64,000 bases of DNA from Mizuhopecten yessoensis (Eukaryota), in assembly GCF_002113885.1 (NCBI RefSeq), contig NW_018406560.1:165948-229947 (forward strand). The letters run 5' to 3'. A program made the translations under genes and the position numbers. The notes below the pieces were generated by a model, which was given only the letters and a program-made list of their open reading frames with translations, did no database searches and was not told the origin of the DNA. Positions 1 through 64,000 of the stretch are shown here, one piece after another. The stretch's first letter is position 1. Every line of letters starts with the position of its first letter.

Positions 1-1992
1 CACTATCTGAGTTGTAGGGAGATCCACAACACCATCTGAGGTGTAGGGAGATCCACAACACTATCTGAGGTACAGGGAGATCCACAACCCTATCTGAGGT
101 GTAGGGAGATCCACAATACTATCTGAGGTGTAGGGAGATCCACAACACTATCTTAGGTGTAGGGAGATCCACAACACTATCTAAGGTGTAGGGACATCCA
201 CAACACTATCTGAGGTGTAGGAAGATCCACATCACTACCTGAGGTGTAGGGAGATCCACAACACTATCTGAGGTGTAGGGAGATCCACAACACTATCTTA
301 GGTGTAGGGAGATACACAATGCTATCTGAGGTGTAGGGTGATCCACAACACTATCTTACTTGTAGGGAGATCCACAACACTATCTGAGGTGTCGGAAGAT
401 CAACAACACCATCTGAGGTGTAGGGAGATCCACAACACTATCTGAGGTGTAGGGAGATCCACAACACTATCTTAGTTGTAGGGAGATCCACAATACTATC
501 TGAGGTGTAGAGTGATCCACAACACTATCTTAGTTGTAGGGAGATACACAATACTATCTTAGTTGTTGGGAGGGGGACAACACTATCTGAGGTGTAGGAA
601 GATCCACAACACTACCTGGGGTGTAGGGAGATCGACAACACTATCTGAGGTGTATGGAGATCCACAACACTATCTTAGGTGTAGGGAGATACACAATACT
701 ATCTTAGCTGTTGGGAGATCCACAATACTATCTTAGTTGTAGGGAGATACACAATACTATCTTAGTTGTTGGGAGATCCACAATACTATCTTAGTTGTAG
801 GGAGATACACAATACTATCTTAGTTGTTGGGAGATCCACAATACTATCTGAGGTGTAGGGTGATCCACAACACTATCTTAGTTGTAGGGAGATCCACAAC
901 ACTATCTGAGGTGTATGGAGATCCACAACACTATCTTAGTTGTTGGGAGATCCACAATACTATCTGAGGTGTAGGGTGATCCACAACACTATCTTAGTTG
1001 TAGGGAGATCCACAACACTATCTGAGGTGTAGGGAGATCCACAACACTATCTGAGGTGTAGGGAGATCCACAACACTATCTGAGGTGTAGGGAGATCCAC
1101 AACACTATCTGAGGTGTAGGGAGATCCACAACACTATCTGAGGTGTAGGGAGATCCACAACACTATCTGAGGTGTAGGGAGATCCACAACACTATCTGAG
1201 GTGTAGGGAGATCCACAACACTATCTGAGGTGTAGGGAGATCCACAACACTATCTGAGGTGTAGGGAGATCCACAACACTATCTGAGGTGTAGGGAGATC
1301 CACAACACTATCTGAGGTGTAGGGAGATCCACAACACTATCTGAGGTGTAGGGAGATCCACAACACTATCTGAGGTGTAGGGAGATCCACAACACTATCT
1401 GAGGTGTAGGGAGATCCACAACACTATCTGAGGTGTAGGGAGATCCACAACACTATCTGAGGTGTAGGGAGATCCACAACACTATCTGAGGTGTAGGGAG
1501 ATCCACAACACTATCTGAGGTGTAGGGAGATCCACAACACTATCTGAGGTGTAGGGAGATCCACAACACTATCTGAGGTGTAGGGAGATCCACAACACTA
1601 TCTGAGGTGTAGGGAGATCCACAACACTATCTGAGGTGTAGGGAGATCCACAACACTATCTGAGGTGTAGGGAGATCCACAACACTATCTGAGGTGTAGG
1701 GAGATCCACAACACTATCTGAGGTGTAGGGAGATCCACAACACTATCTAAGGTGTAGGGAGATCCACAACACCATCTGAGGTGTAGGGAGATCCACAACA
1801 CTATCTAAGGTGTAGGGAGATCCACAACACTATCTGAGGTGTAGGGTGATCCACAACACCCTCCGAGGTGTAGGGAGATACACAACACTATCTAAGGTGT
1901 AGGAATGTCCACACCACTATCTGAGGTACAGGGAGATACACACAACACTATCTGAGGTGTAGGATGGTCCACACAACACTGTCCGAGGTGTA
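1..1992. repeat. Minisatellite, 29-bp unit CACTATCTGAGGTGTAGGGAGATCCACAA
   Basis: About 68 tandem copies, perfect core ~1020-1740; runs off the window start. Confidence 0.97.
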
Positions 1993-2007
1993 GAGAGAAG
2001 TAACTGG

Positions 2008-2098
2008 TTAACTCATTTACCCCTGAAGACACATTTGAACTCGTCCAATACAAAGGTTGGAATAGTTCATTATGAAATATCAGGGGTGAATGAGTTAT
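2008..2098 (+). mobile_element. 91-bp TTAA-flanked mini-MITE, family A (piggyBac-like)
   Basis: TTAA-CTCATTTACCCCTGA...TCAGGGGTGAATGAG-TTAT; four further copies in the window. Confidence 0.85.
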
Positions 2099-2118
2099 CT
2101 GGCTAACCATTGACAACA

Positions 2119-2337
2119 GGGGCTGCTGTGGCCAAGTGGTGAAGGCATTTGACATTCTGTTTCCACTAACCCTCCACCACTGGGTTGTGGGTTCGAGACC
2201 TACGTGGGGCAGTTGCCAGGTACTGACCGTAGGTCATTGGTTTTTCTCTGGGAACTCCGGCTTTCCTCCACCACCAAAACCTGGCACGTCCTTAAATGAC
2301 ATAGCTGTTAAAAGGACTTAAAGCACAAACAAACCAA
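2119..2337 (+). mobile_element. tRNA-derived SINE family 1 (V-domain-like core)
   Basis: A box TGGCCAAGTGG, B box GGTTCGAGACC, core TGGTTTTTCTCTGGGAACTCCGGCTTTCCTCC, (CAAA)n tail; second copy at 8803. Confidence 0.85.
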
Positions 2338-3106
2338 GTCATTGCCAACCCTTATAAAAAGTGTTGTTTTTTGATCATTTGTTTATGAAGAAGACTTTAG
2401 AGGACCTGGTTTGATGTTGCTCATGTGAAGTTGCATGTTGCTTATCCTTTTGTTTTGGCGTCTTTATTTTGTTGTTCATTGTTTCTTTTATTATTATTTG
2501 TTTAATATTCACTTATGGCATTGATGGTAGTTTAGATAATTTGACAAATCTGAAATTCCAAATGGCTTTACTTATTTTGTATTTTGAAAGCATAATGGTA
2601 AAATGGGCCAGTAGTAAAGGCTTGTTCTGTTGGATGTGCGTAGTGATTGCTGTAAGTCCGACATCTGTTGAGCTGGAAGGCGACTAGAATTATGGTAGGG
2701 AGAAAGTATCAGTGCTTTTCTATAGAAGTTAATTTGGTTATGAGATAAATCAATAGTGCCATTACTCGCCATCCTGCGATTGTTACATTTATTTGATAAA
2801 GCATACCAATTGGGGAAATGTTCTTAGTAAATTCGTTACGGACACATAGTTGTTTCCGGGCCTGTAAGCTAACATACAGATGAGAGTCTTTAGCCCAGGC
2901 TGTGTATCCTAATGTCATTTACTATATATGAGCCACAGCAAATATATGTATCACAGGTACTTATATACTCAACAACTGTATACCACCCAAAGTACTCACA
3001 ACACATTCTCATAACAAATACTCATTCACTCACCAAACTACCCTTAACACCACTTAATTAATACCAATTTACTCACTTAACATCAGAAATTATATGACGA
3101 CCTCAC

Positions 3107-4260
3107 CAACTCATTTACTCAGACATTATAATTTACCCACCAGACAAACTCATTTACTCATCAGACACTCATTTACTCAGACATTATAATTTACCCACCA
3201 AACAAACTCATTTACCCACCAGACAAACTCATTTACCCACCAGACAAACTCATTTACTCAGACATTATAACTTACCCACAAGACAAACTCATTTACTCAT
3301 CAGACTAACTAATTTACCCACCAGACAAACTCATTTACCGACCAGACAAACTCATTTACTCGCCAGACATTATTATTTACCCACCAGACAAACTCATTTA
3401 CCCACCAGACAAACTCATTTACCCACCAGACAAACTCATTTACTCAGACATTATAACTTACCCACCAGACAAACTCATTTACTCATCAGACTAACTAATT
3501 TACCCACCAGACAAACTCATTTACCCACCAGACAAACTCATTTACTCGCCAGACATTATTATTTACCCACCAGACAAACTCATTTACCCACCAGACAAAC
3601 TCATTTACCCACCAGACAAACTCATTTACTCAGACATTATAACTTACCCACCAGACAAACTCATTTACTCATCAGACTAACTAATTTACCCACCAGACAA
3701 ACTCATTTACCCACCAGACAAACTCATTTACTCGCCAGACATTATTATTTACCCACCAGACAAACTCATTTACCCACCAGACAAACTCATTTACCCACCA
3801 GACAAACTCATTTACTCAGACATTATAACTTACCCACCAGACAAACTCATTTACTCATCAGACTAACTAATTTACCCACCAGACAAACTCATTTACCCAC
3901 CAGACAAACTCATTTACTCGCCAGACATTATTATTTACCCACCAAACAAACTCATTTACCCACCAGACAAACTCATTTACCCACCAGACAAACTCATTTA
4001 CTCAGACATTATAACTTACCCACAAGACAAACTCATTTACTCATCAGACTAACTAATTTACCCACCAGACAAACTCATTTACCGACCAGACAAACTCATT
4101 TACTCGCCAGACATTATTATTTACCCACCAGACAAACTCATTTACTCACAAAACATTCTTATTTACCCACCAGACAAACACATTTACACGCCAGACATTA
4201 TTATTTACCCATCAGACAAACTCATTTACTCACCACATATACTCATTTATTCACCACATC
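3107..4260. repeat. Minisatellite, 21-bp unit ACTCATTTACCCACCAGACAA, with 186-bp higher-order repeat
   Basis: Marker GACATTATAAC recurs at 3261, 3447, 3633, 3819 and 4005. Confidence 0.95.
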
Positions 4261-4356
4261 TCTTACTCACAAGAGATAATACTCACACACTATACATACT
4301 CATATACTATACCTCAAGTGCTAATTGACTCATTTAACATATTCAAATACTCATAC

Positions 4357-6116
4357 TTTAGGCATATAATGGTATTCAACAGAGAAAGCTAGAGATTAGT
4401 CTCTTTAGGCATCGTAATGGTATTTTACAGAGAAAGCTAGATACGAGTCTCATTAGGCATCATAATAGTGTTCAACAGGAAAAGTTATAGACGAGTCTCA
4501 TTAGGCATCATAATAGTGTTCAACAGGGAAAGTTAGAGACAAGTCTCTTTGGGCATCTTTATAGTGTTCAACAGAGAAAGCTAGAGACAGGTCACTTTAG
4601 GCATCATAATAGTGTTCAACAGAGAAAGTTAGAGACGAGTCTCTTTGGGCATCTTTATAGTGTTCAACAGAGAAAGCTACAGACAGGTCACTTTAGGCAT
4701 CATAATAGTGTTCAACAGAGAAAGCTAGAGACAGGTCACTTTAGGCATCATAATAGTGTTCAACAGAGAAAGCTAGAGACGAGTCTCTTTAGGCATCTTT
4801 ATAGTGTTCAACAGAGAAAGCTACAGACAGGTCACTTTAGGCATCATAATAGTGTTCAACAGAGAAAGTTAGAGACGAGTCTCTTTAGGCATCTTTATAG
4901 TGTTCAACAGAGAAAGCTACAGACAGGTCACTTTAGGCATCATAATAGTGTTCAACAGAGAAAGTTAGAGACAAGTCTCTTTAGGCATCTTTATAGTGTT
5001 CAACAGAGAAAGCTACAGACAGGTCACTTTAGGCATCATAATAGTGTTCAACAGAGAAAGTTAGAGATGAGTCTCTTTAGGCATCATAATAGTGTTCAAC
5101 AGAGAAAGCTAGAGACAGGTCACTTTAGGCATCATAATAGTGTTCAACAGAGAAAGCTAGAGACAGGTCACTTTAGGCATCATAATAGTGTTCAACAGAG
5201 AAAGCTAGAGACAGGTCACTTTAGGCATCATAATAGTGTTCAACAGAGAAAGCTAGAGACAGGTCACTTTAGGCATCATAATAGTGTTCAACAGAGAAAG
5301 CTAGAGACAGGTCACTTTAGGCATCATAATAGTGTTCAACAGAGAAAGCTAGAGACAGGTCACTTTAGGCATCATAATAGTGTTCAACAGAGAAAGCTAG
5401 AGACAGGTCACTTTAGGCATCATAATAGTGTTCAACAGAGAAAGCTAGAGACAGGTCACTTTAGGCATCATAATAGTGTTCAACAGAGAAAGCTAGAGAC
5501 AGGTCACTTTAGGCATCATAATAGTGTTCAACAGAGAAAGCTAGAGACAGGTCACTTTAGGCATCATAATAGTGTTCAACAGAGAAAGCTAGAGACAGGT
5601 CACTTTAGGCATCATAATAGTGTTCAACAGAGAAAGCTAGAGACAGGTCACTTTAGGCATCATAATAGTGTTCAACAGAGAAAGCTAGAGACAGGTCACT
5701 TTAGGCATCATAATAGTGTTCAACAGAGAAAGCTAGAGACAGGTCACTTTAGGCATCATAATAGTGTTCAACAGAGAAAGCTAGAGACAGGTCACTTTAG
5801 GCATCATAATAGTGTTCAACAGAGAAAGCTAGAGACAGGTCACTTTAGGCATCATAATAGTGTTCAACAGAGAAAGCTAGAGACAGGTCACTTTAGGCAT
5901 CATAATAGTGTTCAACAGAGAAAGCTAGAGACAGGTCACTTTAGGCATCATAATAGTGTTCAACAGAGAAAGCTAGAGACAGGTCACTTTAGGCATCATA
6001 ATAGTGTTCAACAGAGAAAGCTAGAGACGAGTCTCTTTAGGCATTGTAATGGTGTTCAACAGAGTAAGCTAGAGATGAGTCTCTTTTGGCATCATAATAA
6101 TGTTCAACAGAGAAAA
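4357..6116. repeat. Minisatellite, 48-bp unit GGCATCATAATAGTGTTCAACAGAGAAAGCTAGAGACAGGTCACTTTA
   Basis: About 36 copies; perfect core ~5080-6025 with diverged edges. Confidence 0.97.
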
Positions 6117-7537
6117 GTGTGTGTGAGTCAGTGTGATTGTGAACATCAAAGAAGGGACTAGATGTCCCATCATTCAAACTTGAGGAGTTGAATTCCTGCT
6201 TATTCTACAAGAAATTTTGCAGCAGGTGGAATAGAAACCAGGGGGTTTGTAAGAATTGGGTGGAGATGTTCTAACTGAATGTTTTCAGGTGTCTTTATTC
6301 AGATGAAGGAAGTTAGTTGAATGACAGTAAATTGGATGAGCCAGGCTGGAATGACTAGGGTTTTTATAGATAGATTTGTTGGGGGTGAAGATCGTATCCT
6401 AGTGCACAGTAATGTTACAGTTCTACCTCCCGCTTAATATCACTTGTTTACCGTGTAACGACGAGTAATAGCTACCCAATGGAAGCTGTAACAAGACTGT
6501 CGGATTAATAATGCATACTTTTTATTACTCTGTTGAAGTAGATATAGCAAATTCAATCATCCATGGCGAGTTTGACACATTTATCTGGAGCCTGCTACTA
6601 CACACCATAAACATTGAGGGATAATGAGAGGTTCCATCATAGTTGATAATGCCAACAACTTTTCTCCGCTGACATCAACCCTGTTTGAACAAATTTACCT
6701 GAAAATAGTCCGAGTGTGACAAATAATTGAGTATTGATTGACGCAAGGCGGATAGAGGCGAATGTACATACTACCGTAACCGCTTTGTACCGATTCCCTA
6801 GAGTCATTGATTCTGTTTCTCATGTCACAAGTGGCTGGTACTGGATGGATGGAATAGAAGAATAGAATATTTGTGTCATGAATAAAGAATGAAATTTGGA
6901 CATTCCACGTTATTAACGGACATACTTCTCGTAACAAATACATTTATCTTAGTCTCGAAGCTGTCCTACATTTAAACCTGCCTTTACATATTATGCTGTA
7001 GAGATATCATTACAAAAATAAAAAGATTTAACTGTTATTTGATTCTCATTTTTCAGTTTGCCATTTTATTGATAGAAACTTTTAGGCCTTTCAATACAAT
7101 TTCATTTTGTTATCAAACGAATTTATGAGTCTAAATCCAAATTGTTTCAGTTTTGATTTTTTTGGGAAAATTTATCTACTCAATTTGTTTAAAACATTTT
7201 TAATGTCTTGTAGTGTATAACCATTCCAGTGTTTTTGTAGATGTCTGAAATCTTCTGTTACTGGTTGGAATATGAAGAAGCCTCGAACACAGATATGTGT
7301 GTGGATTAAAAGTTCACTATTACATCAGACTCCCTATGATACTATTATTGATTGTTTACCAGAATTAATTTGTTTGAAAATTTTTCATGTTTGAATCTCT
7401 CAAAAAACTTCTTACCACAAATTCTGTATGGATAACCATGTTTAACAGTGCGTTTGTCCTGAACACAGTGCAACAAAACAACCACAGGTCCAGTGATTTG
7501 TAAACCGATTTACATGATAACAGAATACGCTCTGTTT

Positions 7538-7985
7538 TTATACAGATATTGATATTATACAGGGTTTCTTTTACAGGTTTACATATTTTATGAGATTTGG
7601 TTTATACAGATTATACAGGGCCTGGTCTATACAGGTTTACAGTGTCTGGTTTATACAGGTTTACAGATTATACAGGGTCTGGTTTAAACAAATGTACATA
7701 TTATACAGGGTCTGGTTTATACAGGGTTACAGGGTCTGGTTGATACAGGTTTACATATTATACAGGGTCTGGTTTATACAGGTTTACAGGGTCTGATTTA
7801 TACAGGTTTACAGATTATACAGGGTCTGGTTTATACAGGTTTATTATAAGGGTCTGGGTCATAGAAGTTTACATATTATACAGGGTTTGGTTTATTCAGG
7901 TTTACAGATTATACAAGATCTTGTTTTTACTGGTTTATAGATTACATACATAATTTCTTTTTACACAGCCACTGATATTACAGAG
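7538..7985. repeat. Degenerate array of TTATACAGGGTCTGGT / TTATACAGGTTTACAGA subunits
   Basis: Direct tandem repeats of variable unit length. Confidence 0.9.
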
Positions 7986-8506
7986 TTTTGTTATTTTGAA
8001 TTCATGATAAACTCTCCTCAAATATAAAGTTGTTGTGAAACACAAATATGCGATTGGATGACAGACGACTGTAGCATCTGACAATACAATCCCTGCTCTT
8101 ACTTGTGTGTAAATACTCAGGATGATGTGTTGATAGTTGCTGGATATGCAATTACCTGTTTTACAATCATTACAGGTGTTTTAATGAGATGATGACAAAT
8201 CACATCTTAAAGCTATCTTAAACATAACACCTTGATTCTTATATACCTGTTTGTACAGCTGAGACATTTCTGATGACTTAATCGATTAGAATTGTACTTA
8301 TATAGGTGAAATTTTAATCATTAAGGTGAATTAATTAACATCTTATTATTATAAATATTTGATTAAAACAAAGCTGAAATACCTGTTTATTTTCCTTTCC
8401 ATTAGAAGGAGTTTAATCACAGGGGTTTGACTACCAGCCGTTTGTTATCTTTAACGTAATAAATTGATGCCTGTTTTATTTACTGTTACTCCACTTTTTG
8501 TTTCAG

Positions 8507-8635
8507 GTGGCTATTAAGATAATAGATACAAGGAAAATAAAGGAGGAATATGTACGTCAGAACCTACATCGCGAGGCTCGTATCCTTGGCCAACTCCGCC
8601 ATCCTAACATTGTTCGACTGTACGAGACACTTAAG
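8507..8635 (+). CDS. Internal coding exon of an AMPK-related (HUNK-like/MARK-like) Ser/Thr kinase, subdomains II-IV
   Basis: Acceptor ccactttttgtttcag| and donor |gtaggt; 129 nt, phase 0/0. Translates VAIKIIDTRKIKEEYVRQNLHREARILGQLRHPNIVRLYETLK (VAIK lysine, alphaC glutamate, HPNIV). YVxxNLxRE resembles HUNK. Confidence 0.95.
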
Positions 8636-8707
8636 GTAGGTTCGCGAATGAAATGCATGTCTCCATATCCAAACCTACATTACCTCATAACATTATCTAT
8701 CTCTTAA

Positions 8708-8798
8708 TTAATCCTTTCACCACCGTAGACCATAATGGACTAATCCAGATCAATGCATGGGAGAGTCTACTAAAGTTACATAGGGGTGAAAGGGTTGA
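8708..8798 (+). mobile_element. 91-bp TTAA-flanked mini-MITE, family B
   Basis: TTAA-TCCTTTCACC...GGTGAAAGGG-TTGA; close copy at 35146. Confidence 0.85.
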
Positions 8799-8802
8799 AA
8801 TA

Positions 8803-9022
8803 GGGGCCTCAGTGGCCAAGTTTGACATTCTGCTACCACTAGCCCTCCACCACCACTCGGTCACGGAATCGAGACCTACGTGGGGCAGTCGCCAGGTACT
8901 GACCGTAGGTCTGTGGTTTTTCTCCGGGAACTCCAGCTTTCCTCCACCACCAAAATGTGGCACGTCCTCGAATGACCATATCTGTAAATAGGACGTAAAA
9001 CACAAACAAACCAAACCAAAAC
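8803..9022 (+). mobile_element. tRNA-derived SINE family 1
   Basis: Colinear with 2119-2337; ends GGACGTAAAACACAAACAAACCAAACC. Confidence 0.85.
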
Positions 9023-10869
9023 CTTAAAAAGAAACTAGGACTGGCTCCAGGATTCTGATGTTGTATTGGACCTAGACAGGATGTTCACCTGGGAAGAGGA
9101 TTGTTCGATGTCATTTATCATCAGTGTGAATCCGGCATACCTTTGTTTACCGAACAAGATACCACTAAAAATAATAGCATATTTACTGTAGAAGTAGAAA
9201 TTATTTCACTGTTCATATGCTCACATTTTTTGCGTTGAGTAAATTACCTGTAGAGAAAAATATCCACACACAATAGATGTAGATTAACCATTGGTAATTG
9301 TATCTATGTTAGCACATTCAAATGACCTTTGACCTGTCACATTTCTATACAGGTACTTCCCTGTAGGTAGATAAAACAAAAGCAAACACGGACAATTCGA
9401 TTAAGTGACAGTTTAAGATTTTCTTTTTCACACAAATCGCTGAAATATTTAAACCAAGTTAACTAACACCTGGTGTCAAATTTCTGCTTAAATAAAGTTT
9501 GAGCCAAATACTGGTTCAGTCCCTAGTCCTGGTGTTGTCATCATGTCTCGTTGAAAGAACCTCTTCAAAATCTGATGACATCAGTTCTAAACACTTTAAA
9601 ACGAATTCAGCTATACCACTTCAGGGGAAAAACAGCATTCTCGTTGCTTTTAGCTTTGTAGGAGTTCAGTACTTTGATCTTTTTGCTCTACCTTACTTTT
9701 CCCTGCACCTCTCCCCTATACAGCATGTGCTTCAGCCTTGGTCAGCCTTGGTCAGCATTGTGAACATAACTGGTAATTAAATCGCCTGATAGAATGTCAG
9801 TCGAAGATGGTTTCTGGTTTAAATCACGGACTGATGTGTTCTTCCCATCACACAGGCATGCAGTAGATTGTTTCAGGACAAAACTGTGACGATAGTGCTA
9901 TAGACGAGTTCCTCATGATTTTCATAAAAAAAAATCAAAGAATTTACATCTTTTTAATAATGAAATGTTGTCAAAAATTAGCAGGACACCATCGTCAATT
10001 AAACAGAAAATATACAGATTGGATGTTGTCTTGGAACAGAAAACACCCATCCAGTTCAGATCAAGCCGGAAAGTCTGAACAGACGCTGTAATTGGAAAAA
10101 AAGCTAATGTAATGTTTTTGAACGGTAGATTGTGTGTTTTTTATGCATGTGTTGTACTTTATCTTGTCTATACAAACCTACCTAATATAACTAAGAGTAA
10201 AATGACCTTTGGCCTCTGTTTGAGGTCATTATCATCAGGATATTCTAACTGTAGTTTTAGAGATTGATTGTTAAATCCAGTGGTGAAGGGTTTATTATCA
10301 TTGATTCAAACATCACCTGAAGACATTGCATCGTGACGTAGACAGTTGAGCCCTAAGAGGCACTCCTGGAGGGAATTATTTGCACTCGGTCCTCCTTCAT
10401 CATTTTATCAGTCTGTCAACCATATATATATATACTCTCTGGTCCCCCAATGACTGATGGTTGGTTATCATGTTTATATTAATTAGTTAATTAATTTTCT
10501 AATTGTATAAAGACAAGGTTTACTGAGTGACCTTTACAATATGAAAATTAACTAATAAGAGATAGATTAACGTGATAGTCAACTACCATGAGTTTTTGAG
10601 TCCTTTTTTCTCTCATAACATTCAAATTATGTTTATCAAACCTTATCTTTCTCTTTAGAGAGCAATTTTCTTTTTCCCAATTGGGAAAACAGTTGCCATT
10701 ATTTATGATGTCACCATAGAAGATGATGTCATAACACATTATTACTTGACATCATAATTACAAGATTTACTGAATGAAATAATTTCAAGGGTGTTATCCA
10801 CTAGTGGGTAAGCAAAAATGTTTACCAACTCCTAGAAGGCTTATCCATGGGACTGGAGTGAGGAAATGT

Positions 10870-11082
10870 AGGCCGTTTTCGTTTAACAGTTGAACCGGTC
10901 GGACCACAGTTGTTCGTTTATTAAATAAGGTCGGACCTAGTAATCTGATGCTGCCTTCAGGCGAGCCTTGATAAGACCTTGCAAGGCCTACATAAACATT
11001 TGCAGGTCCGCCAGGATTTATACTCAAAATCGTTACATTAAAAAACGGACAAACCGGTTGTTCCGCACAAACGAACAGGCCT
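10870..11082. mobile_element. Probable PIF/Harbinger-like MITE
   Basis: Imperfect TIRs AGGCCGTTTTCGTTT...AAACGAACAGGCCT with a subterminal AACCGGT at both ends; no clean TSD. Confidence 0.4.
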
Positions 11083-11083
11083 C

Positions 11084-11236
11084 TATATTGGTTGTGGGAG
11101 AAATAGAGTTACGGACCTTTTAGTGCCGAGTCAGTTCAGAGGTGAGGGACCATGGATTACTTTATATTGGTTGTGGAAGGAACAGAGTTACGGACCTTTT
11201 AGTGCCGAGTGAGAGGTGAGGGACCATGGATTACTT
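11084..11236. repeat. Two-copy tandem duplication (~80 bp)
   Basis: TATATTGGTTGTGG...GAGGTGAGGGACCATGGATTACTT occurs twice. Confidence 0.9.
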
Positions 11237-11303
11237 GTAATACTCCTCCTTCCATTTAAGTTTCAATATTAAAAACCAATGCAAAGAGATCAGACAACAG
11301 TTT

Positions 11304-11456
11304 TGTAATTATCCTGCTGATGCAAAAGGAACAAAGGAGTTGCCAACAGGTGGAACCAGCGACCTGATCCTTCCAGTCTGCCACTCTACCAATTCAGCTG
11401 AAGGGAAATTACCTGTAGGGCAAAGGTAGAGGGTGATCATGATAATATATGCAACA
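11304..11456 (-). mobile_element. Diverged TG...CA element with internal tRNA-like segment (relative of 46404 and 62795)
   Basis: Shares GAACC.GCGACC and CTCTAC...AGCT.AAGGGAAATT; TGTAA...AACA ends; 153 bp. Confidence 0.45.
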
Positions 11457-11480
11457 ATGAAAACCAGCCTTATGAAACCC

Positions 11481-11826
11481 TCCCAATGTCCGATTAGTTA
11501 ACAATCTGGCCTTCTACGCAGGCAGCCGGGGTTCGATGCCCAAAGTCGCCATATGCATGGACTATTCAAAGAAAGTGATTTTCTTCTGCCCCCACAACTC
11601 CAAAAACCAAGGTTGAATATCAAATGGTCTTGGGTGGATGTTGCAGTATCTGTGGTGAAGCATTCAAGTGAGGACTGGCACTATAAAAAAGATGTCGTTG
11701 GAAGCACAGTCCAAATAAAAACCTAATACAAAATATTTCCTCCACACACGAAGGCATACACACATAGGGAGATAAACATGTAAGCCAGGTGGCAAAGGAC
11801 TAGAAGGTTAGCGCCTGATAAAGCAG
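11481..11826 (+). mobile_element. tRNA-derived SINE family 2 (Meta-domain-like), 3'-incomplete
   Basis: Colinear with 52807-53143; B box GGTTCGATGCC; TTCAAGTGAGG...GCACTATAAA. Confidence 0.8.
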
Positions 11827-11831
11827 AATGA

Positions 11832-14128
11832 TAGACCTAGTGCATCTTAATAGTTTCAGAGCTAGTACATCTCTGTAGTAACAGACTTAGTGCATCTAGA
11901 TAGTTACAGAGTTAGTACATCCCCATAGTTATAGAGCTAGTATATCTCCATAGTTACAGAGCTAGTATATCTCCATAGTTACAGAGCTAGTACATCCCCA
12001 TAGATACAGAGCTAGTATATCTCCATAGTAACAGAATTAGTTTAGCTCCATAGTGACTGAGTTAGTGCATCTCCATATTGACAGAGTTAGTATATTTTCA
12101 TAGTTGTAGAATTAGTTTAGCTCCATCGTGATTGATTTAGTACATCTTCATAGTGACAAAGTAATTGCATCTCCATGGTGTTAGATTTAGTACATCTTCA
12201 TTGAAGCAGTTAGTGCATATCCATAGTGACAGACAGTACATCTCCGTAGTAACAGTACTAGTTTAGCTCCATAGTGACAGAGTTAGTGTAGTTCTATAGT
12301 GACAGAGTTAGTGTAGTTCCATAGTGTCAGAGTTAGTGTAGTTCTATAGTGACAGAGTAAGTGTAGTTCTATAGTGACAGAGTTAGTGTAGTTATATAGT
12401 GCCAGAGTTAGTGTAGTTCTATAGTGACAGAGTAAGTGTAGTTCTATAGTGACAGAGTTAGTGTAGTTCTATAGAGACAGAGTTAGTGTAGTTCTATAGT
12501 GACAGAGTAAGTGTAGTTCTATAGTGACAGAGTTAGTGTAGTTATATAGTGCCAGAGTTAGTGTAGTTCTATAGTGACAGAGTAAGTGTAGTTCTATAGT
12601 GACAGAGTTAGTGTAGTTCTACAGTGACAGAGTTAGTGTAGTTCCATAGTGACCGAGTTAGTGTAGTTCTATAGTGACAGAGTTAGTGTAGTTATATAGT
12701 GCCAGAGTTAGTGTAGTTCTATAGTGACAGAGTAAGTGTAGTTCTATAGTGACAGAGTTAGTGTAGATCTATAGTGACAGAGTTAGTGTAGTTCTATAGT
12801 GATTGAGTTAGTGTAGTTCTATAGTGACAGAGTTAGGGTAGTTCCATAGTGACAGAGTTAGTGTAGTTCCATAGTGTCAGAGTTAGTGTAGTTCTATAGT
12901 GACAGAGTAAGTGTAGTTCTATAGTGACAGAGTTAGTGTAGTTATATAGTGCCAGAGTTAGTGTAGTTCTATAGTGACAGAGTTGGTGTAGTTCTATGGT
13001 GACAGAGTTAGTGTAGTTCCATAGTGACAGAGTAAGTTTAGTTCAGAGGCAGCGCAGTCTATAGTGACAAAAGCAGCACAGTCTATAGTGACAGAGGCAG
13101 TGCAGTCTATAGTGTTAGTGTAGTTCCATAGTGACAGAGTTAGTGTAGTTCCATAGTGATAGAGTTAGTATGTCTCCATCGTGACTGATTTAGTACATCT
13201 TCATAGTGACAAAGTAATTGCATCTCCATGGTGTTAGAATTAGTGCATCTTCATTGAAGCAGTTAGTGCATATCCATAGTGACAGACAGTACATCTCCGG
13301 AACAGGACTAATTTAGCTCCATAGTGACAGAGTTAGTGTAGTTCTATAGAGACAGAGTTAGTGTAGTTCTATAGTGACAGAGTAAGTGTAGTTCTATAGT
13401 GACAGAGTTAGTGTAGTTCTATAGTGATTGAGTTAGTGTAGTTCTATAGTGACAGAGTTAGTGTAGTTATATAGTGCCAGAGTTAGTGTAGTTCTATAGT
13501 GACAGAGTAAGTGTAGTTCTATAGTGACAGAGTTAGTGTAGATCTATAGTGACAGAGTTAGTGTAGTTCTATAGAGACAGAGTTAGTGTAGTTCTATAGT
13601 GACAGAGATAGTGTAGTTCCATAGTGACAGAGTTAGTGTAGTTCCATAGTGTCAGAGTTAGTGTAGTTCTATAGTGACAGAGTAAGTGTAGTTCTATAGT
13701 GACAGAGTTAGTGTAGTTATATAGTGACAGAGTTAGTGTAGTTCTATAGTGACAGAGTAAGTGTAGTTCTATAGTGACAGAGTTAGTGTAGTTCCATAGT
13801 GACAGAGTAAGTGTAGTTCAGAGGCAGCGCAGTCTATAGTGACAAAAGCAGCACAGTCTATAGTGACAGAGGCAGCGCAGTCTATAGTGACAGAGGCAGG
13901 GCAGTCTATAGTGACAGAGGCAGAACAGTCTATAGTGACAGAGACAGCGCAGTCTATAGTGACAAAAGCAGTGCAGTCTATAGTACCAGAGGCAGCGCAG
14001 TCTATAGTGACAGAGGCAGAACAGTCTATAGTGACAGAGACAGCGCAGTCTATAGTGACAGAGGCAGGGCAGTCTATAGTGACAGAGGCAGAACAGTTCC
14101 GTAGTGACAGAGACAGCGCAGCTCCATT
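11832..14128. repeat. Composite minisatellite: 25-bp ATAGTGACAGAGTTAGTGTAGTTCT grading into 24-bp ATAGTGACAGAGGCAGCGCAGTCT
   Basis: Tandem copies sharing the ATAGTGACAGAG anchor; contains a block duplication. Confidence 0.96.
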
Positions 14129-14426
14129 GTAGAGCAGAATTTCGGTTAAATCTATTTATTTGCTTATTTATTGATTTTTGCGTTGATGGCAACAGCTGTA
14201 GGATAGTTGTAGGATATTTGAATATCAAAGTTTGGTTGCCATGGAGTGTGGTCTCACTTTTCAGTAATGCCAAAAATAGTCCTACATGAGGTATATCTGT
14301 ATAGATCCACATGCTACAGTCTATGTCATATTTCCTTTGTAAAATAATCACACAAAGAGACTTTAAATGTCAAACTGGAACAGATACCTCTGTCATACAG
14401 CCATTATACAGCTATGTAGGATTTTA

Positions 14427-15745
14427 TTTTTAGCTCACCTGGTCAAACGGACTGCTGTGGTGTGTCATTCATCCTCCGTCTGTCTATCAACTTTTCCTAC
14501 TTATCCTGAATGGCTCAGTGGATTTTAACTTAATGTGGCCAGGAACATCCTTGTATAAAACAGAGGATGTGGCCCCCCTAGGGGCAGAGGGGTGGGACCC
14601 AATAAAGGAACTAGAGGTACATTTTTGAAAATCCTTCTTCTTCTGTACGAGTGGTGGGATTTCAGCTAAATTTGGTCCAGAGCATCCTTGGGCAATGGGA
14701 AATAAATTTTGTATGAATGAAGGGTGTGGCCCCCGTAGAGAAAGAGGAATGTGATCCAATTGGGGAACTTGAGATAAATATTCAAAAATCTTTCACCTTA
14801 AGTATGATTGGAGGGATTCTAACCAATTATTAAGGAGAGCATCTATGGGCAAAGTAGTCTCATTCAACCAGACTCTTGTTGGCAGCGCAAGCTATGCCGA
14901 ACAGAGAGTCTGGTCAAACCCAGTGATATCGTTTTGTGAGGTCATAACGAAGCTTACCAGAATTCTGGTAAATTATTTCATTGGTCAAAGGTAGACACAC
15001 CCTTTTCAACCTTTGAAGTCAGAATTTGAGTGGCACAAAATTGCATTAAATATTTCAATTCATTAAAAACTTACCTTTACAATCATTTCTGAAGTATCCG
15101 TATTTTCACTATTATCGAAAAAAAATGTAAGAAAATGCTTCAGATCTCAAGAGTGATTGCATGCATTTTCATTGGATATTTTACAATAATTCATGAAGCT
15201 AACAAGGCTATTGATACAAGTCAAGCCAGATTACCTGAGTGAGAACCTGTAGTGTTTTGAATGGTGAACAGGCAAAATCTCACCTGCTTTGCATGCTTTT
15301 TTCCAACCTCAGTCAGCCTTATTGGTTTTGTGCTCAGTTATGATTTATTCAGTGGAAATATATGGCATTATTCTTGAGATTTGACATTTTCTTACATTTT
15401 TCTCGATAATAGTGAATACACAGATACTTCAAGAATGCATGTACAGGTAAGTTTTTCCATTAATTTCATTTTTCATTGAAATGATTCAATGGCGTAGACA
15501 TAACATCCGGAAAGGAAGGTAAAAACACTGCCCTCTGATGATGGTAATTTTAAAGTACTGTGTTTGACCAGGCTCTTGAATTACAAGTGATCAAGCGTCT
15601 GGTTGAACAAGATAATTTTGTATGAATGAAGGGTGTGTCCCCCCTCCTCCCCCTTGGGCAAAGGGACAGGGCCAACTAGGGGAAATTGAGGTAAATGGTA
15701 AAAAAACTTAAATGTGATTGCATAAATCCTTGGGCAAACGGGGGC
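14427..15745 (+). mobile_element. Helentron-associated non-autonomous element (HINE, pearl/DINE-1-like), interrupted by an insertion
   Basis: 5' TTTTTAGCTCACCTG, CCGTCTGTCT microsatellite remnant, ~157-bp internal repeats (AGCATCCTTGGGCAA...TTTTGTATGAATGAAGGGTGTGGCCCC). Confidence 0.75.
14855..15614. mobile_element. Academ-like non-autonomous foldback element nested in the HINE
   Basis: TAGTCTCATTCAACCAGAC...GTCTGGTTGAACAAGATA termini, a hairpin at each end, and a long internal inverted repeat (~15065-15152 vs ~15371-15456). It splits one HINE core repeat. Confidence 0.65.
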
Positions 15746-15748
15746 TTA

Positions 15749-16090
15749 CTTTTAGATCACCTGGCCCACAGGCCGTCCAGCATCAACATTTTTATTTAAA
15801 CGACTTCTCAATAACCAAAGTGCATAGGGCGATGATATTTGGCTAGGGCCATGCTGGGATGGGATGAAGGGCTACCAAGTTTGTTCAAATGAAAGACCTT
15901 CACTCATGTTTAAGGTCACAGGGGTCAAATGTCTTAAAAAACCTAAAAATAACTTCTTCTGAATAACCAAAAGGACCAGAGTTATGATATGTGGCCAGTA
16001 GCATGCTGGAATGAAGGGCTAACAAGTGTTTTCAAATGAATGACCTTGACAAATATTCCAAGTCACAGGGGACAATTGTCATTAAAAAAG
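15749..16090 (+). mobile_element. Second HINE, 5' part with internal repeats
   Basis: TTTTAGATCACCTGGCCCACAGGCC head; AAGTTTGTTCAAATGAA...CAAGGTCACAGGGGTCAAAT-type unit twice. Confidence 0.7.
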
Positions 16091-16775
16091 TGAAGGGATG
16101 GCAATAATGGAATCGAATGAAGGGTTATCAGATCATTTGAGGATGGCAGTGATGCAGACATGAAGGGGTGGTAATGGTACAGGCTTGGTTGTCTCTTGTG
16201 CCAATCATTTGTTGATGTAGTGATCTAGAGTGTATGGCATTGGGAGTAGCCAATTAATTTTTTGTGAATTTAAAACAAAAAGGGAATCAACTGATTACAA
16301 ACCTTGCATTTATTGGAGAAAAATTCTACGTATTCAGTGTGAATTTCTTTGGTTGGAATTTGAACTTTGATGAATAGCCTTTGCTACCCCTGGTGATGTC
16401 CATGTGTCTCAGGCCTTCTTGAATAATAAAACTGTCTGAGATGAGTCTGTTGCCTTGACTACGGGAGACACAGCGCCATATGGAAAGGTTAGGCAGTGAT
16501 GGTGCCATGTATTGCATTGTCAAGGAGGATCAGGATAAATACCGCCATCATGTTAGATCAAACTATGCAACAGGAACACACCGTTTCAAATTACTGTCTG
16601 GATTTTAGAACAATGTTTGTAAATAAAGGAAAGTTTGTGGGGAAATCAAGTCAGGGTTAGGAAAACCTCTGTGGTAAGTTTTCTAGGATTTAATTTGAAT
16701 TATTGATTTTTTTTAATATACACTTTTAAAGAAGAAGCATGACTGTTTCCAAATTTGTGTTACAAGAATTAGATT

Positions 16776-17581
16776 ATAACTGTAAGCAGGGTAACTGTGG
16801 AGACTGTGCTATATAACTGTAAGCAGAGTTACTGGGGAGGCTGTGCTATATAACTCTAAGCAGGGTTACTGTGGTGGCTTTGCTATATAACTGTAAGAAG
16901 GGTTACTGTGGAGGCTCTGCTCTATAACTGTAAGCAGGGTTAATGTGGAGGCTGTGATATATAACTGTAAGCAGGGTTAATGTGGAGGCTGTGATATATA
17001 ACTGTAAGCAGGGTTACTGTGGATTACTGTAAGCAGAGTTACTGGGGAGGCTGTGCTATATACCTCTAAGCAGGTTACTGTGGAGGTTGTGCTATATAAC
17101 TGTAAATAGGGTTACTGTGGAGGCTCTGCTATATAACTCTAAGCAGGTTTCTGTGGAGGCTGTGCTATTTAACTGTAAACAGGGTTACTGTGGAGGCTCT
17201 GCTATATAACTGCAAGCAGGGTTACTGTGGAGGCTGTGCTATATAACTCTAAGCAGGTTACTGTGGAGGCTGTGCTATATAACTGTAAGAAGGGTTACTG
17301 TGGAGGCTGTGCTATATTACTGTAAGTAGGGTTACTGTTGAGGCTGTGCTATATAACTGTAAGCAGGGTTACTGTGGAGGCTGTGCTATATTACTGTAAG
17401 CAGGGTTACTGTGGAGGCTGTGCTATATTACTGTAAGCAGGGTTACTGTGGAGGCTGTGCTATATAACTGTAAGCAGGGTTACTGTGGAGGCTATGCTAT
17501 ATTACTGTAAGCAGGGTTACTGTGGAGGCTGTGCTATATTACTGTAAGCAGGGTTACTGTGGAGGCTGTGCTATATTACTG
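16776..17581. repeat. Minisatellite, 37-bp unit TATAACTGTAAGCAGGGTTACTGTGGAGGCTGTGCTA
   Basis: About 22 tandem copies. Confidence 0.96.
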
Positions 17582-19349
17582 AAATCTGAAATAAACACTT
17601 CAATGCAGCACAAACTTCCACTGAAATCTGAAATAGAGATCCACCATGTCAGAGGTCACCATGTCAAAGGTCAACATAGTAATTACAATTTGTAAATTTC
17701 TTTGTCTAAATTTGGAACGTCTTTTTATAAGCATTTGTTCCACTTTCATTATAAAATATTTGTAACATTCTGCATTAAAAAATTTGAATCCACTGTTCTA
17801 ATTTTAACAGCACTGACATCCATATCAATCGTTTTGAAATGTGTTTGTTTTTCTGGAGTTGATGATGGATGATGGTAAAAGTGCCGTCACATGCCTGTTA
17901 AGCATAGTGCGGACACGTGGGGAGATGTATCACCCTCTCATCACCACAGGATTCTCTAGTTATCCACCCTGTCTGCTGATTGGTAATGCGACAATTCGAC
18001 AATCCGGGAGTATTGGATGATTCATGAGTTGAGGAATCTTCCGGAGCCATTGTTTGAGGTTTCTAAGTGTGTTTCAACAGCTTCAGCTTCCTGGGAACGA
18101 AATTGACTCCGTGTTACATCAATGCTGAAATTTGGCAAAAAACAAACCCAAAACAAGACCTGTTCTTGTAAATTTCAATTTATATTCAACAATTTGGAAT
18201 TTTTTCTTTTAGAAACATATATTTTTTGAGTAATGTAATATCCAGGGGGAGTTGCTTGGGACAGAATGCGTATCTACAGCAAGGCTAAATCCTACAGCAT
18301 CTCACATGGGTCTACTGTAAGGCTCCACACGACTTGAGGCTGCTGCCTCGCCAAAAATGATTTGCACAGAAAATGAGTGTAGTGAATATGGATGAACTAA
18401 AATAAGTCTTTTTTCAGTGAAAGAACTATTAGCTAGCAGGGATTTGAAATTGGCTCGGCTATATACGTCAGTAGACTTGTTGGTATGTTGTTAGTCGGCT
18501 CTGAACATCACAGGGTCATCATGGCCCCAAACATGGGCAGGAGTATAGGTTATTGTTACATGTCTTTTCTTATGCATTAAGCCACAGATCGATGATAGTG
18601 CAGTTGTCACACACACCAAAACTGTTTTGCTTGTATTTTTATTCAATGCACTATCTTGGAAAGGCATCATAAAATCTACTCTATATAGCTCACATCTATA
18701 TCGCCAGTGGGAACTGGTGATCAATACGCACAAATACGCCTAGCAGACGGCCATGTTTTATACTGTTTATACAGTCAATCAATTGCATAGCTCAAACTTT
18801 TTGTGAGAAACAGTTCCACCATTGTGTCTAAAATCTATTACACGATTGTTAGGCAAAAGAATGTGATAAAAACCTTCAAAAGTAATTTTGATTATTGACT
18901 AAGTATGAAATGTAAAAGCACATTAATTTGCAGTAACATTTGTAGTGTTGATGCTGACGAACAACAATGTACTCTATACAGATAGAGCATCGCTCAAGGG
19001 GAGTGGCCATAGGACACTGGTCACTGGTATGCTGGGTTGAACACTGTCCAGGCAGGATGGATTTATGGCCATATGGTGCTGTTCATTGTTGTGCTTTGCC
19101 GTGATGCCTTGATTTGGTCTGTAAGTCTTTTATAGGGACTATGTTTGTGGAAGCCAGTTTAGCCTAATCTTGTCTGTTTGTTGTTGTTACGATTTGATTG
19201 TTAATGGTTTTCCTTTATGCCATCCTTGGTTTATATGAATGTCAAAGGTCCCCTTGTACTTCTCTGCAGCGGTCTACAAGACCAAGCTCTAGACATAATA
19301 TCATTTGATATGGCTCTGTGTGGTAGTTGGGTTTTTTTTGCATCGAAAG

Positions 19350-19655
19350 TTTAGGATATGGGTACGATTCTGTCACAAAAGGGTGGGTATACAATATTTT
19401 ACAGGTACAAATGTAAGATTTAATTACAAAAGTTTAGAGATATGTAGGATTCTGTCACAAAAGGTTAGGATTTAGTAGAATTCTGTCATGAAAGCTAAGA
19501 ATAAAGAATTATGTCACAAAAGGTCAAGACTTAATAGGTGACTGTCAAAAAAGGCATTAGGATACATGTAGGATTCTGTCACGAAAGATTATATATTTTA
19601 ACCGTATTGAAAGAAATTTGCCACAAAAGGTAAGGATATAGGTAGGAATTCACCA
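19350..19655. repeat. Old degenerate ~32-bp array (AGGATTCTGTCACAAAAGGTTAGGATATGT-like)
   Basis: Recurring TTCTGTCACAAAA motif. Confidence 0.75.
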
Positions 19656-19779
19656 TTGAAGTTCAAAATGAGGGACACTAAAAGGGAAAATAACCAAAAA
19701 AAAGAGAGAAAGAAAAAAAAGATGAAAAGAAAAGAAGAAAAGAAAAAAAGAACAAAAAGTGCACAATGAAAGTACAAAA

Positions 19780-20050
19780 TGAGAATACATGGTGAGAGTT
19801 CACTGTGAAAGTATAGTGAAAGTATATGGTGAGAGTACATTGTGAGAGTACACAGTGAGAGTACATGGTAAAAACACACAGTGAGAGTACATGGTGAGAG
19901 TAAACGGTGAGAGAAAATTGTGAGATTACACAGTGAGATTTGATTGTGAAAGTACATGGTGAGAGTACCTGGTGAGAGTACACTGTTAGGATATATATTG
20001 AGAGTACACAGTGAGAGTACATGGTGAGATAAGTTGATGAGAGTACACAG
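19780..20050. repeat. Degenerate 13-bp array GTGAGAGTACATG / GTGAGAGTACACA
   Basis: Direct repeats, preceded by an A-rich tract at 19680-19760. Confidence 0.85.
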
Positions 20051-20707
20051 AACAGGCTTTGTTACGATTACAAGATGGTATCTCTGTGAGCACACGTTTG
20101 AGAGAGACCAGGGCATCAAGCTTGGAGACTGGATGCTGTGGCATGTCAAATACAAAATATATCTGAAAATATTTTATTGCATCCTTGTACACAAGCAAAT
20201 TGTTTTTAACTTGCTATGTATTTATTGGTAGCAATACACACACTCTGTGTGTCTCTCAAAGGCAAGATTCCCTGCTGAAAACACTCACTCACATCTACAA
20301 ATTTAATGTTTCTTTTGTTTTGGGACACACTGAAGATTTGCACAGGAACTTTACATAATAATAGGTTAGTGGAATGAAGGAGTATTAGAGGGTAGATTAG
20401 TAAACGTAAGGATATTTACATGTATCACTGAAACGGCAGGGCAAGGCAAACTTTACATATAAGTGAAACCCAGAATATTGATTTAAATATTGGCAATTCT
20501 AGTGGAATATTGGGGCAATGAGTATATTAGAATTTAATTACAACACTGTATCATGTTGCAGTACAACTTATCAGGACAGAGAACCTGCAATATAATTATC
20601 TATTAGGAGTTCAGTGTGAGCTTTTGGGTGTATAACTGTAAAAATAGAAATCTATTGAAATTAAAACAAATAAAGGATGTAAGCTGGGGTCAGAATGAAG
20701 CATCCCT

Positions 20708-21408
20708 AGGAAGGTAGGTAGGTGTAGGATGTTACAGGAACGTAGGTAGGCGTAGGATGTTACAGGAAGGTAGGTAGGTGTAGGATGTTACAGGAAGGTA
20801 GGTAGATGTAGGATGTTACAGGAGGGAAGGTAGGTGTAGGATGTTACAGGAGGGGAGGTAGGAGGAGGATGTTACAGGAGGGGAGGTAGGTGTAGGATGT
20901 TACAGGAACGTAGGTAGGCGTAGGATGGTACAGGAAGGTAGGTAGGTGTAGGTTGTTACAGGAAGGTAGGTAGATGTGGATGTTACAAGAAGGTCGGTAG
21001 ATGTAGGATGTTACAAGAAGGTCGGTAGATGTAGAATGTTACAGGAAGGTAGGTAGGTATAGGATGTTACAGGAAGGTAGGGAGGTGTAGGATGTTACAG
21101 GGAGGTAGGGAGGTGTAGGATGTTACAGGGAGGAAGGTAGGTGTAGGATGTTACAGGAAGGCAGGTAGATGTAGGATGTTACAAGAAGGGCGGTAGATGT
21201 AGGATGTTACAGGAGGGTAGGTAGATGTAGGATGTTACAAGAAGGTCGGTAGCTGTAGGATGTTACAGGAGGGGAGGTAGGAGGAGGATGTTACAGGAGG
21301 GGAGGTAGGAGGAGGATGTTACAGGAGGGGAGGTAGGAGGAGGATGTTACAGGAGGGGAGGTAGATGTAGGATGTTACAGGAAGGTAGGTAGATGTAGGA
21401 TGTTCCAA
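20708..21408. repeat. Minisatellite, 28-bp unit GGTAGGTAGGTGTAGGATGTTACAGGAA
   Basis: About 25 copies; G-rich + strand. Confidence 0.96.
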
Positions 21409-22359
21409 GATTCCCATCCAACATTTCACTGAAGTAAATATGATTGATATATTACTGATACCTGACAGTGGACTTAAATCATAAGCATTAAACAGATATG
21501 TATTTAAAATATTATGGGGCAGCTTTGTAACTAAACAGTATAATATTATATTAAAATGTAAATATATGGATGTCGAATCAGGCAGTGTTTTACTGATGTT
21601 GATATAAGGGGTAGGATGGATTAGCCATTCAAGTGTGTTTATTAGATGATTACAAGAATAGATATGAAAGTTGGGGATATCAGAAAGATTTAATTACTTT
21701 CTATACGATGGTTACATAAAAATGATTCACTCTCTAGCCAAGGAGGGAGAAGTAAATGGTGCCCGGAGATTATTGGGATATTGGCTGCTGTTTTTCAGCG
21801 ATGGAATATTCCCCATGTTGAGTGTAAAACAGAGCCATCCAGGTGTGAAAGGACTCCAGTGTTCCGAGAACACCGGGAACATCGTTAAACATTTAACACT
21901 CACACCTCATAGATGTTGCAGTCTACTTACAGCTATGATACATCATGTGTTATGTTCCAGAGGTACAACCCTGTACAAACCTGATATATGGATCTCAATT
22001 TTCAGCAAACATGGCTGACATATTGGTGTAGAACTCTTTGCTGCATGAAGGTAGAAACAGGTTGTTTGGAGGATGCGCAGCTGGTTATATTCTGGCAGAG
22101 GCAGCTCTTGGGAGCCATCAAACAACTTCTTTTTAGTTGATGTCTGATGGAAAAAAGAGGAAGTGAGAAATTTCATACGGACTGGTAAACTTCAACAACT
22201 TGCAGAGTATACTACTGGCTAGGGGTACATGAAAATCCCGTAACCTGAGGATCAAAGTAATGCTTGAAGAACTTCCACAAACACATTCTATTAACCTTCA
22301 AGAGTAGCAACTCCTGAAACACGCCAAAAATACCTTGACCGTAATAATCACACCGAAAC

Positions 22360-23665
22360 TTTTACAATTACACAAAACATCAACAAACCAACAAACCACA
22401 TTGACACTTGTAGTACTACACCACAAAACATCTCAGACAACCAACCACATTGATACTTTTACAACACCACAAAACATCTCCGACAACCGACCACATTAAC
22501 ACTTATAGTACTACACCACAAAACATCTCAGACAACCAACCACATTGACACTTGTACAACACCACAAAACATCTCGGACAAATGACCACATTAACACTTG
22601 TACAACACCACAAAATATCTCCAACAACCGACCACATTAACACTTATAGTACTACACCACAAAACATCACAGACAACCAACCACATTGACACTTGTACAA
22701 CTCCACAAAACATCTCGGACAACCGACCACATTGATACTTGTACAACACCACAAAACATCTCAGAAAACCGACCACATTGACACTTGTACAACACCACAA
22801 AACATCTCTGACAACCGACCACATTGACACTTGTACAACACCACAAAACATCTCAGACAACCGACCACATTAACACTTGTACAACACCACAAAACATCTC
22901 AGACAACCGTCTACATTGACACTTGTACAACACCACAAAACAACTCAGAAAACCGACCACATTGACACTTGTACAACACCACAAAACATCTCTGACAACC
23001 GACCACATTAACACTTGTACAATACCACAAAACATCTCAGACAACCGACCACATTGACACTTGTACAACACCACAAAACATCTCAGACAACCGACCACAT
23101 TAACACTTGTACAATACCACAAAACATCTCAGACAACTGACCACATTGACACTTGTACAATACCACAAAACATCTCTGACAACCGACCACATTAACACTT
23201 GTACAATACCACAAAACATCTCAGACAACCGACCACATTAACACTTGTACAATACCACAAAACATCTCTGACAACCGACCACATAAGCACTTGTACAATA
23301 CCACAAAACATCTCTGACAACCGACCACATAAGCACTTGTACAATACCACAAAACATCTCTGACAACCGACCACATAAGCACTTGTACAATACCACAAAA
23401 CATCTCTGACAACCGACCACATAAGCACTTGTACAATACCACAAAACATCTCAGACACCCGACAACATTGACACTTGTACAACACCACAAAATATCTCAT
23501 ACAAACGACCACATTGACACTTGTACAACACCACAAAACATCACAGACGACTCAACCACATTAACACTTGTACAACACCACAAAACATCTCAGACAACCG
23601 ACCACATTGACACTTGTACAACACCACAAAACATCACAGACGACTCAACCACATTGACACAAAAA
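22360..23665. repeat. Minisatellite, 46-bp unit ACCACATTGACACTTGTACAACACCACAAAACATCTCAGACAACCG
   Basis: About 28 copies. Confidence 0.96.
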
Positions 23666-24110
23666 CACCTCAAATAACTCAATATACAGTTACAATTATG
23701 TACCACACTAAAGCTCTTAAAGCTTTGCTTGGCTACTGTATGGCCAATTTCTGGAAAAAGATACATTGTAGTCTTTGAGTTATATTTCTTAGGTGAAAAA
23801 CAAATAAGACAAACTTTATTTCAATTGGCTACAGGTTTTATCAAGGTCATTATGGTTTTTTAAAGGCTTTGTGTTTTTTTCCAATGTTATTGCAGGATAG
23901 TTCAGGTCATTGAGGAGATGGCAAGGTCATTTAGAATTAATCAATTTGTTGTGATTATTGATTTGACTTTTATTGTGATTCTGTGAATGGCCATAAACCT
24001 GTGTATATAAAGGAAATTGTCAATTAGAAAATCACTGTCAGTTATATTGGGAGTGATGGGTAATTTTGTTTCTACATGTATATTTTGTGGTGGTTGAAAA
24101 ATTTGTGCGT

Positions 24111-24299
24111 TAATAATAATAATAATTTAATATACAGCATTTGACCCCAGACCAATTTATACTTCACCTGGGTTGTTGGAGTTGTGTGGGCAGGAGAAAA
24201 ACACTTTCTCTGAATATCCATGCGTACGGCGACTTCGGGGATCGAACCCTTGCCACCTGTGTGGAAGGCCAGAGTGTTAACCACTCGACCAATCTGCCC
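24111..24299 (-). mobile_element. SINE family 2 copy with an internal deletion
   Basis: Reverse complement of the 52807 head (GGGCAGATTGGTCGAGTGGTTAACAC...) joined directly to the tail CAAATGCTGTATATT(ATT)n. Confidence 0.85.
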
Positions 24300-25394
24300 A
24301 TTTTTCATCTCTTTGAATTGAAAGGGTGTCTTTCAGTGTGTGGCCAGTAGGTACTGATTCAAAAACTAGGAAATGTTTGGGATTGTTTCCTACAAGGTAA
24401 CCATGAAACATTAGTATTAACTTCAATCTTACAAGAAACACTACGTTAGCAGGAGTTCAATACACCTGTGTTTCTGTAGCAATATCTTGGGCACTGAAGC
24501 TTGTTCCATGCCATATGTTCTTAGCGAGTAAGGCAAATCTTTTCAGCGTTTTGAGTTTTCTGATCAGTCAGTGACTTTTTTTTTAACTCAGATTAATCCA
24601 TTTGTGGAAAACAATTATGTAGATTGGTGCAGTTTTGTGAAATCTGCTGTTAAAAATTAAATCTAATGGAAAAGTGTTGGGAAGCAATCTGGCAAATGTT
24701 GCAGAATCTGTGAGCATGCAGCTGTCAGACTCTGTGAGATTGCTGCGGTTTACCTGAGATCACTGTGTGTGGCGGCCATTTTGTACTGCTAGCATAGATC
24801 TTTGAGTGCAACAAGGCACAGGATTACATACAGGTTAACACAATAACCCTAATTTCTGCCGAGGTTTGGGTAGTTGGCAGCTATTGTTTGTTTGGAAGTC
24901 GGAACGGTCCCACAGGCCTTCATCTGTACCATAGCTTAACGATAGCAACCTGATTTTGTCAGCTAACGACACTTTTAGCAAATTAAATCCGATTCTGTAT
25001 GGGTGATGTCATTAATGTGGTTTGTGTACATTGCTGATGAGTGTGGCCGAAACATTTTGCATTACACTCCGGGGACGGGCAGGTGGGTGGAGGGTCATAA
25101 CAGTTGATTGTCTGAGCACTCCCAAAACAACACAAGATGTGTGTCCAGAAAACCTTGCCAAGTATTACACTGAACCAGACAACAGACAGCTAGGCAACTC
25201 TGTTGTTTAACATTCCTTCCTTAAAATAAAAATGTACTTCAGACACTTAGTGGAGCAGGGATTTGAGAGTTTCTGACCAGCAAAAATTAAATGCAATATT
25301 AATCTGCCTTTAAGGTTTTTGAGAACCTCAGGTTCAACTCCCAGTCCATTTTCTTGTATGGTTTCTTGTGCCGCCATTGGTCACACACAGATAC

Positions 25395-26249
25395 TTATTG
25401 GCCTTTTCCTTTAAATGATTTCTTCTGAAGAATGGAAAGATGTATAGTCATGATATTTGGCTGAAAGATTCCTTGGTAACAGCAAGACAAAGTTTGAGAA
25501 TGAAAATGACCATGACCTACTTTCAAGATCGCAGGAGTCAAATATGTGGAAAACTTCAAACAACCTTTCTGAAGAACTGAAAGGTATAGAATCTTAATAT
25601 TAGGCTGAAAGCTTCTAGGAATGGAGTCCAACCAAGTTTGTCAATGAAAATGACCTTAACCTACTTTCAAGGTCACAGGGGTCAAATATGTCAAACAAAT
25701 CAAACATTTTCTTCTGAAGAACCGAAAGGCATAGAATCATAATATTTGGTTTGTAGCATCTTGGATGGGGCCCGACAAACTTTGTGTATGAAAATGACCT
25801 CAACCTTCTTTCAAGGTCACAAGCGTCAAATATGTCAAACAGTTCAAATAACATCTTTTGAAGAATTAAAAGGCGTTGAATCATAATGTTTTGCTGGTAG
25901 CTTCCTAGGATGGAGCCTGACAAAGTTTGCGAAGGAAAATGACCCTTACCCAAGGTCAAAAGGGGTCAAATATGGCAAAAAATGCAAATGGCTTCTTTTG
26001 AAGAACTGAAAGGCAAAGAGTAGTAATAAGAAGTAAGCTTCCTTAGATGGAGCCCAACAAAGTTTGCCAATTAAAATGACCTTGACCTATTTTTAATGTC
26101 ACAGGAATTAAATGTGTTAACATCTTTGAATGACTTTTTCTGAATAACCAAAAGATTAAAAAAAAGTATATTTGACCATGGTCCCCTTTTAAGCATGAAG
26201 TGTGAGAGTAATAACAGGTGAGTGGTGCAGGCCCATTGAGCCTCTTGTT
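25395..26249 (+). mobile_element. HINE, 3' part with ~144-bp internal tandem repeats
   Basis: AAGTTTG marker at 25490, 25634, 25778 (variant), 25923 and 26060. Ends CAGGTGAGTGGTGCAGGCCCATTGAGCCTCTTGTT (subterminal IR, hairpin, T-rich end). Confidence 0.8.
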
Positions 26250-26774
26250 ATGGGTAGGTAGGCCCTGTGACACTAATCAAAGAAACAGGTACAGGTCAGT
26301 CAGGGAGGCAGTAGCGTAATGAAGCCTTTAGAAGCTTCCAGCCAGATCAGCGTATTGCCAGTATTGATCCGTTTTAATTATGGGCTATAGTTTGAGGTAA
26401 ATTAATGGCAGAGGCCGGTAGTGTCCGACTACAAGTTGGGTGCCTACATCACTTGGTGGCGCGACTTATTGTTAGTTGTATCCTTGGTACACAGCGACCG
26501 TTGTAACCAACTGTTTTCTGAGGAGAGATAGGAGTCTCCCTGAGTACCAGGACAATCTGATTCCAGTGACCAGTCTGTCCTTGAGCATAATGTCATCCAA
26601 TATCTCGATTGAAAAAGTGTATATTAATCAGTATTGTGAGGTAACCTCAGTCAATATAATGAAGTCTGTAATTTTATATGTACACAAGTCAAACAGCTTG
26701 AGGAATGATATATTTAAGGTCAAGTCTATATATTGTGCATCTTCATAAATATCCAAATTCAGTGGGTTTTTACC

Positions 26775-27768
26775 ACGGTAAGTTAGCATACATCCTTAAG
26801 TCTCCATGTCACAGTAAGGTAGCATACGTCCTTAATTCTCCATGTCACAGTAAGGTAGCATACATGCTTAAGTCTCAATGTCACAGTAAGGTAGCATACA
26901 TCCTTAATTCTCCATTTCACAGTAAGGTAGCATATACCCTTAAGTCTCCATGTCACAGTTATGTATCATATACCCTTAAGTCTCAATGTCACAGTAAGGT
27001 AACATACATCCTTAAGTCTCCATGTCACAGTAAGGTATCATACATCCTTAAGTCTCCATGTCACAGTAAGGTAGCATACGTCCTTAAGTCTCCATGTCAC
27101 AGTAAGGTAGCATACGTCCTTAATTCTCCATGTCACAGTAAGGTAGCATACATGCTTAAGTCTCAATGTCACAGTAAGGTAGCATACATCCTTAATTCTC
27201 CATTTCACAGTAAGGTAGCATATACCCTTAATTCTCCATGTCACAGTTATGTATCATATACCCTTAAGTCTCAATGTCTTAGTAAAGTAACATACATCCT
27301 TAATTCTCCATGTCACAGTAAGGTAGCATACGTCCTTAATTCTCCATGTCACAGTAAGGTAGCATACATGCTTAAGTCTCAATGTCACAGTAAGGTAGCA
27401 TACATGCTTAAGTCTCAATGTCACAGTAAGGTAGCATACACCCTTAATTCTCCATGTCACAGTAAGGTAGCATACACCCTTAATCCTCCATGTCACAGTA
27501 AGGTAGCATACACCCTTAATCCTCCATGTCACAGTAAGGTAGCATACATGCTTAAGTCTCAATGTCACAGTAAGGTAGCATACATGCTTAAGTCTCAATG
27601 TCACTGTAAGGTAGCATACATCCTTAATTCTCCATTTCACAGTAAGGTAACATACNAGGTAGCATACGTCCTTAATTCTCCATTTCACAGTAAGGTAGCA
27701 TATACCCTTAAGTTTCCATATCACAGTAAGGTGATAGACATGTTTAAGACTCCCTGTCAAGGTTACGT
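26775..27768. repeat. Minisatellite, 36-bp unit AGTAAGGTAGCATACATCCTTAATTCTCCATGTCAC
   Basis: About 27 copies; block repeated at a 288-bp offset; single N at 27656. Confidence 0.96.
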
Positions 27769-28939
27769 TATATATATCAATACTTTCTCTTTGGATTTGG
27801 GGAATTGTTTTCAAAATAGCTTCAAGCATCCTTAATTTAGGTAATGGAATTTTAGCATCATTTTCTCATAAACAGCTTAACTGTTTCCATATATTACAAA
27901 AATTGCATGTTAAAGAAATTGGCCAAATATGTGTTTGAACCTTACTGCCCATGTAAATGAAACTCCTAGTGTTTTTGTCGACTAAATGTTTACTGTTTAG
28001 TTAAAAAGTTATTATTGTTTGGATAAATGATTTTGAAGACATGTGTATCGTTTTAATCCATTGCCCAGCACAGAATAAAATGGCATGGCTGTGATCTCAT
28101 GATATCACAGAAATATAGGGGCTGGTCCATCTCCATGGAGACTGACTGGGTGTCATGGATGTCACCACTGTAATTGTCTTGGTTTTTAAGTGACCTTGGA
28201 GACAGCAAAATGATGGTGCTTCCAGCAACCTTGGGGGTGGGGGAATGTTCTTCATGGGGGTCTGTCAAGTAGTGTATCTCTTGCCTGGTAACGACCAGTG
28301 TTACATTCCCCCCAAAAATTATACAAGTTTTTCTACAAATGATATTGCATGTCTGTGCATTGTGAGAGATTTTGTGAATAATTGAGAGCTGTTTTATGGA
28401 TTTCAGGGACGATTTACTGCTGTTCTGAGACTTTTGTAAATAAAAAGCGTATGGAACACTTCCACACTGTTGCCCAGTCGGTGCTAGTGATGTCGTAAAA
28501 CTCTGCTATCACGAATAATAATTGGGGAGTGAGATTGGCATTAGAATCAATGAGTCCAAAATGTTCAACTAGAAAATAAATTTCGGAGGTGAAATGATGA
28601 TTATTGAGGATGTAAGAGACAAAACACCCTTTCTTCTGTCTCAAATTCCACACTGAACTAGCCATAATAATGTATTTTGTTGTTATAAACGTTTTTTCTA
28701 GTTAGAAACAGGCAGTGTACGTGTGTGGAAAGCTAAACGCCTGCTCAGAGAAGTAAGTAGTTGGGGCGTTGCTGTTTTGAGTATTCAGGCTGACAGTGAC
28801 CATCATTCTGCACTTTACATACAAAGTGTGATGGGCCAATTGTCAAGACAAGGACTCCGATTCTGCTTGTCTGCCTACAAACACTCCCATTTCCATAAAA
28901 TAGATATGTAAAATGATAGAGGAAGTATAATGGGTATGC

Positions 28940-30184
28940 ACAACAGACAGTACAATCTGTGTGTGTAGGTACTGACAACAGACAGTACAATCTGTGTGTA
29001 GGTACTGACAACAGACAGTACATGTACAATCTGTGTGTGTAGGTACTGACAACAGACAGTCCAATCTGTGTGTGTAGGTACTGACAACAGACAGTGCAAT
29101 CTCTGTGTGTAGATACTGACAACAGACAGTACAATCTGTGTGTGTAGGTACTGACAACAGACAGTACAATCTGTGTGTGTAGGTACTGACAACAGACAGT
29201 ACAATCTGTGTGTGTAGGTACTGACAACAGACAGTACAATCTGTGTGTGTAGGTACTGACAACAGACAGTACAATCTCTGTGTGTAGGTACTGACAACAT
29301 ATAGTACAATCTCTGTGTGTAGGTACTGACAACAGACAGTACAATCTGTGTGTGAAGGTACTGACAACAGACAGTACATGTACAATCTGTGTGTGTATGT
29401 ACTGACAACAGACAGGACAATCTGTGAGTGTAGGTACTGACAACAGACAGTGCAATCTGTGTGTGTAGGTACTGACAACAGACAGTGAAATCTCTGTGTG
29501 TAGGTACTGACAACAGACAGTACGATCTGTGAGTGTAGGTACTGACAACAGACAGTGAAATCTCTGTGTGTAGGTACTGACAACAGACAGTACAATATGT
29601 GTGTGTAGGTACTGACAACAGACAGTACATGTACAATCTGTGCGTGTAGGTACTGACAACAGACAGTACATGTACAATCTGTGTGTGTATGTACTGACAA
29701 CAGACAGGACAATCTGTGAGTGTAGGTACTGACAACAGATAGTACAATCTGTGTGTGTGGGTACTGACAACAGACAGTACAATCTGTGTGTGAAGGTACT
29801 GACAACAGACAGTACATGTACAATCTCTGTGTGTAGGTACTGACAACAGACAGTACGATCTGTGAGTGTAGGTACTGACAACAGACAGTGAAATCTCTGT
29901 GTGTAGGTACTGACAACAGACAGTACAATCTCTGTGTGCAGGTACTGACAACAGACAGTACAATCTGTGTGGGTAGGTACTGACAACAGACAGTACAATC
30001 TGTGCGTGTAGGTACTGACAACAGACAGTACATGTACAATCTGTGTGTGTATGTACTGACAACAGACAGTACAATCTGTGAGTGTAGGTACTGACAACAG
30101 ATAGTACAATCTGTGTGTGTAGGTACTGACAACAGACAGTACATGTACAATCTCTGTGTGTAGGTACTGACAACAGATAATACA
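28940..30184. repeat. Minisatellite, 35-bp unit GTAGGTACTGACAACAGACAGTACAATCTGTGTGT (41-bp variant with CATGTA insert)
   Basis: About 34 copies. Confidence 0.96.
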
Positions 30185-31217
30185 AACTCTATGTTTTGAG
30201 AAGGTTAGTGTAACGGCCATTCAGGTTGTTCCTGACGTAGAACATATTGATTGCTGCGGTTTGGGGACAGAAGCTGCTGTCAGACTTTGAAGGAGGACTA
30301 GACTTTGGGGTCCCAGCTACACGACAATGCTAGAATTGGGTTTGCATGCCACAGTACCATCAGCTGCGGACCTAGGCCTATCATTGGACGGTTGAAACCA
30401 ACAGACGTATCTAGAAAGTCTGCAGTCATCTAACCACTTGTTCCCCTATTGTAATCAACCAGAAAAAATTCAATGCTGACTTGTTATTGGGTAATGTAGC
30501 CCCTCCATAGATACTGATTTCACAAATAAACTTGCCTCTTAGGGAATCCAGGAATGCACTATCGCAAAAAAAATCTCTTTTCTCTATTCCACTTTTATGG
30601 CCATCAGCATTTTAATAACATTGGAAATATTGTGGTCTAATGAATGAATGGCTAGTCAGTGGACTTCAGCGATGACTAATACTCCACAGACACACTCTCT
30701 AGACAAGCCAGTGTTACAGCTATTTACTAAATGAAACATTCGTAAACTTTCTTTTTTTCGGCAATGATTCTGTAGCAGACTAAATTGACACCCTGCATCA
30801 GAAAATAACTTGGGATGTGTCTACAAAAATACCAGGAGATAGACCAAATTTGATTTCAATACCAGAGGGAAAAAAGTTTTAGATATCATAATGGTTTGGT
30901 ACTCAGGTTGACCTGTAAAAGGGCTGACCTTCTGCGCACCATTCGTCTCTATGGTGATCTTCAGGGATTACGAAAGACTAGGTGAGATTGTTAAGTATGA
31001 TGTAAACATTACTCTGAGAAGTTACTGTACCGCTGTCATTATATTCATTATCCAGATATTGCATCGTTTATGTCTTCTAGGAAATTGCAAGGCCAATAAA
31101 CCTTGACCGTGAGAAGCGAAAGTTGACCATTGGCCAGCTGCCGAGATAAACAACTCATTAATTATTGATATCTACTTTGACCTGTAAAGCACTGATTGGA
31201 CATTCATTACCTGGGGC

Positions 31218-33822
31218 TGGACGTACAATACCACTTGCTGTGAACCACAGACATACACAAAGTAATAGATATTGGACGTTCAGTACAAGTGGCTGTGAAC
31301 CAGACATACACAGAGCACTAGATATTGGACTTCAGTACCAGTGGCTGTGAGCCACAGACATACACAGAGTAACAGATATTGGACGTTCAGTACCAGTGAC
31401 TGTGAACCAGACATACACAGAGCACTAGATATTGCACGTTCAGTACCAGTGACTGTGAGCCACAGACATACACAGAGTAACAGATATTGGACGTTCAGTA
31501 CCAGTGACTGTGAACCACAGACATACACAGAGTAATAGATATTGGACGTTCAGTACCAGTGACTGTGAACCACAGACATACACAGAGCACTAGATATTGG
31601 ACGTTCAGTATCAGGTGCTGTGAGCCACAGACATACACAGAGCACTAGATATTGGACGTTCAGTACCAGTGGCTGTGAGCCACAGACATACACAGAGTAA
31701 TAGATATTTGACGTTCAGTACCAGTGGCTGTGAGCCACAGACATACACAGAGCGCTAGATATTGGACGTTCAGTACCAGTGGCTGTGAACCACAGACATT
31801 ACACAGAGCACTAGATATTGGACGTTCAGTATCAGGAGCTGTGAGCCACAGACATACACAGAGCACTAGAAATTGGACGTTCAGTACCAGTGGCTGTGAA
31901 CCACAGACATTACACAGAGCACTAGATATTGGACGTTCAGTACCAGTGGCTATGAACCACAGACATTACACAGAGCACCAGATATTGGACGTTCAGTACC
32001 AGTGGCTGTGAGCCACAGACATACACAGAGCACTAGATATTGGACGTTCAGTACCAGTGGCTATGAACCACAGACATTACAAAGAGCACCAGATATTGGA
32101 CGTTCAGTACCAGTGGCTGTGAACCACAGACATACACAGAGTAACAGATTTTGGACGTTCAGTACCAGTGACTGTGAACCAGACTTACACAGAGCACTAG
32201 ATATTGGACGTTCAGTACCAGTGGCTGTGAGCCACAGACATACTCAGAGTAACAGATATTGGACGTTCAGTACCAGTGACTATGAGCCACAGACATACAC
32301 AGAGCAACAGATTTTGGACGTTCAGTACCAGTAGCTGTGCGCCACAGACATACACAGAGAAACAGATATTGGACGTTCAGTACCAGTGGCTGGGAGCCAC
32401 AGACATACACAGAGTAATAGATATTGGACGTTCAGTACCAGTGACTATGAGCCACAGACACACACAGAGCACGAGATATTAGACGTTCAGTACCAGTGAC
32501 TGTGAGCCACAGACATACACAGAGCACTAGATATTGGACGTTCAGTACCAGTGGCTGTGAGCCACAGACATACACAGAGCACTAGATATTGGACGTTCAG
32601 TACCAGTGGCTGTGAGCCACAGACATACACAGAGCACTAGATATTGGACGTTCAGTACCAGTGGCTGTGAGCCACAGACATACACAGAGCACTAGATATT
32701 GGACGTTCAGTACCAGTGGCTGTGAGCCACAGACATACACAGAGCACTAGATATTGGACGTTCAGTACCAGTGGCTGTGAGCCACAGACATACACAGAGC
32801 ACTAGATATTGGACGTTCAGTACCAGTGGCTGTGAGCCACAGACATACACAGAGCACTAGATATTGGACGTTCAGTACCAGTGGCTGTGAGCCACAGACA
32901 TACACAGAGCACTAGATATTGGACGTTCAGTACCAGTGGCTGTGAGCCACAGACATACACAGAGCACTAGATATTGGACGTTCAGTACCAGTGGCTGTGA
33001 GCCACAGACATACACAGAGCACTAGATATTGGACGTTCAGTACCAGTGGCTGTGAGCCACAGACATACACAGAGCACTAGATATTGGACGTTCAGTACCA
33101 GTGGCTGTGAGCCACAGACATACACAGAGCACTAGATATTGGACGTTCAGTACCAGTGGCTGTGAGCCACAGACATACACAGAGCACTAGATATTGGACG
33201 TTCAGTACCAGTGACTGTGAGCCACAGACATACACAGAGCACTAGATATTGGACGTTCAGTACCAGTGACTGTGAGCCACAGACATACACAGAGCACTAG
33301 ATATTGGACGTTCAGTACCAGTGACTATGAGCCACAGACATACACAGAGCACTAGATATTGGACGTTCAGTACTAGTGACTGTGAACCAGACATACACAA
33401 AGTAATAGATATTGGACGTTCACTACAAGTGGCTGTGAACCACAGACATACACAGAGTAACAGATTTTGGACATTCAGAATGTCTGGCTGTGAACCAGAC
33501 ATACACAGAGCACTAGATATTGGACGTTCAGTACCAGTGACTATGAGCCACAGACATACACAGAGCACTAGATATTGGACGTTCAGTACTAGTGACTGTG
33601 AACCAGACATACACAAAGTAATAGATATTGGACGTTCACTACAAGTGGCTGTGAACCACAGACATACACAGAGTAACAGATTTTGGACATTCAGAATGTC
33701 TGGCTGTGAACCAGACATACACAGAGCACTAGATATTGGACGTTCAGTACCAGTGACTGTGAGCCACAGACATACACAGAGCACTAGATATTGGACGTTC
33801 AGTACCAGTGGCTGTGAGCCAC
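31218..33822. repeat. Minisatellite, 55-bp unit GACGTTCAGTACCAGTGGCTGTGAGCCACAGACATACACAGAGCACTAGATATTG
   Basis: About 47 copies; perfect core ~32505-33210; 216-bp higher-order duplication at the 3' end. Confidence 0.97.
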
Positions 33823-34975
33823 ATATGCAACTCATCAAATTATTCTGTTAGGCGTTTCAATTTTGTTAAAATTATATACCTACATATTTAACCCTTTTTA
33901 AATGGTGAATGTTGCCTTATCACAGAGACGTTTTTTGTCCTGAAGATAGCTCAGAAATAGACTCATTGGTCTCTACCCACCTTTACCAAAAAAGTCTAAT
34001 GTTAAAATTAAAGGGTTGAACATTTTCTTATGGGGTTATATTTGGTTCTGGGGTGTTTTGGAGATATCTCCATAGTCACCTTGCATGAAAATAACGGGTC
34101 TTTTAAAAACAAAAGTATCCAATCTGGGTTATTGGAATAACACCATCCAATGTGCAGAGGGAACAAAAATTACGGTAAACAGCCAAGGGAGTGAATTCCA
34201 CGTGAATGCTTTTGTTTGGTACACAAATATCAAACAGCCATTCAGATTTTCATATAAGGAGATAAAATGCCAGTAAAGAAAGGACAAAACTTGATAGTTT
34301 AAGCATTGAAGGTGAGATTTATGTTTTTGGTTTGACAAGTATAAGGATGAGTATTAGAATATGTTAAGAGATTTCCTAACACTGTAGTCCTGACTGGGCT
34401 AACATTCACTGACTTATACATTCCACTGATAATTGTCACCAGGCTGGCTCCACAGTTACTGTTTTGTCCAGGATTACAGGACAACTGAGGTCTAGTCAGG
34501 CAACAAACATTTCACCCAATCTTCACCAGTCAGCCTTCAGAGGGGATTAGTTGTGGGGGGTGGCCATCAGCATTGTCCTGTCCACTATAAACTGATGGAC
34601 CAAGACCCGGTCACATTATTGTGGTCAGAAGTTAGTGTGCGGAGGTCAACCCCGGGGTAAAGAGGATGCAGTATTGCAGCTGGTCAACGGTGTACCCCCC
34701 AGATCAGAGTCCAATTGTAAAGAAGCTGTAGGAAATGAGAATTGAGCTCCAGTGCTGAAGGACATGTATTGGGCTGTAATACCGGTACATTAACAATTCA
34801 TTCTGACATTGTAACTGTCCCCTGGTTTTAAATGTACTTGTATCTGGTTATTGATGACCCCCTTCTTTCACACGAGTCTGTTCTCACTACAGTGACCAGG
34901 TCACATTGGGGCTGGGCTCTAGAACCCATAAAACACATCTGTGTTTGATCCACATTGGGGTTAGACCACCTCAGC

Positions 34976-35119
34976 CTCGTACCTGTCATTCAGGTGAGAC
35001 AAGGCTTGATGGACCAGTGGAGGAAGACACGGAATCTGGTTAAATCTCGTACCTGTCATTCAGGGGAGACAAGGCTTGATGGACCAGTGGAGGAAGACAC
35101 GGAATCTGGTTAAATCTCG
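34976..35119. repeat. Two-copy 70-bp tandem duplication bounded by CTCG microhomology
   Basis: CTCG at 34976, 35046 and 35116; one mismatch between copies. Confidence 0.92.
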
Positions 35120-35145
35120 GATACTAACCTCTGATTCATTGTTCT

Positions 35146-35235
35146 TTAACCCTTTCACCACCGTAGACCATAATGGACTCATCCATATCAATGCATGGTA
35201 GGTCTACTACAGTTACATAGGGGTGAAAGGGTTAA
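35146..35235 (+). mobile_element. 90-bp TTAA-flanked mini-MITE, family B
   Basis: TTAA-CCCTTTCACC...GGTGAAAGGG-TTAA. Confidence 0.9.
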
Positions 35236-35602
35236 TTTGTAGTAATAACAGTAGTCAATATTGAGCCAATAGATCTGTTGACCTTTGTAGGCAGCCTTGA
35301 CCTTTCTTTAGGTTAGATGGTATTGTCTTCCTTTATCACAGTCTTAACCTAGATACCCTTAACACTTGAACTGATACAGACACCAGGATTCCCTGTCCCT
35401 ATGTTATACTGTGAATTCTTTACGTACAATTCACCATGCTCTAACGGTCCCTGTAGCACTGCTGAAAAATGTTGCTTTAAATTTCAAAATTTGTCTCCGT
35501 CATGACAAAAAGTTATTGCTGAAAAGCAAACCATGACTTGTGTAACTTTCATGAAAGAAAATAAATAAAATAGGAAATGAACGAAAACAAATCTGCAGCG
35601 TA

Positions 35603-36525
35603 CCAGATAAGGATCAGAACGGACCTCCGAATCATTGTAATGTCACTCTTAACCTTCCAAGCCACCCGGTCCACCAGTAAGGATCAGAACAGACCTCTGA
35701 ATCATTGTAATGTCACTCTTAACCTACCAAGCCACCCGGTCCACCAGATAAGGAGCAGAACGGACCTCTGAATCATTGTAATGTCACTCTTAACCTACCA
35801 AGCCACCCGGTCCACCAGATAAGGATCGGAACGGACCTCTGAATCATTGTAATGTGACTCTTAACCTTCCAAGCCACCCGGGCCACCAGATAAGGATCAG
35901 AACGGACCTCCGAATCATTGTAATGTCACTCTTAACCTTCCAAGCCACCGGGTCCACCAGATAAGGATCAGAGCGGACCTCTGAATCATTGTAACATCAC
36001 TCTTAACCTTACAAGCCACCCGGTCCACCAGATAAGGAGCAGAACGGACCTCTGAATCATTGTAACGTCTCTCTTAACCTTCCAAGCCACCCGGTCCGCC
36101 AGATAAGGATCAGAACGGACCTCCGAATCATTGTAATGTCCCTCTTAACCTTCCAAGCCACCCGGGCCACCAGATAAGGATCAGAACGGACCCCTGAATC
36201 ATTGTAACATCACTCTTAACCTTACAAGCCACCCGGTCCACCAGATAAGGAGCAGAACGGACCTCTGAATCATTGTAATGTCACTCTTAACCTTCCAAGC
36301 CACCGGGTCCACCAGATAAGAATCAGAACGGACCTCTGAATCATTGCAATGTCACTCTTAACCTTCCAAGCCATCCGGTCCACCAGATAAGGATCAGAAC
36401 GGACCTCTGAATCATTGCAATGTCACTCTTAACCTTCCAAGCCACCGGGTCCACCAGATAAGGATCAGAACGGACCCCTGAATCATTGTAACATCACTCT
36501 TAACCTTCCAAGCCACCCGGTCCAC
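35603..36525. repeat. Minisatellite, 71-bp unit CCAGATAAGGATCAGAACGGACCTCTGAATCATTGTAATGTCACTCTTAACCTTCCAAGCCACCCGGTCCA
   Basis: 13 copies with sharp boundaries. Confidence 0.97.
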
Positions 36526-37504
36526 AGTGGTACCTCAGCTTTGTCACACTTACAGCATGTACAAAAAACAGTGGAACTCTTTAGTGTTTTGCTGGCAGAG
36601 GGACAGGAGTCCTTAAGTAGCCATGCCAGAAATCAGTATGATGCTGGTTTTCTTCGAAAATTTGCATAACAGTTTTCTTTCTTTCTAATAGCCACTTATT
36701 TCAATATATAAAAAGGAGACTCCAGCCATATTCTGTAAAATAGTCCACAATGATAGCTTTTCCAGTAACCCACCTTTTGTTTTATTAAGTAGTGGCTCCA
36801 ATAAATAAAAATGACAAGACAGAACAAAAAATGCTGTCCATTCGAACTGCTATGTAAGGTATAAGGTATATTTGCACCGAGTCCAGTCCTTGAAATAAAG
36901 TTACAATCCTTGTAAACTGCTGTCATAGAGAGTAATATTAGATATTAGACTGAATTATGTGAGACTACGCTTAATGCATTGTCGTGTTGTTTATGAGAAC
37001 GTTACCTTCTGTCAATTTAGTAGGAGTTATTATGTAGACCAGGAAGAATTGACCAGTTCGTCAGCTGTAGCTGATACATGGTATCAACAGTCTAGAAAGA
37101 GCAACATAAATGGAAGAATTGTCGTCGGCGTGTCAAAAAGATTGCCACTTATTTTTTTACCCATTTTAATGAAAATTGTGTTCTTAATGACACAGATTAT
37201 ATTTAGGATTGTCTTTTTATTTAGAAATTCTCAGTGTTAGTAATTATGAAGTGATGTAACTAACCAATGTTCTGGCTAGCTGTTCCGATCTCTGTGTGTG
37301 ATCACACCGAGGCCTATTGATTGTAGAGTTTTATACTTCTGGCCAATTTTAATCCCCAATTTGCCGTTGTTTTGTGTACATATATGGTCTAAAACATGAT
37401 GGAACACCTGATTACCTGTACCTGTTACATGCAAGGTCGTGTGTATCGTCTTCAAAGGGCGAGGAAACATGGCTGTATTCAAGCATGCAATTACAGACAC
37501 ACAC

Positions 37505-38018
37505 TAGTCAGCCTCTATCTGGTCTGATGTAACTAACACATAGTCATAGTCAGCCTGTATCTGGTCTGATGTAACTAACACATAGTCAGCCTCTATCTGG
37601 AATGATGTAACTACCACATAGTCAGCCTCTATCTGGTCTGATGTAACTAACACATAGTCAGCCTCTATCTGGACTGATGTAACTAACAAATAGTCATAGT
37701 CAGCCTCTATCTGGTCTGATGTAAATAACACATAGTCAGCCTCTATTTGGACTGATGTAACTACCACATAGTCAGCCTCTATCTGGAATGATGTAACTAC
37801 CACATAGTCAGCCTCTATCTGGTCTGATGTAACTAACACATAGTCAGCCTCTATCTGGACTGATGTAACTACAACATAGTCAGCCTCTATCTGGACTGAT
37901 GTAACTAACAAATAGTCATAGTCAGCCTCTATATGGACTGATGTAACTAACATGTAGTCAGCCTCTATCTGGAATGATGTAACTAAAACGTAGGCAGCCT
38001 CTATCTGGAATGATGTAA
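37505..38018. repeat. Minisatellite, 36-bp unit TAGTCAGCCTCTATCTGGTCTGATGTAACTAACACA (42-bp variant)
   Basis: About 14 copies. Confidence 0.95.
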
Positions 38019-38759
38019 TTGTGCAGTTCATTGGTTTTACTCAGTGTAAGCCGTGTACTTTATCCTTCCATATTTGGGCCAACATGTGTGATTAATATTA
38101 GTTAGAAAGACTTGTTTCATAGTTGTGGTAAAATGTAGTTTATATAATCAGAGGTCTGTGGTGAAATGCTGTCAGATCATTTGTTTTAAGGGATAGAAAT
38201 ATAGCTGATAATTGTTAAAATAGGCCAGAAATTTAAGAAAGGTGTCATTAAGTGCAGAAATATATTCAGAAAGGATCTTATTTGAGTCGGGCCCTAGACA
38301 TATGAAAGTATAATTTTATCTTGATAAATCAGGCAATATCATGATTATTCAAAGAATAACTTACAATTAAAGGTTAAAAGTTATTCTTATTATACAAATA
38401 TGAGAGGTCTGCTTGGTAAGTGATCTAGGTTAGTGTTCAGCAGATTAATACTGGTCCCATGTTCTCTGCAGTTTTTAGTGATATTTTTATGTACATTTGT
38501 CTCATTAGAGGCAATTATCAGTATAAATCTCTGATCGGAGACATGCTCCCAACTGGCACAGAAAAGGAAAAGGACATGATTTTGATTTATCATTATTCAT
38601 ATATCTGTCGCTGAGTCATGCGACGTAAAACTTGTAACTGTACAATGAACGGTTTTTGACTAATGGGGTTATTGGCTATGTTCATCTCCACTTTTATAGA
38701 TATGCGTACTTGTGGCTTTTATCAGGTATACAAGATTCTTATATATACTTAATCAGAAA

Positions 38760-39400
38760 TAAATCCGTGTATTTTCAATGAACATATGACTCACCTTTGT
38801 CAGTGACAAATTCTCGAGATATTTATATTAATGGCCTATAGCAACCAATACAAGAAAGTGATAATTGAATTTTATGGAAGAAAACAATGTTGAACTCGTT
38901 TTGTAGAATGAAATCTAAGATGCTTTATGAGAATCGGATTCATCTCCCCGTACAAAGCCAGTAACTGGCATATGATTAATGTTCCTGGGCTCTGAACAGT
39001 TTTGCTGAACCTTGTGTATCTGATTGTAACCTACAGGGCCGATATAAACGGTATCTGTGTCGCCGAACACCCAGCCCTCTATCCGGATGACTCCTGCTAT
39101 ATTTATGTCCCACATTTATGTCCTGTGAGGTTTTCATACACCATTGCGTATGAATGGAAAACAGTTAGACGTCTGCCATATATGTTTATATTTTCAAAAA
39201 ACATGATACCGGTAAAGCAGTTAAGAAGGTGTGTGACTAGGCAGAATAACTGGAGGTTTTTGTTAGAGAACGTATCTATCTACTCAAATGTTTCCTCGAA
39301 CAAAGAGTGATACTTACAATTGACAATAGCGACCCTGCTGGGGACAACGGGAGACTGATCGGGTGGTCACGCATCACAGGTCATCTGAATCACTAATTAT
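38760..39400 (-). pseudogene. Decayed Merlin / IS1595 (ISXO2-like) DDE transposase relic
   Basis: With frameshifts, the minus strand gives in order RCPQQG, GHKYSRSH/RIEGWVFG, VQQN/VQSPGTLII and IN/SREFVTDKGE/HMFIEN. These resemble the family motifs WRC, RKYNRGHRVEGxWVFG, PGTxIxSD and VNHSxEFVxxxGxHTNxIE. No TIRs identified. Confidence 0.55.
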
Positions 39401-39944
39401 GTCTTATCGTCCATTTTTATCGTGGTTTTCCGTTATTTTAGAACATGTAACCTTGGTATTTTTTGGCCTTTTCTGGGTTTTGTCCACGTTTCTATGGCAA
39501 AATCCTTTGATATACGCATTTCTATTATGAGTAATGCTGTGATATATAGACAGGGCGTCCACATAAAGTGGGGTGTAAGGAAAAATGAAATGACATTTTT
39601 TTTAAAAATCTTTGTAGTGTATTGGAGCAGAAATTCCATCTTTTGAAAATATGATAAATAGTTGAAACCAATGAGAAATTTTGAATCCAAATGTCAATAA
39701 AAACAGAAAAGATTTGTGTAGATGGGTGGACAGGTGCATATGAGATGTTAGTCTACCCGGCGTTCGACACCACGAGTATCAGGTAGCCATTGGCAGGTGT
39801 GGTCAAAATCCTGGGGTCAACAGCAAATACAAAATCACCATGGTAACAAGATAAGTAGATATTTATTAAAAAAAGGCTGGCAATTCACATTCATGCATCA
39901 AAACGAAATGAACAATTTCTAAGTGTAACATCAGCAGCAATTAA

Positions 39945-41072
39945 GTAACGCTACCCTTCTTTATACAGTATAACCTCGACGTAACGCCACCCTTCTTTAT
40001 ACAGTGTAACCTCGACGTAACACCACCCTTCTTTATACAGTATAACCTTGACGTAACGCAACCCTTCTTTATACAGTATAACCTCGACGTAACTCCACCC
40101 TTCTTTATACAGTATAACCTCGACGTAACTCCACCCTTCTTTATACAGTATAACCTCGACGTAACTCCACCCTTCTTTATACAGTATAACCTCGACGTAA
40201 CGCCACCCTTCTTTATACAGTATAACCTCGACGTAACGCCACCCTTCTTTATACAGTATAACCTCGACGTAACGCCACCCTTCTTTATACAGTATAACCT
40301 CGACGTAACGCCACCCTTCTTTATACAGTATAACCTCGACGTAACGCCACCCTTCTTTATACAGTATAACCTCGACGTAACGCCACCCTTCTTTATACAG
40401 TATAACCTCGACGTAACGCCACCCTTCTTTATACAGTATAACCTCGACGTAACGCCACCCTTCTTTATACAGTATAACCTCGACGTAACGCCACCCTTCT
40501 TTATACAGTATAACCTCGACGTAACGCCACCCTTCTTTATACAGTATAACCTCGACGTAACGCCACCCTTCTTTATACAGTATAACCTCGACGTAACGCC
40601 ACCCTTCTTTATACAGTATAACCTCGACGTAACGCCACCCTTCTTTATACAGTATAACCTCGACGTAACGCCACCCTTCTTTATACAGTATAACCTCGAC
40701 GTAACGCCACCCTTCTTTATACAGTATAACCTCGACGTAACGCCACCCTTCTTTATACAGTATAACCTCGACGTAACGCCACCCTTCTTTATACAGTATA
40801 ACCTCGACGTAACGCCACCCTTCTTTATACAGTATAACCTCGACGTAACGCCACCCTTCTTTATACAGTATAACCTCGACGTAACGCCACCCTTCTTTAT
40901 ACAGTATAACCTCGACGTAACGCCACCCTTCTTTATACAGTATAACCTCGACGTAACTCCACCCTTCTTTATACAGTGTAACCTCGACGTAACTCCACCC
41001 TTCTTTATACAGTATGACCTCGACGTAACGCCACCCTTCTTTATACAGTGTAACCTCGACGTAACGCCACCC
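39945..41072. repeat. Minisatellite, 36-bp unit TTCTTTATACAGTATAACCTCGACGTAACGCCACCC (flank + TA + transposon TIR)
   Basis: About 31 copies; the last copy is the left end of the element at 41046. Confidence 0.97.
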
Positions 41073-41914
41073 GTTGTACCGCCAAACTCACATAACGCCA
41101 TCAATTTTGTCAGAACCAGTTTCCCCACACTTACATGAATCCGTCATACGGCCAAATGCCACAATGTTTTGCCACGCTATGGGCACAGAAATTTACCTGT
41201 GTTGTTGATTTCACAGCTGAGTGAGCCCCATATGGATCAGTTATAGATGTTGTCATTACGTATACAATGTAGTACATGTGTCTTATTGATTAAAACTGGA
41301 ATACTATTCACCATTATATTACCTCGGTTTGTTATCTTTTCATTCATTTACACCATAACTTATCCAAAGAGCAAACAGGTTGTTTTGGATTTTGAAAAAA
41401 AATCAAAGATTTTACAATATTCCGATTCATATCCAAAAGTTACACGAGATGTTGCCGATACTTTCACTAGTTTGTGGGATAAACCTATTAAATGTTGCAC
41501 TTTTGGCGATATTTTGAACAACAAATCGGATGTTATTGATGATACCAACGGGACCGTAGTGTTCATCATCATGTGGACATGGAATTAGCTTGATTTATGT
41601 GGTTTAAAAACACACATTCTCAAAATATACATGTGTCTGATGAAACCTTCAACAAAATGTCTGTTACTCGCATGTGACATGATAATCGTAATACAGTACT
41701 ACAGCTAATATGAATTTGCAAACTAATTATTGTATTATAATGTTTATGAACAATAAAAATTGCATATGTATACATTCATATTAGAATTTTCATTGTTTAG
41801 GTGTCAAATATGTGCGCCTGAACAAACGTATGTACATGTACAGGTAGACCACCTGTCACTTAAGGGGACAACTCGTCATTGGACGGAAGGTGGCAGTATA
41901 GCGGGGTTATACTG
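41046..41914. mobile_element. Tc1/mariner-pogo-type non-autonomous DNA transposon (~870 bp)
   Basis: TA|CAGT(G/A)TAACCTCGACGTAACGCCACC ... GGTGGCAGTATAGCGGGGTTATACTG|TA: ~26-bp imperfect TIRs, TA on both sides, subterminal TAACGCCA repeats. Confidence 0.75.
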
Positions 41915-42330
41915 TATACGATAACAATGTAGCATTACCCTGGTACCTACCTCAATGGGATAAACATATTTATCATATGAATACCGTGTAATGCAGTGTC
42001 ATAAAGCCATCACATAAATTATGTTTATGTAACGTGTGTAATATCACTCAGGAAATGATGTCACAGTAGGAACAATCAATGTGACGTCACATCATTGTGA
42101 AGTGGACACCTTTTTATCGTTTGAGAGGCTGCCGAGCGCAAAATTTTCTTTTTTGATTTTTCTTATTTGCTCGCTAGAGGCTCGCAAACATGAAAAATCT
42201 AAAACTTATATCATAAATCAAATATGAAGGGAAACTTATGACAGATTCTCTATATATTTAGAGAAAGAATGTGATATAGTTTGTGGGAATTATGACAGAA
42301 AGAAATGGTTCTAGATATTTAAAAGATGGC

Positions 42331-42351
42331 AAAGAGAGAGAAAGAGATAGA

Positions 42352-42392
<41 letters not shown>

Positions 42393-42425
42393 CAAGAGAG
42401 GTTACCTAGACATTGCGTAAAATAT

Positions 42426-42460
<35 letters not shown>
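42331..42460. repeat. (GA)n microsatellites
   Basis: Two GA tracts. Confidence 0.95.
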
Positions 42461-42462
<2 letters not shown>

Positions 42463-42977
42463 CCTAGTAAAGCAGATCATACCCTTAATTAATGTTACTT
42501 TGTTGGCTCTTTCCAACTGAGCTGGTTTTTAGCTGTGAATGAAAGATAATTGATTTTCAATTGAGGAATATAAATGCTTTATCGATACAGCTCTGACTGC
42601 AATATTTGCCAATCAACTTTACAGCAAAATTAATTATTAACAATTAATCCTAATTTAAGTCCTTAGCAATCAATTGATGATAGAGGGAGAGTGATGTTGT
42701 TGGAATGTATCAGGCTTTAATGAAAACTGCTATGATAGCTATTGAGAGTAAATAGAATGCTATTCTGGTGATTGTTGGGTAGTTAGGAGCTGTCTGCCAC
42801 GCCGTGTGATGGTCTATTCCCATTACCTGTCCCTGATCGGTAAACACTACTTTAATGTCTCATCCAGAACCCACTGAACGGAAAGAGATTTCATTTATCA
42901 GACTGTAAAATATTGAATTGATAGGTAGGCTGAATATGTGATCTCACTGAGTTGCTACCCGGTACAAGTAACGCAGA

Positions 42978-43228
42978 ATTCTACCTGGCTCAAGTAAGAC
43001 CTGATTAATCTGAGTCAAATAAAAAACAATTCTGACTTGAGCTGAGTAAATCCTGATTCAACTTGAGCTGAGTAAATCCTGATTCTACCTGAGCTGAGTA
43101 AATCCTGATTCAACTTGAGCTGAGTAAATCCTGGTTCAACTTGAGCTGAGTAAATCATGATTCTACTTAAGTTGAGTAAAGTTAAATCAAAACTGATTAT
43201 ATTGCTGAGTTGAGTAAATCCTGATTTT
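42978..43228. repeat. Short 26-bp array CTTGAGCTGAGTAAATCCTGATTCAA
   Basis: About 5 good copies plus degenerate flanking copies. Confidence 0.9.
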
Positions 43229-45017
43229 ATTCTTATACACTGAAATATAGTTATGTCGCATGATTCTTTTGATTTAATTTACACAAAAAATGTATGATGT
43301 TCTGCTTACAGTCCAGGGATTTAGTCATACTTACAATCAGCAACAGCAAGGCGATTTATAGAACTTATTTCAGAAGCTTTTATACTTTTATTTCAGATGT
43401 TGTATAAGTTTATAATCTTTAAGTGTGTGTGTGTGATCTAGGGAAGAAAAGAAAACGAATGGAAAGGGGAATGGAAGACAAGAAGGGAGAGGGGAGAAAG
43501 AAGAGGTTTAGTAGATAGGTACACAGTCTGTTATCTGTTGATACCCTGGGGGTCGTTAAGGAGCCAGTCAGGATCTCGGCCATCTGTTACCTGGGGTGGA
43601 CTTTTAAATTTACAGGGGCATCGAAATAAATATGGATTGCAAAAACTGAATTTGACAATTAAAAGGAGACATCTGTTACACGGTAAATGAAAGTACATTG
43701 GGTTCATTTTAAAAAGAGAAAAAAATATAAAAGTATTTGTCATTGTCATTCCTGTTATGTATTGGTCAAAAGAAGTTTAGATTTAATGCAAACATGAGGA
43801 TCGGATTGAATATTGAGATTGTGTCTGGGTGTTCAGGCAAAATATGATTATATGGGCTACAACAGATGGTATCCCAATAAATATCAACCAATAGGTACAA
43901 TCTAGGGAGATTCAAATTACCCAGCACCCCACACGACCAAAGTAGGTGTACCCAAACCTTACTCCACATATATAGGGCTTAAACGGCTCAGTCATTGCCA
44001 GCTGGATCACAAGATGTTTCCACATTAACAAAACTGAAATTGTTTGTAAGTGTTTGGTAAGATGACAGATGGTGATGTCAACTTTTTAACTTTAATTTAA
44101 TAACTGTAGTATTTACGGCAGGAGCGTGTCTGTGACATCCATTGTTTTCGGATGAAACACCTGTAACGGATCATATATCCCCATTTATTATATCAAACAT
44201 TTTCCGCCACTATAAATTGAGATTTTTAAAAATGTAAAAAAACATAATTGTTCAGTCATTAAGAAAACTTTAAAATTTCTACATTAGCTCTTTCATATTT
44301 CTCTGTGCTGCAAAAATACATAATTGAGTGCACTTAATTTTTTAGTGCATTATCAAAACTAATAGCAGTTTATGGCATTGATGAAATTCTCACCTACAAT
44401 TAACATATACAATTGAGTACTATTGAAAAATATATCACCACTGAAATATGAAAGTTTGCGGTAAGATTGGCTCACTCTTATTTTGGTAGTCAAGGGTACA
44501 GTGCATCAAGATTTCAAATGAGCAAATAATGTTCCTTCAGAAAGCGCACATCTCTCTTCTCTCTGTTGTTAGTGCTGTACTTGAATTAGCAATCGAGAAA
44601 TAGCTTGAAATGAGCTAAAATAAGAAATCCACAAAGTACATTTACCTAACATTACTAATGAAAAGAGTGTCTAGCACATGTATTTGGAAATCCACGCTAA
44701 ACATAACACAAGACCAGTGTGTCTAGTTGTTTGTGGAAGTCCGTTGTTTGACTAATCACTTGATCATGATTGTAAGGAATCACTATGACTACTTTGAGAG
44801 ATATATAGGTGTTTTTTCTACATCTTACTGTACACTAAATTCAACATGTATTTGTGCAGTTGTTCTATCGTGACTTTGAGATGTCAATCATTTCTGATTA
44901 AAGTGCCCTATACGAAAGATCCTTTCAAGTCAAATGAATGTTACGGATTTACAAAAACCCTGTTATTACACCGAGCCTCGTCTACCTGTATAGACGGAGC
45001 TGATCAGATGCTACATA

Positions 45018-45108
45018 TTAACTCATTCACCCCTGAAATTTTAATATGAACTATTCCATCCCTTGAATTGGAAGAGTTCAAATGTGTCCTCAGGGGTAAA
45101 TGAGCTAA
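45018..45108 (-). mobile_element. 91-bp TTAA mini-MITE, family A
   Basis: Reverse-complement copy of 2008-2098. Confidence 0.88.
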
Positions 45109-46403
45109 TACATTGTTTTGATGGAATTAGATCTACTATCATTTTTATTTTGTCTGCAGTGACAAACTCGTGGTGTAAAGGGCCGAATGACATTGTCTCC
45201 GACAAATATGCTGATCAGGTTACCATTGTATTATACTATCAGCCAGACACACAGCTTGTGTAATAACTATTATTATTTTTTTGTAAGATTGAAAAAAAGC
45301 CATCTCCTCAAATGACTGGCTGTAATATATTGAAATCTTACATGGCAGACCTTAAAAAAAGTCATCAATATGAGATGGAAGCACTGTAATACACCGGCAG
45401 AGTTTAATCTACAGGGAGGAAGGCCCTATAGCATTGCTTCATACGAAAAGTCTGGTAATCAGATGAGCCAGGTTATTATTGTAGCTCCTCTCTGGTTTCT
45501 CTGCCGTTTACTTCATTGTCAACACATAAAGACACAAAACCGTAGGAGTCTCGCAATAGGGGTACGGAATCAATGCCTGGGGTCGGAGGTTGTACCAGCA
45601 TTCAATGTGCTAATGTTGGAGGTCATGCCGACACTTTATATAGCCCTGTTACTTACATGCATTCTGCGTGTTCCACATCCTTCTGTCAGGATGTTAAATG
45701 TGTTACATTACACCATTGAATGGTGTCTGCCCACCCCAAAGTCTCAGCCTCTCAATGGGGCTGTGTGTCGGGTGTCTGACCTTGGGGCCTGACCTTGGGA
45801 TCAGTGTGTCTGTAGGGTACAAATGGCGGTCCCGTGCAACGGAAATAGTGACAGGCAACCACAGGGGGCCCCGTCCCTGCCCACTCCCACCTCGCTCCAC
45901 ATCACAGGTAATCTTAGGTAATCACCGGGTTCGCCCTGGGTGATCTATGTGCACAGTACGTCATCCTCGCCCTACAGGTACATACAAATCTACCAAAGTC
46001 TAATTAGATTGAATTTGGTTTAAATTTCAATTTAAACTTGCCTCCAGCCCTTGTCTGGATCTTGGTATTGAATACTTGAACAAGGGGAGCTGTGGTATAT
46101 AAATTGATTTTAAGTATCTTTTTCCTTTTCACTTAACATTTGAAACTGTTATTTAAATAAAAGGATGTGTGCATGTTGTCATTGAAGTGTACCTGTCCCC
46201 GTGGGTTACATAGATGCACCTGTTGATGGAACAGCAACCTGGACAATTCCCTACTATTTATTTCTCTCTTAGGATAATTAACTCAGTCAAGATTTAGTAA
46301 GTTCTGCTCATTAAATCTGCATGAACTCTTAGACATGTCTCAGTGTGTTACCTGAACCAGGGGTATACCTGTAAAAAATACAGGTGAGCACTATTGTTAC
46401 CAG

Positions 46404-46558
46404 TGTAATAGGACAAGGAAAAGTGATAAAGATAGTGCCGTCGCTGGGCCTCGAACCCGCGACCATTGGCTCTCAAGCCTGATGCTCTACTGCTGAGCTT
46501 AAGGGAAATTCCTACAGCTGATGCTTGTAAGGCAACCTAATCAATGCACTTCTTTACA
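46404..46558 (-). mobile_element. ~155-bp TG...CA solo-LTR-like element with internal tRNA-derived Pol III promoter
   Basis: Minus strand A box AGCTCAGCAGTAGAGC and B box GGTTCGAGGCC lie inside conserved non-tRNA flanks; colinear with 62795-62951. Confidence 0.65.
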
Positions 46559-48545
46559 CCTGTATCACTTTTAGTACAGTGATTGGTATCTGTCTCCATA
46601 GGGTAGGCAGCACACGGTTGTGTGTTTTTTAGAAGTTTTATTCTAAATTAATCATCGATGCTGGTTTAAATTGTTATAACGACAGTTGACACTGAGACAC
46701 TAAATGACAATAGCATTTAACCAATAGCTGATACTTGTAAATCCTGTATCACTCTGTTAAACAAGGTCAAGGTCAGACCTTTTTGACCCTTGTGTGAGTA
46801 TAGACCCTCATAGAGACCTTTCATTTGACGGATCTGAAGTTGGATTTGATAACTCGGATGTTCCCCCGGAAATCAGTACAGTATACCTGACCCGCGGGGG
46901 CTGTCTGTCCTGGGATCCCACATACAAGTCCACTTGAACCCAATTACCAATACTCTATACTACGCCAGCTTGTAGAAGTCCCGGTAATTTACTGCTCTTT
47001 TAAACTTGAAATTACCTACTTTTGAAGTTAATGAAGAGAAAATGCATGTAATCCTCTTAATATATTTAATAAAAGATAAAGTTTAATTTAGTGTAAGCGG
47101 AAGTAAAGACATATAATTACAGTACAGTATGTATGTATGTCGTACCAGGTTGTATTAGGGAACTCTTGTGGTTGGGAGTGTTGTAAGCCCCGGAGAGGGG
47201 GTAAAGTACGATATTCAAATTTCACTTTGAACTAGTAATAGGGAAGGAACCGGTGGGATTAACGGATTGGCTTTGAACTTTATCGTTTTGTGAAGGACAA
47301 TTGAGATGCGATGATTCGTACTTCCTGATAATGAATCTCGCCCCATGCCTCGAGACTTATCTCAGCCAGGTGACAGTAGGTATAAACCTTCACAGGTAAG
47401 TAACATTTACCTGAGCCGTCAATTAAGTATAAATCTATTATAAAAAAATGTTTTTAAAAGGGCAAAAACAGAATTAAAAAATGGACAATTTAATCGATGA
47501 GTACTAGATGTTTTGAGAAACCGGCGACACAGTTAAATGATTTGAACACGCCTGATTGAGGATGTTCAAGCTTTCAGGGGCCAGACAGATGGACATTTCC
47601 TGTTTGACACCTGGGCCTACCTTGCATGGCTTAATGACAATTTGATATAGGTAATTTCAGGACATACGTATTAGTGTATCTGGATGGCCTGTCACTGGCT
47701 GTGTATTGGTTTCCTTTACCTTACAGCAAGTTATCGCTATATCATCAGACTCACCTGTGTATTTGTCTAGTCGAACTAACAGTGTATTAAAACAGCTCTT
47801 TTTATCTATTTCTATAAAGCCGGGAGATGTAATCGCATTGGCCTTACTATACAACCCCCTCCAAACAACAGTAATAAGCAGTTATGTTGTCAACCCGACC
47901 CCTACTTATTTCTATTTTTTGAAATATTACATCCTGACAGTGTTTTGTAGGGTAAGTTAGGACCCACAATCCACGAGGTGTCTGGGGCGTGTCGGGTAGG
48001 GGTCAGCCCCCTATTGTTCAGCCCCTTATTTAGGAGAGGTTTGGAGCCAGGGTCAGAGCGTTGTAGATAACTTCATTGTTGGGTTAATAATTGAATTACC
48101 CCTTAAATTAACTTTTAATTTTGGTAATTTACATATGAGTACTTGATTAGGGAAGGTCCAATTTCTCCGTGGGGTTATTACCTGTGGGATGTTCGTCTGT
48201 TACCTGTTGATCGCTTCACAGAGACAGTTATAGAGCATACACATGATCACACAGCTTCCTGAGGTGGACAGATGTGGCTTGCAATCTGCCTGCTTCATGA
48301 ACTGCTTAATCAGCAGATTACATTTATGTATATCAATTTAATGCTTTTCTTACTAAATTGATTTTTCCCCAGTGCAAAAAAAAAAGGAGTTAAATTGACC
48401 TAAACATGATGAACTTGTAAGTGCAGATATACCTACATGGTACATGTCACTTTGTACAGTTATCTTTGGAATAGTGAAATGTAGCTCCCTAGCATGTAAG
48501 TTATGGAAATTATCAATGAGCTGAGTGGACTTTTAATGAAGTTAG

Positions 48546-48711
48546 CAGTGGCGGATCCAGAGGGGTTTTTTGGGCTTCAGGAAACCCCCCCACCCTGAGA
48601 ATTTTCTTTAAAAATCATGTATTTTCACCATTTTCCTCAATTTTTTCCAACATGGAAACCCCCCCAGGAAATTTGGAAACCCCCCCAGATAGGTCTCTGG
48701 ATCCGCCACTG
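48546..48711. mobile_element. hAT-like MITE, 166 bp, with 5-bp TSD GTTAG
   Basis: Perfect 17-bp TIR CAGTGGCGGATCCAGAG; subterminal GGAAACCCCCCC repeats; GTTAG on both sides. Confidence 0.88.
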
Positions 48712-49049
48712 GTTAGTGTTTATTGGCTACCAATTACAAAGGGCAACCTTTACTTTGTTTGGCACGTGAACTTTAATCAGTTGCTGTCTGTGTGGTGACC
48801 TTTGACCTCCCTCAGCTGCTGTATCAGTTTACCCTATGACCCTTCAAACATGTTAATGTGTTGTTATAAATATGACTGTCAAATTCAATTAACATTCCTG
48901 ATAACTGGCTGAACTTCTCCCTTTGATTACACCAATGAGTTAATCAGGATGTGGTGTAATTACTAACGGTCCTGTGCCTGGGATATCATTATCATACTAA
49001 ATTAGATACGCATATCGTTATAGACACATAATCCTGAAAAGGGAAACAA

Positions 49050-49160
49050 TTTTTCGCTCACCTGCTGAAGGGCAGAGGGGCAGGGCACAATAGAGAAACT
49101 TAAGGTAAATGTTTAAAATCCTTCCCCTTTAGTTTGATTTCAGGGAATTAAACCAAATTA
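49050..49160 (+). mobile_element. HINE fragment related to the 14427 element
   Basis: TTTTTCGCTCACCTG followed by GGGCAGAGGGGCAGGGCACAATAG...AAATCCTTC, matching the 14427 core. Degenerate AAGTATCTAG...CCAGGGG repeats follow to ~49345. Confidence 0.55.
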
Positions 49161-52100
49161 TAAGTATCTAGTACCAAGGGCCTAGATTACGTACCTGCTA
49201 CCTTGACTGAGTGACTAGTTAAAGTATCTAGAACCCAGGGGTGAGCGAAAGCATCTAGTCCTAAGTGCCTAGTGTAAGTATGTATAACACCCAGGGGCTG
49301 GTGTCATTTTCTAGTATCCAGGGGTTTGTGTAAGTACCCAGGGGGTTGTGTCTGCCTAGGAAGTAGTAAGACTTGAGCATCAGGGTGGGACATCCTCTCA
49401 CAAATTAATGATAAACTCTGATTAACAACTTGACACAAGCAGAGATGGTGATACCCTCCTTAGGACTGCTCCTTTACTGGGGGCGAACGACTGGGATACC
49501 TCTCCACACCATTGATGACCCACAGATAGTGCTGCACTCTTGAAAAAAAATGGCATTAATGATATACATGTAGGTTCATCAAGATGTCGAAAATCAACCG
49601 ACCGTTCACCTCTACCAGTGCCTGTGTAGGATTTTGCCTTATTATACAATCAAGTGATGGCCTTACTTCAAGGTCATTTTGTCTGATTCTTAGGAATCCA
49701 AATAGACTGTTTTACCTTTGATCTACAAAATCCTTTTCGTCCTGTTTCTGAGAAAATAACTGAAAATATGAATGTTCACAAAATGCCTCCTATAATGTAC
49801 AGGAAATAGTCCGACAACTAAAACTTAGTCTGAACTGCCTGATACACATGTAGTGAAATATTTAGATAAAAAAATGGTGCATCCTTTCCGACAATTATTG
49901 TTACATTCTACTTGGTGTAAAGAAAACATGCCACAGACTCGGAGGTGCATGTGTCATGGCATGTTGGTCTTTGATGTTGCGGAAAAAAAGGAATCCATAC
50001 ACGATCAGATCGCATCCTCAACAAACATTCCAGCATGGGTCAGGACCGATCAATGTCACGTTAATGATGCACTGACAACACAGGATCTCAAAATATTCCA
50101 ATCATTTTGGCTGATTTAGTTAATGTGGCCAGTGCTTATCCATTATCTGATCCGCTCGACAAAATCAGGACACCAGCAACACTGGAATATTGGTGAAGAG
50201 TCGCCTGTTTCCTAACAATTATTGTCTGTACGGGTTATCCATTACTTCTCTGGACATCTAAACTACTTCTCGGACAAATAATTATGTCTCCTCTTACACT
50301 TATACAATTATCTCTTTCACTCGACTTAACTTAAAACAACTAAGCTGATGTGCTGATTTGATACAAATAATGATCTTTCCCTCTTGTACTCAGCTGCATA
50401 TAGTGGTACTTGTACTTGATATACTTTTACTTTTTGAATTTTTGACATTCTGGAAGTTAAAACCAGGTATACACGGGAAAGATGTTCCCCCCCATATTGA
50501 TAAAAAAATCTTAAAAACTGAAACTGGACACAATATTGAGTTATCTGTAAATCTTTGTGTGGTTGATTTACCTCAGTAGGAGGGGGTGATAGGTATAAAG
50601 GTTGTATATTTCTTGTTAATCCTTTTATTTCAAGCTTTTTAATTGACTTTATTACATTTCTGAACAAGATAAGACCCCTTTACCAGGGGACAGTGTCCAG
50701 TGGTATGTAGGGGCCCGTGTTATCTCAGTGTTGTTATGTTGGCTATGTTATTGTGAGACTGTTGATCTGGAGATGAGATGATTGGTGTGAGATGATCACA
50801 GTGAGGCATTAGGAGGAAATCAGTTTACATAAACAACATGTATTTGACAACAACACAGTGGCTGTATAATACTCCACACGGTTATCACTGATCAAAGTCT
50901 GTTTATATAATAACATTACAGGGCTGTATACAGTCTTCTCCCCTGGGACTCCAGTAGGAGGGGATTCTGTGTTCTAGCCTCTTCCCTCGGGAGGAGTGTT
51001 AGTAAACTGTTGAGCTGTAATGCCTTTGTGCCCAGATCTAATCCTACTCTCAGGGAATATTACACCTACCTAGAACTTCTAGGCAAAATTCTTCACCAAT
51101 TTCACACCAACAGAAAAAAGTGTATCAGAGAAGTTGGAACCCCTAGGGGTCACTGTTCATTTACTGACTCCCTCTTATCCCTTGAATACCAAGTCCCTGA
51201 GGGAGCTGTTAATTTAGAGAAAAGTAATGATGTAGACCCCCCATACATCCTTTATAGCCAGGAGTTATCAAGCTAATCTCTGAAGGGGAAAATGGTGTAG
51301 AGGAACACAGGGCTATCTAATGGCAGATCAAATGGAGGGGAGTAAGTGGATAGCCCTGTCTCCAACCTGCTACAGTGTTAAGTCTATTGTGAAAATACCA
51401 CCTAGCTTTACTTACAGTATGGTAATTAAATAGTGGGCACCCCCCACCGACACACCTCATTTGATGTGTTTAAGTGACAAATTTCTAACTTAATCCTGTC
51501 CCTTTTATAATCATCATTATACAGAAGGAAGTTTTTTACAGCTGAATTTATGGGCCGGAAGCAGATGAAATCTTAGAATTAATAGCTTTTTAGCACTGTT
51601 TCTTCTTCCACATGAAACCATTCTCACTCCCTGTTTAACCCTCAAATTAATGTGAAGGTCACTATATATATATACACCACCACCTAAAAGTTCAAGGCAC
51701 AAACAAACAGAATTGTGATACTTCATCCTGGTCTTCTTCTTTTTCATCTCATTTAAATAAAATTTTGTAATATGCAAATCCACAGGTATAGAGTGTTATA
51801 GAGGTTAAGTGTGCTTCCTGTGCTGAAAAACAGTATTTTTATGTTTAATATATACACAATGCTTAATATGTTAACTTTCACTTTGTATTTTACAGGAATG
51901 AGCCCAATTTCTGTTATGCTTAATATCATAGATAAGAAATGATAATATTAGGAAAAAGATAAAACAGGATTGATCTTTTTGTATGTAGCTGAGCAACTTG
52001 GACAGCTGAATGTATTGTTAAATTTAAAAGTAATGAAATTATCATTTCATACCGCAGTGTTTTACAATTATAAAATTTACATTTTACTTTTCTCTTCAGA

Positions 52101-52584
52101 TATTCAATCGAGATTTAACCATTAAGATATTATTTAATCTTGTCAATCAAACAAAATAGTCTAAATCTTGTTTAAATATGCATATTATGTCCCTATATAT
52201 AATGCTGATCCTATTTCAGTTTAGCAGTTTAAGAACGGTTTATTGGTTGAATGATTTGTGAGCTAGTAATGTTCAATCTAAAATCTGCTTTGGAAAATTT
52301 CCAAATATTTAAAAACATACAATAGTGACTGGGTTTTGTTTTTATGAAATTGGTATCAATTTGAACAAATTCTGAAGGACAAGTTTGGCCCAGGTCACAT
52401 GTTCGTAATAATGAAAAGTAAAGGATGCAAAACACCTCCAGAACGGTTTGTGATTTTTACTTGTTTGTCTACACGTATCGTTTGGCCTGCTATGCAGCCA
52501 TTATATTTTTGTAATTGACATAAAACTTTTTTCAACTTTTATTAATAATTTGATTGTAAGTTTTTCTCTTCTTGTTTGTTGCAG

Positions 52585-52751
52585 GCTACCACGCTGTACT
52601 GCATTGTGTTAGAGTGTGCTTCCGGGGGGAATTTACTAGCTTATATCAAAACGTTTAAGGATTTTCTTCTTCCGGAGGAACGTGCTCGTCCGTATCTTCG
52701 TCAGTTAGTGTCTGCTGTCCATTACTTACATGAGAAAGGCGTGGCTCACAG
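52585..52751 (+). CDS. Next coding exon of the same kinase, subdomains V-VIa up to the HR of HRD
   Basis: Acceptor tttttctcttcttgtttgttgcag| and donor |gtaagt; 167 nt, phase 0/2. Translates ATTLYCIVLECASGGNLLAYIKTFKDFLLPEERARPYLRQLVSAVHYLHEKGVAH(R), continuing in frame from YETLK. Absent from the ORF track. Confidence 0.95.
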
Positions 52752-52806
52752 GTAAGTCAGCATGTTATATTTCTCCTCTCATCTTTGTTACAGGTATGTG
52801 ACGCAT

Positions 52807-53286
52807 GGGCAGATTGGTCGAGTGGTTAACACTCCGGCCTTCCACGCAGGCGGCCGGGGTTCGATCCCCGAAGTTGTCATACGCAAGGAATATTCAGAGA
52901 AAGTGTTTTTCTCCTGCCAACACAACTCCAACAACCCAGGTGGAGTATAAAATGGTCTGGGGTGAATGTTGCGGTATCTGTGCTGTTGCATTCAAGTGAG
53001 GTGGCACTATAAATGATACCGTTGGAAGCACGGCCCCGCTACAAACAGAACACAATACAACTCCAGCACACACACAGGCATACACACATATGGAGATATT
53101 AGCCAGGCGGCATAGGACTAGTAGTTAGTGCCTGATAAGGCAGCTCCGGCGAATTCCTCAAAATTGTATTGATTAATGTATATGCTATTTGTATGAATTG
53201 TATATCTATGTACTGTAAAGCGCTTTAGAGTGGCTTAGGTTAGCTAGATAGGGCACTATATCAAATGTTGTATATTATATTATTAT
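52807..53286 (+). mobile_element. Full-length SINE family 2: tRNA-Gly(TCC)-like head, CORE/Meta-like body, L2-type tail
   Basis: A box TGGTCGAGTGG, loop CTTCCAC, B box GGTTCGATCCC; CCCAGGTGGAGTATAAAATGG; TTCAAGTGAGGTGGCACTATAAA; tail TGTAAAGCGCTTTAGAG...GCACTATATCAAATGTTGTATATTATATTATTAT. Confidence 0.85.
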
Positions 53287-53387
53287 GTGGACCTCTATGG
53301 ACTTTCAAATTAAGCAATTCAAAAAGCATAATTACTTCCCTTGAATGATGGAGTGTTCATAATTAATTCTAGAAAACCTGAAATATA

Positions 53388-53478
53388 TTAACTCATTCAC
53401 CCCCGAAGACACAATTGAACTCTTCCAATTCAAAGGTCGGAATAGTTCATTACGAAATTTCAGGGATGAATGAGTTAA
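53388..53478 (+). mobile_element. 91-bp TTAA mini-MITE, family A
   Basis: TTAA on both sides; colinear with 2008-2098. Confidence 0.9.
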
Positions 53479-54870
53479 TGTGCATCATATTTTACAATCT
53501 TATTTTATCAATTCAAATTCAAATTACATGTTTAATTGTCATTTATTGACTAAGAATTTGTTAAGATCAATATCTGAGAATAAATGAGTTTATTACCATT
53601 TGGTGTGCACCACACCCATATACAGAGCCCATCAAGTCTTTCTGCTTGTCCTACAAACTCAGGTCATATTGTGATTTTATTTATATATCTTATAAAGTCC
53701 ATACAAACTTATTATATTGCTTTGAACCTGATGTGATCAGATAGATGAACATATTTGCATGAAATTTATTTCCTCGTGACATTTAAAGATTTAATTCTTG
53801 GCTAATAAAATCTGGTTTTAATTGACGAAGATTGCAGCAGGAAATGTTCAGGTTGTATCAAAGTTCAGTAAGTGGGATTTAAAACATTGGAATGTAAATG
53901 TTTGATGGTTAATAAAATATACAGATCAGATATTTTATCAAGTGAAGGGGAAGAACAACATAAACATTGTTGTTTGAATGTAAAAAGATAAAGTTAAAAA
54001 TTGGTCTTAATCATCATGGTTGACATTAGCCTCCCTACTGCGGTAAGCAGCCACCTGACATGCTGTAGGCTATGTGTTTGACAATAATTGTCAAAATACA
54101 TATATAGGAAATATTTGTGGATAAAACATGTGCATTCAGGCATGTTGATATGCTAATACAAACCAAATGCCTATCATAAACTTTTATTACTTACATGTGT
54201 ATTTCGAGTATCAAGAAAAGAGACTGTTTTATTTTGTACACATCTATGTGTTAATAAGGCCTGTGACTGCAGATTCCCATTATAACTGAGAGAAACCCTG
54301 TATTTATAGATGTACATGTCTATGGAAGCGGGTTTGTTGGAGTCACGACCTGGATCAGTAGCTTCTCGTGATGGCAAAAATAAATGTAGAAGTATTAACC
54401 GAGAACAATGGTTGTTAACGAGATGTCATGATATGGGCGAATGTGGAAGCACGTTTAATTCACTATGTTTTAACTGTGGCTGGTACCATTTATCATGCAT
54501 TGTGAGGCTGACAGGCTGATGTTGGTTGCTTTCTCTTCCCTCGCTGATATTGGTTCCAAGCTGGGGTCAACAAAACACAAAGTCGCGCGGGCAATCAAGC
54601 GTGGAGATAATGCATGATTTGTGGTCATTATGTCTTACGCAGGTATTATGATTGTGAATGGACAAGTGATTGCAGACCACATGTCTCCGTTGTATACAGG
54701 TATTGTGATGGACAGATTGATTGTAGCAAGCAGGTGGGTCCCAGATCTCCAGGGCTGGTGCTGGACAGTTAGGGACTAATTGTTGTACTTAATTATTCTT
54801 TGTAATCGGGTCAAATTAGACCTAATCACTTAGCCCCTGGGAAACACGCTGGCCCCTGATAGGTTTACTG

Positions 54871-54884
54871 CTGCCCCCTGGTGG
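54871..54884 (-). promoter_or_regulatory. Candidate CTCF site (CCACCAGGGGGCAG)
   Basis: Close match to the bilaterian CTCF core consensus in unique sequence; motif evidence only. Confidence 0.4.
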
Positions 54885-55057
54885 TGTTATCCAATGCCAA
54901 TCATTAATGGTAATGGCTTCCATTCACAATAACATTCAAGCTCTTACAGGATCCTGATGATAGAAAAAACGGTGGCCGCAACAGAAACAGGATGTATTTG
55001 AATTGTTTCTATCTGTGAACTATGGATAGAACAATGTATGACAGCAAAGTAATAGAG

Positions 55058-55148
55058 TTAACTCATTCACCCCTGAAATTTCGTAATGAACTATTCCAAC
55101 CTTCGAATCGGATGAGTTCAAATGTGTCTTTAGGGGAAAATGAGTTAA
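55058..55148 (-). mobile_element. 91-bp TTAA mini-MITE, family A
   Basis: TTAA on both sides; reverse orientation. Confidence 0.9.
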
Positions 55149-55220
55149 TGGTCTGGTGTCATTGGTGTAGTAGACCAATCACTGGTGTTTACAAAGGGAT
55201 CCAGATACACGGGACAGAAA

Positions 55221-55311
55221 TTAACTCATTCACCCCTGAAGGCACATTTGAAATCTTCTGATTCAAAGCTTGGAATAGTTCATCATGAAATATCAGGGGT
55301 GAATGAGTTAA
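55221..55311 (+). mobile_element. 91-bp TTAA mini-MITE, family A
   Basis: TTAA on both sides; 72 bp from the previous copy and inverted relative to it. Confidence 0.9.
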
Positions 55312-56967
55312 CTAGCAGGTGAAATGGAAGAACAGAAGGAAATAGGGGACAAACATGGACAAGGGAAGATGTCCCGGCACTTTCTATTATTTTACAAATT
55401 TTCTAAGATGCAGTAGCATCAGTCAGGTCTTGACAAAGTCGCGGGCTACTGAGTAGGGACAAAAAATTACTCTCAAAACATTGATACACAGAAGGAAAAG
55501 GGCAAAATCAGCTGGAGGGAAGGGAGATAATTCTAGGATATGTGTCTCTGATTTACTTGTAATACTTTGATATAGGTTATAAATGACGGTGCGATGGTTT
55601 GGTCTTGACAAGAATTGTAGCTTCACCCATAATCTACAGCGCCACACATTTCACTCATAGTGACACATTTTATGTATACCTCCGCGGCCGTTAGGGGAGG
55701 TTTTGAGGAGATTCCACAGTTCAATGACGGGCAAAAATATAGCTCAATCCTTCTAAAACATTCTATAGATTTCTCAACGGTGGCACTAGTCCAGGGGAAT
55801 GAGAGTAAAGAAATGGTATAACATCCGGCGAACTTGCAAGCAATATTTCCATTACAGCGATGATGTTGTCTACGGAGGGGCGTAATAGGATAGGTATATA
55901 CCTGCCCAGGTGACAAGTTGTGATAGCTGACCATGATAACCACTATTATGTCAATAGTTAGGCCATACACCTCCTGTTGACTTATAGATCAGATCTATCA
56001 CCAGGACAGGGCATCACTCCGTTCTAGTAGCCAGTATACCTCACCAACCCCCAAAACTATCATGCATAAATTCGTTTAATCTAACACTAGTTTATTTCCA
56101 AATTTGATTTGATTTGATTTGCATAATTTGCTTATTTTTGGTAAGAATATTTCTGCAACATTCCTTAATTATAAGGGTACAGGTGAAATTGAGATTTTGT
56201 GTTAATATTAGGTGAAGCTAACCAGGCTTTGGGTAGGTAGGATACAGGTAGATGTTCATAGCTGTATGCAACCTTGGTAGGCAGGTAGGTATCAGACAGG
56301 AAGTCACAGGGGTCCAACATTGAAATGTGACCCTATTAAGGGCCCTTCCCTTGGTCACTCACTGCGGTCATCAGTGTGGGATGGACAGTGCATTGGTCTC
56401 ATTAGAAAGGCCAGATTCTATAACATCAATAAAGATGGGTTCTGTGTCCCCTTTTATACCTTTCATGTCAATGGGGTCATAAATCTACGACATGTATAGA
56501 CCCTTATCAGCACCTTCCCTGTGTAATAAAATCATTTATCACAAATTAATTACAGGTGTTTTGGGCAATTAGCATGAAATTAATCATTTATTAATTAGTT
56601 ATCAAAGGAGTTATAGCAGAGAGGTATATGTAATATGTAATATATACGTCTCTGGTTAAAGGTGTAAGTCAGTATCAGATATAGATTGTGATGTTACAGT
56701 ACAGGTGAGCACGAACTCGGAAGTACACATCAGGTGGTCTCTTTAATGACCTGATACAGGTAAGGATAGCATAAAGTAGCACACCTTTGGAGGTCTGATT
56801 AATTATTACAAGTACCATCCTCTCAAGTCAGCAACAGGAAAAGTCAGTGCTGAGTAATAAAACAAGATGGAGCCCATGAACTGATGTATAATCATAAACT
56901 TGTCAGTGTGGAGGTCAAAGGTTAATGACCCTATCAACATCAGGTCTATGTCACTAATTACTCGGAT

Positions 56968-57433
56968 GGTGGAGGGTGTAATATAGGGGAGGGTGTAGTA
57001 TAGGGGAGGGTGTAGTATAGGGGAGGCTGAAGTATAGGGGAGGCTGTAGTCTAGTGGAGGCTGTAGTATAGGTGAGGGGGGAGGCTGTAGTATAGGGGAG
57101 GGTGTAATATAGGGGAGGGTGTAATATAGTGGAGGGTGTAGTATAGGGGAGGCTGTAGTATAGGGGAGGCTGTAGTATAGGGGAGGGGGGAGGGTGTAGT
57201 ATGGGGGAGGGTGTAATATAGTGGAGGGTGTAGGATAGGGGAGGGGGTAATATAGTGGAGGGGGTGGTATAGGGGAGGCTGTAGGATAGGGGGGGCCGTA
57301 GTATAGGGAAGGGGGTAGTATCGGGGAGGCTGTAGTATAGGGTAGGGTGTAATAGAGTGGAGGTTGTAGTATAGGGGAGTGTGTAATAGAGTGGAGGTTG
57401 TAGTATAGGGGAGGGTGTAATAGAGTGGAGGGC
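56968..57433. repeat. G-rich 17-bp array GTAGTATAGGGGAGGGT
   Basis: About 27 copies with repeated G3-G4 runs. Confidence 0.93.
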
Positions 57434-57934
57434 TAAAGCTTATAGAGAGCAGGTTCAATAGGGAGGGAACACTTGTATGTGTGGAGTTACCACATTAATT
57501 CACTATTATTATAAAAATAATAAACATATGTAGCAAAATAAAGACACTGACTCCGTCCTGGGGACAGCTACTTCTGGCAGTTTTGATATCATGATCCTCT
57601 CATACTAATGAGCCACACTGTTCATTTAACTTAATTAAAAAAAAAAAGTAAAAAAATTGTGAGAACATTTTTCATATTAAAGGTTATCTGCAAAAAAGAT
57701 CAACTTAAATCTTTTGTCCGAGGTTCTGCTACAAACTGTCTTGTAATTACCTAAAACTTACCCAATTTACTTGTTTGAATCATCAAACAGACCAAGTTTG
57801 GATTTTATTGGACAACCAATGGTGGTTAAAATATACTTAATTTAATTCCTATTAAAATATTCATTCACGATTTTGCTGTCCTAGGCTCTGTTTTAACTGG
57901 TACATCGATGTCAAGTACCACTAATCAATGAAGC

Positions 57935-58053
57935 AATCAGATACGTCACAAAGGTGTCCGAACTCTACAAGGCTGTAAAGCACCATCAATCAATCAATCA
58001 AACAATCAGATACGTCACAAAGGTGTCTGAACTCTACAAGGCTGTAAAGCACC

Positions 58054-58091
<38 letters not shown>

Positions 58092-58142
58092 CAATAAAAT
58101 ATGTTACAAAGGTGTCTGAACTCTACAAGGCTGTAAAGCACC

Positions 58143-58176
<34 letters not shown>
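57935..58176. repeat. Three-copy repeat carrying a variable (AATC)n tract
   Basis: ACAAAGGTGTCTGAACTCTACAAGGCTGTAAAGCACCATC three times, each followed by (AATC)n of different length. Confidence 0.92.
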
Positions 58177-59114
58177 TCATTCATTGATTATCTTGATTAG
58201 TATCAGATGTATCTAAAATCTTGCTTGATTAAATAAAGATACAAATACAGTATAGCTATCGAGACTAACTGAAAAATATATTCTATTGGAAATAAGAATG
58301 TTAGTCTGTACAGATGTTGACCGGGGCAGGAAGGGTTGCCCCGGTGCCATGGGAAGGTGCTGGATAACACAGGATAACAGTATACTTCTGGTACCACTGA
58401 CAGGTACCTTCTGTAGGGTAACAAGGAACACGGTAGTTACAATGGCAGCTGGGGCACGAGGGACTTAGTGGTAAGGAGACCACCAGAAGTCCCGTTGTCA
58501 CACGAGCTTGGACCTGACCTCCTCCAGATCCCCTGCTAATGGCTCCAACACTAGATACAGGCAACATTTCCACTAACGGTGTTATCTTGTGATGTCTGTT
58601 TCCGCTAAACAACGTGACACAATTCGTACATGTTTTTCCTGTCCAGATGTTGCTACTGTCATCGTGTCAGTTTATGTTCTGTTCTATTCCTCTAAATCTG
58701 CCATGTGGTATATGGGTGTGTATAAAAGTTTGGGAGTTGCAGATTTTTATACATAACATTGTTTTGTTTTATTGATTTTAAATGAATTGATTTCATTTAA
58801 CAATTATTAAATTTTATCAATAAACCTGTTTCATATATTAAGATTGAAAACATGTTCAACGCTGAAATCATCAATATTTTGATCTCGACTTTCAACATAG
58901 TCTTCAACAAGATAACAAATTGTGTCTTTTCCCTTGGAAATGCAAAACATTTGTAAGGTGGTTGATTTTAGAAATTGATATCAGTTGCAAAATGTCAGTT
59001 CAAATAGCACTCGGAAAATTGATCGACAATCAGCTGTTAAGAAATAGGAAATCTTACTCATGCTAGGGTGTACAATGAGATACCGAAATGTACCACGACA
59101 CTCCCACAATGACA

Positions 59115-60072
59115 GATGTATCATGATGTATCATGATGTACCATGATGTACCATGATGTACCATGGTGTACCATGATGTACCATGATGTACCATGATGTA
59201 CCATGACGTACCATGATGTACCATGATGTACCACCATATACCATGATGTACCATGATGTACCACGATGTACCCTGATGTACCATGATGTTCCATGATGTA
59301 CCATGATGTACCATGACGTACCATGATGTACCATGATGTACCACGATGTACCCTGATGTTCCATGATGTACCATGATGTACCATGATGTACCATGGTGTA
59401 CCATGATGTACCATGATGTACCATGATGTACCACGATGTACCCTGATGTACCATGATGTACCATGATGTACCATGATGTACCATGACGTACCATGATGTA
59501 CCATGATGTACCACGATGTACCATGATGTACCATGATGTACCATGATGTACCATGATGTACCACGATGTACCATGACGTACCATGATGTACCATGATGTA
59601 CCACCATATACCATGATGTACCATGATGTACCACGATGTACCATGACGTACCATGATGTACCATGATGTACCACGATGTACCATGATGTACCATGATGTA
59701 CCATGATGTACCACGATATACCATGATGTACCATGATGTACCACGATGTACCATGATGGACCATGATGTACCATGATGTACCATGATGTACCATGGTGTA
59801 CCATGATGTACCACGATATACCATGATGTACCATGATGTACCATGATGTACCACGATGTACCACAATGTACCATGATGTAACACCATGTACCATGATGTA
59901 CCACAATGTACCATGATGTACCACGATGTACCACCATGTACCATGATGTACCACAATGTACCATGATGTACCGTGATGTACCATGATGTACCGTGATGTA
60001 CCATAACGTACCATGATGTTCCATGATGTACCATGATGTACCATGCTGTACCACGATGTACCATGACGTACC
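59115..60072. repeat. 10-bp array CCATGATGTA
   Basis: About 95 copies in strict 10-bp phase. Confidence 0.97.
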
Positions 60073-60687
60073 TGTAGAAACTATAATGTACTGTGATGTA
60101 CCCGTTCATGAAATACCCATGTATCCTGTATGGTATGTCTGTCTATCATCATCACTGCTTATTAGTCTTGTTTGTATACACTGTTAAACTCGGCCTCCTC
60201 ACTATAGATACCACACCTTACTTGTCATAGACTGGTATCATATCCACAAAATCCCGCCCAGGACTCTTTACAGAATTCTAAATACCAAATTCTGCTCTCG
60301 GTAATTTCTTACAAGTAAAGCATGTGTGCAGGTTGTTTGTCATTGAAATGTATACAGGTTTGCATCCCGTAGCTAATACAAATTCCACATGGCTTCGCTA
60401 GGCTCGGCTCCCCAGATTGAGTTATATAGGGGAGAATTAGTGAGATGCTTCCAGCCTTTGGCTTCACATTTATTTTATGTGGAATCTTGTCAATCTATAG
60501 CTGATTTTCAATACTTTTTTTCTCGAATAAAACGAAGGTATGGAGAAAATGATGTTTCTGTAACTTATAGCGCACGCTTTTCATGTATACAGTATCAGCA
60601 GATATTGGATTTTTCTTCTATAAAAAAATGTATGAGACAGTGTGGGCATATCAGGTACAAATAGTGAAATGACATCAATTTAGGACA

Positions 60688-60987
60688 AAGATTTCTGATG
60701 TAGTATATAGACTGAAATATCAGCCAGCCCCGAGGTAGGATATAACCAGACATAAATAAACATTGTTCTGGCCTGAGGGAGGATACATATTTCTGATGTA
60801 ACACAGACAGAAACATTGGTCTGGCCTGAGGGAGGATACAGATTTCTGATGTAACACGTACAGAAACATTGGTCTGGCCTGAGGGTGGATACAGATTTCT
60901 GATGTAACACAGACAGGAACATTGGTCTGGCCTGAGGGAGGATACAGATTTCTGATGTAACACAGACAGAAACATTGGTCTGGCCTG
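60688..60987. repeat. 53-bp array GATTTCTGATGTAACACAGACAGAAACATTGGTCTGGCCTGAGGGAGGATACA
   Basis: About 4 good copies plus a degenerate leading copy. Confidence 0.92.
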
Positions 60988-62062
60988 TAAGAAGATGATG
61001 CAACCAAATATTTGCTTGTAGTGTGACTTTCTAGGTTTAATACAATATGTGATCACCGAGAAAAATATTCAGTAAATCACAGCTAGGGTCTTATTTGAGG
61101 TCTGTAGGGACAAAGTGATAAAATTTGTTTCTGTTTAATGTAACGGATAAGCTATATCTCAGCAATTAACCAATCAGCACACAGTACTGAATAGGGAGAG
61201 ATAGGCCTAGGCTATTTCTGTGAGTTCTGCACACGATTTCTTCTCCTACCTGTCTTGTTGGTCGGGGTTTGACACCATAAACTCCCACCACCTGAGCTTC
61301 CTCTGGTGCTAGTGGAGACAGTCCTTGATACCATTGTCTGGTACGGAGGCTGGAAGTGTTCTCTGTGTGTGTGGAGGAGGGCCTTTATTATTGTACAGAG
61401 ATGCTACGCTGAGCTTTGTCACTTCTGTGTAAACTTTTATAACCCTGTCTCATCTAGAAATCTCTACCAATGCATTCCACTATAGACATTTTAATATAAT
61501 TGAACCCTCGTAATCTAAATCCCTAGGTACCAGTATTTCGAACAGAAGCATCGGTTCCAAGATAATTTGGTTAAGTGAAGCTTCTGTAAAAAAAATTACG
61601 GCTTTGCAATAATTTACAGAATATTTGTTTTGAAATGAATGCCATGGAATAGTTGCTAGGTGTATTTGTAACATTCGTTCCTACTCTCATCAGTAAAGGG
61701 AGTTTTCACACTGTGAGGGCCCAGGTTAACGAGTTTCAGCATACCTGTACAACACACTTTTATATGTCTCAAGGTGTATAAGTGACTGCAATGTCCTGAG
61801 AACAGCAGTTTCCCTAATGAGTTGGGCCAGATAGCGTGGAGAAATTTAATTGCTACACTGTCTACCAGCGTCCTCGTCACATCCACTCTTCAAACATTTA
61901 TACCGACCAGAGTTTTTTGACCAGAAGACCTTCTCTTGTTGAGTAATTTCTGATTGTGCTTGAATTTTTTGTCCAGTTTTGCTGATGACTGTTTGGAATG
62001 TTGCTAACAAAGCTTGTAAGGGGAGGAGTTGATTACAATTTACCTACTTATTACAGAGTACA

Positions 62063-62767
62063 GGTCACACAAAGGAGGGAGGGGGAGGGGTCACACAAAG
62101 TAGGGGGGAGGGGTTACANNNNNNNNNNNNNNNNNNNNNNNNNNNNNNNNNNNNNNNNNNNNNNNNNNNNNNNNNNNNNNNNNNNNNNNNNNNNNNNNNN
62201 NNNNNNNNNNNNNNNNNNNNNNNNNNNNNNNNNNNNNNNNNNNNNNNNNNNNNNNNNNNNNNNNNNNNNNNNNNNNNNNNNNNNNNNNNNNNNNNNNNNN
62301 NNNNNNNNNNNNNNNNNNNNNNNNNNNNNNNNNNNNNNNNNNNNNNNNNNNNNNNNNNNNNNNNNNNNNNNNNNNNNNNNNNNNNNNNNNNNNNNNNNNN
62401 NNNNNNNNNNNNNNNNNNNNNNNNNNNNNNNNNNNNNNNNNNNNNNNNNNNNNNNNNNNNNNNNNNNNNNNNNNNNNNNNNNNNNNNNNNNNNNNNNNNN
62501 NNNNNNNNNNNNNNNNNNNNNNNNNNNNNNNNNNNNNNNNNNNNNNNNNNNNNNNNNNNNNNNNNNNNNNNNNNNNNNNNNNNNNNNNNNNNNNNNNNNN
62601 NNNNNNNNNNNNNNNNNNNNNNNNNNNNNNNNNNNNNNNNNNNNNNNNNNNNNNNNNNNNNNNNNNNNNNNATACAAAGTAGGGGGGAGGGGTCACACAA
62701 AGTAGGGGGGAGGGGTCACACAAAGTAAGGGGGGAGGGGTCACACAAAGTAGGGGGGTCATACAAAG
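62063..62767. repeat. G-rich ~23-bp array GGGGTCACACAAAGTAGGGGGGA spanning an assembly gap
   Basis: Same unit on both sides of the N run. Confidence 0.85.
62119..62671. other. Assembly gap (553 N)
   Basis: Run of N. Confidence 1.
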
Positions 62768-62794
62768 AAAGGGATATGGGTAGATGTTACAATA

Positions 62795-62951
62795 TGTAGT
62801 AGGACAAGGAATAATGATAAAGATATTGCCATCGCTGGGGCTCGAACCCGTGACCCTTGGCTCTCCAGCCCGATGCTCTGCCGCTGAGCTAAAGAGAAAT
62901 TCCCTACATTTGATGCTTGTAAGGCAACCTAATCAATGCACATCTTTAACA
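62795..62951 (-). mobile_element. ~157-bp TG...CA solo-LTR-like element with internal tRNA-derived promoter
   Basis: Colinear with 46404-46558 from TGTAGTAGGACAAGG to CTTTAACA; B box GGTTCGAGCCC on the minus strand. Confidence 0.65.
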
Positions 62952-64000
62952 CTATGTGAATACCTGTTACATAAGAGAAAGGATCATGTGCGGGAGGGGG
63001 AGGCGGAGGGGTCATACAAAGGAGGGGGTGGAGGATGGGAGGGGGCTGTTACAATGTAGCTACCTGTTACATAGGAGTAAGGGTTATGTGTGTGTGTGTT
63101 TGTGATCGGGGTTGGCAGGTGGGGATAGGGGCAAATTCATTCTTATTATTCAAATGTTTGACAGTAAGTAAATTCAAGCAGAATACGAAATGAATATGTG
63201 ACGTCATTCACTGAAATGTATATCAGTTACATCACACATTCATGCTAAACAACTATTTCTCTTTCTAGACACAATGTAAGGATGTTTCGAGAATGTCTAT
63301 TACCGTTTTTTACCGGTGTATGTAAAAATTGGAGCTAATATGGCGTGAAGCACCTCTCCAGCGTTTCACATGACAACTCTAACAGGCAGATGATATTTTG
63401 TACCAGGGTTTTAAATTTGATTTATAAAAAAACTGGGACCATGAGTTGGATAGAAGGTAATACAAAAATTGACTGTTTGTACATTAAGGCTAATCCAATG
63501 CTAGTCTTACTACTCTTACAACCAATTTACCATTGTTATCGTTTCTCCACAGTATAATGGTTACAGTATAGTATCATGCAAAAGAAGGACCATGGAAATT
63601 TGGCATCAAACAAAGGCTGAGGAGATAAGGGAGTTTTTGTCCTGACTTGAGAGCTGATTGGACAATGTATCAATTAAGGAGGACTGCAGAGGGACGCATG
63701 TGCTTGCATGTGTAGGGATGGTTTGCGTAGATAGATGGGTGATGACCAGTAAATGGTAGCAGTTATATCAGGACTTTTAGTCTGCCTTCTAACGCACACC
63801 AAACTGTATAGCTTACTACTCCTCCAATGCCGTCCTTTTTCCATTATTTCTTGCAATCCTACTGGGACCCAATTCATGTAATTTTTCCATAATTTCCGTA
63901 AAGCAAATTTTGCAACTCTTAGAAGATCCAATTCTAGAGCCTGCAGATGTTTGAGAGGAAACAATCAGTAGTGAGTGGCTAAAACGGCCACGGAATGATA

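What the first reader, a model, noticed from the sequence alone, without database searches (positions are those of the whole stretch)
39945..41916. A minisatellite made of a transposon end: 31 tandem copies of a flank-TA-TIR junction
Seen: the 36-bp monomer is TTCTTTA + TA + CAGTATAACCTCGACGTAACGCCACCC. The last copy runs directly into the body of an ~870-bp element whose other end (GGTGGCAGTATAGCGGGGTTATACTG|TA, 41889-41916) is the inverted match. The array opens with GTAACGCTACCC, an 11/12 match to the TIR-internal GTAACGCCACCC 36 bp downstream. Known: CAGT...ACTG ends with TA duplications are typical of Tc1/mariner-pogo elements. Inference: the insertion junction itself was amplified, possibly seeded by that microhomology or by repair after single-end cleavage. 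The result is ~31 intact TA|TIR sites, which could act as a transposase decoy or as alternative ends able to mobilise part of the array. The monomer still has 3 CpGs, consistent with a young array.
Basis: partly seen in the sequence, partly recalled or inferred. Interest (0 to 1): 0.75.

Follow-up and report, generated by a model that had tools for sequence, protein, structure and literature searches.

The report
Minisatellite built from a transposon-end junction
A 36-base tandem repeat in a scallop-like genome is made of 31 copies of the point where an old, non-coding "cut-and-paste" transposon meets its insertion site. It is real, but it is best read as one more product of this genome's very active tandem-repeat formation, not as a working transposase trap.

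Summary
Window 39945-41072 is a 36-bp array of 31 full units plus 12 bp. Each unit is 7 non-element bases, then TA, then the first 27 bases of an 869-bp element (41046-41914).

That element belongs to a dispersed family in the same genome.

The unit junction occurs only at this locus. The array has the form A(BA)31 with a 12-bp direct repeat A (11/12 match). This is the known route from short flanking direct repeats to a minisatellite (the Haber-Louis model).

The surroundings argue for an ordinary cause. Tandem arrays cover 32% of this window and 11-12% of the DNA around other family copies, and only 2 of about 80 family ends carry a junction-spanning duplication. The family is old (copies 65-88% identical), non-coding, and has no identified transposase partner. 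No array-bearing derivative has moved. The decoy and alternative-end ideas are therefore unsupported.

The copy number of the 21 identical core units could not be checked with reads. Earlier notes of this scan report similar transposon-end arrays elsewhere in this genome.

Verdict: a real, clean new member of a known kind, of modest interest.

The parts
39945..39956 (+). 12-bp direct repeat A1 (GTAACGCTACCC) at the left edge of the array. It is either original flank or a decayed partial unit.
   Evidence: 11/12 match to element bases 16-27. No similarity further upstream, so the boundary is abrupt. The left flank 38900-39956 is single-copy in the genome.
39945..41072 (+). 36-bp minisatellite of 31.3 copies. 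Layout is A(BA)31: 12 + 31 x 36 = 1128 bp.
   Evidence: TRF; unit table; the junction pattern is unique to this locus.
40173..40928 (+). Homogeneous core: units 7-27, 21 identical units (756 bp).
   Evidence: The G-to-T variant units (4-6 and 28-29) lie on both sides of the core, which suggests a recent expansion inside an older array.
41044..41045 (.). Left TA target-site duplication, inside the last unit.
   Evidence: nearly all family copies have TA immediately before CAGT.
41046..41914 (+). 869-bp non-autonomous TA-targeting element, the member of the dispersed family at this locus.
   Evidence: 83 matches in the own genome; closest copy 78% over 600 bp. Ends defined by about 25 copies. 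No credible ORF or Pfam domain.
41046..41071 (+). Left terminal inverted repeat, 26 bp. The copy attached to the body has a derived G at base 5.
   Evidence: Left and right consensus agree at 23/26 and diverge after base 26. The majority unit matches the left consensus at 25/27.
41069..41155 (+). Subterminal direct repeat of about 70 bp (about 1.25 copies), inherited from the family.
   Evidence: The family consensus carries the same 21-bp block at bases 25-45 and 95-115. This repeat is expanded to 33 copies in another family member.
41889..41914 (-). Right terminal inverted repeat.
41915..41916 (.). Right TA target-site duplication.
   Evidence: 12 of 13 right flanks begin with TA.

Best explanation
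An old, non-autonomous Tc1/mariner/pogo-type element (TA target, CAGT...ACTG ends, 26-bp terminal inverted repeats) inserted here. Later, ordinary replication slippage or unequal exchange between two nearly identical 12-bp direct repeats lying 36 bp apart duplicated the 36 bp between them. One repeat lay in the flank and the other was bases 16-27 of the element. The duplicated stretch happens to contain 7 flank bases, the TA and the whole terminal repeat.

Further unequal exchange then grew the array. A recent burst produced the 21 identical core units, while the edge units decayed. The transposon junction is a passenger in this process: the region forms minisatellites at a very high rate and this one happened to start across a transposon end.

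Shown: the anatomy, the family boundaries, the single-locus status and the local repeat density. Inferred: the order of events, the seeding role of the 12-bp repeat, and the absence of transposase involvement.
For: The array is exactly A(BA)31, 12 + 31 x 36 = 1128 bp, with A matching 11/12. This layout is the one predicted by the Haber-Louis model as described in PMC6947457 and PMC3389668.

All units share the two copy-specific substitutions of this element's repeat (25/27 to the family consensus), so they derive from this local copy. The unit junction exists nowhere else in 988 Mb.

Variants sit at the edges and the core is identical, the pattern expected from unequal exchange (text).

Background: 23 unrelated arrays cover 32% of the window, and 11-12% of 146 kb around other family copies lies in arrays. 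Of about 80 family ends, only two carry junction-spanning duplications, against roughly nine expected from random overlay.

Short direct repeats drive other changes in the same family. A 70-bp subterminal repeat is expanded to 33 copies in C3959. An 83-bp mini-copy looks like a deletion between direct repeats. A sister subfamily has a variable internal repeat of about 65 bp.
Against: The 12-bp left partial unit could equally be a decayed remnant of a longer array and not pre-existing flank; no empty or single-repeat allele was available to decide. Two independent junction duplications in this family (this locus, and C5593) both end at the inner edge of the terminal repeat, at bases 27 and 26. 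I estimate this coincidence at roughly 5% probability, and pure chance slippage does not predict it. Hairpin-assisted slippage is not supported, with fold z-scores near 0. The expectation of about nine covered ends is rough, because many arrays predate the insertions.
Confidence: 0.68

Rival explanations
1. Transposase-triggered origin. Repeated nicking or one-ended cleavage at the left end, or a transposase bound on the terminal repeat blocking replication, provoked repair synthesis with template switching. This would duplicate the junction and then expand it.
For: The unit contains exactly the TA plus the complete 26-27-bp terminal repeat. A second, independent 2-copy duplication at a right end (L051 1865-1929, 32-bp unit = 4 flank bases + TA + 26 bp) has the same inner boundary. 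Earlier notes of this scan list other transposon-end arrays in this genome (unchecked). An analogous nick-promoted idea exists for partial Alu duplications.
Against: Junction duplications show no enrichment over the background repeat density. The family looks long inactive, with copies 65-88% identical and no coding copy among paired ends of 87-1846 bp. None of the 79 pogo-type DDE_1 hits lies inside a pair of these ends. The first-stage reader is drawn to such cases, so their recurrence in the notes is ascertainment.
Confidence: 0.12
2. The array started without the 12-bp microhomology, for example as a blunt tandem duplication by end joining. The left 12 bp would then be the stump of a unit cut by a later deletion.
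For: A 1-in-12 mismatch is in line with the decay of edge units 2 and 3, at 2 changes per 36 bp. Array edges are commonly truncated (text). The C5593 duplication has at most 1-4 bp of microhomology.
Against: It needs an extra event, whereas the A(BA)n arithmetic fits with none. The upstream boundary is abrupt and the flank is unique.
Confidence: 0.15
3. The array works today as a transposase decoy, or supplies alternative left ends that mobilise parts of the array.
For: 28 of the 70 genome-wide hits to the left-end 29-mer (up to 3 mismatches) lie in this array. Each unit keeps TA|CAGT and the whole terminal repeat.
Against: No transposase was linked to the family. The unit junction is found at no other locus, so nothing carrying array units has transposed. 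The units carry two substitutions inside the repeated 13-bp motif that is the likely binding site. The family copies are old. Expression could not be examined.
Confidence: 0.04
4. The copy number, and perhaps the identical core, is an assembly artefact.
For: The 21 identical units span 756 bp, which may exceed the length of the reads used (the sequencing platform was not established here). The assembly has 82,659 contigs.
Against: There are no N runs near the array. Structured variant units on both sides show a true array of at least about 10 units. This rival affects only the count, not the nature of the feature.
Confidence: 0.3

Closest known systems
Haber-Louis route to minisatellites, and the Alu-derived minisatellites of Jurka and Gentles (as described in PMC6947457 and PMC3389668)
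   Same: A unit bounded by short direct repeats is duplicated by slippage or unequal exchange and then expanded. A transposable element supplies one of the repeats. It is a single-locus array.
   Different: The direct repeat here is 12 bp, against the usual 5-10 bp. One copy lies in the flank, so the unit straddles the insertion junction of a DNA transposon (flank + TA + whole terminal repeat), not a stretch inside a retroelement.
Tandem-repeat-containing MITEs of bivalves (pearl family, DTC84 of Donax trunculus; PMC3879986) and Tetris of Drosophila virilis (PMC4079207)
   Same: A non-autonomous DNA element in a bivalve-type genome with tandem repeats next to its inverted repeats and variable copy number. 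The family member in C3959 (33 x 70 bp inside intact ends) is of exactly this type.
   Different: In the window the array lies outside the mobile unit. It includes the target-site TA and 7 non-element bases, is not bounded by the inverted repeats, and is not carried by any other copy.
Double-insertion tandems of McGurk and Barbash (PMC5932611)
   Same: The junction between tandem units contains the target-site duplication.
   Different: There the unit is a whole element plus one duplication. Here it is only 27 bp of the element plus 9 other bases, which double insertion cannot produce.
Exon-junction minisatellites ('mirages') and transposon-end arrays noted earlier by this scan in the same genome
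   Same: Tandem arrays whose unit spans a recognisable boundary, in a genome very rich in 25-75-bp arrays.
   Different: Those notes were not checked here.

Membership tests
Tc1/mariner/pogo superfamily, non-autonomous member | TA target-site duplication flanking the element | tested here: met
   left flanks end in TA in nearly all of 25 copies and right flanks start with TA in 12 of 13. The window copy has TA on both sides.
Tc1/mariner/pogo superfamily, non-autonomous member | Terminal inverted repeats starting CAGT / ending ACTG, with family boundaries at those bases | tested here: met
   similarity among copies stops exactly at CAGT and ACTG. The left and right consensus agree at 23/26.
Tc1/mariner/pogo superfamily, non-autonomous member | A DD(E/D) transposase encoded by an autonomous relative with the same ends | tested here: inconclusive
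   No long ORF in any copy. Paired ends give sizes of 87-1846 bp. The genome has 79 DDE_1 hits but none sits between these ends.
Minisatellite born from short flanking direct repeats (Haber-Louis) | Array of the form A(BA)n, with A a short direct repeat present at both edges | tested here: met
   12 + 31 x 36 = 1128 bp = 39945-41072. A matches 11/12.
Minisatellite born from short flanking direct repeats (Haber-Louis) | The pre-expansion allele carries both copies of A around one B | not testable with these tools
   The assembly holds no second haplotype. No other scallop genomes were in reach.
Tandem-repeat-containing MITE (pearl / DTC84 / Tetris type) | The array lies between the element's inverted repeats and travels with it | tested here: not met
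   The unit includes the TA and 7 non-element bases, and its junction occurs only at this locus. The feature is met by the relative in C3959.
Double-insertion tandem element | Unit equals the full element plus one target-site duplication | tested here: not met
   The unit holds only the first 27 of the element's 869 bp, plus 9 other bases.
Satellite DNA family | Many loci or long arrays of the same monomer | tested here: not met
   All 31 matches to the unit junction lie in this one 1.1-kb array.

The most novel reading that the evidence does not exclude
Transposon ends themselves nucleate minisatellites in this genome. A transposase-bound or nicked terminal repeat stalls replication or repair, so template switching duplicates exactly 'target TA + complete terminal repeat'. 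This would explain why two independent events in this family end at the inner edge of the repeat, and why similar end arrays turn up in other families of the same genome.
Probability: 0.1. Interest if true: 0.6.

Novelty: new member of a known kind. Interest (0 to 1): 0.3.

Why it matters
This is a clean, fully resolved example of how a tandem array can be born across a transposon's insertion junction. All the parts are still readable: the flank, the target TA, the whole terminal repeat, the seeding direct repeat, the decayed edges and the fresh core. Relatives in the same genome show an internal expansion, a two-copy junction duplication at another end (one early stage of such an array) and a deletion, all involving short direct repeats.

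It also shows that in this minisatellite-rich genome such junction arrays need no special mechanism, which sets the baseline for similar findings. Practical point: the 36-bp period is a multiple of three, so the array reads as a 395-codon open frame on the minus strand that gene finders may call.

Tried and rejected
- **Reads and expression.** Copy number, polymorphism and transcription remain unchecked.
- **Autonomous partner.**
  - The 113-aa ORF in the element has no Pfam match.
  - L042, which shares internal sequence, has no repeat ends and no ORF of 100 aa.
  - Twelve loci at unpaired ends gave no transposase ORF.
- **Second haplotype or paralogue of the site.** The left flank is single-copy. 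The right flank only hits an unrelated high-copy repeat.
- **Pre-existing satellite into which the element inserted.** Rejected, because the units carry this copy's own terminal repeat and exist nowhere else. L014, by contrast, is a true insertion into an older array.
- **Nested or double insertion as the source of the 9 extra bases.** Rejected: the element sequence after base 27 does not match them.
- **Hairpin-driven slippage.** Fold z-scores were about 0.
- **Literature search for the end sequence.** It found only primers.
- **Earlier findings by place.** None lie near this window.

Full report
**1. The observation**

Tandem Repeats Finder reports one array at 39945-41072: period 36, 31.3 copies, 98% matches, no indels. 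Each unit is seven bases (TTCTTTA), then TA, then 27 bases beginning CAGTATAACC.

Twenty-two units are identical to the consensus. Units 7-27 form an unbroken identical run of 756 bp, and all variants lie in units 2-6 and 28-31. Two of the variants are CpG transitions. A G-to-T variant occurs on both sides of the core (units 4-6 and 28-29), which suggests that the core expanded recently inside an older, already diversified array.

The last unit continues in register into unique sequence. The far end, 41889-41916, is the inverted match followed by TA.

**2. Is 41046-41914 a real transposon with those ends?**

Yes. A search of the window's own genome (987.6 Mb, 82,659 contigs) gave 83 matches. 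Many start at query base 1 or end at the last base.

I extracted the ends from about 25 copies. Similarity begins exactly at CAGT and stops exactly at ACTG, with TA outside and unrelated flanks beyond.

Pattern searches for the two ends (up to 3 mismatches in 29 bases; reversed controls gave 0) returned 70 and 49 hits. Pairing these by contig gives element sizes of 87-1846 bp, mostly about 1.2 kb. No copy has a long ORF, and the 113-codon frame in the window copy matches no Pfam family. Copies are 65-88% identical to the window copy.

The family is thus an old, low-copy (about 40 members), non-autonomous TA-targeting element. From general knowledge of the superfamily, this fits the Tc1/mariner/pogo type.

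The genome contains 79 pogo-type DDE_1 matches, some with open frames above 550 codons. None lies between ends of this family, and I could fetch no more loci. The partner is unknown.

**3. Family architecture**

The left and right consensus ends agree at 23 of 26 bases and then diverge, so the terminal inverted repeat is 26 bp. The array unit therefore contains the complete repeat.

Inside the left end the consensus repeats a 21-bp block at bases 25-45 and 95-115. This is a built-in direct repeat with a 70-bp period. A 13-bp motif within the terminal repeat recurs in that block.

The majority array unit matches the left consensus at 25 of 27 bases. Both differences lie in that motif and are shared by all units, so the units descend from this local copy.

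**4. Where the array came from**

The 25-mer spanning the unit junction has 31 hits in the genome, all in this array. It is therefore a single-locus minisatellite, not a dispersed satellite, and no element carrying array units has moved elsewhere.

The extra nine bases do not match the element's sequence after base 27, nor its right end, so nested or double insertion is excluded.

The arithmetic 12 + 31 x 36 = 1128 bp gives the layout A(BA)31. Here A is a 12-bp direct repeat, at the left edge matching 11 of 12, and B is 24 bp. This is the signature of the Haber-Louis route: slippage or unequal exchange between short direct repeats duplicates the stretch between them, and the duplicate then expands (described in PMC6947457 and PMC3389668).

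The alternative is that the 12 bp are the stump of a truncated unit. This cannot be excluded without a single-copy allele.

**5. Is the junction special?**

The surroundings say no.
- The window holds 23 unrelated arrays with period 10 or more and 3 or more copies. They cover 32% of its length.
- Around 39 other loci of the family, 11-12% of 146 kb lies in arrays.
- With about 80 family ends, random overlay predicts roughly nine ends inside arrays.

I found two junction-spanning duplications: this one, and a two-copy, 32-bp duplication of 'four flank bases + TA + 26 bp of the right repeat' in C5593 (L051 1865-1929). In a third case the element simply inserted into an older 35-38-bp array (L014). 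There is thus no enrichment that would call for a transposase-driven process.

Short direct repeats also explain other rearrangements in the family:
- a 33-copy expansion of the built-in 70-bp repeat, with a 279-bp higher-order period, inside intact ends in C3959;
- an 83-bp mini-copy that looks like a deletion between two copies of the subterminal block;
- a variable repeat of about 65 bp in a sister subfamily.

Single-strand folding of the units shows no unusual hairpin potential.

**6. What remains odd**

Both junction duplications stop at the inner edge of the terminal repeat, at bases 27 and 26. I estimate the chance of this coincidence at about 5%. It is the only hint in favour of a bound or cutting transposase seeding the event.

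Earlier notes of this scan list similar arrays at the ends of other elements in the same genome, including a TTAA element whose ends plus target copy were amplified. I keep this reading as the novel case, at about 10%.

**7. Function**

Twenty-eight of the 70 near-consensus left-end sites in the genome lie in this array, so it would be a large sink if a matching transposase existed. Several points count against a working decoy or alternative-end system:
- no transposase is linked to the family;
- the family is old;
- the units are mutated in the likely binding motif;
- nothing carrying units has transposed.

I give this reading about 4%.

**8. Limits**

The number of identical core units rests on the assembly alone, and polymorphism and expression are unknown.
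- No other scallop genome was in reach.
- The left flank is single-copy in the assembly, so no second haplotype could serve as a control.
- The species name (Yesso scallop) comes only from earlier notes of the scan.

**9. Verdict**

The feature is real and well resolved. It is a minisatellite born across a DNA-transposon insertion junction, most likely by ordinary slippage between short direct repeats in a region that makes such arrays at a very high rate. It is a new member of a known kind and of modest interest.

Noticed in passing
window 1-64000: Tandem arrays of period 10 or more and 3 or more copies cover 32% of the window: 23 unrelated arrays, periods 10-186 bp, up to 69 copies. No convincing coding ORF lies outside the arrays. 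The region looks like a minisatellite nursery.
   Followed up: partly
L041 2870-5900 (G000:C3959:22877-25881, minus strand): A family member with intact TA|CAGT...ACTA|TA ends carries an internal array of 33 x 70 bp, with a 279-bp higher-order period. The array is built from the family's built-in subterminal repeat and starts right after the terminal repeat.
   Followed up: yes
L051 1865-1929 (G000:C5593:857864-857928): A two-copy, 32-bp tandem duplication of 'four flank bases + TA + 26-bp right terminal repeat' of the same family. This is an independent junction duplication at an early stage, and it ends at the same inner edge of the repeat as the window array.
   Followed up: partly
L058 268-350 (G000:C5449): An 83-bp mini-copy consisting only of the left and right terminal repeats joined through the shared subterminal block, apparently a deletion between direct repeats. 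TA is on both sides.
   Followed up: partly
L014 145-352 and 1612-2430 (G000:C5378): A family copy sits inside an older 35-38-bp minisatellite, with array sequence on both sides. This is the reverse situation to the window: insertion into an array.
   Followed up: partly
window 41955-42260: Forty bases beyond the element's right end begins an unrelated, very abundant repeat of about 300 bp. It had 584 first-look candidates at 75-88% identity, and its second half matches on both strands, so it contains an inverted repeat. It is probably a MITE or SINE.
   Followed up: no
L056 3904-4739, L059 4434-4889, L061 135-673: A sister MITE subfamily with ends beginning CAGTAAAACC. Ten loci share an identical 29-base right end. 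It has an internal tandem repeat of about 65 bp with variable copy number, and copies are 80-91% identical.
   Followed up: partly
window 39941-41128, minus strand: Because 36 is a multiple of three, the array reads as a 395-codon open frame with a 12-residue periodic peptide. This is a likely false gene call.
   Followed up: no
G000, 79 places (for example C4988:46411-46905, C4400:1725-2243): Pogo-type DDE_1 domains occur in open frames of up to 822 codons without stops. They are either active transposons or domesticated genes. None is linked to this family.
   Followed up: no
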